DNA of 26,350 nt, taken from contig CAZCRN010000001.1 of the NCBI GenBank assembly GCA_964501125.1, positions 1 through 26,350 on the forward strand. Reading direction: 5' to 3'. Below the pieces are notes generated by a model, which did no database searches, had not been told where the DNA came from, and was given only the letters and a program-made list of their open reading frames with translations. Within the stretch, counting starts at the first letter, position 1. Every line of letters begins with the position of its first letter. The translations under genes were made by a program, and so were the position numbers. The DNA comes from Candidatus Hadarchaeota archaeon. Lineage in GTDB: Archaea > Hadarchaeota > Hadarchaeia > Hadarchaeales > CAZCRN01. Of this stretch, positions 1-26,350 are shown in pieces.

Positions 1-503
1 AGTTTCGGGATCCAGTCAACTACTCCGAATGCCGTGAGATAGAAGAGCGATGCGAGCGTGCTTATTAGCACGTGCGCCGCGTGTGGGCATCGGGTCCAGC
101 GAAGTATGAAAGCGCCAATTGCAGCACCCACTACTGCCGGCAGGATGACAACCCATGGGTGTTCCACGAGGCCAAAATGGAAGGTCATCGAGGCCCCAAG
201 CCAAGCACCCCCAACGTGGGGCAGGGCAACATCGCTCAGCGTGCATATCGCGATTGCTCCCGCGACCCCGATGACAACAGAAGCTAGAATACCCCCACCA
301 TGCCGCCTAAACATGGTCGCGGTTACCGCCGAGCTCAGCAGCAGGTGGGCGGGATGCAAGATGTGGAATGCATGGTAGGAGGTGCTTGGATCGAGTTCAG
401 CCGAGTGCACCGCGCCCATTACGGCTAACCCTACGAGGGCCCCGAATGCTGTGAAGGGTGCATGCCCCTTGAGCTCCGCAGCGATGTGTTTGAGCCGCCC
501 CAT
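1..503 (-). CDS. Uncharacterised polytopic membrane protein with His-rich TM motifs (3'-truncated by window edge; absent from ORF track)
   Basis: Manual translation from ATG at 503 gives 167 codons with no stop to base 1: MGRLKHIAAELKGHAPFTAFGALVGLAVMG...FHILHPAHLLLSSAVTATMF...TLSDVALP...VEHPWVVILPAVVG...PHAAHVLISTLASLFYLTAFGVVDWIPK. It has several hydrophobic segments and is divergent from tRNA-Pro. Confidence 0.85.
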   Translation of the reverse strand, partial: MGRLKHIAAELKGHAPFTAFGALVGLAVMGAVHSAELDPSTSYHAFHILHPAHLLLSSAVTATMFRRHGGGILASVVIGVAGAIAICTLSDVALPHVGGAWLGASMTFHFGLVEHPWVVILPAVVGAAIGAFILRWTRCPHAAHVLISTLASLFYLTAFGVVDWIPK

Positions 504-582
504 GTGTACAACGAAATCACTATATTCTAAACGAAGCAATAAAGTTGGGGTCGTGGGGTAGCTTGGCCTATCCTTCTGGCTT

Positions 583-609
583 AAGATCGTTCTTCAATGA
601 TCTGCCAAA
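583..609 (+). other. tRNA-Pro intron 1 (27 nt, non-canonical position 33/34)
   Basis: BHB motif: central helix TGGC(577-580)/GCCA(604-607), bulges TT|A and AA|T, intron hairpin AGATC/GATCT. Confidence 0.85.
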
Positions 610-613
610 TGGG

Positions 614-632
614 ACGTAGGCCAACGCAAAAA
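614..632 (+). other. tRNA-Pro intron 2 (19 nt, canonical position 37/38)
   Basis: BHB motif formed after intron 1 removal: central helix TTTG/CAAA(627-630), bulges GG|A and AA|A, outer helix CGT/ACG. Confidence 0.85.
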
Positions 633-732
633 AGCCAGAGACTCGAGTTCAAATCTCGGCGACCCCACCATGCCAAAGTTTAAGTTTATAGGATAGGGCT
701 TTGAGGTTGTGACGAACCTTTGGGTGGGAAAC

Positions 733-1554
733 ATGCGAGTAGCCCTCATAGGCTGCGGCTCGATAGGCACGGTTTTAGCCAGAGCCATCGATACCGGCCA
801 GGCTGGAAAGGCCAAGCTGGTCTGGTTATACGACCTAAAACCCGAGAAATCTAAAGCGTTGGCAAAGAAACTACGATCGAAGCCCAAAATAGCGAGAAGT
901 TCGGCCGAGGTTTTTGCAGACAGGACAGTCGATTTGGTAATCGAAGCGGCCTCGCAGCTAGCGGTAGAACAGTACTCGCTCGATGTTCTGAAATCTGGCA
1001 AGGATTTGATGGTAATGAGCATTGGTGCATTCGGAGATGAAAAACTGCTAGCTAGCGTTCACGAACTGGCTGAGCGCACTGGCCGTAGGATTTACATGCC
1101 TTCAGGCGCGGTGCTCGGCATCGATGGTATAAAAGCCGCGATGTTAGGTGGAATCGACGAGGCGATCTTGACGACCAGAAAACCGCCCGCGGCGCTGAGC
1201 TATAGCAAGTATCTATCCGAACACGGCATCGACCTAACCGATTTGCGGGAGCCTCTAACGGTTTTTGAAGGCCCCGCCCGTGAGGCAGTCAAGGCATTTC
1301 CTAAAAGCGTCAACGTGGCCGCAGCGCTGAGCTTAGCGGGGGTAGGGCTGGACAAGACCAAAGTGCGCATCATTGCCGACCCATCGCTGGATCGAAACGT
1401 TCACCAAATTCGCGTTCGCGGGAAGGCGGGTGAGTTCATCACGGAAGCGCGGAACGTGCCCTCACCCGACAAGCCAGAGACGAGTTACCTAGCGGCTTTA
1501 TCGGCGATCCGAACGCTTCGCAATTTAACTGAGACCATCCAGATCGGAACCTAA
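733..1554 (+). CDS. nadX: L-aspartate dehydrogenase (NAD biosynthesis)
   Basis: N-terminal Rossmann motif MRVALIGCGSIG; EAASQ, SGAVLGIDG, NVAAAL and RNVHQI motifs; adjacent to nadA/nadC. ATG 733 follows an SD-like GGGTGGG. Confidence 0.93.
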   Translation: MRVALIGCGSIGTVLARAIDTGQAGKAKLVWLYDLKPEKSKALAKKLRSKPKIARSSAEVFADRTVDLVIEAASQLAVEQYSLDVLKSGKDLMVMSIGAFGDEKLLASVHELAERTGRRIYMPSGAVLGIDGIKAAMLGGIDEAILTTRKPPAALSYSKYLSEHGIDLTDLREPLTVFEGPAREAVKAFPKSVNVAAALSLAGVGLDKTKVRIIADPSLDRNVHQIRVRGKAGEFITEARNVPSPDKPETSYLAALSAIRTLRNLTETIQIGT

Positions 1555-1610
1555 CTCGGAAATTAATAAAAGTCGACAAATGATTATTTCTACAAGTCCG
1601 GGGGTCAGCT

Positions 1611-2543
1611 ATGAATCCACAGAAGCTTGAGGATAAAATAAAGAAATTGAAGGAAAAGGAAAATGCTGTTATTCTGGCCCACAACTACCAGATACCGGAA
1701 GTTCAGCTAATAGCAGATTTCATCGGAGATTCCTTAGGCCTAGCCCAAGCCTCAGCTAAAGTGGATGCCAAACTCATTGTTTTTGCCGGGGTTGATTTTA
1801 TGGCAGAAACCGCAGCGATGCTGAACCCGGATAAGCTTGTGGTGCTACCTGATCCGGAGGCCGTATGCCCAATGGCGGCACAGCTGCCAGCGGAGGTTGT
1901 GCGTGAGGCCAAGCGCAAGCACCCCAACGCGGCGGTTGTGTTATACGTTAATACTCTTGCTGAGGCAAAGGCCGAGTCAGACGTCGCATGCACTTCTGCA
2001 AATTCACCTCAGATCGTCAATGCGCTCGACGAGGACACGATTCTATTTGGGCCAGACCGAAATCTAGCGTGGTTTGTGCAGCGCCGCTCGGATAAAAAGA
2101 TCATTCCAATTCCCGAAAATGGGTACTGCTATGTCCACAAGATGTTTGCAGCGGCCGACATTGGTCTCCTCAAGGAAAAATACCCGGATGCCGAGGTGCT
2201 CGCACATCCGGAATGTGACCCCGAAGTTCAGAAGCTCGCGAGCCATATCTGCAGCACGAGCCAGATGCTGCTCCGTGCGAAGGCGTCGCCAGCCAAGCAA
2301 TTCATCATCGGCACCGAAGTTGGACTAGTTGGGCGATTACGACGGGAATTTCCGGATAAGGAGTTTATTCCTGCTCTAGAGGCTGCGATATGCGAACAGA
2401 TGAAGAAACACACCTTGGAAAAAGTTTACCTAGCGCTGCGTGACAAAAAGCACGTGGTGCGCGTGCCGCCGAAAATTGCAGAACGCGCGCGCGTGACTAT
2501 CGAGCGGATGCTTGAAATCTCTGGGAGGGCTGCGCGTGATTGA
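1611..2543 (+). CDS. nadA: Quinolinate synthase (4Fe-4S)
   Basis: ILAHNYQ, GDSLGLA, GVDFMAETA, YVNT, CTSAN and HPEC motifs; three cluster cysteines (CPMA, YCYVH, AICEQMK). Confidence 0.97.
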   Translation: MNPQKLEDKIKKLKEKENAVILAHNYQIPEVQLIADFIGDSLGLAQASAKVDAKLIVFAGVDFMAETAAMLNPDKLVVLPDPEAVCPMAAQLPAEVVREAKRKHPNAAVVLYVNTLAEAKAESDVACTSANSPQIVNALDEDTILFGPDRNLAWFVQRRSDKKIIPIPENGYCYVHKMFAAADIGLLKEKYPDAEVLAHPECDPEVQKLASHICSTSQMLLRAKASPAKQFIIGTEVGLVGRLRREFPDKEFIPALEAAICEQMKKHTLEKVYLALRDKKHVVRVPPKIAERARVTIERMLEISGRAARD

Positions 2544-3381
2544 TCCCACAGCGAGAAAAAAAATTCAAGAAATTTTGGCCGAAGACATAGGCTCAGGTGA
2601 TGTGACAACCGAAGCTCTTGTGCCAAGTAAAGTTACAGCCAAGGCTGAGATAATCGCCAAACAATCAGGAATACTGGCGGGGGTGGCCGAGGCCGCCGCA
2701 GCATTCGAGGAGATGGGTGTTCGAGCAAAGGCCCTCAAATCCGATGGGCAGCGAATCAAACCTGGCGACGTGATAATGCGGCTTGAGGGCCCGGCCCGGG
2801 GCATCCTTTCAGTCGAACGAGTGGCACTGAATTTATTGATGCGCATGAGCGGCATCGCTACGGCGACGCGCGAGATGATCGATCGGGCTAGGAAGAAAAA
2901 TCCAAAGGTGATTATAGCAGCCACACGAAAGACGGCCCCGCTTCTGACCTATTTTGATAAACGCGCGGTCAAGGTCGCGGGCGGGGAACCCCACCGGTAC
3001 AAACTCGACGAACAAGTTCTGATAAAGGACAATCACCTCAAACTGGCAGGTTCAGTTGCCCAAGCGGTTCGTCAAGCGCGCGAAGCTGCAAAGGGTAGGA
3101 AAATAGAAGTTGAAGTTAGTAAGCCCAAAGATGCATGTGAGGCCGTGAGAGCGGGCGCGGATGTTGTGATGCTTGACAACATGAGTCCAGCGGATATTGG
3201 TCGTACAATGAAGGCGCTTGAACAGGAGCATTTGCGAGGTCAGGTAACCTTAGAGGCCTCTGGTAGAATCGATCTCTCAAACGTTGAAGATTTTGCATCC
3301 ACGGGTGTTGATATGATCTCATCGAGTTACATGACCATGCGAGCCCCGGCGTTAGACATGAGTCTGGAGATTCGAAGATAG
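2536..3381 (+). CDS. nadC: Quinolinate phosphoribosyltransferase (nicotinate-nucleotide diphosphorylase, carboxylating)
   Basis: AEDIGSGDVTT, ERVALN, TRKT, HR..L...LIKDNH, EVEV, MLDNM and EASG motifs. GTG start after GGAGGG, overlapping the nadA stop. Confidence 0.93.
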   Translation: MIDPTARKKIQEILAEDIGSGDVTTEALVPSKVTAKAEIIAKQSGILAGVAEAAAAFEEMGVRAKALKSDGQRIKPGDVIMRLEGPARGILSVERVALNLLMRMSGIATATREMIDRARKKNPKVIIAATRKTAPLLTYFDKRAVKVAGGEPHRYKLDEQVLIKDNHLKLAGSVAQAVRQAREAAKGRKIEVEVSKPKDACEAVRAGADVVMLDNMSPADIGRTMKALEQEHLRGQVTLEASGRIDLSNVEDFASTGVDMISSSYMTMRAPALDMSLEIRR

Positions 3382-3383
3382 GC

Positions 3384-4511
3384 CTAGGCACCAACAACGC
3401 TGTAAGTTAGATCGCTAAGTCTCCTGATAGCTTCAAGCTTCTCCCTTTTGCCGATTTTCGCTTCCTGAACGGCAGCCTTCAATACTTCATGGGCCTCATC
3501 CATTGCCTTGCGGTCAACTGGAAACGGTGTCCCATCCTTAGAGCCGAACGCGAACGAAAATTTCACCGGATCCTGCCAGCTTGGTTTACATCCGTACATG
3601 AGTTCAGACAACAAAGCGAGCCCGCGCACGGTCGCCAGCCCGATGCCTTTGAAACTCAATAGTTCCTCAAAGTTCGCGGGTTTGAGTTCGTAGGCACGCT
3701 GCATGGCAGTCCAGTCAACTCGGCTTGGGAGGAGCTTGATGTAGGCTATCCTCTGGGAAGGTGGCCCGGGGAACCATTCCTCAAGCGTTCGTTGCCCCCT
3801 GATCTTTGCAGCCCTGAATATAGATCGAATGTGGCTCGGGGAGTGATCGCGAATCAAATCAGTCACAACCTTGCGGCATTCGGTACTTTGCTTAGCAGTC
3901 ATGTTTAAGACCCGATCGTGCCATTGGTCGCCCAAGATCGCGCTGTGAGGTTCATCGACGAAGCTTCGAACTTGGTCGGATAGCCAGTGATAGCGTCTGG
4001 CCGCGTGGATCTTTGGTCGCATCCCCTGCTGCACGACTGCCCACTTCCCCTCATCAGTCACGAATATCGTGTGGTGGTAAATCGGATAACCAGCTTGGAC
4101 TGCAGCGGTGTCAACCTTCGCCGCCATTCGGCTCGCGTAGCGCGCTCGATCTATTTGTTCGGCTGCGAGGTCGAGCTGCTGACCTACCGTCGCTAGCTTG
4201 GCAGGCACTTGTCTGCTCAGCTTGCCTTTTCCCCCGACAGCCGCGATGCCGTGCTTGGCGGGGTCAAGGGCCGAGCGAAGGACACCGCATAACACAGTGG
4301 TTGCCCCCGAGGTACACCACTCCCAACCCAGACATGCGGCTAGACTCTGGAACCAGAGGGGGTCGGAGATACGCGATAAAAAGACATCTGGCCCGTACTC
4401 GTCGATGAGCACGTCGCACACACCGCGCGATAGTTTGATCATGCGTTCGACTAGCCAGGGAGGTGCACGCGTTGCAGCCAAGCGCAATTCAACCGTCGCG
4501 ACCTTGCGCAT
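3384..4511 (-). CDS. DUF763 family protein (divergent)
   Basis: APPWLVERMIKL, SDPLWFQ, GGKG, AKVD, WAVVQQGM, ARRYHW and KDGTPFPV blocks match my recollection of DUF763. Start placed at ATG 4511 because the longer ORF runs into tRNA-Tyr. Confidence 0.85.
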   Translation of the reverse strand: MRKVATVELRLAATRAPPWLVERMIKLSRGVCDVLIDEYGPDVFLSRISDPLWFQSLAACLGWEWCTSGATTVLCGVLRSALDPAKHGIAAVGGKGKLSRQVPAKLATVGQQLDLAAEQIDRARYASRMAAKVDTAAVQAGYPIYHHTIFVTDEGKWAVVQQGMRPKIHAARRYHWLSDQVRSFVDEPHSAILGDQWHDRVLNMTAKQSTECRKVVTDLIRDHSPSHIRSIFRAAKIRGQRTLEEWFPGPPSQRIAYIKLLPSRVDWTAMQRAYELKPANFEELLSFKGIGLATVRGLALLSELMYGCKPSWQDPVKFSFAFGSKDGTPFPVDRKAMDEAHEVLKAAVQEAKIGKREKLEAIRRLSDLTYSVVGA

Positions 4512-4533
4512 CTGGACCCCAATCGATAATCGC

Positions 4534-4549
4534 GCTGAAAGTTTAAGAA
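4534..4549 (+). promoter_or_regulatory. Putative BRE+TATA promoter of the tRNA-Tyr/5S/tRNA-Asp cluster
   Basis: GCTGAAA-G-TTTAAGAA lies about 26-33 nt upstream of the tRNA-Tyr 5' end. Confidence 0.5.
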
Positions 4550-4574
4550 CCTGAAAGTCAGAAAATTGAACGGT

Positions 4575-4677
4575 CCCGCGGTAGCTCAATTTGGTAGAGC
4601 AGCCGGCTGTACGCATGTTTCCGACATGCGGGCTAAAGACCGGCGGGTTGGGGGTTCAAATCCCTCTCGCGGGACCA
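4575..4677 (+). tRNA. tRNA-Tyr(GTA) with a 26-nt intron inside the anticodon, CCA encoded
   Basis: C1:G72 acceptor CCCGCGG/TCGCGGG-A-CCA (archaeal Tyr identity); anticodon stem GCCGG/CCGGC; mature loop CT-GTA-GA; T arm GGGGG-TTCAAAT-CCCTC. Confidence 0.93.
4611..4636 (+). other. tRNA-Tyr intron (position 35/36)
   Basis: Bulges GT|A and AA|A; central helix GGCT/GGCT (two G-U pairs); intron hairpin CGCATG/CATGCG. Confidence 0.75.
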
Positions 4678-4719
4678 TCCACAGAACAAGTTTTTTACCG
4701 CGGAGATCTCAATTTATTT

Positions 4720-4845
4720 GGGTTGGCGGTCACAGCGGCGGGGAAACTCCGGCTCTCGTCCCGAACGCCGAAGATAAGCCCGCCAGCGATCTGGACTGTA
4801 CTCTTGTGCGAGAGCCAAGGGGAACTCCAGGACGCTGCCAACCCA
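4720..4845 (+). rRNA. rrf: 5S rRNA (ends approximate)
   Basis: Terminal helix GGGTTGGC/GCCAACCC; conserved CCGAAC...GAAG.TAAGCC and GTACT...GCGAG...GGGAAC segments; followed by a T-run. Confidence 0.95.
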
Positions 4846-4891
4846 CTTTTGTAGAAATGCATATTACGACAATTGACAAACCTAAATCGGT

Positions 4892-4969
4892 GCCCCGGTA
4901 GTGTAGTCGGGTCTATCATGCGGCCCTGTCGAGGCCGCGACTCGGGTTCAAATCCCGACCGGGGCGCCA
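4892..4969 (+). tRNA. tRNA-Asp(GTC), CCA encoded
   Basis: GCCCCGG/CCGGGGC-G-CCA; anticodon arm CGGCC-CT-GTC-GA-GGCCG; T arm TCGGG-TTCAAAT-CCCGA. Confidence 0.97.
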
Positions 4970-5061
4970 TTTTCGCTCGAAAGCCTTAAATCTGGAAATA
5001 ATAGACTTAATAAGCGAAAAGCATAAAAAGGGTAGTTTTCAGCTACGTTTTACCCTCGGAG

Positions 5062-5136
5062 GGGCCCGTGGCGCAGTCTGGTCAGCGCACCGGCCTTTTA
5101 AGCCGGGTGTCGGGGGTTCAAATCCCTCCGGGCCCG
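5062..5136 (+). tRNA. tRNA-Lys(TTT), CCA not encoded
   Basis: GGGCCCG/CGGGCCC-G; D stem GCGC/GCGC; anticodon arm CCGGC-CT-TTT-AA-GCCGG; T arm GGGGG-TTCAAAT-CCCTC. Confidence 0.96.
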
Positions 5137-5171
5137 TTGGCGGCGGCGTAGCTGTTTGTGTGGTGGGAAAA

Positions 5172-5414
5172 TTGGCGAAAGAGTTCGATGTCCGGGAGCA
5201 CGTGCTCGTGCCCAAGCATGAGGTGCTAACGCAAGAGCAGGCACGCAAATTGCTTGAGAAATATAAGGTATTGCCACATCAGTTACCAGCAATCAAGGTC
5301 ACGGACCCGGCCGCAAAGGCGATAGGCGCCAAGGTCGGTGATATTTTAAAAATTACCCGGATCAGTCCAACAGCAGGCAAAGCCGTCGTTTACAGACAGG
5401 TGATCAGGGGCTAG
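5172..5414 (+). CDS. rpoH: RNA polymerase subunit H (Rpo5); start uncertain (5160-5172)
   Basis: HVLVPKHEVL...QLPAIKVTDP...GDILKITRISPTAGKAVVYRQV. TTG 5172 follows an SD-like GGTGG. Confidence 0.96.
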   Translation: MAKEFDVREHVLVPKHEVLTQEQARKLLEKYKVLPHQLPAIKVTDPAAKAIGAKVGDILKITRISPTAGKAVVYRQVIRG

Positions 5415-8400
5415 GTGGTGCAATTGCAAGAAGCGAAGTTGCAGGATACTTGGCCATTGCTTGGGGCTTTCTTCAAGGAGAAGGGTTTGGTTAGGCAACA
5501 CCTTGATTCCTATAACGAGTTCATCGAGCACCGACTACAGCAAATTGTTGACGAGATCGGTGGGATAGAGCTAGAAGTCGAATGGCTCGACGTCGTGTTC
5601 GGTCGCATCCGGATAGGTGAGCCATCGGTTAAGGAGGCCGATGGTTCGCGCCCCACCATATTGCCAGCGCAGGCACGGTTACGTAATCTCACGTACTCTG
5701 CGCCAATTTTCCTCGAAATGATTCCGGTAGTCCGAGGGCGCCAACGTGAACCGGTCGAGGTTTACATCGGCGAAATGCCAGTAATGTTGAAGTCAAAAAT
5801 TTGCGGGTTAAGCAAGATGAGCGATGAAGAGCTGATCGAAGCTGGCGAGGACCCACTCGACCCCGGTGGCTATTTCATAGTTAACGGTTCCGAGCGCGTG
5901 ATCGTTACACAGGAAGACCTCGCATCGAACCGTATCTTGATTGAACACGACGAACGTACGGCGCTAGAAGTTTCAAAAGTTTTCTCGACCCACCGTGGTT
6001 TTCGTGCACTGGTCATAGTCGAACGCAAAAAGGATGGTCTGGTGCGTGTCACGTTTCCAGCCGTACCTGGCCACGTGCCATTAGTGGTACTGATGCGGGC
6101 GCTTGGGCTCGAGAGCGACCGTGAAATCGTCGATGCGGTGTCGGATGATCCCGAGATCGTTAAGGAATTGTTCGAAAACCTGCAAGAGGCCATGGAGGTC
6201 AAGACAGGAGAGCAAGCGCTTGATTATATTGGCCGCAGAGTTGCGATCGGGCAGACGAGAGAGTACCGATTGCGCCGCGCTCAGGAGGTGCTGAGAAGGT
6301 ACCTGTCACCACATATTGGCTCACGCCCTGTGGATAACATCCATAAAGCCTATTACCTCGGCCGGATGGCCGAGCGAGCGATAGAGCTTGCACTTAGGCG
6401 TCGCGGTGTCGACGACAAAGACCACTACGTCAACAAGCGGCTGAAACTGGCCGGCGACTTGCTCGAGAGTATGTTTAGGTTAGCTTTCATCAACCTCATT
6501 CGCGACATCAAGTATCAGCTTGAACGTGCAGCTGCCCGCGGCCGAGAGCCGAACCTTCGGACCGCGGCACGTGCGGACGTGCTCACCGAGCGCATTCGAC
6601 ATGCCCTTGCAACAGGCAACTGGCCCGGCGGCAGGACTGGTGTAAGTCAGCTGCTGGATCGCACCAACTATATCGCCACTCTATCGCACTTACGCCGTGT
6701 CGTATCGCCCCTCAGTCGCAGTCAACCGCATTTCGAAGCTCGCGATTTGCACCCGACCCACTGGGGTAAGATCTGCCCATGTGAGACTCCAGAAGGCCCG
6801 AATTGTGGGCTGGTTAAAAATTTGTCATTAACAGTTGAAATCTCAACTGGCACCGACGAGGAAAAAGTCGAACGCGTTTTGTACAAATTAGGAGTCACGA
6901 AAATACAGAAAGGTAGCGAGCGCCGGGGCAAGGCAGGCGTTTACATCAACGGCCGCTTAATAGGGGTAACCGAAAACGGGCAAATGCTCGCCACCAAGCT
7001 CAGGGAACGTCGTCGCAAGGGTGCTGTTGATGAGCAGGTAAACGTCGCTTATAGCGCGGGCACGAACGAGGTAATGATAAATACAGACTCGGGTCGTGTG
7101 CGCAGATCACTGGTCGTGGTCGAGGGCGGAAAGCCGCTTTTGACGCAAGAGCATATCGAAAAAGTTAAGTCCGGCGAGCTGACCTGGCCCGATTTAATTC
7201 GGACTGGAGTGATTGAATACCTCGACGCTGAAGAGGAGGAGAATTCGTACATCGCAATTACAGAAGAGGGCCTAACACCTGAGCACACACATTTGGAGCT
7301 TAACCCAGGTTCGATTTTGGGCATATGCGCCGCGTTGATCCCATATGCCGAGCACAACCAATCGCCACGCAACACGTACGGCGCCAATATGGCCAAGCAG
7401 GTGCTGGGTATCCCAGCTACCAATTTCCAAGCTCGTCTTGACACCCGTGGACATTTCCTACACTTCCCGCAGACCTCCATGGTTTGGACGAAGGCCATGG
7501 ATGTGATTGGATTTGATCGTCGGCCAGCTGGGCAAAACTTCGTTGTCGCCATCATGTCATATGGAGGCTACAATATGGAAGACGCGCTCATCATCAACAA
7601 GAGCTCAATCGATCGCGGTCTCGGCCGTTCAACTTTCTTCAGACTCTATGAGGCCGAGGAAGGCCGTTACCCCGGTGGGCAACAGGACAAGTTCGAAATA
7701 CCGACAGAGGAAATCCGCGGATATGCAGATACGAGCCTCTATCGAAACCTTGGGGACGATGGCTTAGTTGAGATAGAATCCGAAGTGCGTGGCGAAGACA
7801 TCCTAATCGGGAAGACAAGTCCGCCGAGGTTCTTGGAAGAAGTCGATGAATTTGGCATAGCAGTTGAACATGGCCGCCGAGAGAGTTCGATAAGGGTTAG
7901 GCCTAGTGAGGGGGGTATAACTGACATGATTCTGCTTAGTGAGACGGTTGATGGCAATAGGCTGGCACGTGTTCGTGTGCGCGACTTGCGGATACCTGAA
8001 ATCGGTGACAAATTTGCATCTAGGCACGGTCAGAAAGGTGTCATAGGTATAGCGCTTGATGAGGCGGACATGCCTTTTACGGAAGACGGGATCGTACCCG
8101 ATCTAATAATCAATCCGCATGCTGTACCATCGCGCATGACAGTCGGGCAACTATTGGAGATGATTGCAGGCAAGGCCGGCGCGATGGCAGGGCAGCGAAT
8201 AGATGGCACGACGTTCAGCGGTACACCCGAACAGCAACTGCGTGAAATGCTGCGCAAACACGGCTTCAAGGATACTGGCAAGGAAATCATGTATAATGGA
8301 ATGACCGGGGAAATAATACAAGCGGACATTTTCATCGGCGTCTGTTACTACCAGAAGTTACACCACATGGTGGCAGATAAAATCCATGCCCGTGCCCGTG

Positions 8401-8741
8401 GACCCGTACAAGTCTTGACGCGCCAGCCAACGGAAGGCCGTGCACGCGAGGGTGGGCTGCGCTTCGGTGAGATGGAGCGCGACTGTTTGATTGGACATGG
8501 TGCAGCGATGTTGCTGAAAGAACGACTCTTGGACGGATCGGATCGGCACGTTGCCTTAGTATGCGGTAAGTGCGGCAGTTTTGCTGTTCACGATAGGCGC
8601 CGTGATCGCATGTACTGTCCAGTATGTGGGGAGGACTCAGAGATCTACAGCGCCGAGATGTCGTACGCTTTCAAGCTGTTAATCGACGAGCTGCGGTCGA
8701 TGTGCCTAGCGCCACGATTGCAGCTACGGGATAGGGCATGA
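5415..8741 (+). CDS. rpoB: RNA polymerase subunit B (Rpo2), unsplit
   Basis: [32 protein letters not shown] and [11 protein letters not shown] motifs plus a C-terminal Zn ribbon; single 1108-aa ORF. Confidence 0.99.
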
Positions 8742-8751
8742 GGTGGTCAGG

Positions 8752-12858
<4,107 letters not shown>

Positions 12859-13287
12859 ATGGGCATAAAGCTGAGCTCTAATGAAATGCGTCACATCGCA
12901 TTGTTCGAGAGTTTAACTGGCGCTACCGTGCACGATTGTTTAACGAGCGAGAAAGAAAACAAGATCACTTTTGTCGTAAAACAAGGCGATATCGGATTGG
13001 CGATAGGTAAGGGAGGCAGGAGGATTCAACAGGTTAGACGGATGATCGGCAAAAGTGTTGAGGTCCTTGAACACTCGGACGATCCGGTAGAGTTTATCAA
13101 AAACATCTTTGCTCCGGCCAGGGTCAAGGCGGTGCAAATTGTTGAGCGAGATGGTCGGAAGGTGGCATTCGTAGAAGTCGAAGAGTCTGATAAGGCTCTG
13201 GCAGTCGGTAAAGGGGGCCGAAAGATTCAACGCGCAAAAATGCTTGCCAATCGCCACCATGAAATTTACGATATATCTCTCGCATGA
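12859..13287 (+). CDS. nusA: Archaeal NusA (two KH domains)
   Basis: GLAIGKGG and [10 protein letters not shown] motifs; conserved position. Confidence 0.95.
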
Positions 13288-13328
13288 ATTTTAAAGGCGC
13301 AGAATCGAAGTATTTTACGAGTGGTCCA

Positions 13329-13766
13329 ATGAGCAAGGGTTCTAGGGGCGAATTCGCCGCCCGCAAAATCAGCCGTAAGCGGCAGAGGTTTAGATGGAAA
13401 GACGTCGATTACAAGCGCCGTGTGCTGCGTCTGGATGAGAAGGCGGATCCGTTGGAAGGCGCTCCGCAAGGCCGCGGCATAGTTCTCGAGAAAGTCGGCG
13501 TTGAAGCAAAGCAGCCCAACTCGGCAATTCGGAAATGCGCGCGCGTGCAAATTATAAAGAATGGTCGGCAGGTAACGGCATTTGCTCCCGGTGTTAACGC
13601 GATAAACTTCATCGATGAGCATGACGAAGTAATCATCGAGGGTATCGGCGGTGCAAAAGGCGGTTCGAAAGGAGACATCCCAGGGGTGCGTTACAAGATA
13701 ATTTCGGTGAATGGGGTATCGCTTTTAGAGCTCGTCAAAGGTCGCAAGGAAAAGCCAACTCGGTGA
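13329..13766 (+). CDS. rps12: 30S ribosomal protein uS12
   Basis: [12 protein letters not shown] and GDIPGVRYK motifs. Start placed at the second Met (MSKG..GEFAARK), matching archaeal S12 N-termini; the ORF track starts at 13284. Confidence 0.97.
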
Positions 13767-14377
13767 GGTCATTGCCATTCAAATATTTTGGAAAGTGGTC
13801 AGTAGATGAGATAGTAATAAAAGACCCGGGCCTCAAGCGATACATCCATTTGCAACCAAGCTTAGTTTTACACGCCGCGGGCAGACACTCGAAAAAGCAG
13901 TTCGGGAAAGCAGAAGTCCCACTAGTCGAGCGTTTAATAAACAAGTTGATGCGTTCGGGCCCCGGCGTTAGAAAGTTGGGCGGCAAGTTCATTCGTGGTG
14001 CAAGGGCATGTGGGAAAAAACATAAAGTTCATGCGATTACCCGCAAGGCATTTGAAATAATCGAAGAGCGAACAAAAAAGAACCCGATTCAAGTTTTAGT
14101 CGATGCGGTTCAAAATGTTGCACCACGGGAGGAAACGACCCGTATAAGCTATGGTGGAATCACTTACCACTTAGCTGTGGATTCAGCCCCCCAGCGGAGA
14201 CTCGACGTTGCACTCAAAAACTTAGCCGCTGGCGCATATTCAGCATCGTTCAAAAATAAAAGACCCATCCAGGAGTGCTTGGCAGAAGAGTTGATCATGG
14301 CCGCAAACTACGACATGAAGAGTTTTGCTATCGCGCGCAAGGAAGAAACCGAGCGCATCGCTAAAGGGGCAAGATAG
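13763..14377 (+). CDS. rps7: 30S ribosomal protein uS7
   Basis: [35 protein letters not shown] and [12 protein letters not shown] motifs. Confidence 0.97.
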
Positions 14378-14380
14378 TCG

Positions 14381-14420
14381 CCAAAATGCTTTATAATGGG
14401 TCTGTTTCAATTATATTGAA
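14381..14420 (+). promoter_or_regulatory. Putative internal tuf promoter (BRE+TATA) followed by an inverted repeat
   Basis: CCAAAATG-C-TTTATAA (14390-14396), then TTCAAT-TAT-ATTGAA (14406-14420), SD AGGAGG (14431-14436) and ATG 14444. Confidence 0.55.
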
Positions 14421-14443
14421 TCAGTCAAAAAGGAGGATGTAAA

Positions 14444-15706
14444 ATGGCAAAGCCACACCTGAACTTGATTACCATCGGACACGTGGATCACGGCAAGTCC
14501 ACCCTAATAGGCCGGATGTTCTACGAGAAAGGGATAGTCAAGGAAGAGGATATCAAGAAATTCGAGGCGATGGGCGATAAGGGCAAGACCTTCAAGTTCG
14601 CTTGGTTGATGGACGCTCTCAAAGAAGAGCGAGAGCGTGGACTGACAATCGATCTCGCCCACAAGAGATTCGAGACGGACAAGTACTACTTTACTGTAAT
14701 TGACGCTCCGGGGCACCGAGACTTCGTCAAAAACATGATCACGGGGGCCAGCCAAGCAGACGCCGCAGTTCTTGTAGTTGCAGCCGACGATGGCATCATG
14801 CCACAGACACGGGAGCATGCAGCACTCGCGTACACGCTCGGTGTTGGACATTTGATCGTCGTCATAAACAAGATGGACTTGGTCGACTACAAGGAGGACG
14901 TTTACAACAAGATCAAATCAGAAGTAATCGATTTGCTCAAGGGAATTGGCTACAAGAATCCTGAGGCATTCCCGTTTATCCCAGCAGCCGCGTTTTATGG
15001 CGAGTGTGTTACGAAGCCAAGCGAAAAGATGAAGTGGTACACGGGATCTGAATTCTTCGCTTCGCTTGATACGTGCAAAGTGCCCGAGAAACCTTTGGAC
15101 AAGCCTCTGCGTATACCCGTGCAAGACGTGTACTCGATTACTGGGGTTGGAACTGTACCGGTCGGGCGCGTTGAGACGGGTATGCTAAAAGCCGGCGATA
15201 CTGTGGTTTTCGAACCGGCGGGCAAGAGCGGTGAAGTCAGATCGATCGAGATGCACCATGAGACAATACCAAAAGCGGAACCAGGTGATAACATCGGCTT
15301 CAACGTACGCGGATTAGCCCGAGCGGATATAAGGCGAGGCGATGTCGCTGGACACACCACGGCACCCCCAACGGTGGCGAAGGAATTCAAGGCCCGAATA
15401 GCGGTTCTGCAGCATCCAACTGCAATAACAGCAGGCTACACACCGGTATTCCATGCACACACGGCCCAAGTCTCATGTACCATTACGGAGACCTCGCAGA
15501 AATTAGACCCGAAGACGGGTGAGGTCGTCGAAGAAAAGCCAGAGTTCATAAAGAAGGGAGACATGGCGACGATCGTGGTCAAGCCTAGGCAGCCCATGGT
15601 AATAGAGAAGACAGCGGACCTCCCACAGCTGAGCCGCTTCGCGATTCGAGACATGGGTATGACGATCGCAGCCGGCGCATGCGTGGATGTAACACCAGCT
15701 AAGTAA
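14444..15706 (+). CDS. tuf: Translation elongation factor EF-1alpha
   Basis: [30 protein letters not shown] and [13 protein letters not shown] motifs. Confidence 0.99.
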
Positions 15707-15719
15707 CCGAGAACGTCCA

Positions 15720-15737
15720 ACATTTTTTATTCCTTTC
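15720..15737 (+). terminator. Possible T-rich terminator/attenuator between tuf and rps10
   Basis: ACATTTTTTATTCCTTTC pyrimidine tract just after the tuf stop. Confidence 0.35.
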
Positions 15738-15750
15738 AGCACCCCTACTA

Positions 15751-16068
15751 GTGGAGATTAGCTTGCAAAAGGCTCGCATACGTTTGTCGGGCACAGATCC
15801 GAAAAAATTAGATCAGGTCTGCAAACAGATAACCGAGATCGCCAAGCGGGTCGGGGTCAAAATGTCCGGTCCGGTGCCGCTGCCGACGCGCCGAATAGTA
15901 GTCCCGACTCGCAAGTCGCCCGATGGTGAGGGAACGGCTACGTGGGATAAATGGGAACTGCGAGTTCACAAGCGTTTGATCGACATGGAGGCAGACGAGC
16001 GAGCAATGCGCCAGATCATGCGTGTTCAGATCCCTGAGGATGTCACGATCGAGATCGAGCTTAAGTAG
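15751..16068 (+). CDS. rps10: 30S ribosomal protein uS10
   Basis: [40 protein letters not shown] motifs. Confidence 0.98.
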
Positions 16069-16104
16069 CTAACTTCTTTTAGTTGCATCTCAATATTTTG
16101 GTAT

Positions 16105-16190
16105 GCCGGGGTGGCGGAGTGGAAACGCGTAGGCCTTGAGAGCCTATGGCCCTTTGGGCCTCGAGGGTTCGAATCCCTTCCCCGGCGCCA
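16105..16190 (+). tRNA. tRNA-Ser(TGA), long variable arm, CCA encoded
   Basis: GCCGGGG/CCCCGGC-G-CCA; anticodon arm TAGGC-CT-TGA-GA-GCCTA; variable arm GGCCC-TTT-GGGCC. Confidence 0.97.
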
Positions 16191-16191
16191 G

Positions 16192-16223
16192 GTGACCCAA
16201 ATGAAGCGATTTGGATGGGTTGA
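16192..16223 (+). repeat. Direct repeat copy 1: degenerate duplicate of the archease SD/5' end
   Basis: GTGACCCAAATGAAGCGATTTGGATGGGTTGA matches 17206-17237 at 28/32 positions and encodes MKRFGWVE versus archease MKRFEWVE. Confidence 0.9.
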
Positions 16224-16245
16224 GTCCAAATTTTTAATCGCCAAG

Positions 16246-16284
16246 TTTATATGCTGGCTGTTAAGATAATTTAACATATGTTAA
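16246..16284 (+). promoter_or_regulatory. TATA box and 14-bp palindromic operator of the MNT/HEPN cassette
   Basis: TTTATATG at 16246-16253 is about 25-30 nt upstream of ATG 16278 (probably leaderless). The perfect palindrome TTAACATATGTTAA at 16271-16284 spans the start codon. Confidence 0.6.
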
Positions 16285-16793
16285 TCGAATCTAACACTCA
16301 GAAAGTTCTGGCGTTTGTCTTCAAATACCCAACTAGGGGTTTCACAATCCGAGCCATCGCGAGGGGTCTGAAGATTTCCCCCCCAACCGTTTCCAACATT
16401 GTGGAAAAACTGGAAAAGAATGAACTGGTTAAAATTGTCAAAGAAGAGGTTCAACATAAGGTATACGGCAATCTCGAGAGTGAGCATTTTAGAGATTTAA
16501 AAAGGATTTATAACGTTTTTTCTGTGCGTGGGCTAAAGCACTTGCTGGTAAAAGAATTCAGACCAAATACCATCGTACTTTACGGCGCCTATGCTCGGGG
16601 CGAGGACAGAGAAGATTCGGATATAGATATTTATGTAGATTCTAGGATTGAGAAAGAAGTAAACTTAGAAACTTTTGAGAAAGAGCTAGGCAGGAGGATA
16701 CATCTTATAGTGAGGGACGCAAAGAAAATTCCCAGCGAACTCAAAAGAAGCTTGATCAATGGCGTCATCTTGTATGGTGTGATCGAATGGTAG
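16278..16793 (+). CDS. HTH-fused minimal nucleotidyltransferase (MNT antitoxin-like)
   Basis: N-terminal wHTH (TIRAIARGLKISPPTVSNIVEKL) and C-terminal Pol-beta-type motif LYGAYARGE...SDIDI; overlaps the downstream HEPN gene. Confidence 0.88.
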   Translation: MLIESNTQKVLAFVFKYPTRGFTIRAIARGLKISPPTVSNIVEKLEKNELVKIVKEEVQHKVYGNLESEHFRDLKRIYNVFSVRGLKHLLVKEFRPNTIVLYGAYARGEDREDSDIDIYVDSRIEKEVNLETFEKELGRRIHLIVRDAKKIPSELKRSLINGVILYGVIEW

Positions 16794-17209
16794 ATTTCGA
16801 GTATTATTTAACAAAAAAAATCGTGAAACGAAAATCAAGGGATACAAACTTAGCGAAGAGCTTGCTGGATTCTGCGAGGGACAGGTTTAAATTTGCCGTG
16901 AAGATAAAAGGCGAGAAACCAAGGTACGCACTGGAACTCGCTTACGAATCCGTCCGTGAATTGCTTGACGCACTATTATCACTGAGGGGTTACAAGACGT
17001 GGTCACATGAGGCAGCGATATCCTTCCTCAGGAACTTTGACGCGTTTGAGTCTACAGAGGTAGAGAGATTAAATGTAAGCAGGATGAAGAGACACTCAAG
17101 CAAATACTACGGAGCGATGCTAGACGCTAGAGAGGCTGAAGAAGAAATTACATTTCTGCGAAGCGTGCTTCAAAAGCTCGTGACGATTGTTGAGACTGAG
17201 TTGAAGTGA
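16787..17209 (+). CDS. HEPN-domain protein (putative RNase toxin)
   Basis: 140 aa, predicted helical; AYES.RELL.ALL...G....SHEAAI and R..RH...YYG motifs; coupled to the MNT gene. Confidence 0.8.
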   Translation: MVDFEYYLTKKIVKRKSRDTNLAKSLLDSARDRFKFAVKIKGEKPRYALELAYESVRELLDALLSLRGYKTWSHEAAISFLRNFDAFESTEVERLNVSRMKRHSSKYYGAMLDAREAEEEITFLRSVLQKLVTIVETELK

Positions 17210-17237
17210 CCTAAATGAAGCGATTTGAGTGGGTCGA
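17206..17237 (+). repeat. Direct repeat copy 2 (intact archease 5' end; also supplies the HEPN stop codon)
   Basis: GTGACCTAAATGAAGCGATTTGAGTGGGTCGA, 1014 bp downstream of copy 1. Confidence 0.9.
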
Positions 17238-17643
17238 ACATCCCTCAGATGTGGGTTTTCGGGCCTATGGCCGCGACTTGGCAGAAGCATTCGAGAACGC
17301 TGCGGCCGCGCTCTTCGAGGTGATGGTCGATACGAGCAAGGTTGAGCCGCGAGAAGAAATCTCGATCGAGTTGGAAGCCGAAGACGAGGGGGCATTACTC
17401 TACGATTGGCTCGATCGGTTGCTCTATTTTCACGATGCCCGGGGGCTCGTGATGTCGAAGTTCAAAGTAGAGGAACTATCAAGTTCGGAACGGGGTTTCA
17501 AGCTCAAGGCAAAAGCTTGGGGCGAACGATTCGACGCCGCTCGCCATCCCGAGCGAACCGCCGTCAAGGCGATGACTTATCACATGATGCAGATCAAACG
17601 TGAGCGCGATCGCTGTTGGGTACAAGCGGTTGTAGATGTCTAA
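17215..17643 (+). CDS. Archease (RtcB activator)
   Basis: [11 protein letters not shown]...G..L.EAF.NAA.ALF and VKAMTYH..........QAVVDV motifs; adjacent to rtcB. Confidence 0.95.
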
Positions 17644-17702
17644 GGCAATCCTTTTCAATAAAATGGTTTATCTGCGCTGCCTATATTCTTGTTAGGGATG
17701 GT

Positions 17703-20525
17703 ATGGTTTGGACCGGAAAAATCAAGCAGATCGATGAAGTTCGTTGGGAAATCCCGCAGGACTATAAACGTGGGATGCGAGTGCCGGCCCGGATTTTTGC
17801 GGACAAAGCGCTGTTAGATGAGATACGTAGGGATCTAACACTTGAACAATCGGCAAATGTATCATTTCTGCAAGGCATTTACAAATACTCGATTACGCTT
17901 CCGGATGGGCATCAGGGTTACGGTTTTCCGATTGGAGGCGTTGCGGCGACCGATGCGGAGACTGGCGTTATAAGTCCGGGCGGGGTCGGCTACGACGTGA
18001 ACTGTTTGGTTCCCGGTACCCTCATCCTCACACGCGATGGGTATCGCAGACCGATAGGTGATTTGAAAAACTGTTGGGCCCATTCTAAGCTCACGGTTTT
18101 CAACCTAAACGATCATGAAGCGGAAAACGCTTCGATAATTCGATTCATAGAGTTTCCTCCAAATACAGAACTTCATCGTCTACGCACTGCCAATGGCAGA
18201 GAGATCACCCTCACAGGAGACCATCCAATTTTAACTCCTAGGGGCATGTGTTTAGCACGCAAAATCCATCCAGGTACCCCGGTAGCTGTTTATCCATTTG
18301 AAGGGGTAGATTACAATCCTCCGCCCGATGAAACGATACTTGAAGAGAGGGATTTTGAGCCATCTGTCGCTAAGGAATTAAAGAAGCGTGGTTTTCTACC
18401 CATTCACATGAACCACCCGAAAATCGGCACCTTAGCACGATTAGTCGGTTACATCCTTGGAGATGGCTGGTTTAACACTTGGGTAGAGAGACGTAAAGAT
18501 CGGAAAAGTCCGCGGCATAGATTGATAGTCGGTATCTCTGGCGAGATTGATGGTTTAGAGAAACTTAGGGAAGATATCCAGAGTCTTGGATTCAAGCCTT
18601 CCCGGATTTATTCGAAGAGTCGCAGGCAGACGATAAAAACACCATACGGGTGGTTCGAAACGAATTGTTCCGAAAATTGTATCCACATTTCATCGAAATC
18701 GCTCGCTACCTTGATTAACAAACTAGGTGTTCCTCTTGGCAGCAAAGTCTTCGCCGATTTTGAGGTTCCTTCTTGGATAAGAAGTGCTCCCTTATGGATT
18801 AAAAGAAACTTTCTGGCGGGTTTTTTCGGCGCGGAGCTGTCCAAACCATCAGTGGTCAAAGAGCATCCATACACCTTCAACGTACCGTCCATAATCATTT
18901 CAAAGAGAAGAAATATCAAGGATTCGGGTTACAAATTTTTAAATCAGATCCGCGCATTACTTGGTGAGTTCGGGATAAAAACTCTTGAAATTTATGAAAT
19001 TCCATTGACCAAGAGCACGGTGGGTCTCAGGCTCCCCATCTCAAAAAATGATGAGAATCTTTTGAGGCTTTGGTCTAAGATCAGTTACGAATTCAATGAA
19101 GAACGTCGCCTGCGCGCAGCTCTAGCGGCTGAGTACTTGCGCCTGAAGTTAAAACACAGAGGAATGTTGAAAGATAGGTCAAAGCCGATCGCCTTCCCAA
19201 CTTTTAATGAATATGTCGAAAAAACGAAAGCGGAGCTGGGTCGCTCGGGGTTGGTGTACGATATCGTTGTAAAGAAAGAGATTGTCCGCGGATTTAAAGG
19301 ATTTGTGTATGATTTCACGGTTAACCACGAGGATCACAACTTCGTTGCAGACTGCTTCGTCGTTTCAAACTGTGGCGTCCGCTTACTGCGCACGGACCTC
19401 AACCGCAAAGACATCGAGCCTAAGCTGCGCGAGCTGGTCGACGCACTTTTCAGAAACGTGCCCTCCGGGCTAGGCAGCAGAGGAAAAATGCGGCTGACCA
19501 TGGCACAGTTGGATGAAGTACTAGAACGCGGGGCTCGCTGGGCTGTCGAAAATGGCTTCGGCTGGCCCGAGGATCTCGAGCGGCTGGAGGAAGGAGGGGA
19601 GATGGCTGGCGCAGATGCCGCGCGGGTCAGCGTTCTAGCGAAGCAACGTGGTTTGCCGCAGCTCGGTAGCCTCGGCTCTGGGAATCACTTCCTCGAAATT
19701 CAATGCGTCGACAAGATCTTCGACCCTGATGTCGCACAAAAGTTTGGCCTAACGCACGAGGGGCAGGTCACGGTCATGATTCACTGTGGCTCTCGTGGTT
19801 TGGGCCACCAGGTTTGCTCCGATTATCTGCGCACGATGGAACATGCAGTTCGCCAATACAAAATCGAGTTGCCCGATCGGGAGCTTGTTAATGTTCCTGT
19901 CACTTCCCCTGAGGGTCAAGCTTACTTCTCGGCAATGGCCTGCGCCGCGAACTACGCCTGGGCAAATCGCCAGATGATCGTGCACTGGGTGCGCGAGTCT
20001 TTCGAACATGTGCTTGGACGGGATGCCGAGAGTTTGGGACTACACATAGTGTACGACGTTGCCCACAACATCGCAAAGCTCGAGGAGCACAAAATAGACG
20101 GCGAGCGGCGTAAGGTCTATGTTCACCGCAAAGGAAGTACGCGCGCTTTCCCGCCCGGTCACCCGGACGTGCCCTCCATATATCGCGAGGTCGGTCAACC
20201 CGTGTTGATCCCCGGGGATATGGGTACGGCCTCCTATGTTTTAGTTGGCACCGAGCAAGGGATGCGGGAGACCTTTGCCTCAACTGCCCATGGTTCTGGG
20301 CGCCACCTGAGCAGGACTGCCGCGCGAAAGCGATACTGGGGTCAGGACATCAAGCGCAGGCTCGAAGCTCAAGGGATTATCACCCGCTGCGCGAAGATCT
20401 CAGTGATGGCGGAGGAGTGTCCTGAGGCTTATAAGGACGTGGACAAGGTGGTAAAAGTTAGCCACGATGCAGGGATAGCCCGGATGGTCGCTCGGTTAAA
20501 GCCGATGGGAGTTGCTAAGGGTTAA
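17703..20525 (+). CDS. rtcB: RNA-splicing ligase RtcB precursor (940 aa; 484 aa after intein excision)
   Basis: [22 protein letters not shown]|[32 protein letters not shown] and HGSGR motifs. Start at ATG 17703 after GGGATGG. Confidence 0.97.
18003..19370 (+). mobile_element. Intein (456 aa) with LAGLIDADG homing endonuclease domain in RtcB
   Basis: Starts [10 protein letters not shown]; block [12 protein letters not shown]; block [10 protein letters not shown]; block [11 protein letters not shown]; ends [19 protein letters not shown]; +1 residue is Cys. Removal restores [16 protein letters not shown]. Confidence 0.96.
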
Positions 20526-20528
20526 GCG

Positions 20529-21386
20529 ATGATTCCGAAGTTACCCATTTCGCTTTCGGTGCTCTTACCTTCCTCACTTGTCGCCGATGCGCCGAGGCTG
20601 CGGGAGAAAACCGTGAAGGTTGGCTTGGTAGGTCGTGCCTTAGCAATCTTCCGCGTGCCAAGCGTTATCTTGTATAACGATGATGATCCAAAGGTTCCGG
20701 ATCAGGGCGCCGAAGTCAAGCTGATGGTTACCCTTCTGCGTTACATGGATACCCCGCAGTACCTGCGCCGATTACTTTTCCCTCGCGCTCGAGAACTTCG
20801 ATATGTGGGTCTCTTGCCGCCCCTACGCACGCCCCATCACCCACTTCAGGACGCCAAAACCAAGCCCGACGATTATCGCGAAGCAGTCGTTATCGAAGTT
20901 GGCAAAAAGGGAAGTTTGCTAGAGGTCGGTTTACCCCAAAAAGGCGCGACAAGTGAGAAGCTCAAGGTCGGCCAACGGCTAACGGTCAAGATAGGCGAAC
21001 GTTCTGGCAACCAAATAGCTGCGACACGTGTTGCACGAGCAGAAGTCCCAGAATACTGGGGGTTCGAGGTATCAGCCGCGAAAAGCCTTGTCGATGCCTT
21101 AAATGGGCTAAAAGCAGATTATGTAATTGGAACCTCGCGATACGGGCAAGATTTAAATGAAGCCATGCGAGGGATAGAGAAGAGCAAACCGAACCGAGTA
21201 GCGATCGTGTTCGGAGGCCCTTATGCGGGCCTCTACGAAATATGTGATCGCCAAGGCGTTGAGCCGGACAAGTTGTTCGACGTAATGGTGAACACGATTC
21301 CCGACCAAGGGACCGAGACGGTTCGGACCGAAGAGGCGCTCCTCGCAACGCTCGCGCTCCTAAACGCAATGGTCTGGAGGAAGTAA
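20529..21386 (+). CDS. SPOUT-family RNA methyltransferase (DUF171/C9orf114-like)
   Basis: ARALAIFRV, Y..TPQYLRR..F, VGLLPPLRTPHH and NTIPDQGTETVRTEEA motifs; conserved position upstream of rpl3 in archaea. Confidence 0.9.
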   Translation: MIPKLPISLSVLLPSSLVADAPRLREKTVKVGLVGRALAIFRVPSVILYNDDDPKVPDQGAEVKLMVTLLRYMDTPQYLRRLLFPRARELRYVGLLPPLRTPHHPLQDAKTKPDDYREAVVIEVGKKGSLLEVGLPQKGATSEKLKVGQRLTVKIGERSGNQIAATRVARAEVPEYWGFEVSAAKSLVDALNGLKADYVIGTSRYGQDLNEAMRGIEKSKPNRVAIVFGGPYAGLYEICDRQGVEPDKLFDVMVNTIPDQGTETVRTEEALLATLALLNAMVWRK

Positions 21387-21387
21387 G

Positions 21388-22395
21388 GTGCCAAGAAAAC
21401 ACCACTCAAGGCGAGGGTCGTTGGCGTACATGCCGCGCGTGCGCGCCCCCCGACCCATAGCCCGCGTGCGGGCTTGGCCAGCGGAAGCTGGATTGGGCTT
21501 ACAGGGATTTGTGGGTTACAAGGCAGGCATGACTCAAGTGTTTCTAATAGACGATCGCAAGGGCAGCCCTACCGCAGGTCAGGAGATATGTGTGCCTGCG
21601 ACCGTGATCGATGCACCACCGCTGATGGTTGGCGCGATTAAGCTTTACGGCCAGACAACTCGTGGTTTTAATACCTTGACCCAAATCTGGGCTAGCGAGC
21701 TCTCCAAAGATCTCACGCGTACCATAAATGTGCCGAAGAAATACGATTTGCAAAAAGCTCTTGAGCGGGCCGAGGACCTGATCAATGACGGCAAGGTCAC
21801 AGATATTCGAATCATCGCATATACTCAACCGCGTCTGGCAGGCGTCCCGAAGAAGAAGCCAGAGTTGGTGGAGATCCGTGTGGGCGGCGAGTCCATTGAA
21901 GAGCGGTGGAAATATGCCAAGGATTTGCTCGGCAAGGAGGTTCGGGTGACCGATGTATTCAAGGAGGGCGGATACGTTGATGTGCTTGCGATCACAAAAG
22001 GCAAGGGTTTCCAAGGACCCGTCAAGCGTTGGGGCATTAAGATTCTGCCACGCAAGACCCGCGGTGTCAAACGAAAGGTCGGTGCGATTGGTCCGTGGTC
22101 GCCTCCACGCGTGATGTGGACGGTCCCGGGGGCAGGGCAGATGGGCTACCACCAGCGGACGGAGTTCAACAAACGTTTTTTGAAGCTGGGCACAGAAGGG
22201 AAGGAGGTTACCCCAAGCGGCGGTTTCTTGCGCTATGGCCCGGTGAAAGGTGATTTCGTCCTGTTGGCTGGTTCGGTTCCTGGACCGACCAAGCGTCTTA
22301 TACACCTCAGGCAAGCGATCAGATCGCTTGCTGGAACACCAACAACACCCCCATCGATCGTTTCCATAAGCACGGCTTCTCAGCAAGGTGCGTGA
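21388..22395 (+). CDS. rpl3: 50S ribosomal protein uL3
   Basis: [30 protein letters not shown] and [10 protein letters not shown] motifs. Confidence 0.98.
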
Positions 22396-23176
22396 TCCCG
22401 TGGTCCATGTTTACTCGTTGGAAGGGAAGCCGGTCGAGGAGGTAGAACTCCCACCGATTTTTGAAGAGGAGTTCAGACCGGATGTTATCCGACGTGCAGT
22501 GATAGCCGCCCAGACGGCTCGGCTCCAGCCTAAAGGCGCAGATGTGATGGCGGGCAAGCGGACATCCGCCGAAACTTGGGGCAAGGGTCGCGGCGTGGCT
22601 CGGGTCCGCCGCATGAAAGGCAGCAGGTATGCAGCGGCAGGGCGAGGTGCATTTGCCCCTTTCACGGTTGGGGGCAGACGGGCGCATCCACCACGTGTGA
22701 TGAAGGTCATACGCGAGCGCATAAACAAAAAGGAGCGGCGACTAGCGGTCCGCTCGGCAATTGCCGCAACCAAGGACAAGCGGTTAGTCAGCTCTCGCGG
22801 CCATGTCAGCACCGACATTCCAGAATTGCCACTAGTGGTTACTGATGCACTCGAAGAATTAAGGAAAACAGGCGAGGCTAGAAAGGTACTTGAAAAACTC
22901 GGTGCGTGGTCCGATATCAAGCGTGTTATCAAGAGCCGCAGGGTGCGGGCGGGGCGTGGGAAGATGCGCGGTAGACGATATCGACAGGTGGTTGGGCCGC
23001 TCTTAGTCGTGAGCCAAAACCGTGGCCTCAGGCAGGGGGCCGGGAACCTTCCGGGCGTAGAAGTGGTGACGGTTAACAATCTGAGTACTGAACGGTTGGC
23101 TCCAGGTGGCTTACCAGGGCGGTTGACTATATGGACTAAATCGGCAATTCAAAAACTCGGGGAGGTATTGGGTTGA
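22388..23176 (+). CDS. rpl4: 50S ribosomal protein uL4
   Basis: [41 protein letters not shown] motifs. Confidence 0.97.
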
Positions 23177-23436
23177 AAGATCCTCATGCGATACTCCTTC
23201 ACCCGTTAATGACCGAAAAAGCTGTGAAACTGATTGAAACCGAGAACAAACTGACATTCATCGTGGCCCGAGATGCATCGAGAGCAGATGTAAAATTGGC
23301 CGTAGAGCTGTTGTTTGAGGTGAAGGTAGACGAGGTGGAAATACAGATAACCGCGGATGGGCGCAAGCGTGCATATGTCAAACTCGCACCAGAATTTATG
23401 GCCGATGAAATAGCAACTAAGATTGGGGTGCTCTGA
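23173..23436 (+). CDS. rpl23: 50S ribosomal protein uL23
   Basis: P.MTEKA, N.LTFIV, K.AVE.LF.VKV and K.AYVKL motifs. Confidence 0.96.
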
Positions 23437-24128
23437 TGGGCAAGCGGATAAGAGTTCAGCGCAGGGGGAAAGGAACCCCGACCTACCGTGCGAAATCCTT
23501 CAGGCGAGTTGGCGCCGTTAGGTTACCCCCTACTCCAAAAGAAATCACAGTTGCAGTGGTCGTTGATATCTTGCACGATCCAGGTCGAAGCGCTCCCGTC
23601 GCTCGAATTCGGTACGCCAATGGACAGGAGCGCTTAGTGCTCGCTCCCGAGGGCATAAATGTTGGTGATAGGCTGGATTGTGGGATTTCAGCCCCAATCA
23701 AGGTCGGGAACACGCTGACGTTGGCAGAGATCCCGGAGGGAACGTCGATACATAACATCGAGGGGCGCTTTGTGCGCGCATCCGGCACTCATGCAACTTT
23801 AATTGCACACGATGTTGGGCAGGCGATTGTGGAATTGCCATCTGGTGAGGTCAGGGCCTTTGATCCACGTTGCCGCGCGACCATTGGCGTTGTAGCCGGT
23901 GGGGGGCGCGTGGAGAAGCCGTTCGTTAAGGCTGGCAGGAAGTATTGGGCAATGCTCGCAAAAGGTAAGCCCTATCCGCGTGTACGCGGTGTCGCGATGA
24001 ACGTCGTCGATCACCCATTTGGTGGCGGTCGCGGCAAGCATGCGGGTAGACCAAAAACCATAGCCCGCGGCGCGCCTCCTGGAGCCAAGGTGGGATTAAT
24101 AGCAGCCAAACGGGTAGGCAAGAGGTGA
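23436..24128 (+). CDS. rpl2: 50S ribosomal protein uL2 (with internal 6-aa deletion)
   Basis: [33 protein letters not shown] and PPG.KVGLIAA motifs. Confidence 0.97.
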
Positions 24129-24541
24129 GTCAAATGCCTAAGAAATTCACCTATCGGGGATACACCCTGGAAGAACTGCAAAAACTATCCCTAGATGATT
24201 TCATAAAGTTGTTACCTTCCCGTGCAAGGCGGTCGCTTCAGCGCGGTCTGCCATCAAGGCAAAAGAAATTACTAGAGCGAATACGTGCGGCCCGCGAGCA
24301 GCAGGAGAAAACTGGCAAAGAAATACTGGTTCGCACCCATTGCCGCGATATGGTGATATTGCCTGAGATGGTCGGTCTAAAACTAGGTGTGCACAATGGC
24401 AAGGAATTTGTGGTCGTGGAGATCAAGCCAGAGATGATAGGACACATGCTTGGCGAATTTTCCTTAAGCCGCAAAAAAGTAGTGCATAGCGCCCCCGGCA
24501 TCGGCGCGACTCGTAGCTCGTTATACGTACCTTTAAAGTGA
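24125..24541 (+). CDS. rps19: 30S ribosomal protein uS19
   Basis: [31 protein letters not shown] and [15 protein letters not shown] motifs. Confidence 0.98.
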
Positions 24542-24545
24542 TGTG

Positions 24546-25007
24546 ATGCCGAGATTTGGTTACTCAGTTAAAGTCGATGAGAAGACTTGTGCGAAAGCTC
24601 TAGGCAGAGAAATACGCATATCGCCAAAACATGCAGCGGAGATTTGCAGAGCGCTGCGCGGAATGCGGTTGACAGCGGCAAAGGGATATTTGCAAGCTGT
24701 CATCGCCAAGAAGCAGGCTGTTCCATTCAAGCGCTACTACAAGAAATTAGCGCACCGGAAGGGACTGCGCGGATGGGATGTGGGTAAATATCCGGTCAAG
24801 GCGGCACGTGGCATTCTAAAAGTTCTGGAAAATGCAGAGGCCAATGCCACCTATAAGGGCTTGGACCCAGATAAACTTCAGATCATTCATGCAAGTGCAC
24901 AGCGGGGTATAGTTATACCGGGTTTCAGGCCGCGGGCATTTGCGAGGGCGACGCCATCTAACACTCCAACCACAAATGTTGAGATAGTCGTAAAGGAGGC
25001 AGCTTAG
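24546..25007 (+). CDS. rpl22: 50S ribosomal protein uL22
   Basis: ISPKHA.EIC, VPFKRY, G.YPVKAA and NAEANA motifs. Confidence 0.96.
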   Translation: MPRFGYSVKVDEKTCAKALGREIRISPKHAAEICRALRGMRLTAAKGYLQAVIAKKQAVPFKRYYKKLAHRKGLRGWDVGKYPVKAARGILKVLENAEANATYKGLDPDKLQIIHASAQRGIVIPGFRPRAFARATPSNTPTTNVEIVVKEAA

Positions 25008-25732
25008 TGCCAGTCGAACGTGTGTTCATTGAGAAGGGCCTGAAGCGAGCTCAACTCGAAGAATATTTGGAAAAGGAGCTTGAGGCGGCTGGTTATGGTG
25101 GAGTGGATATCAGACGTACTCCGATGGGCACACGTATTACACTGTACGTCGAGCGCCCCGGATTGGTAATCGGGCGAAAAGGCCGCAGCATCAAGCAACT
25201 GACTGACGTGTTAGCCCGCGATTACGGAGTAGAAAAACCGCAAGTGGAAGTAGCGGAGATCGATGTACCCGAACTCAATGCTTCGGTCATGGCTAGGCGC
25301 ATTGCATTTGCCCTCGAGCGCGGTAGATACTTCCGTCGGGTGGGTCATGCGGCGCTGAGTCAGATCATGCAAGCTGGGGCCCGAGGCGTTGAGATAAATA
25401 TCTCGGGCAAGGTGAGGGGAGAACGTCACCGCTGCGAGCGTTTTTATGAAGGGTACCTAAAAAAGGCCGGTGAACCTGCGTCTAAGTTCGTGAGAGAAGG
25501 TTATGCAGTGGCGAAGCTAAAGCCAGGGGTGTTGGGGATTCGGGTGCGCATAATGCCTCCTGACATACGCTTACCGGATGAGGTTAGATTGGTGGAGGAA
25601 GAAAAGAAAGTCGAAGTTAGACCGGCCGAGGAAGCTCCCGTCTCCGAGAAAGTGTCGGGAGAAAAGCTAGTAGAGTCAGCAGAATCCCCGAAACCACAAG
25701 AGGTGGAAAAAATTGGTGATACTCAGACCTGA
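25007..25732 (+). CDS. rps3: 30S ribosomal protein uS3 (acidic C-terminal tail)
   Basis: AGYGG, RPGLVIGRKG, GA.GVEI.ISGK and GVLGIRVRIMPP motifs. Confidence 0.97.
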   Translation: MPVERVFIEKGLKRAQLEEYLEKELEAAGYGGVDIRRTPMGTRITLYVERPGLVIGRKGRSIKQLTDVLARDYGVEKPQVEVAEIDVPELNASVMARRIAFALERGRYFRRVGHAALSQIMQAGARGVEINISGKVRGERHRCERFYEGYLKKAGEPASKFVREGYAVAKLKPGVLGIRVRIMPPDIRLPDEVRLVEEEKKVEVRPAEEAPVSEKVSGEKLVESAESPKPQEVEKIGDTQT

Positions 25733-25931
25733 CGAGATTCGCGATATGAATCTTGAGGAGATGAGGGCAAAGCTCCGCGAGCTGCGCTCCGAGCTTGCCC
25801 GTGAACGGGCAGTTGCGGCGTCTGGTGGTTCACTTGAGAATCCTGGCCGCATCCGGGAGCTCAGACGCACGATAGCGCGGATTCTTTCCATCATGAAAGA
25901 AGTTCAGCAGAAGAAAGGAGGGGTAAGGTAG
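25713..25931 (+). CDS. rpl29: 50S ribosomal protein uL29
   Basis: LRPDEIR.M, ENPGRIRELRRTIARILS motifs. Confidence 0.95.
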   Translation: MVILRPDEIRDMNLEEMRAKLRELRSELARERAVAASGGSLENPGRIRELRRTIARILSIMKEVQQKKGGVR

Positions 25932-25934
25932 CTA

Positions 25935-26243
25935 ATGCCTGAAGTATGTAAGGTGTGCGGGTTACCCACCGAACTCTGTGTGTGCCAAGAGATAGCGCGC
26001 GAGCAACAGCGAATAAACGTGTACTCAGAAAAGCGGAAGCTCGGAAAGACGGTGACTATTATCGAAGGGATCGACGATAAGCAACTCAGCATCAAAGATC
26101 TGGCGAAGAAATTAAAATCGAAGCTGGCGTGCGGAGGAACTGCGAAAGAAGGCCGGATCGAATTACAGGGCAACCATAAGGCTCGTGTCAAGGAGATACT
26201 TATGGAAATGGGTTTCTCGCCGGATATGATCGACATGAAGTAG
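25935..26243 (+). CDS. Translation initiation factor SUI1/aIF1 homologue
   Basis: C..CGLP.ELC.C, GKTVTIIEG, LKSKLACGGT and IELQG.H motifs. Confidence 0.95.
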   Translation: MPEVCKVCGLPTELCVCQEIAREQQRINVYSEKRKLGKTVTIIEGIDDKQLSIKDLAKKLKSKLACGGTAKEGRIELQGNHKARVKEILMEMGFSPDMIDMK

Positions 26244-26252
26244 GTGATTCCG

Positions 26253-26350
26253 GTGCCTATAACAAAGCGCAATGTGCTGCAGCACGAGTTAATAGGTTTA
26301 GAGGTGGAAATAGTCAACTCTACGGATCCGAGTCTGATCGGGGTTCAGGG
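26253..26350 (+). CDS. rnp1: RNase P protein subunit Rpp29/Pop4 (5' part only)
   Basis: GTG after SD GGTGA reads MPITKRNVLQHELIGLEVEIVNSTDPSLIGVQG; conserved position after SUI1. Confidence 0.9.
   Translation, partial: MPITKRNVLQHELIGLEVEIVNSTDPSLIGVQ

Follow-up and report, generated by a model that had tools for sequence, protein, structure and literature searches.

A Hadarchaeota tRNA-Pro(UGG) gene with two introns, the second of which has a splicing motif predicted to form after removal of the first

The window analyzed here (26,350 nt of DNA from a Hadarchaeota archaeon) carries on its forward strand a 124-nt tRNA-Pro(UGG) gene (positions 547–670) that is split by two introns and encodes its 3′ CCA (668–670). 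The Rfam tRNA model (RF00005) matched positions 547–667 with 38.4 bits (gathering score of 29); in this alignment the acceptor, D, and T arms were intact and a 49-nt insertion was placed in the anticodon loop, with 51 nt located between U33 and position 39, as compared to 5 nt in the finished loop. Exon 1 (547–582; tRNA positions 1–33) includes the acceptor 5′ strand, the D arm, the anticodon-stem 5′ strand (576–580), U32 (581), and U33 (582). This exon is collinear with the intronless genes found on six metagenome contigs (L074, L096, L107, L118, L147, and L148), and intronless relatives also provided the numbering of the anticodon stem (27–31/39–43, corresponding to 576–580/634–638). Exon 1 is followed by intron 1 (583–609; 27 nt) at the non-canonical position 33/34, by a micro-exon, UGGG (610–613), that supplies the anticodon (U34, G35, and G36) as well as G37, and by intron 2 (614–632; 19 nt) at the canonical position 37/38. 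The micro-exon was the same in all 12 two-intron genes among the matches listed (the window gene and 11 relatives described below). For intron 2, the sequence would allow the boundary to slide by one A; the register of its BHB motif sets it at 614–632. Exon 3 (633–670; positions 38–76), which was delimited with Rfam, the intronless relatives, and ARAGORN, contains A38, the anticodon-stem 3′ strand (634–638), a 4-nt variable region (AGAC, 639–642), the T arm (643–659), the acceptor 3′ strand (660–666), A73 (667), and the CCA. A TATA-like A/T-rich box (CTATATTCTAAA, 520–531, same strand), read from the sequence, is located 16–27 nt 5′ of the mature end and is a possible archaeal promoter; relatives of this gene also have A/T-rich boxes at similar distances.

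The gene presents the features used to assign a tRNA-Pro, namely the anticodon UGG, G37, a class I body with the 4-nt variable region, G1–C72, and A73. When both introns were removed in silico, ARAGORN identified a tRNA-Pro(tgg) of 78 nt with a standard cloverleaf and a 7-nt anticodon loop; when only intron 1 was removed, it identified a Pro(tgg) with one canonical intron of 19 nt. The unspliced gene was not reported by ARAGORN in default mode, and the intron mode (-i) returned a Phe(aaa) with a 46-nt intron. A first-pass annotation had proposed a two-intron tRNA-Pro(TGG) at 547–670, and Rfam, the BHB scan, and ARAGORN on the spliced form bear this out base for base; its further proposal that intron 1, at 33/34, splits the anticodon from U33 agrees with a strict BHB found at 583–609. 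The same annotation expected automated tools to mis-call the gene, which is correct insofar as ARAGORN either misses it or calls it Phe(AAA), but the predicted Leu(AAG) call was not obtained.

Introns were located with a BHB scan whose register consists of a 4-bp helix (H) and a 3-nt bulge on each strand, each bulge being cut after its second base; a motif was considered strict if both flanking helices had at least 2 bp. In the precursor, the anticodon region contained a single strict BHB (in full, hBHBh′), which defines intron 1. The core of this motif (BHB-1, 577–607) has an H at 577–580/604–607 (T577–A607, G578–C606, G579–C605, and C580–G604), in which the GCCA segment of intron 1 (604–607) pairs with the anticodon-stem 5′ strand, and bulges at 581–583 and 608–610; its inner helix (584–591/596–603; 8 bp) represents a hairpin within intron 1. 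The outer helix has 3 bp (C576–G611, T575·G612, and T574·G613), one strand of which is formed by G611–G613 of the micro-exon and the other by 574–576; this helix is weak, with one G–C and two G·U pairs and with T574 taken from the D stem. For intron 2, no BHB could be identified in the precursor; two of the four linear H positions can pair, while A608 and A609 face A630 and A629. Once 583–609 had been removed in silico, a strict BHB for intron 2 (BHB-2) was found, with an H formed by T581–A630, T582–A629, T610–A628, and G611–C627, bulges at 612–614 and 631–633, a 3-bp inner helix (615–617/624–626), and the anticodon stem (576–580/634–638) as the outer helix, which was counted as 7 bp.

The H of BHB-2 is discontinuous in the precursor because a 27-nt insertion, intron 1, lies between its second and third pair: the four partners (T581, T582, T610, and G611) of its 3′ strand (CAAA, 627–630) are contiguous only after the first ligation. 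The pairs recovered here are identical to those for which the first-pass annotation had claimed continuity only upon intron 1 removal, with the refinement that T581–A630 and T582–A629 can in principle pair before splicing. As intron 1 interrupts the central helix of BHB-2 on its 5′ strand and is positioned 4 nt upstream of intron 2, it appears, in the structural model, to be nested in the motif of intron 2 by structure and not by sequence. An exhaustive search for strict excision paths of one or two steps leading to a 7-nt loop returned a single path, intron 1 followed by intron 2. In a shuffle control (n = 5000) in which the exons were fixed and the 51-nt insert was shuffled, a two-step path arose 3 times and a one-step path 38 times; the layout observed is far beyond chance. 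The model thus suggests that intron 1 would be spliced before intron 2. We also considered a C/D-box or other functional RNA in intron 1, a candidate that was rejected on inspection, as this intron has only 27 nt and is not conserved in sequence beyond its pairing segments.

In the precursor ensemble, the H pairs of BHB-1 presented probabilities of 0.88–1.0 and the anticodon stem a probability of approximately 0.001; the minimum free energy fold of the precursor contained a shifted outer helix (571–574/611–614). An alternative to a structurally imposed order is that both introns are real and that the order merely reflects a preference in kinetics, with a permissive splicing endonuclease (EndA) that also cuts intron 2 in an alternative conformer and with both intermediates being produced. 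This alternative can draw on the two BHB-2 pairs that are available before splicing, and also on the small cost of an interrupted BHB-2 (i.e., a three-way junction with intron 1 looped out): at 37 °C and with a fixed tRNA body, this form lay just 2.6 kcal/mol above the BHB-1 conformer. However, the gap between these two conformers increased to 6.3 kcal/mol at 70 °C, and, without constraints, the ensemble probabilities of the BHB-2 pairs and of the anticodon stem were ≤0.001 at 37 °C and ≤0.02 at 80 °C, which argues against this alternative; in addition, we know of no report of an EndA that cuts a BHB with a hairpin-interrupted central helix. For the intermediate that follows removal of intron 1, the nearest-neighbour model favored a slipped continuous helix, formed through the A-run at 628–633, over BHB-2 by 4.9 kcal/mol, and enzyme binding must therefore select BHB-2.

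To place this gene among its relatives, metagenome contigs were scanned for a D arm, TGGG, and a T loop separated by variable gaps, which yielded at least 120 loci; 28 listed genes with the acceptor stem GGGGTCG/CGACCCC were sorted by intron content. The two-intron layout was present in at least 11 more contigs (L004, L081, L086, L091, L098, L105, L123, L140, L141, L146, and L165), three of which are assignable to Hadarchaeota; among the matches listed, the relatives' intron 1 ranged from 16 to 28 nt and intron 2 from 17 to 19 nt. Three of the matches listed (L079, L084, and L073) carried the 37/38 intron alone, and at least 13 genes were intronless, including the six named above, which have the same anticodon arm as the window gene. 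None of the 28 genes listed with this acceptor stem carried the 33/34 intron alone.

Intron 2 showed the same structural dependence on intron 1 throughout the two-intron genes among the matches listed. In 12/12 of these genes, all four BHB-1 H pairs can form in the precursor, while the H of BHB-2 presented two of four pairs before, and four of four after, removal of intron 1. Over the 12 sequences listed, the central helix of BHB-1 was invariant, and the BHB-1 structure as a whole was 91.7% paired (alignment A1). The intron 1 hairpin showed three pairs changed on both sides (e.g., A–U to G–C in L105 and U–A to C–G in L165); its covariation score was reached by none of 500 shuffles, and sliding its partner columns reduced pairing from 92% to 23–53%. 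The H of BHB-2 and the anticodon stem were 100% paired in 12/12 sequences with wobble-compatible changes only, the H having a single change (U–A to U–G) across these sequences. In all 12 genes listed, intron 1 also ended in AA, a dinucleotide that is unable to extend the helix; this conservation likewise speaks against the kinetic alternative.

Some motifs in the relatives were more relaxed than those of the window gene. The outer helix of BHB-1 was reduced to 1 bp in L098, L141, L165, and L105, where position 27 is A, and the inner helix of intron 2 was 1 bp in L004, L081, L086, L091, L140, and L146. These 1-bp helices suggest that the enzyme is not very strict and hint at an endonuclease that may tolerate relaxed BHB motifs, which is a point in favor of order being a kinetic preference.

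Intronless relatives were used to assess the predicted boundaries. The spliced product of the two-intron gene in L081 was identical to the intronless gene in L096, and the L096 flanks were 85–92% identical to those of L081 on both sides; the spliced product of the window gene differed from the intronless gene in L074 by one base in the tRNA body (positions 1–73). These sequence comparisons with intronless relatives validate the intron boundaries. Similar flanks (83–93% identity) were found for loci that differ in intron content, both for two introns (L081 and L146) versus none (L096, L118, L147, and L148) and for two introns (L165) versus the 37/38 intron only (L079 and L084); the upstream flank of L165 was 90–93% identical to those of L084 and L079, the downstream flanks being unmatched. 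Intron content therefore turns over among close relatives. In L004, a Hadarchaeaceae MAG, the same gene is located 4.6 kb 5′ of nadX and has the same membrane-protein gene on its upstream side. Among the nadX-linked loci of 61 genomes (18 of them Hadarchaeota), adjacency of this tRNA-Pro to nadX was mostly not conserved, with an orthologue in L004 only.

These comparisons also bear on the possibility that the locus represents a decaying or silent tRNA pseudogene from which the insertions are not productively removed. The modest Rfam score of 38.4 bits, the failure of ARAGORN to report the gene by default, and the intronless copies in related populations could all be taken to support such a reading. 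However, the layout is kept in 12 distinct sequences listed, with all BHB pairs retained and with compensatory changes, the mature cloverleaf is intact, the L081 product equals an intronless gene of a related locus, and the window gene encodes its CCA and is preceded by a TATA-like box; we consider a pseudogene very unlikely.

The genes neighboring the tRNA in the window include nadX, nadA, and nadC. The closest nadX homologues (70–79% identity) carry the names Hadesarchaea, Hadarchaeales, or Hadarchaeota, and RpoB is unsplit and 73–76% identical to Hadesarchaea contigs; NCBI places Hadarchaeota within the kingdom Methanobacteriati, and the earlier description of the host as belonging to a Euryarchaeota-like lineage was right. 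The window also encodes a ligation module on the forward strand, composed of an archease (17,215–17,643; 142 aa; Pfam PF01951, E = 7e-48), which is a cofactor of RtcB, and of an intein-containing RtcB tRNA-splicing ligase (17,616–20,525; 969 aa; NCBIfam NF038162, 1238 bits with a cut-off of 1150), with the end of the archease gene overlapping the start of the RtcB gene. The window that encodes this module (17,215–20,525) also carries a set of tRNA genes rich in introns; 3′ of RtcB, a PF02598 RNA methyltransferase gene (20,529–21,386) and then L3/L4/L2 ribosomal protein genes were found.

No EndA was found within the 26,350-nt window. In L098, an endA gene (3047–3598; 183 aa) adjoins trpS and lies 380 nt 3′ of the two-intron tRNA-Pro(UGG) gene (2616–2739); this location next to a substrate tRNA is probably a coincidence. 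The match was obtained with a M. jannaschii EndA query and was confirmed independently by Pfam and PDB searches. The L098 EndA contains both domains (PF02778 and PF01974), and residues 19–183 align without gaps to M. jannaschii EndA (PDB 1a79), with the Tyr/His/Lys catalytic motifs kept. Nearly all of its full-length homologues had 177–183 aa, with named sources that were nearly all Hadesarchaea or Hadarchaeum, and one EndA paralogue class was present among the homologue matches. The EndA of this lineage, which occurs throughout Hadarchaeota, is thus a single-unit protein of 179–183 aa that is predicted to be alpha4-like, as in M. jannaschii. The study by Kaneta et al. (2018, PMC5829648) classes the Hadesarchaea EndA as alpha4 and reports an L3 loop in it, whereas the L098 EndA has no insertion relative to the M. 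jannaschii enzyme. The same study ties the Hadesarchaea EndA to increased tRNA gene disruption, which would fit a permissive enzyme and hence a merely kinetic order.

Taken with the conserved layout and the ligation module, we consider it likely that the Hadarchaeota tRNA-Pro(UGG) gene at 547–670 is functional and that its transcript undergoes two successive rounds of protein-catalyzed splicing; for this locus we infer cleavage, ligation, and the order in vivo. In the first round, 577–580 would pair with the GCCA of intron 1, and G35, G36, and G37 with positions 25–27, to form a BHB; EndA would then cut after U582 and A609, and RtcB together with archease would join U33 to U34. In the second round, U32, U33, U34, and G35, now contiguous, would pair with CAAA (627–630) atop the restored anticodon stem, forming a canonical 37/38 BHB that EndA would cut after G613 and A632, and RtcB would join G37 to A38. 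Because intron 2 depends on intron 1, the 4-nt micro-exon UGGG would never be released free, which is plausibly a benefit of this arrangement. The earlier claim that intron 1 must go first is supported by the structural dependence and by the agreement of 11 related genes; the word "enforced" in that claim, however, rests on the BHB model and on thermodynamics. Given the energetics and the conserved AA, a purely kinetic preference appears unlikely. The reading of the locus as a tRNA of another identity, Leu(AAG) or Phe(AAA), with a single 46-nt intron, to which the ARAGORN intron-mode call gives some backing, was rejected as having a negligible probability, since no one-step BHB path exists and the body is of the Pro type, is collinear with intronless Pro(UGG) genes, and has a 4-nt variable region and therefore is not that of a class II Leu tRNA.

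Pre-tRNAs with multiple introns are reportedly known from Crenarchaeota (Thermoproteales, e.g., Pyrobaculum calidifontis and Thermofilum pendens) through work by Sugahara et al. in 2007 (RNA 13:671) and 2008 (MBE 25:2709), and order-dependent maturation, by a serial "two cuts and one ligation" process in which introns are nested one inside the other, is said to have been described by Tocchini-Valentini et al. in 2009. The gene at 547–670 resembles these crenarchaeal pre-tRNAs in having several BHB introns, with a later BHB created by excision and ligation at an earlier one. It differs in that its host belongs to Hadarchaeota (kingdom Methanobacteriati), while the crenarchaeal cases are from TACK; in that EndA in Hadarchaeota is a single unit of 179–183 aa, as compared to an (alpha-beta)2 enzyme with a crenarchaeal loop in Crenarchaeota; and in that, unlike the reportedly nested crenarchaeal introns, its two introns are split by a 4-nt exon, with intron 1 interrupting the central helix of BHB-2. 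The dependence of a later BHB on removal of an earlier intron is stated in the tRNAscan-SE 2.0 paper, and it is because of such order dependence that this program iterates its BHB search (PMC8450103); the first-pass annotation thus overrated the novelty of the order dependence. The gene at 547–670 is a further example of the known order-dependent multi-intron tRNAs, with no new mechanism.

Two further systems provide comparisons outside Crenarchaeota. The pre-tRNA-Glu(UUC) of Methanopyrus kandleri (Kaneta et al., 2018, PMC5829648) has one intron at the canonical position and another in the D loop and is, like 547–670, a two-intron tRNA from a euryarchaeal lineage whose EndA is without crenarchaeal and ARMAN loops. 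In M. kandleri, however, the BHBs are independent and the canonical intron is removed first by cleavage efficiency (PMC5829648), whereas at 547–670 the non-canonical intron would go first because the canonical BHB is not yet present. In Cyanidioschyzon merolae, the several BHBs of a nuclear tRNA precursor are processed in an order that is reproducible (Soma et al., 2013, PMC3728597); in this eukaryote the BHBs fold independently and the order follows motif stability or position (PMC3728597), while at 547–670 the second motif would be created by prior ligation. For the phylum of the window itself, the study by Kaneta et al. (2018, PMC5829648) describes heavy tRNA gene disruption in Hadesarchaea and includes YNP_N21 in its survey (Figure 7), giving only proportions of disrupted tRNA genes for this genome; the main text of that paper does not describe the tRNA-Pro(UGG) layout, the order dependence, or the spread within the clade. 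In the literature searched, no paper besides Kaneta et al. (2018) was found that combines Hadesarchaea and tRNA introns.

What this locus adds is a host with a loop-less single-unit endonuclease, a 4-nt anticodon micro-exon, and a series of genes that differ in intron presence. Order-dependent multi-intron tRNAs are hereby extended from Thermoproteales to a phylum of Methanobacteriati with a single-unit endonuclease. In this genome, CCA and CCG codons may be read by the tRNA from this gene, and genes of this kind are missed or given a wrong identity without an iterative BHB search, which therefore distorts estimates of the tRNA complement and of completeness for Hadarchaeota MAGs. The comparative series, which among the matches listed comprises 12 two-intron genes, three single-intron genes, and several intronless genes, some with similar flanks, could serve for studies of the gain and loss of introns and of the substrates that an alpha4-type EndA accepts. 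A more speculative reading, which we put forward tentatively and hold to be possible though doubtful, is that intron 1 is a BHB intron recently gained or lost within the motif of a resident canonical intron, in a host whose EndA is a plain, single-unit, loop-less enzyme. The usual rule is that alpha4 enzymes cut strict canonical BHBs only; if the reading were true, loop-less alpha4 enzymes would handle non-canonical positions and relaxed motifs, and the clade would represent a natural series at similarly flanked loci (no intron, 37/38 intron only, and both introns) for tRNA intron gain and loss.

Other tRNA-Pro genes encountered in the scans presented different intron arrangements. The nadX locus of L010 contains a different gene, a tRNA-Pro(GGG) (5340–5435) with the same D arm and a single 16–17-nt intron at 32/33; this copy was not reported by Rfam at the gathering threshold. 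The 32/33 intron (16–17 nt), the 3′ part of which mimics the anticodon-stem 3′ strand, was also found in the Pro(GGG) genes of L092, L101, L112, L119, L121, L153, and L154; L010 and L119 belong to Hadarchaeota as judged by nadX. In the tRNA-Pro(GGG) genes of L129 and L151, the T arm harbors a further intron; the L106 gene has a T-arm intron only. A separate group with the acceptor strand GGGGCTG (L063–L180) includes many tRNA-Pro(UGG) genes without an encoded CCA; its introns are canonical (37/38; 19–24 nt) with strongly covarying GC hairpins, and many of its members come from soil metagenomes and probably represent an archaeal lineage other than Hadarchaeota. Upstream of the tRNA-Pro in L098, we identified a gene for a protein with LAGLIDADG_3 and HTH domains (161–1255) and a conserved ORF without a Pfam match (1834–2688) that overlaps the tRNA gene at its 5′ end. 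Similar upstream elements are found at the tRNA-Pro of L141, L086, L091, and L140, with a coding-like flank that is 73–79% conserved; this region may be a mobile or integrated element adjoining the tRNA gene.

Elsewhere in the window, a tRNA-Tyr(GUA) gene (4575–4677), located directly upstream of the 5S rRNA gene, has a 26-nt insertion. A single BHB register restores the expected loop CUGUAGA and places an intron (4611–4636) at 35/36, inside the anticodon; this BHB has an H at 4605–4608/4631–4634 (with two G·U pairs), an inner helix of 8 bp, and an outer helix that is almost absent. The tRNA-Tyr genes of L003 and L021 have only 12 nt at the insertion site. The 5S rRNA gene (4722–4843) has no 16S or 23S rRNA gene nearby and is flanked, within 4575–5136, by the tRNA-Tyr gene upstream and by tRNA-Asp and tRNA-Lys genes downstream; most of the related Hadarchaeota loci scanned likewise have a 5S rRNA gene with tRNA genes nearby on the downstream side of nadX. 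Between nadC and this tRNA/5S cluster, a gene on the reverse strand (3384–4616) encodes a DUF763 protein of 410 aa, homologues of which (42–53% identity) are present at 14 of the 18 nadX loci from Hadarchaeota.

Follow-up and report, generated by a model that had tools for sequence, protein, structure and literature searches.

Pairing between an intron and the exon beside it defines or presents the splice sites in the anticodon-intron pairing of eukaryotic and archaeal canonical tRNA introns, as it does in the internal guide sequence of group I introns. In archaea, tRNA genes with multiple or nested bulge-helix-bulge (BHB) introns, and the order in which such introns are removed, have been described (PMC3728597, PMC4090602, PMC4033280). 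In some of these organisms the BHB of the last intron cannot form until the others have been processed (PMC3728597). Reviews of the work of Sugahara et al. 2007/2008 place nested and multiple BHB introns in Thermoproteales and other groups (cited via PMC3728597 and PMC4090602). Long helper helices occur beside the BHB of the split, tri-split and permuted tRNAs of Nanoarchaeum equitans and Caldivirga maquilingensis (PMC4390854, PMC3218864). The intron of Haloferax volcanii pre-tRNA-Trp, according to the summary given of Singh et al. 2004 in PMC4090602, pairs with the exons of its own tRNA as a box C/D guide. Hadesarchaea are reported to carry an alpha4-type EndA endonuclease with an extra loop, together with many disrupted tRNA genes (PMC5829648).

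The locus described here, from a member of the Hadarchaeota, is a tRNA gene with two nested introns in which the downstream intron is complementary to the D-loop. In the full-text literature available to us, a limited corpus without the primary papers of 2003-2008, we found neither a helix between D-loop and intron described nor any case in which an upstream intron is aided by a downstream one. As far as could be found, it is the help given by a downstream intron to an upstream one that is new here, ordered nested introns being already known.

A tRNA-Pro(UGG) gene split by two nested introns

The window, that is the whole stretch of 26,350 nucleotides that was analysed, contains at positions 547-670 a tRNA-Pro(UGG) gene split by two EndA-type (BHB) introns. 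The Rfam tRNA model matches positions 547-667 at 38.4 bits and places an insertion of 49 nt in the anticodon loop. ARAGORN did not call the tRNA-Pro gene in the unspliced window, and the intron boundaries were therefore derived from BHB geometry. The sequence spliced twice in silico is recognized by ARAGORN as tRNA-Pro(UGG), 78 nt long including CCA, and folds as a cloverleaf. The parts of the gene are as follows.

520..527, + strand: putative archaeal promoter, a TATA-like element (ctatattc) read from the sequence, about 20-27 nt upstream of the tRNA start
547..582, + strand: exon 1, with the acceptor 5' strand, D-arm, anticodon-stem 5' strand and nt 32-33 (Rfam alignment, BHB scan, ARAGORN on the spliced product)
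583..609, + strand: intron 1, 27 nt, at the non-canonical site 33/34; the precursor's best strict BHB
610..613, + strand: exon 2, UGGG, the anticodon UGG plus G37; invariant in 28 of 28 orthologues, but required by the search pattern
614..632, + strand: intron 2, 19 nt, at the canonical 37/38 site; BHB seen only after in-silico removal of intron 1
633..670, + strand: exon 3, with nt 38, anticodon-stem 3' strand, variable loop, T-arm, acceptor 3' strand, A73 and an encoded CCA at 668-670 (Rfam, ARAGORN)
547-553 / 660-666: acceptor stem
556-574: D-arm
576-580 / 634-638: anticodon stem, CUGGC / GCCAG
643-659: T-arm

The TATA-like element lies where an archaeal TATA box is expected; the upstream sequences vary between orthologues.

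The BHB of intron 1 has a 4-bp central helix (577-580 x 604-607) and two 3-nt bulges (581-583 and 608-610). In its strict register the inner helix is 8 bp long and the outer helix 3 bp. The inner helix covaries strongly among orthologues, six of its eight pairs having changed on both sides. Scanning of the full precursor found no BHB bracketing 614-632, and one appears once 583-609 is deleted and U33 is thereby joined to UGGG (610-613). This second BHB has an outer helix of 7 bp, which is the anticodon stem, and an inner helix of 3 bp. Its central helix is built from nt 32-33 and nt 34-35, which intron 1 splits, so that the two introns are nested.

Intron 2 is complementary to the D-loop

The earlier note had observed that GTAGGCCAA in intron 2 (616-624) is the antiparallel complement of TTGGCCTAT in the D-loop (563-571). 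This is correct, with eight Watson-Crick pairs plus G616-U571. The same helix is found in the unconstrained minimum free energy (MFE) fold of 547-667 (121 nt; -51.0 kcal/mol, z = -4.4 against 200 shuffles), where it is lengthened by 561-562 x 626-627 across a bulged C625. The MFE fold is not a cloverleaf: the helix between D-loop and intron 2, hereafter the clamp helix, stacks on the outer helix of the intron 1 BHB. G18 and G19, whose normal docking site is the T-loop, are tied up in this clamp helix. The elements that exchange partners between this alternative fold and the cloverleaf are listed below.

561..570, + strand: long-range helix, D-loop strand (nt 15-21), pairing with 617-627 in the MFE fold
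617..627, + strand: anti-D-loop segment of intron 2, with C625 bulged (MFE fold); nearly invariant in orthologues
571..574, + strand: D-stem 3' strand, which in the alternative fold pairs with 611-614 as the outer helix of the intron 1 BHB
577..580, + strand: switch element, the anticodon-stem 5' strand, with 604-607 (central helix of BHB 1) or 634-637 (anticodon stem) as partner
604..607, + strand: GCCA in intron 1, a mimic of the anticodon-stem 3' strand (central helix of BHB 1)
634..638, + strand: anticodon-stem 3' strand, competing with 604-607 for 576-580

The segment 611-614 comprises G35, G36 and G37 and the first nucleotide of intron 2. Of 20000 shuffled versions of intron 2, 25 equalled or beat the observed 9-bp run when matched to the D region; with all of exon 1 allowed as partner, 181 of 20000 did so. 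The duplex between D region and intron amounts to -17.0 kcal/mol in tRNA-Pro, compared with -3.8 to -6.8 kcal/mol in five single-intron tRNAs.

Conservation and covariation in orthologues

Orthologues were collected by scanning the genome collection and the metagenome collection once each with a pattern in which only exon features, an insertion before UGGG and the T-loop were fixed. The pattern left free all of intron 2 as well as five of the eight core pairing positions of the D-loop (563, 564, 567-569), and it permitted the absence of intron 2. The scans returned 41 orthologous loci, which together with the window give 28 distinct sequences. Both introns are present in all 41 loci, although the pattern allowed the loss of intron 2, whose length ranges from 13 to 20 nt. 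The named records are all Hadarchaeota or Hadesarchaea metagenome-assembled genomes with the exception of L010 (JASEGJ010000001.1). This record carries the label Candidatus Hodarchaeaceae, an Asgard family, yet its tRNA-Pro and tRNA-Thr are of the Hadarchaeota type, and the label may be a naming or binning mix-up.

The pairing between D-loop and intron 2 is retained in 27 of the 28 distinct orthologues, with a contiguous run of 8-9 bp in 22. In the window type, the D-loop UUGGCCUA is accompanied by intron 2 UAGGCCAA or UAGGUCAA. A second type combines D-loop CUGGUCUA with intron 2 UAGACCAG. Intron 2 of the second type is set apart from that of the window type by three substitutions and one insertion. 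Two of the three base changes are precisely those that compensate, and the third (A614 to G) keeps U571 paired. The third type has a 17-nt intron 2 containing (A/G)AGGUCA(A/G)GC, in which the bulged C625 is lost, resulting in nine contiguous base pairs with 561-569.

A MAFFT alignment put the rows with the 17-nt intron 2 one column off the pairing register, and it was replaced by a hand-registered alignment with N as filler. On this second alignment, which leans towards the structure, 94.5% of the cells of the 10-bp helix are paired over the 28 distinct orthologues, compared with 18-38% when the partner is slid by 1-3 columns. Two of the ten pairs have changed on both sides (563:624, U-A/C-G; 567:620, C-G/U-A) and three show wobble-compatible variation. 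The counts are UA 14, CG 7, UG 3 and other 3 for 563:624, CG 20 and UA 7 for 567:620, and GU 15 and GC 12 for 566:621. Both double changes probably go back to one divergence of two clades, and would then represent few independent covariation events. About 7-8 single changes are uncompensated, mostly at the helix ends (A or C at 563; C or A at 569; C, A or G at 617; G at 622 in L023). In one sequence, L032, intron 2 is degenerate, 13 nt long, and forms no more than 4-5 bp with the D-loop; the intron 1 BHB has a predicted probability of 0.06 there, yet the gene looks intact. RNAalifold returns the cloverleaf as consensus structure rather than the alternative fold.

The core of intron 2 is nearly invariant, though it is a mere apical hairpin loop in its own BHB; the loop of intron 1, unlike it, has diverged freely. 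The conservation and covariation that the earlier note had proposed to seek in relatives are therefore present, the helix being largely paired and twice doubly compensated, in few independent events. The complementarity of D-loop and intron 2 is real, conserved and under selection.

Register of the outer helix

The helix flanking the intron 1 BHB had been placed by the earlier note on C576-G611, U575-G612 and U574-G613. These three pairs can indeed be drawn in the window as a strict hBHBh' motif. However, 575:612 is paired in only 12 of the 28 sequences, and in the window this 3-bp helix (574-576 x 611-613) is 3.7 kcal/mol worse than a shifted register, so that it was rejected as the conserved one. 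The register that is conserved, and favoured by the energy model, consists of U571-A/G614, C572-G613, C573-G612 and U574-G611, paired in 28 of 28 sequences (571:614 is UA in 20 and UG in 8). It leaves 575-576 unpaired opposite the 3' bulge and thus corresponds to a relaxed motif rather than to strict hBHBh'.

Position 575 (nt 26) covaries with 639 (nt 44), the pair being UA in 11 sequences, GU in 9, AU in 7 and UG in one. Watson-Crick or wobble pairing here lengthens the anticodon stem and is unusual for 26:44. In L004 (2602-2716, - strand), positions 577 (U to C), 607 (A to G) and 637 (A to G) have changed together, leaving both alternative helices intact. This triple change indicates that 577 is under selection to pair with both partners and provides direct evidence for a two-state design.

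Predicted dependence of the intron 1 BHB on intron 2

The two states were compared with partition-function models, in which P is the probability of the central helix of BHB 1 and ddG the energy of the BHB-forced fold minus that of the anticodon-stem-forced fold. Nearest-neighbour models of this kind ignore tRNA tertiary structure, modifications, proteins and co-transcriptional folding. The four variants of the window gave the following values.

Window, wild type: P 0.97, ddG -3.7 kcal/mol
Window, intron 2 deleted: P 0.05, ddG +2.5 kcal/mol
Window, 617-624 replaced by its complement: P 0.00, ddG +5.0 kcal/mol
Window, 617-624 replaced by its complement plus compensating D-loop change: P 0.93, ddG -1.7 kcal/mol

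Their ranking is unchanged at 60 and 75 C. The comparison of folding with and without intron 2 that the earlier note had suggested thus gives, for the window, a fall of the central helix from 0.97 to 0.05. Over the 28 orthologues the mean P is 0.77 for the native sequences, 0.29 with intron 2 deleted and 0.19 with its core shuffled. The dependence is not uniform. Six orthologues with A at nt 26 have P of about 0.8 with or without intron 2, and the clamp is therefore not always needed in the model. Two others behave in the opposite way to that predicted for a clamp, P being 0.90 without and 0.14 with intron 2 in L026, and 0.76 without and 0.56 with it in L009. The proposal of the earlier note that intron 2 holds the precursor in a non-cloverleaf fold presenting intron 1 is accordingly well reproduced by the model of the window, but it does not extend to the six indifferent orthologues and is reversed in L026 and L009.

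When intron 1 is removed from the window sequence, the RNA is predicted to go over entirely to the anticodon stem (clamp 0.04 bp, stem 1.00). In the lineage with the 17-nt intron 2, the clamp helix persists in the model once intron 1 has been spliced out. A second BHB for intron 2 within the alternative fold was also considered and rejected, the 613/614 site lying inside a helix there. Since the BHB of intron 2 needs intron 1 to be gone and the BHB 1 fold depends, in the models, on the helix supplied by intron 2, the dependence runs both ways. The interdependence of the introns put forward in the earlier note is upheld at this level.

A second case: tRNA-Thr(UGU)

A two-intron tRNA-Thr(UGU) gene lies about 1 kb from the tRNA-Pro gene in L025, and the same gene was found at five other loci.

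L025, 10377-10479, - strand: tRNA-Thr(UGU)
L001, 706-808: tRNA-Thr(UGU)
L012, 274-376: tRNA-Thr(UGU)
L029, 7637-7739: tRNA-Thr(UGU)
L033, 3841-3943, - strand: tRNA-Thr(UGU)
L010, 5811-5915, - strand: tRNA-Thr(UGU)

Its introns are located at 30/31 (15-16 nt) and at the canonical 37/38 site (14-15 nt). The D-loop, GCCUGGU, is unlike that of tRNA-Pro and forms a 7-bp helix with the first seven nucleotides of the canonical intron. These read GCCAGGC, ACCAGGU or ACCAGGC in three divergent lineages and always pair with the D-loop of their own tRNA. The two variable intron positions change a G-U pair to A-U and a G-C pair to G-U, and pairing is kept. In the MFE fold the helix adjoins the outer helix of the BHB of the upstream intron (D-stem 3' strand GAG with nt 32-34 CUU). 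Predicted P(BHB 1) is 0.96, 0.43, 0.26 and 0.79 with intron 2, at most 0.03 without it, and 0.04-0.23 when the part of intron 2 that pairs with the D-loop is shuffled. The duplex energies of the two-intron cases are -14.2 and, for tRNA-Pro, -17.0 kcal/mol, compared with the -3.8 to -6.8 kcal/mol of the five single-intron tRNAs. The tRNA-Thr gene is an independent instance of the same architecture.

In two of the tRNA-Thr versions the model keeps the clamp after intron 1 has been removed. The further step envisaged in the earlier note, that intron 2 then refolds into its own BHB, is therefore predicted for the window type, but not for these two versions or for the tRNA-Pro lineage with the 17-nt intron.

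Neighbouring genes and a probable mobile insertion

Several other genes of the window were identified around the tRNA-Pro gene or are related to tRNA splicing.

733-3381, + strand: cluster of aspartate dehydrogenase, NadA and NadC (NAD biosynthesis), directly downstream of tRNA-Pro
3384-4616, - strand: DUF763 protein, after the NAD cluster and on the opposite strand
4575-4674, + strand: tRNA-Tyr(GUA) with a single 26-nt intron at the non-canonical site 35/36 (or 36/37, the A being repeated)
4722-5136: 5S rRNA, tRNA-Asp and tRNA-Lys, followed by rpoB and rpoA
17616-20525, + strand: 969-aa RtcB tRNA-splicing ligase with an intein (Pfam RtcB 578 bits; Intein_splicing 42 bits)

A search for contigs encoding the NadX and NadA of the window gave no match. 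The tRNA-Tyr gene was missed by ARAGORN in its unspliced form, and its intron has no complementarity to the D-loop. The RtcB protein would be, from its profile matches, the enzyme that ligates the exons of these tRNAs. Ten ORFs of the window were scanned by profile, and none of these ten is EndA.

Some orthologous loci carry a partial copy of the first 32 nt of tRNA-Pro (16 nt identical in L021), on the same strand and about 0.87-0.97 kb upstream of the full gene. Partial copy and insert together occupy the following positions.

L024, 7323-8212: partial tRNA-Pro copy and insert
L020, 5727-6615: partial tRNA-Pro copy and insert
L019, L036, L006 and L021/L041: partial tRNA-Pro copy and insert

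The partial copy and the tRNA-Pro gene are separated by an ORF of 259 aa, which encodes a LAGLIDADG-like domain (PF14528, 23.3 bits) and ends with a stop codon located within the tRNA gene. The arrangement resembles an insertion of the homing-endonuclease type by which the 5' part of the tRNA gene became duplicated. Its breakpoint is 4 nt from the 5' splice site of intron 1; the window is without the insertion. The possibility that the insert of about 0.9 kb is a giant spliced intron was rejected, as there are no flanking helices for any in-frame BHB. One of these loci, L006, also includes at 6512-6628 (- strand) a tRNA whose anticodon is CAU and whose 37/38 intron, about 42 nt long, contains CUGA and GAUGAUG motifs. 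To judge by these motifs, this intron may be a box C/D-like guide.

Proposed mechanism and alternative explanations

In the mechanism that we propose, intron 1 could be presented as a BHB only if 577-580 pair with GCCA (604-607), the mimic within intron 1. The D-stem 3' strand 571-574 would then pair with 611-614, and the fold so obtained would compete with the more stable, genuine anticodon stem. Pairing of the apical part of intron 2 (617-627) with the D-loop (561-570) would lengthen the outer helix, weak with its 4 bp, to a rod of about 14 bp, tipping the balance towards the fold that presents intron 1; intron 2 would in this way act as a cis-acting clamp. Once EndA has cut and RtcB has ligated, intron 1 would be gone, the rod would lose its central and inner helices, and the anticodon stem would form. 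Nucleotides 32-35 would then be able to pair with the 3' end of intron 2, creating the canonical BHB for the second cut.

To stabilize, as a cis clamp, the fold that presents intron 1, and so to make the two introns mutually dependent, is in our opinion the most likely role of intron 2, and on the modelling probably the right one. This view draws on the two BHBs and their order, on the conservation and covariation of the clamp helix, on the dependence of the fold on that helix and on its recurrence in tRNA-Thr, all of which are read from the sequences and the models. That EndA needs the clamp and that the RNA refolds in the way described is what we infer from the predicted folds.

The main rival explanation, which we consider unlikely, is that the pairing was selected for another purpose and that its help to intron 1 is incidental. 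The helix might keep the precursor out of the L-shape and so prevent its premature use or modification, it might mark the precursor for another factor, or the excised and probably circularised intron 2 might act in trans on tRNA-Pro or other RNAs. Such purposes are suggested by the sequestering of G18 and G19, by a core of intron 2 that is conserved like an exon, by the lineages in which the model keeps the helix after intron 1 is removed, and by the free tRNA introns with base-pairing functions that are known in yeast (PMC13079951). However, in tRNA-Pro and tRNA-Thr alike the helix prolongs the outer helix in the BHB of the upstream intron, the five single-intron tRNAs compared, from the same genomes, have no such helix, the complementarity is always to the intron's own tRNA, and the models tie the helix quantitatively to the formation of BHB 1. 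An intron-encoded box C/D guide was rejected separately: RUGAUGA is found in neither intron and in 0 of 28 orthologues, and intron 2 measures only 13-20 nt.

Less probable than this rival, and in our estimate improbable, is that the complementarity is a relic of little function. Intron 2 would then derive from an inverted copy of the D-loop, or would match it by chance through its palindromic GGCC core, and close relatedness would have preserved the match. GGCC is self-complementary, the chance level for a single sequence against the whole of exon 1 is about 1%, the orthologues all come from one phylum, the two double changes may amount to a single event, and there are several uncompensated mismatches. 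A relic does not readily account for both double changes being exactly compensatory, nor for lineage-specific deletions that remove bulged nucleotides and so lengthen the helix. The free divergence of the intron 1 loop, not shared by the core of intron 2, and the matching intron 2 of an unrelated tRNA-Thr with a different D-loop likewise argue for function. The alternative fold might also be a modelling artefact, the precursor remaining close to a cloverleaf while the EndA of Hadarchaeota, an alpha4 enzyme with an extra loop and a supposedly broad specificity, cuts a relaxed local motif without any long helix. The cloverleaf obtained as RNAalifold consensus, the existence of L032 without a clamp, the six orthologues that do not need one in the model and the cleavage of relaxed motifs by EndAs with specific loops (PMC5829648) are in line with this. 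Yet with the anticodon stem formed, 577-580 cannot take part in the central helix of BHB 1, the scan shows 583-609 bracketed by no other BHB-like motif, and 577, 607 and 637 have changed together in L004. We therefore give an artefact little credence, and again less than the main rival.

If intron 2 does serve as a clamp, one intron apparently serves the removal of another, a testable case for the old open question of what tRNA introns do. It suggests a route to non-canonical introns where the endonuclease is thought to prefer a well-formed BHB, the RNA itself supplying the helper helix at the cost of a temporarily unfolded D-arm. The mutual dependence of the introns is a prediction; all 41 related loci have both. 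It is possible, and we advance it tentatively, that canonical 37/38 introns are kept as cis folding clamps whose anti-D-loop loops expose the unstable BHB of a non-canonical intron, and that such a mutually dependent pair is a general rule in Hadarchaeota, perhaps also in other archaea whose endonuclease is of the alpha4 type. Such a rule, if true, would explain both the tolerance of non-canonical introns and the joint persistence of the introns. Genes of this kind are missed by ARAGORN and have low Rfam scores, and the rule could aid the annotation of disrupted tRNA genes.

Comparison with known systems

As with the nested introns of Thermoproteales, the tRNA-Pro gene includes several EndA-type introns, some of them non-canonical, and the last BHB has to wait, which imposes an order. 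In the known nested introns this dependence is one-way, the later intron waiting for the earlier, whereas here the later, canonical intron apparently helps the earlier one too. The helper pairing, moreover, is with the D-loop, an exon element far from the splice sites, and the lineage is Hadarchaeota rather than Thermoproteales.

The split and permuted tRNAs resemble this locus in that a long helix beside the BHB joins the splice sites and stabilizes the motif for EndA. In those tRNAs both strands of the helix belong to intervening sequence and pair in trans between transcripts, while here the D-loop, a part of the mature tRNA, pairs in cis with a neighbouring intron. The H. volcanii pre-tRNA-Trp intron likewise pairs with exon nucleotides of its own tRNA and directs a maturation step. 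It guides 2'-O-methylation, however, whereas intron 2 of tRNA-Pro lacks RUGAUGA and has a splicing fold, not a modification site, as its target. Finally, the anticodon-intron and group I pairings join the intron being spliced to the adjacent exon; in tRNA-Pro the pairing is between a different intron and a distant exon element, and the chemistry is catalysed by protein.

What the first reader, a model, noticed from the sequence alone, without database searches (positions are those of the whole stretch)
16192..17237. MNT/HEPN cassette inserted with duplication of the archease 5' end
Seen: a 32-bp direct repeat (28/32 identical) brackets a 1014-bp interval. Copy 1 starts 1 nt after the tRNA-Ser CCA, keeps the SD GGTGA, and reads MKRFGWVE before decaying (stop after 22 codons). 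Copy 2 is the functional archease start and provides the HEPN stop codon. The insert is visibly more AT-rich than its flanks and has no integrase or transposase. The tRNA 3' end is not duplicated, so this is not a classical att-in-tRNA event. Inference: the ancestral order was tRNA-Ser-archease-rtcB, and a non-autonomous TA cassette integrated into the archease start by recombination that regenerated the gene.
Basis: partly seen in the sequence, partly recalled or inferred. Interest (0 to 1): 0.75.

Follow-up and report, generated by a model that had tools for sequence, protein, structure and literature searches.

The report
Mobile toxin-antitoxin cassette duplicating archease start
A 1-kb two-gene toxin-antitoxin-like cassette sits inside the start of the archease gene of a Hadarchaeon, flanked by a duplicated 32-base piece of its target. 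Relatives keep the empty site, and related cassettes elsewhere are flanked in the same way, which suggests a recombinase-free way for such cassettes to move.

Summary
A 32-nt direct repeat (28/32 identical; 16192-16223 and 17206-17237) brackets a 982-bp AT-rich cassette. The cassette holds its own TATA promoter, a palindromic operator, a wHTH-MNT nucleotidyltransferase gene and a HEPN-fold gene.

At least 12 other Hadarchaeota, including the nearest relatives, join tRNA-Ser(UGA) to archease with a 9-11 nt gap and carry only one copy of the repeat.

Three further results:
1. The same cassette, with the same junctions, occurs in three other Hadarchaeota lineages. Synonymous sites are far less diverged in the cassette than in EF-1α (62% vs 34% identity at 4-fold sites). 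So the cassette spread horizontally to this one site.
2. Tight flanking by direct repeats is a property of the whole cassette family. In 9 of 38 unrelated metagenomic copies, repeats of 23 to about 155 nt flank the cassette (0 of 165 controls). Where the target is identifiable, they duplicate the end of a conserved gene or tRNA.
3. The closest known phenomenon is "insertion with long target duplication". That was described for restriction-modification genes in bacteria. I found no report of it for toxin-antitoxin modules or for archaea.

The enzymology of insertion remains unknown.

The parts
16105..16190 (+). tRNA-Ser(UGA). It forms the left border of the ancestral tRNA-Ser|archease junction.
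   Evidence: ARAGORN; Rfam tRNA 59.8 bits. In empty-site relatives archease starts 9-11 nt after this tRNA.
16192..16223 (+). Direct-repeat copy 1: the orphaned SD (GGTGA from 16191) plus archease codons 1-8. The ATG at 16201 opens a 22-codon decaying ORF that ends at 16269.
   Evidence: Its distance from the tRNA matches that of the archease start in empty sites. The equivalent copy decays differently in L044, L042 and L040.
16224..16277 (+). Cassette leader. It holds a TATA-like TTTATAT (16246-16252) about 30 nt upstream of the MNT ATG. The palindrome TTAACATATGTTAA (16271-16284) spans the MNT start and is the presumed operator of the wHTH domain.
   Evidence: Read from the sequence. The same promoter and palindrome layout is conserved in family members from unrelated contexts. 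Homology between copies starts 35-48 nt upstream of the ATG. Function is inferred.
16278..16793 (+). wHTH-fused minimal nucleotidyltransferase (MNT), the putative antitoxin and autorepressor, 171 aa.
   Evidence: Pfam Polbeta 34.4 bits and NTP_transf_2 33.1 bits (both above cut-off), plus MarR/Fe_dep_repress HTH at residues 17-56. PADLOC PDC-M05A 1e-15. NCBIfam MntA 29.6 bits, below its cut-off of 60. G103, G108-E109-D110, S114-D115 and D117 are invariant.
16787..17209 (+). HEPN-fold protein, the putative toxin, 140 aa. It overlaps MNT by 7 nt, and its stop codon TGA (17207-17209) lies inside repeat copy 2.
   Evidence: No Pfam, NCBIfam or PDB sequence hit. PADLOC PDC-M05B 1e-5. AlphaFold2 pLDDT 94. 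The top Foldseek PDB hits are almost all HEPN proteins (2hsb, 1ufb, 3o10, Csm6, HepT), TM 0.58-0.70. It lies directly downstream of MNT in most family loci.
17206..17237 (+). Direct-repeat copy 2: the working SD-like GTGA, the spacer, and archease codons 1-8.
   Evidence: A sister-strain haplotype (L004/L005) stays nearly identical to the window up to 17240 and is about 79% identical after that.
17215..17643 (+). Archease (the RtcB activator), the intact target gene.
   Evidence: Pfam Archease 7.2e-48, NCBIfam PRK00407 8e-50. 91% identical to the archease of the empty-site relative L045.
17700..20525 (+). RtcB RNA ligase interrupted by an intein. This is downstream context, part of the conserved tRNA-Ser-archease-rtcB block.
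   Evidence: Pfam RtcB 1.6e-173 and Intein_splicing. The relatives L045 and L048 have a 484-aa RtcB without an intein.

Best explanation
The interval is a self-contained, roughly 0.98-kb toxin-antitoxin-like cassette. It consists of its own archaeal TATA promoter, a palindromic operator over the start codon, a wHTH-MNT nucleotidyltransferase gene and a HEPN-fold gene.

The cassette was inserted into the first ~26 nt of the archease reading frame, 10 nt downstream of tRNA-Ser(UGA). The insertion duplicated about 32 nt of target, namely the Shine-Dalgarno sequence plus codons 1-8. The upstream copy is an orphan that is decaying. The downstream copy keeps archease intact and supplies the HEPN stop codon, so archease-rtcB now lies directly behind the cassette and is probably co-transcribed with it (inferred).

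The event belongs to the class called 'insertion with long target duplication'. In that class a compact addiction or defence unit carries no recombinase, no terminal inverted repeats and no conserved end sequences, and it lands at the end of a conserved gene or tRNA with a duplication of variable length (here 23 to about 155 nt across the family).

Among Hadarchaeota the cassette then spread horizontally to the same site. The most likely route (inferred) is homologous recombination through the repeat or the conserved flanks. One version is excision of a circle that carries one repeat copy, followed by Campbell-type re-integration into the highly conserved archease 5' block of a new host. That would reproduce the same junctions and would fit the repeat copies resembling each host's own allele.

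The primary insertion chemistry is unknown. Candidates are widely staggered breaks with fill-in, or microhomology-guided template switching.
For: Shown:
- A significant repeat brackets exactly the cassette.
- Empty sites with a single copy occur in at least 12 relatives, including the nearest ones. L045 is 96% identical in EF-1α, 91% in L3 and 91% in archease; L136 is the other.
- The same cassette with the same left and right junctions occurs in L044 and L040/L041. L042/L043 share the left junction, and the L042 contig ends just after the right-hand copy.
- Identity at 4-fold sites between window and L042 is 62% for MNT (33/53) against 34% for EF-1α (51/151), Fisher p = 3.6e-4, and 25% for S10. 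Window against L044 gives MNT 58% and HEPN 69%. Housekeeping genes of the much closer, empty-site L045 are only 44-57% identical. The cassette tree also disagrees with host markers for L044 and L040.
- Both repeat copies in one genome share host-specific states. The window copies both read GTGACCyAA and CGATTT, like the empty-site relatives L045 and L136. The L044 copies both read AGTGATCGC and CGCTTC.
- Family-wide, 9 of 38 non-redundant cassettes have flanking direct repeats scoring at least 16, against 0 of 165 shifted control positions.
- The repeats duplicate the prefoldin 5' end (L131, ~63 nt), a tRNA 3' end (L133, 30 nt), the 3' ends of genes for an MBL-like protein and a GTPase (L051 ~155 nt, L094 23 nt), and the 5' end of a 367-aa gene (L110, ~110 nt).
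- Homology between cassette copies in unrelated contexts runs only from about -45 of the MNT ATG to the HEPN stop.
- Cassette GC is below host GC in 11 of 12 repeat-flanked loci.
- No relative was found on viral contigs.

Precedent: Furuta, Abe and Kobayashi 2010 (PMC2853133) describe long, variable target duplications flanking RM units with no other mobility genes. Those repeats often span a translation start or stop.
Against: - No excised circle, empty-site read or experimental transposition has been seen. All same-species contigs carry the cassette.
- The 32-nt repeat only just exceeds the 30-bp threshold that Furuta et al. used to exclude integrase att sites.
- Shared host-specific states in both repeat copies could equally come from gene conversion after a single old insertion.
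- Most family copies (29 of 38) show no detectable repeat. The repeats may have decayed, or those copies may have arrived another way.
- The two longest repeats are the least secure. The perfect ~155-nt repeat in L051 could be an assembly-graph ambiguity. The 100-nt repeat in L117 may reflect native tandem paralogues.
- The HEPN protein lacks a canonical Rx4-6H motif, so toxin activity is unproven.
Confidence: 0.6

Rival explanations
1. The insertion is classical site-specific integration. A small non-autonomous element recombines through an att site that mimics the archease 5' end, catalysed by a tyrosine or serine recombinase encoded elsewhere (in trans).
For: Direct repeats that restore the target gene are the hallmark of attL/attR. 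One family member (L133/L134) duplicates 30 nt of a tRNA 3' end, a classic att target. The junctions are identical in the Hadarchaeota lineages where both ends can be read. The 32-nt length is within the range of att identity segments.
Against: There is no recombinase gene in or next to the cassette in the window or in the other loci inspected. Cassette copies share no conserved end sequence beyond the promoter and the stop codon. The repeats at different targets share no obvious common motif (judged by eye) and range from 23 to about 155 nt. An attP would have to be re-invented for each target.
Confidence: 0.2
2. The cassette is the last remnant of a larger integrated plasmid or virus. That element entered at tRNA-Ser/archease and was then deleted down to its addictive toxin-antitoxin pair.
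For: Toxin-antitoxin pairs are expected to resist loss. The tRNA-Ser|archease gap is a hotspot holding other inserts in relatives: an ABC transporter, PhoU/PiT, a TnpB-like gene, DUF553 and a VapB-like gene.
Against: The repeats abut the promoter and the stop codon within about 0-60 nt in roughly ten independent loci, with repeat spacing of 1012-1143 nt. Independent decay would not trim so uniformly. The other inserts at this hotspot start right after the CCA and have no archease-start duplication.
Confidence: 0.08
3. A single ancient insertion was inherited vertically. The empty sites in relatives result from precise deletion between the repeats, and the cassette has never moved horizontally.
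For: Recombination between the two repeat copies would regenerate a perfect empty site, so empty sites alone do not prove independent gain. The junctions are the same in all carriers.
Against: Synonymous divergence of the cassette is much lower than that of EF-1α and S10 between the same genomes, and lower than between the window and its nearest empty-site relative. The cassette and host trees disagree.
Confidence: 0.07
4. The repeat is a chance similarity or an assembly artefact.
For: The sequence comes from a metagenome assembly.
Against: The pattern matched exactly twice in the window and not at all in any of 100 shuffles. The two copies differ at 4 positions, so they cannot be a collapsed or duplicated k-mer path. 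The structure recurs in five further contigs from four sample accessions and in three other lineages.
Confidence: 0.01

Closest known systems
Insertion with long target duplication of restriction-modification gene complexes (Nobusato et al. 2000, Gene 259:99; Furuta, Abe and Kobayashi 2010, PMC2853133)
   Same: A compact addiction or defence unit with no other mobility gene is flanked by direct repeats that align to a single-copy sequence at an empty site in a related genome. The repeats are long and of variable length, often span the translation start or stop of the neighbouring gene, and the insert has lower GC than the host (for the paper; for this locus).
   Different: The cargo is an MNT/HEPN toxin-antitoxin-like pair, not an RM system, and the hosts are archaea. 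Furuta et al. state that no archaeal case survived their screen. DNA breakage by the restriction enzyme, which they proposed as the common cause, has no obvious equivalent for a HEPN (RNase-type) toxin. The window repeat (32 nt) is at the short end of their range.
HepT/MntA (HEPN/MNT) type VII toxin-antitoxin systems (e.g. Shewanella SO_3165/3166; Yao et al. 2020, PMC7641770)
   Same: A two-gene MNT-then-HEPN operon with overlapping genes. The MNT has the nucleotidyltransferase motif and the partner has a HEPN fold.
   Different: The MNT carries an N-terminal MarR-like wHTH. NCBIfam MntA scores below its cut-off. The HEPN has no Pfam HEPN hit and has R-x4-Y where RX4HXY would be expected. Toxicity and AMPylation are untested. 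The best library match is the candidate defence system PADLOC PDC-M05.
Integrase-mediated integration into tRNA or gene ends (attL/attR)
   Same: Direct repeats restore the interrupted gene. The insertion lies next to a tRNA, and one family member duplicates a tRNA 3' end.
   Different: There is no integrase. The tRNA-Ser 3' end is not duplicated in the window. No obvious common motif is visible across the targets (by eye), and the repeat length varies.

Membership tests
MNT/HEPN toxin-antitoxin module | Adjacent, co-oriented small MNT and HEPN genes forming one operon | tested here: met
   MNT is at 16278-16793 and HEPN at 16787-17209, with a 7-nt overlap. The HEPN partner lies directly downstream of MNT in most of the 80 family loci.
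MNT/HEPN toxin-antitoxin module | MNT: Polβ-type nucleotidyltransferase domain with the G[SA]...D.D motif | tested here: met
   Pfam PF18765 scores 34.4 bits (cut-off 26.9) and PF01909 scores 33.1 bits (cut-off 21). G103, G108-E109-D110, S114-D115 and D117 are invariant.
MNT/HEPN toxin-antitoxin module | Membership of the curated MntA equivalog (NCBIfam NF047752) | tested here: not met
   29.6 bits against a cut-off of 60. The relationship is at superfamily level only.
MNT/HEPN toxin-antitoxin module | HEPN fold of the partner protein | tested here: met
   AlphaFold2 pLDDT 94.2, pTM 0.89. The top Foldseek PDB hits are almost all HEPN proteins, TM 0.58-0.70, probability 1.00, but E-values are only 0.01-0.1. 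There was no Pfam, NCBIfam or PDB sequence hit.
MNT/HEPN toxin-antitoxin module | Catalytic Rx4-6H (RX4HXY) RNase motif in HEPN | tested here: not met
   The conserved motif is R99-x2-R102-[H/N]-x3-Y107-Y108-G, which places Tyr where His is expected. S73-H74 is also invariant and E75 nearly so. RNase activity is therefore uncertain.
MNT/HEPN toxin-antitoxin module | Toxin arrests growth and antitoxin neutralises it | not testable with these tools
   This needs an expression assay.
Insertion with long target duplication (Nobusato/Furuta/Kobayashi) | Flanking direct repeats both align to one single-copy sequence at an empty site in a related genome | tested here: met
Insertion with long target duplication (Nobusato/Furuta/Kobayashi) | Duplication longer than 30 bp and variable between events | tested here: met
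   The window repeat is 32 nt, which is borderline. Family members have 23, 30, ~50, ~63, ~110 and ~155 nt.
Insertion with long target duplication (Nobusato/Furuta/Kobayashi) | Insert under 20 kb with no transposase, integrase or other mobility gene | tested here: met
   The insert is 982 bp and holds only MNT and HEPN.
Insertion with long target duplication (Nobusato/Furuta/Kobayashi) | Cargo is a restriction-modification system | tested here: not met
   The cargo is MNT/HEPN. This is therefore the same mode of insertion with a different cargo class.
Integrase-type att integration at a tRNA | Recombinase gene within the element, and duplication of the tRNA 3' segment | tested here: not met
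   No recombinase is present. The repeat starts after the CCA, so the tRNA is not duplicated.
IS or transposon | Terminal inverted repeats and a short target-site duplication of fixed length | tested here: not met
   The only inverted repeat found in 15500-18500 is a 12-nt pair at 16497 and 17647, which is not at the cassette ends. The duplication is long and variable.

The most novel reading that the evidence does not exclude
wHTH-MNT/HEPN cassettes are a previously unrecognised class of recombinase-free mobile element in archaea, and the pair itself promotes its own insertion. For example, the DNA-binding Polβ-family nucleotidyltransferase or toxin-triggered damage could drive break repair or template switching that creates the long target duplication. 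A variant of this reading is that landing in front of archease-rtcB is selected, because RtcB can re-ligate the 2',3'-cyclic-phosphate ends that HEPN RNases make.
Probability: 0.12. Interest if true: 0.9.

Novelty: new variant of a known kind. Interest (0 to 1): 0.68.

Why it matters
Toxin-antitoxin pairs, and MNT/HEPN in particular, are among the most abundant and patchily distributed genes in archaea. They are routinely called 'mobile', yet no mechanism is known for the movement of a bare two-gene cassette.

This locus offers a clean case: a filled site, many empty sites, and evidence of horizontal spread to one target. The family-wide pattern of exact cassette boundaries flanked by variable target duplications also extends a puzzling mode of insertion, so far documented only for restriction-modification genes in bacteria. 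The extension is to a different class of addiction module and to archaea.

That makes the question 'how do stand-alone addiction cassettes move?' directly testable. Circle and empty-site junctions can be sought in reads, and insertion assays can be run in tractable archaea.

The case also shows how such a cassette can wedge itself into an essential operon (tRNA-Ser-archease-rtcB) without breaking it.

Tried and rejected
- Sequence searches for the HEPN protein failed: Pfam, NCBIfam, and PDB by phmmer and by profile. Only PADLOC and structure prediction identified it.
- All same-species contigs (L001-L005) carry the cassette, so no within-population empty site was found at contig level.
- No MNT or HEPN homologue occurs in the other inserts at the tRNA-Ser|archease hotspot, and no second archease-start copy occurs there.
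- A suspected decayed duplicate of the tRNA 3' end beside the 2.5-kb insert of L040 was not significant: 59% of shuffles scored as high.
- A scan of viral contigs found no relative of the MNT.
- Rfam found only the tRNA.
It was repeated with permitted ones.
- The RtcB_C marker was taken out of frame and is ignored.
- Literature searches found no report of toxin-antitoxin or HEPN/MNT cassettes with long target duplication, and no reported archease-HEPN link.
- I considered casposon-like and integron-like mechanisms only by their gross features (fixed short target duplications; attC sites). I did not test them further, because no Cas1, no integrase and no terminal inverted repeats are present.
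Full report
**1. The observation**

The window comes from a Hadarchaeota (Hadesarchaea) genome. All close matches to its archease are Hadarchaeota MAGs. The region is the conserved block S7 - EF-1α - S10 - tRNA-Ser(UGA) - ... - archease - RtcB - RNA methyltransferase - L3 - L4.

The repeat finder reports a single meaningful repeat: 32 nt at 16192-16223 and 17206-17237, 28/32 identical, 1014 nt apart. A degenerate pattern covering both copies matches exactly twice in the window and not at all in 100 shuffles.

Copy 1 follows the CCA end of tRNA-Ser (16190) after one base. It keeps GGTGA and an ATG (16201) that opens a 22-codon ORF beginning MKRFGWVE. Copy 2 holds the true archease start (17215) and the TGA that ends the upstream ORF. 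The bracketed DNA is 41.5% GC against 52.7% for the rest of the window.

**2. What lies between the repeats**

There are two overlapping genes.

The first (171 aa) has an N-terminal MarR-like winged helix and a Polβ-type minimal nucleotidyltransferase domain. Pfam scores are above cut-off, and the GED...SDxD motif is invariant. NCBIfam MntA scores below its cut-off.

The second (140 aa) has no sequence-level hit in Pfam, NCBIfam or PDB. It does match PADLOC's PDC-M05B, and its partner matches PDC-M05A. One source names a homologue as UPF0332 family. An AlphaFold2 model with pLDDT 94 finds almost only HEPN structures at the top of the PDB ranking: AF_0298, TT1696, sacsin HEPN, Csm6 and HepT toxins, with TM 0.58-0.70. 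Its conserved motif is R-x2-R-[H/N]-x3-Y-Y-G, not the canonical Rx4-6H. So the HEPN fold is supported, but RNase activity is not established.

About 30 nt upstream of the MNT ATG is a TATA-like TTTATAT. The ATG sits in the centre of the palindrome TTAACATATGTTAA. The same layout recurs throughout the family. I infer a leaderless, autoregulated operon.

**3. The empty site**

A scan of species-representative genomes returned 34 archease loci. In ten of them (L011, L013-L017, L019, L020, L024, L039) tRNA-Ser(UGA) is followed after 9-11 nt (GGTGAnnnn) by the archease ATG.

The nearest relatives found are L045/L046 and L136. L045 is 96% identical in EF-1α, 92% in S10, 91% in L3 and 91% in archease. 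These relatives also have this empty site. blastn aligns the single L045 site to both window copies. Loci without the cassette hold only one archease-start sequence.

The ancestral order tRNA-Ser - archease - rtcB and the target duplication are therefore shown directly.

Other relatives have unrelated inserts in the same gap: DUF553, an ABC transporter, PhoU/PiT, a TnpB-like gene and others. Those begin right after the CCA and have no archease duplication. The gap is a hotspot, but the duplication is specific to this cassette.

**4. The cassette moved between lineages, always to this site**

MNT homologues at 81-89% identity occur in three further Hadarchaeota lineages (L044; L042/L043; L040/L041). 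The left junction is the same in L044 and L042/L043, and the right junction is the same in L044, L040/L041 and, as far as its short contig shows, L042. In L040 the left side is interrupted by later insertions (below). Each lineage has its own decaying orphan copy.

The hosts are distant. L042 is only 82% identical to the window in EF-1α protein, and L040 is 71% identical in L3, whereas the empty-site L045 is 96% and 91%.

At 4-fold degenerate sites, window against L042 gives these identities:
- MNT: 62% (33/53)
- EF-1α: 34% (51/151), Fisher p = 3.6e-4 against MNT
- S10: 25%

Window against L044 gives 58% for MNT and 69% for HEPN. Housekeeping genes of the much closer L045 are only 44-57% identical.

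The cassette tree (window, L044 and L042 about 85% identical to each other; L040 about 77%) also disagrees with the short host markers, which place L044 near L040. Vertical descent with repeated loss cannot explain this. The cassette was exchanged after the hosts diverged.

Within each genome the two repeat copies share host-specific states. Both window copies read GTGACCyAA and CGA-TTT, as do the native archease starts of L045 and L136. Both L044 copies read AGTGATCGC and CGC-TTC. So the repeat is either made from the local target at each acquisition or homogenised against it. Identical junction positions together with locally matching repeats are what homology-guided integration would give: a circle carrying one repeat copy recombining with the very conserved archease 5' block. 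Gene conversion after flank-mediated transfer is an alternative. This step is inference.

A sister haplotype (L004 and L005, from two separate assemblies) is 99.8% identical to the window through 2.6 kb of upstream genes and through the cassette (two SNPs). Its identity drops to about 79% from position 17241, four bases after copy 2 ends. The window allele is the one that matches L045 best. The right end of the repeat is thus a real recombination boundary in the population.

**5. The flanking duplication is a family property**

A metagenome scan with an MNT profile returned 80 loci at 32-58% identity, nearly all with the HEPN partner directly downstream. None is near archease.

I searched each for a direct repeat between the 300-400 nt upstream of MNT and the region around the HEPN stop. 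Nine of 38 non-redundant cassettes scored at least 16, against none of 165 shifted control positions in the same loci.

The duplicated segments where the target could be identified are:
- L131/L132: the 5' end of prefoldin, ~63 nt. As with archease, the downstream copy is the working one.
- L133/L134: the 3' end of an intron-containing tRNA, 30 nt.
- L051: the 3' end of an MBL-like gene, ~155 nt.
- L094: the 3' end of a GTPase gene, 23 nt.
- L110: the 5' end of a 367-aa gene on the other strand, ~110 nt and diverged.

Four further repeats have unidentified targets.

Most copies differ from each other, so they are not assembly artefacts. The perfect ~155-nt repeat in L051 and the 100-nt repeat in L117 are the least secure.

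The repeats abut the promoter, usually 55-80 nt before the ATG, and the HEPN stop codon. In the window, L044, L131 and L110 the stop overlaps the first bases of the repeat. DNA homology between cassette copies in unrelated contexts runs only from about -45 of the ATG to the stop.

The unit that moves is therefore the bare ~1-kb promoter-plus-two-genes cassette. It has no inverted repeats, no conserved ends and no recombinase. By eye, the targets share no obvious common motif. Cassette GC is below host GC in 11 of 12 such loci.

**6. Comparison with known systems**

The pair is an MNT/HEPN-type module at superfamily or fold level, with a wHTH fusion and a non-canonical HEPN motif. It is not a curated MntA/HepT equivalog.

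The mode of insertion matches 'insertion with long target duplication', described for restriction-modification units in bacteria (Nobusato et al. 2000; Furuta et al. 2010, PMC2853133; Mruk and Kobayashi 2014, PMC3874152). In those cases the repeats are long and variable, align to a single-copy empty site, often span a start or stop codon, and no mobility genes are present. The authors suspected DNA breakage by the restriction enzyme. They note that no archaeal case passed their screen.

I found no report of this mode for toxin-antitoxin modules, HEPN/MNT or archaea, within a library that lacks many subscription-journal papers.

Integrase att integration, IS transposition and decay of a larger element each fail on at least one tested feature; see the membership table and the rival explanations.

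**7. Verdict**

- Shown: the insertion with target duplication into the ancestral tRNA-Ser|archease junction, horizontal spread to the same site, and family-wide flanking duplications.
- Inferred: toxin-antitoxin function, co-transcription of archease-rtcB with the cassette, spread through homology at the repeat, and a break-repair or template-switch origin of the duplication.
- Unknown: the enzymes involved.

I rate it a new variant of a known kind, of moderately high interest.

Noticed in passing
window 17700-20525 (low-GC part about 18000-19200): RtcB is interrupted by an intein (Pfam Intein_splicing) that makes it 941 aa. The relatives L045/L046 and L048 have a 484-aa RtcB without it, so the intein is polymorphic among close Hadarchaeota.
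   Followed up: partly
window 17238-17604 versus L004 (3673-4036) and L005: Two contigs from sister samples are about 99.8% identical to the window through S7-EF-1α-S10-tRNA and the cassette. From four bases after repeat copy 2, inside archease, they are only about 79% identical. The donor of this allele was not found among the fetched loci.
   Followed up: partly
window 16032-16078 versus L001 1-46 and L002 1-21: Contigs L001 and L002 match the window from 16078 onward, 27 nt before tRNA-Ser. Upstream of that they carry an unrelated sequence instead of the S10 3' end. Both contigs end there, so this is another strain-level breakpoint or an assembly branch.
   Followed up: no
L040 1530-5000 (GCA_030018345.1, JASEFD010000002): Nested insertions. 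About 2.5 kb lies between tRNA-Ser and the orphan archease start (which begins ACG, at 4062), including a VapB-like DUF7557 gene with a 99-aa partner. A DUF553 gene lies between that orphan start and the MNT promoter. A DUF553 homologue alone fills the tRNA-Ser|archease gap in L009.
   Followed up: partly
L042 2142-2236: The HEPN gene has an internal deletion of about 330 nt while MNT is intact, which fits toxin loss with antitoxin retention. The archease-start copy after it reads ACG instead of ATG, and the contig ends 28 nt later.
   Followed up: no
L137 1129-1535: In another Hadarchaeon a PIN-domain gene, split by a frameshift into two ORFs, sits between archease and the next gene. The archease neighbourhood therefore attracts other toxin-type genes as well.
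   Followed up: no
window 21669-21759 versus L001: Ten of the sixteen substitutions between the window and L001 cluster in 90 nt inside the L3 gene. This looks like a short recombination patch.
   Followed up: no
window 17215-17240 and archease starts of L006-L045: The first ~26 nt of archease (ATGAAGCGCTTCGAGTGGGTCGAGCA) are nearly invariant at synonymous sites across Hadarchaeota species whose genes are otherwise saturated. The cause is unexplained. Possibilities are a constraint on translation initiation next to the tRNA, or a role in recombination.
   Followed up: no
L079, L097, L107/L109, L058: Several metagenomic loci carry two or three copies of the wHTH-MNT gene within a few kb. In L058 the flanking repeat resembles the cassette's own promoter, which suggests an array of cassettes.
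   Followed up: no

Follow-up and report, generated by a model that had tools for sequence, protein, structure and literature searches.

A mobile wHTH-MNT/HEPN-fold cassette probably inserted at the tRNA-Ser/archease junction of a Hadarchaeota genome

In a deep-vent archaeon of the Candidatus Hadarchaeota, a two-gene module encoding a nucleotidyltransferase and a HEPN-fold protein ends just before the gene of archease, the cofactor of the RNA ligase RtcB, which is encoded next to it. This locus raises the question of whether the adjacency reflects an evolved circuit joining an RNase to the repair of its own cuts, or simply records how the module arrived there. Our analysis of the window (the whole 26,350-nt stretch, GCA_964501125.1 CAZCRN010000001.1:1-26350) favours the second answer, and we put at about 80% the probability that a ~1.0-kb mobile wHTH-MNT/HEPN-T cassette of toxin-antitoxin (TA) type was inserted at the tRNA-Ser(tga)/archease junction.

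Gene layout and the insertion site

The features of the locus, all on the + strand, are the following:

16105-16190, +, tRNA-Ser(tga), left anchor of the insertion site (ARAGORN, Rfam, comparative junctions)
16192-16223, +, left direct repeat, the displaced original junction with a GGTGA Shine-Dalgarno and archease nt 1-22
16231-16235, +, T5 run separating the cassette from the remnant junction (sequence)
16246-16284, +, putative cassette promoter/operator (sequence and conservation)
16278-16793, +, wHTH-MNT gene, 171 aa (Pfam, NCBIfam, PADLOC)
16787-17209, +, HEPN-fold gene, 140 aa, AF0298-type HEPN-T (fold and alignments)
17206-17237, +, right direct repeat, with the working GTGA Shine-Dalgarno and the archease start
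17215-17643, +, archease, 142 aa, RtcB cofactor (Pfam, NCBIfam)
17644-17702, +, archease-RtcB spacer (sequence, with a predicted promoter)
17703-20525, +, RtcB RNA ligase, 940 aa, split by an intein (Pfam, NCBIfam)

The 5-nt spacing between the HEPN stop (17209) and the archease ATG (17215) given in the preliminary description is correct: the HEPN-fold gene stops at TGA 17207-17209, within the right direct repeat, and the spacer CCTAA (17210-17214) separates it from archease. The two cassette ORFs overlap by 7 nt. Archease (Pfam PF01951, E 7e-48; NCBIfam PRK00407, 8e-50) is 63-82% identical to other Hadarchaeota archeases. RtcB (PF01139, E 1.5e-173; NCBIfam RtcB_rel_intein, 1238 bits) shares 74-88% identity with its relatives over the exteins and contains a 456-aa intein (18003-19370; CLVPGT...VVSN, then CGVR; Pfam Intein_splicing, 9e-11). 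A listed ORF would place the RtcB start at 17616; we rejected it in favour of the ATG at 17703, which leaves a 59-nt spacer after archease. In almost every one of the 34 loci compared, including those of Thermococcus and Methanobacteriaceae, the archease gene lies immediately 5' of RtcB, and together they form a tRNA-splicing/RNA-repair operon (PMC3973293). Independent Logan contigs (n=2 runs) reproduce the tRNA-cassette-archease order.

A 32-nt direct repeat (16192-16223 and 17206-17237) exactly brackets both cassette genes, its copies being spaced by 1014 bp and identical at 28 of 32 positions (blastn core 21/22, E 2e-6). The duplicated stretch corresponds to the Shine-Dalgarno site of archease and its first 22 nt; the left copy opens a 22-codon remnant ORF, MKRFGWVESKFLIAKFICWLLR followed by a stop (16201-16269), and corresponds to the tRNA/GGTGAnnnnATGAAGCG junction seen in 10 genomes. 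Within the cassette, the GC content is 0.39-0.46, against 0.50-0.57 outside, a drop from ~0.53 to ~0.40. Neither the repeat nor this drop had been picked up in the preliminary description.

The site is empty in 10 Hadarchaeota genomes (L016, L018-L022, L024, L025, L029 and L044), with the order S7-EF1a-S10-tRNA-Ser-archease-RtcB-MTase-L3-L4 and archease starting 9-11 nt past the 3' end of tRNA-Ser(tga), in a gap that holds GGTGA. In eight other genomes (L001, L014, L015, L017, L023, L032, L034 and L043) the same gap is filled by unrelated cargo of 0.6-4.4 kb. Moreover, the cassette is polymorphic between strains, being present in L001 and absent from L031, two strains with 98.7% nucleotide identity (98.6-98.9% in the flanks). 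Eight of the 61 mismatches between these two fall within archease nt 1-87 (P~2e-5), and this clustering points to a recombination tract at the junction. The insertion of the cassette, with its duplication, empty sites and strain polymorphism, is thus directly observable in these comparisons. Given the direct repeat and the empty sites, the 5-nt gene spacing is an insertion scar and not good evidence of an evolved break-and-repair circuit.

As mechanism, we infer a target-duplicating insertion. A cassette carrying its own putative promoter landed between tRNA-Ser(tga) and archease, in a gap that is in Hadarchaeota a hot spot of recombination and insertion between two highly conserved sequences. 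The event duplicated 32 bp of target, so that the toxin-like ORF enters the duplicate and stops there, 5 nt before the archease ATG. No recombinase, integrase or transposase was found within the 1014 bp, where the only ORFs are those of the two cassette genes; of the hallmarks of an integrated element, the locus shows target duplication and empty sites, and no recombinase of its own. The copies in the window and in L001 both abut the archease ATG, yet their junctions differ. This could mean selection for the position instead of shared descent followed by homologous exchange.

The cassette family, found in ~19 genomic contexts, is mobile, with target duplications at several sites. Its neighbours comprise prefoldin, an MBL/RMMBL gene, tRNAs, S10/Fic, Sua5/MinD, SHMT, a flippase, TA islands and RtcA. 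Duplications of 18-153 nt flank five further independent insertion sites: 63 nt of the prefoldin gene start, 153 nt (100% identity) from the MBL gene's 3' end, 30 nt of a tRNA 3' end, 36 nt at another site and, in a more distant subfamily, 18 nt at the 3' terminus of a gene for an aaRS. In about half of the family contexts a flanking repeat was not found. The left cassette end is sharply conserved from CGTTAAATTTATATAA, and homology ends abruptly 41 nt 5' of the MNT ATG. The closest parallel for such a site is offered by tRNA-adjacent archaeal islands, as in Sulfolobus islandicus (PMC3718332), which share a variable region beside a tRNA, strain-specific cargo including TA pairs, and direct repeats. 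Unlike these, the cassette has no integrase or IS remnant inside or adjoining it, and its insertion duplicated the 5'-terminal part of the protein gene that follows, not the tRNA; nor do the 18-153-nt repeats at the various sites of its family fit a single site-specific recombinase.

The two cassette proteins and their relatives

The first protein combines an N-terminal MarR-like winged helix (Pfam MarR_2/HTH_24) with a minimal nucleotidyltransferase domain (GAYARGEDREDSDIDIYV), which passes the Pfam gathering score for Polbeta (34.4 bits, cutoff 26.9; E 2.5e-8) and matches NTP_transf_2 (33.1 bits, cutoff 21; E 7e-8). The catalytic signature G-[SA]-x(9-10)-D-x-D is present as LYGAYARGEDREDSDIDIYV and kept in 12 of 12 family members. 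The MntA equivalog (NCBIfam NF047752) reaches 29.6 bits (E 5e-7), under its curated cutoff of 60. We predict that this protein acts as antitoxin and autorepressor.

The assignment of the second protein to the HEPN fold relies on indirect evidence. Sequence searches of Pfam, NCBIfam and the PDB gave no match. The PF05168 profile, with E<=10 allowed, missed the window protein, and it also missed the 9 nearest relatives; it was reached only by distant family members (P0040, P0044 and P0064). Beside these distant members, the assignment is supported by an AlphaFold (AF2) model (pLDDT 94, pTM 0.89), by its Foldseek matches in the PDB, by hhalign, which at motif level aligns the protein with a Pfam-HEPN protein, and by a match to PADLOC PDC-M05B (E 1e-5). 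The best Foldseek matches are nearly all HEPN domains (2hsb, 1ufb, Csm6, sacsin, HepT, 1o3u, 1wol), statistically weak as they are (E 0.01-0.3, TM 0.55-0.70), and together with the model they display the four-helix up-down HEPN fold. The invariant residues are SWSH74EA and R99-x-K-R102-H103-S-S-K-Y107-Y108-G (R99-M-K in the window); the canonical Rx4-6H motif is absent from the alignments, a Tyr occupying the position of the His. Comparing the window with L001, dN/dS is 0.08 for the MNT gene and 0.07 for the HEPN-fold gene. Both genes are under purifying selection, and these values indicate that they are functional.

This residue pattern recalls the AF0298 NT-associated HEPN clade (Anantharaman et al. 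2013), whose members retain the R of the motif without its H and have a His further upstream (PMC3710099). AF0298 itself (PDB 2hsb) gives the best Foldseek match, and the cassette protein likewise keeps the R, loses the H, has a second invariant His upstream (H74) and is paired with an MNT. It differs in that H103 immediately follows R102, and in that PF05168 recognises only the distant members of its family.

Among characterised modules, the pair most likely works like type VII HepT/MntA (PMC7641770; PDB 5yep, 7ae8, 7bxo), by analogy. Both are two-gene MNT and HEPN modules with overlapping ORFs, the MNT has the GSx(n)DxD core, the HEPN model matches HepT structures, and conserved tyrosines lie beside the basic motif, where HepT is AMPylated. 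The differences are the order, MNT then HEPN, the N-terminal wHTH on an MNT that scores below the MntA cutoff, and a HEPN that lacks Rx4H (R102-x4-Y107) and shows no detectable sequence similarity to HepT. By this analogy, the nucleotidyltransferase would neutralise the HEPN protein, possibly through AMPylation of Y107/Y108. The general anatomy of a TA module is also present: two small overlapping genes, a palindromic operator-like promoter and a patchy, mobile distribution. Toxin-antitoxin behaviour and RNase activity are predictions for the pair.

It is possible, although we find it doubtful, that the pair is no TA module. The HEPN protein might be a non-catalytic, substrate-binding or regulatory partner of the nucleotidyltransferase, for which kanamycin-nucleotidyltransferase-like proteins provide a model, or the pair might form an antiviral defence module (PADLOC candidate PDC-M05) acting only during infection; either way, its location beside archease would be meaningless. 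The replacement of the catalytic His by Tyr and the low MntA score favour such a reading, as do the PADLOC matches to both components, PDC-M05A (1e-15, on the MNT) and PDC-M05B, modest matches to what is only a candidate defence system. Several relatives, moreover, are found in islands alongside PIN, methyltransferase, AAA_14, DUF4258 or other MNT/HEPN genes. Against it, TA modules typically show such a gene overlap, an autoregulatory-looking operator, mobility and a patchy distribution. In addition, H74, R99, R102 and H103 form an invariant patch that agrees with an alternative active site put forward for HEPN proteins of AF0298 type (PMC3710099), purifying selection on both genes is strong, and defence and TA roles can coexist.

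Transcription of archease and RtcB

The putative promoter and operator of the cassette consist of TATA-like TTTATATG (16246-16253), GTTAA (16260-16264) and, spanning the MNT ATG, the perfect 14-bp palindrome TTAACATATGTTAA (16271-16284). The block from CGTTAAATTTATATAA to this ATG is conserved in at least 13 loci from different organisms, and its geometry implies a leaderless mRNA. The T5 run just upstream (16231-16235) is a possible archaeal terminator of the tRNA-Ser transcript.

The preliminary description held that there is no room for a promoter before archease, and the sequence bears this out beyond the 5-nt gap: a TATA-like octamer (<=1 mismatch) is absent from the + strand at 16894-17652, and hence from the 320 nt 5' of archease. 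The TATA-like sites found are at 16246, in the cassette, and at 17653, before RtcB. No oligo-T occurs between the HEPN-fold gene and archease. In cassette-free relatives, the 9-11 nt separating archease from tRNA-Ser suggest that archease ancestrally lacked a private promoter, and it would there be fused to the tRNA-Ser transcription unit. Because promoter room, TATA-like octamer, oligo-T and ancestral promoter are all wanting, archease is most likely transcribed, as had been proposed, either by read-through or from the promoter of the cassette, the transcription itself being a prediction. The window archease would then most likely be transcribed from the TATA/GTTAA-operator promoter of the cassette, probably as a leaderless mRNA and probably under autorepression by the wHTH-MNT protein, and be translated via the retained GTGA Shine-Dalgarno or by termination-reinitiation.

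Expression of archease independently of the cassette would make the cassette transcriptionally neutral for archease; the transcripts would then stem either from tRNA-Ser/S10 read-through across the cassette or from a cryptic promoter within the HEPN-fold ORF. We regard this as unlikely. Archaeal promoters can match their consensus weakly, the upstream tRNA unit is the one used in the ancestral arrangement, and AT-rich AAATTACATTT lies ~65 nt 5' of the archease ATG; these points are opposed by the T5 run after the remnant junction, by the missing octamer and by a cassette promoter that is conserved and correctly spaced.

RtcB, on its part, probably keeps its own promoter. The spacer preceding it contains a T4 run, TATA-like TTTCAATA (17653-17660) and SD-like AGGGATGG; in relatives, archease is followed by a conserved T5 run, and the same spacer also holds an AT-rich box and AGGTG.

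The proposed break-and-repair circuit

The preliminary description had proposed that the HEPN RNase cuts tRNA or rRNA to 2',3'-cyclic-phosphate/5'-OH ends and that archease, and with it RtcB activity, is co-induced once the cassette is derepressed, the adjacency being selected for reversible cleavage in dormancy, for an antiviral response or for addiction. The chemistry is compatible, since HEPN RNases give 2',3'-cP ends (PMC3710099), archease activates archaeal RtcB (PMC3973293) and RtcA feeds RtcB (PMC3854526). The coupling is also tight, with no visible archease promoter, and the cassette lies directly 5' of archease in two genomes. In addition, a 54%-identical relative (L052) ends 7 nt upstream of RtcA (Pfam RTC, 7.8e-60), a second RNA-repair neighbour. 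Rtc-pathway genes thus adjoin the cassette in 3 of ~19 contexts, representing 2 independent events (archease-RtcB, and RtcA in L052). For at least 2 such neighbours in ~19 contexts we estimate a nominal P~1e-3, assuming uniform random placement with p~0.0025 per context; having been spotted post hoc, the RtcA case lends the RNA-repair link nominal support.

We nevertheless consider an evolved circuit improbable. The adjacency is a scar in a general hot spot, the cassette is missing from the conspecific strain L031, and neighbours are unrelated in ~16 of 19 family contexts. The predicted recurrence of MNT/HEPN beside archease amounts to 1 of the 34 other archease loci fetched, the remaining 33 lacking the cassette, and the conserved co-occurrence across lineages that would mark a dedicated RNase/repair operon was not found among them. 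As to whether the adjacency occurs only once, both the window and L001 show it, but it probably stems from one event, because these copies are each other's closest relatives. Furthermore, the ligase proper, RtcB, is apparently served by a separate promoter that follows an oligo-T, and the canonical Rx4-6H motif is missing from the HEPN protein.

Established pairings of this chemistry are found in metazoans, where IRE1 (KEN/HEPN) is paired with RTCB and archease in the unfolded-protein response, and in bacteria, whose RtcR-rtcBA repair operon is induced by damaged tRNA (PMC7790460, PMC10944509). They show the metal-independent HEPN cut, the 2',3'-cP/5'-OH ends and the resealing by RtcB and archease that the circuit would invoke. 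Their link, however, is regulatory or functional and conserved, whereas the cassette is a sporadic, strain-variable insertion.

An insertion scar between tRNA-Ser and archease

The cassette, a gene pair of about 1.0 kb, lies between tRNA-Ser(tga) and archease in the following order:

16105-16190, + strand: tRNA-Ser(tga)
16278-16793, + strand: 171-aa protein, MarR-like winged helix followed by a minimal nucleotidyltransferase (MNT) domain (Pfam Polbeta 2.5e-8, NTP_transf_2 7e-8)
16787-17209, + strand: 140-aa HEPN-like ORF, overlapping the MNT gene by 7 nt
17215-17643, + strand: archease (Pfam 7e-48)
From 17703, + strand: RtcB, beginning 59 nt past archease
18003-19370, + strand: RtcB intein, 456 aa
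Downstream of RtcB, + strand: Methyltrn_RNA_3 gene and L3/L4 ribosomal protein genes

The RtcB start codon is at 17703, versus the TTG at 17616 in a mechanical ORF list. The order tRNA-cassette-archease was reproduced in two independent public assemblies of a hydrothermal-vent sample.

We confirmed the 5-nt spacer from which the preliminary description had argued for a coupled RNA break-and-repair circuit, the stop codon of the 140-aa ORF being at 17207-17209 and the archease ATG at 17215. What that description had overlooked is a 32-nt direct repeat that brackets both cassette genes (16192-16223 and 17206-17237, 28/32 identical, 1014 bp apart) and between whose copies the GC content falls from about 0.53 to about 0.40. 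The right copy supplies archease with its functional Shine-Dalgarno site and its start, and the left copy directly follows tRNA-Ser. No contig from the three runs with this sequence, examined as Logan contigs, skips the cassette or joins back across the repeats, although such contigs could not demonstrate that these forms are absent.

We compared 34 archease loci with mapped genes, drawn from one-genome-per-species archaeal assemblies. Ten Hadarchaeota genomes have an empty site, that is, a cassette-free junction in the order S7-EF1a-S10-tRNA-Ser-(GGTGAnnnn)-ATG archease-RtcB-MTase-L3-L4, where the archease ATG is 9-11 nt from the tRNA-Ser 3' end with a GGTGA Shine-Dalgarno site in between (L016, L018-L022, L024, L025, L029 and L044, at about 3989-4001 in most; window equivalent 16190-16203). 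The left repeat of the window is the remnant of this empty site. Furthermore, the stop codon of the HEPN-like ORF falls within the duplicated target, which makes the 5-nt spacing an outcome of the insertion itself. The same was found at two other sites, with an ATGA overlap with archease in locus L001 and a stop split T/GA at the junction in locus L003. The close coupling of the HEPN-like gene to archease thus has a simple historical cause and should not be taken for an operon designed for RNA break and repair.

At 16201-16269 a remnant ORF of 22 codons (MKRFGWVESKFLIAKFICWLLR, followed by a stop) still runs from the displaced archease start with its Shine-Dalgarno site kept, crosses the cassette TATA box and stops 9 nt ahead of the MNT ATG. 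One Logan contig from X2, a hydrothermal-vent sequencing run, nearly equals the window across S10, tRNA and cassette (3 differences in 15700-17240) and changes to an archease allele of about 85% identity (17241-17472) directly past the direct repeat, which would be due to another strain living alongside or to a contig chimera that crosses at the conserved archease start.

Fold, family and predicted promoter end of the cassette

The 140-aa ORF gave nothing significant in Pfam, NCBIfam or PDB phmmer searches, or with a 10-sequence family profile. Structure prediction was required because these sequence-only searches failed to identify it. The AlphaFold model built from the family alignment reached a pLDDT of 94, and its closest PDB structures are almost all HEPN proteins (AF0298/2hsb, TT1696/1ufb, Csm6 HEPN, sacsin HEPN and HepT toxins), the matches being modest (E 0.01-0.3, TM 0.55-0.70). 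Alignment with hhalign to the Pfam-positive HEPN protein of L003 paired SH74 and R-x-x-R-H-x-x-x-Y. A profile search returned 70 relatives, including a few distant ones with PF05168 whose sequence reads ...KSYSHEA...R-K-K-R-N-G-I-K-Y-Y-G, and in PADLOC the cassette genes match both components of the candidate system PDC-M05. The HEPN assignment is therefore supported for fold and clade, though the canonical Rx4-6H motif is lacking: the residues invariant in the family are SWSH74EA and R99-x-K-R102-H103-S-S-K-Y107-Y108-G, and this is not Rx4-6H because a tyrosine occupies the position of the catalytic histidine. The pattern fits the AF0298-type HEPN-T clade of Anantharaman et al., in which the motif histidine has been lost and a second conserved histidine upstream was proposed to rebuild the active site (PMC3710099). 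RNase activity of the HEPN-T protein is accordingly a prediction. The two cassette genes evolve under strong purifying selection (dN/dS 0.07-0.08, window versus L001).

Through protein searches, a metagenome scan and context look-ups, we gathered about 19 distinct contexts of the close cassette family, which is distributed among Hadarchaeota and DPANN archaea. Its neighbours are diverse: prefoldin (2 nt downstream), an MBL/RMMBL-fold gene, tRNAs, S10 and Fic, Sua5 and MinD, SHMT, a polysaccharide flippase (8 or 43 nt downstream), AAA_14 genes, and TA or defence islands. Members of a distant subfamily adjoin another MNT/HEPN pair in a nanoarchaeon or follow an aminoacyl-tRNA synthetase gene. 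The left end is sharply bounded in the close family (CGTTAAATTTATATAA...GTTAA...TTAACATATGTTAA), with a TATA box 25-32 nt ahead of the ATG and with GTTAA half-sites, among them a perfect 14-bp palindrome across the start codon. This end looks like a leaderless, autoregulated promoter, for which the winged helix of the MNT protein would be the obvious binder.

[quoted passage not shown] Our literature search returned no earlier account of the subfamily or its insertion signature, of comparable target duplications around TA cassettes, or of MNT/HEPN genes adjoining archease or RtcB. The subfamily is an uncharacterised MNT/HEPN group, invisible to Pfam, with a sharply bounded predicted promoter/operator end and an ORF that reads open-ended into target DNA.

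Two further loci are worth recording. At L058 (2466-3395) a decaying copy lies next to SHMT, its HEPN-like gene split into three frames. L003 carries, on the opposite strand and 0.7-2.5 kb upstream of its prefoldin-associated cassette, a second MNT/HEPN pair, this one Pfam-positive (PF05168), together with an OrfB_IS605/TnpB-like gene (2953-3907, 4096-4830).

Target duplications and the tRNA-Ser/archease gap

Six independent insertion sites, including that of the window, show long target duplications (18-153 nt) and no recombinase gene.

Target duplications at the insertion sites other than the window (locus, left / right copy, length, identity, target)
L003, 5378-5440 / 6425-6486: 63 nt, 92%, prefoldin start
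L009, 2777-2929 / 3910-4062: 153 nt, 100%, 3' end of MBL gene
L062, 252-281 / 1304-1333: 30 nt, 93%, tRNA 3' end
L060, 2939-2974 / 4102-4137: 36 nt, 92%
L067, 2886-2903 / 3947-3964: 18 nt, 94%, 3' end of an aaRS gene (distant subfamily)

A fixed staggered cut is unlikely, since no recombinase is encoded and the duplication lengths vary widely. We would speculate instead on insertion by template switching, or on the 'pop-in' by single crossover of a circle that bears a short stretch of target DNA. The perfect repeat at L009 (also L008 and L049) indicates a very recent event. That repeat duplicates the 3' end of the MBL/RMMBL-fold gene, and the 12-15 nt ahead of its right copy weakly resemble the sequence ahead of the left copy (ATGTATCAGAC versus ATGTTTCTGGAC). 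No contig in IMG/VR encodes a cassette relative, and a viral carrier was not found there. Variable-length duplications in the absence of a recombinase make the family a tractable case for how TA cassettes move in archaea.

The gap between tRNA-Ser and archease receives other DNA as well. Eight other genomes hold 0.6-4.4 kb of unrelated cargo there (L001 2022-6415; L014 1315-2115; L015 970-3501; L017 2719-4000; L023 299-4000; L032 1379-3484; L034 1758-4000; L043 2651-3291), including a DUF553-like protein, an ABC transporter, a PhoU/phosphate transporter, an IS-like ORF and a RelE-like pair. L001 and L031 are conspecific, with 98.6-98.9% identity on both flanks, and a 4.4-kb island terminated by the cassette in L001 corresponds to 76 nt in L031. 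On their right flank, 8 of 61 mismatches lie in the initial 87 nt of archease (Poisson P~2e-5) and are followed by 218 nt with none, a clustering that argues for a recombination tract ending inside archease. Since the DNA on either side of the gap, namely the tRNA and the initial ~90 nt of archease, is highly conserved, we infer that homologous exchange between lineages makes it a hot spot. The cassettes of the window and L001 are mutually closest (79-81% aa identity, versus at most 61% to all others), and their synonymous divergence (pS 0.63-0.65) is somewhat below that of archease and L3 (0.72-0.74); they probably descend from one insertion event with later lateral spread.

Archease expression and the proposed break-and-repair circuit

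In the empty-site genomes there is no room for a promoter ahead of archease, which must therefore be made from the tRNA-Ser transcription unit; its mRNA seems to be a tRNA-mRNA co-transcript freed by tRNA 3' processing. In the window, the remnant junction is followed by a T5 run (16231-16235) and the predicted cassette promoter (16246-16284), no oligo-T separates the HEPN-like gene from archease, and a crude TTTAWATA search found no TATA-like octamer (<=1 mismatch) on the + strand of 16894-17652. These features make the predicted cassette promoter the most likely source of archease transcripts. The claim that the archease ATG has no promoter room within its 5-nt spacer was borne out, and the co-transcription drawn from it is a reasonable but unproven idea. 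For RtcB, a separate promoter is probable: in relatives, the archease-RtcB spacer contains AGGTG, an AT-rich box and a T5 run that is conserved, and the window has TTTCAATA at 17653. By inserting here, the cassette has probably placed an essential tRNA-splicing cofactor under the control of a TA promoter, which illustrates how a selfish module could gain a lasting foothold.

The preliminary description went further, proposing an evolved circuit in which a cassette RNase cuts RNA and archease/RtcB reseals it. In its favour, on a 1.5-kb contig (L052), the stop codon of a 54%-identical cassette is separated by 7 nt from RtcA, which encodes RNA 3'-terminal phosphate cyclase (858-1553, Pfam RTC 7.8e-60). 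Counting the window and L001 as one event, and assuming uniform placement and ~3 Rtc-pathway genes per ~1200 genes, at least two such neighbours among ~19 contexts have a nominal probability of ~1e-3, a figure that is post hoc and ignores the cassette's evident liking for the ends of conserved housekeeping genes, five contexts being coupled within 8 nt to the downstream gene (archease twice, RtcA, prefoldin and a flippase). Resealing of a HEPN cut by RtcB/archease also has precedents in IRE1-RTCB and in the RtcR-rtcBA response to damaged tRNA (PMC7790460, PMC10944509). In those systems, however, the link is conserved, whereas that between cassette and archease is not: the cassette precedes archease in 1 of the 34 other archease loci (L001), the conspecific strain L031 is free of the cassette, and most cassette relatives are located elsewhere. 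Moreover, the insertion scar that accounts for the adjacency lies in a promiscuous hot spot, and the HEPN catalytic motif is non-canonical. ORF lists read by eye for 13 stretches of 9 loci (the one directly ahead of archease in every locus, and also the archease-RtcB spacers in L012, L027 and L040) revealed no other toxin-like gene beside archease. We consider an evolved circuit improbable.

We conclude that the cassette is a mobile MNT/HEPN element, and that the circuit is a possible but unproven by-product of its landing site. A broader proposal, to which we assign a probability of roughly 0.12, is that this integrase-less module lands preferentially at the very start of housekeeping genes, captures their transcription and is biased to genes of RNA 3'-end healing and sealing (archease-RtcB, RtcA). 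If so, derepression of the cassette would bring about RNA cleavage (leaving 2',3'-cP/5'-OH ends) together with resealing factors, giving a self-limiting, reversible RNA-cleavage switch and a cassette that is hard to lose.

The normal substrates of the RtcB/archease pair are intron-bearing tRNAs. Rfam detected two long tRNAs in the window, at 547-667 (121 nt) and 4575-4674 (100 nt), both missed by ARAGORN and presumably intron-containing, as well as a 5S rRNA (4722-4843) adjoining tRNA-Asp and tRNA-Lys. We considered a mosaic RtcB and rejected it, the C-extein being 74-84% identical to relatives. The intein is polymorphic and missing from most Hadarchaeota RtcB genes. That of L034 (4909-6270) is 72% identical to the window intein, and those of L024, L027, L033 and L035, at the same insertion point, only 34-36%, which argues for at least two intein lineages at one RtcB site. 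Between archease and RtcB of L027 (4538-5466), two ORFs of 191 and 118 aa, the first starting MRYLARLHGYVCGDGYANIY, may represent a free-standing homing-endonuclease-like gene.
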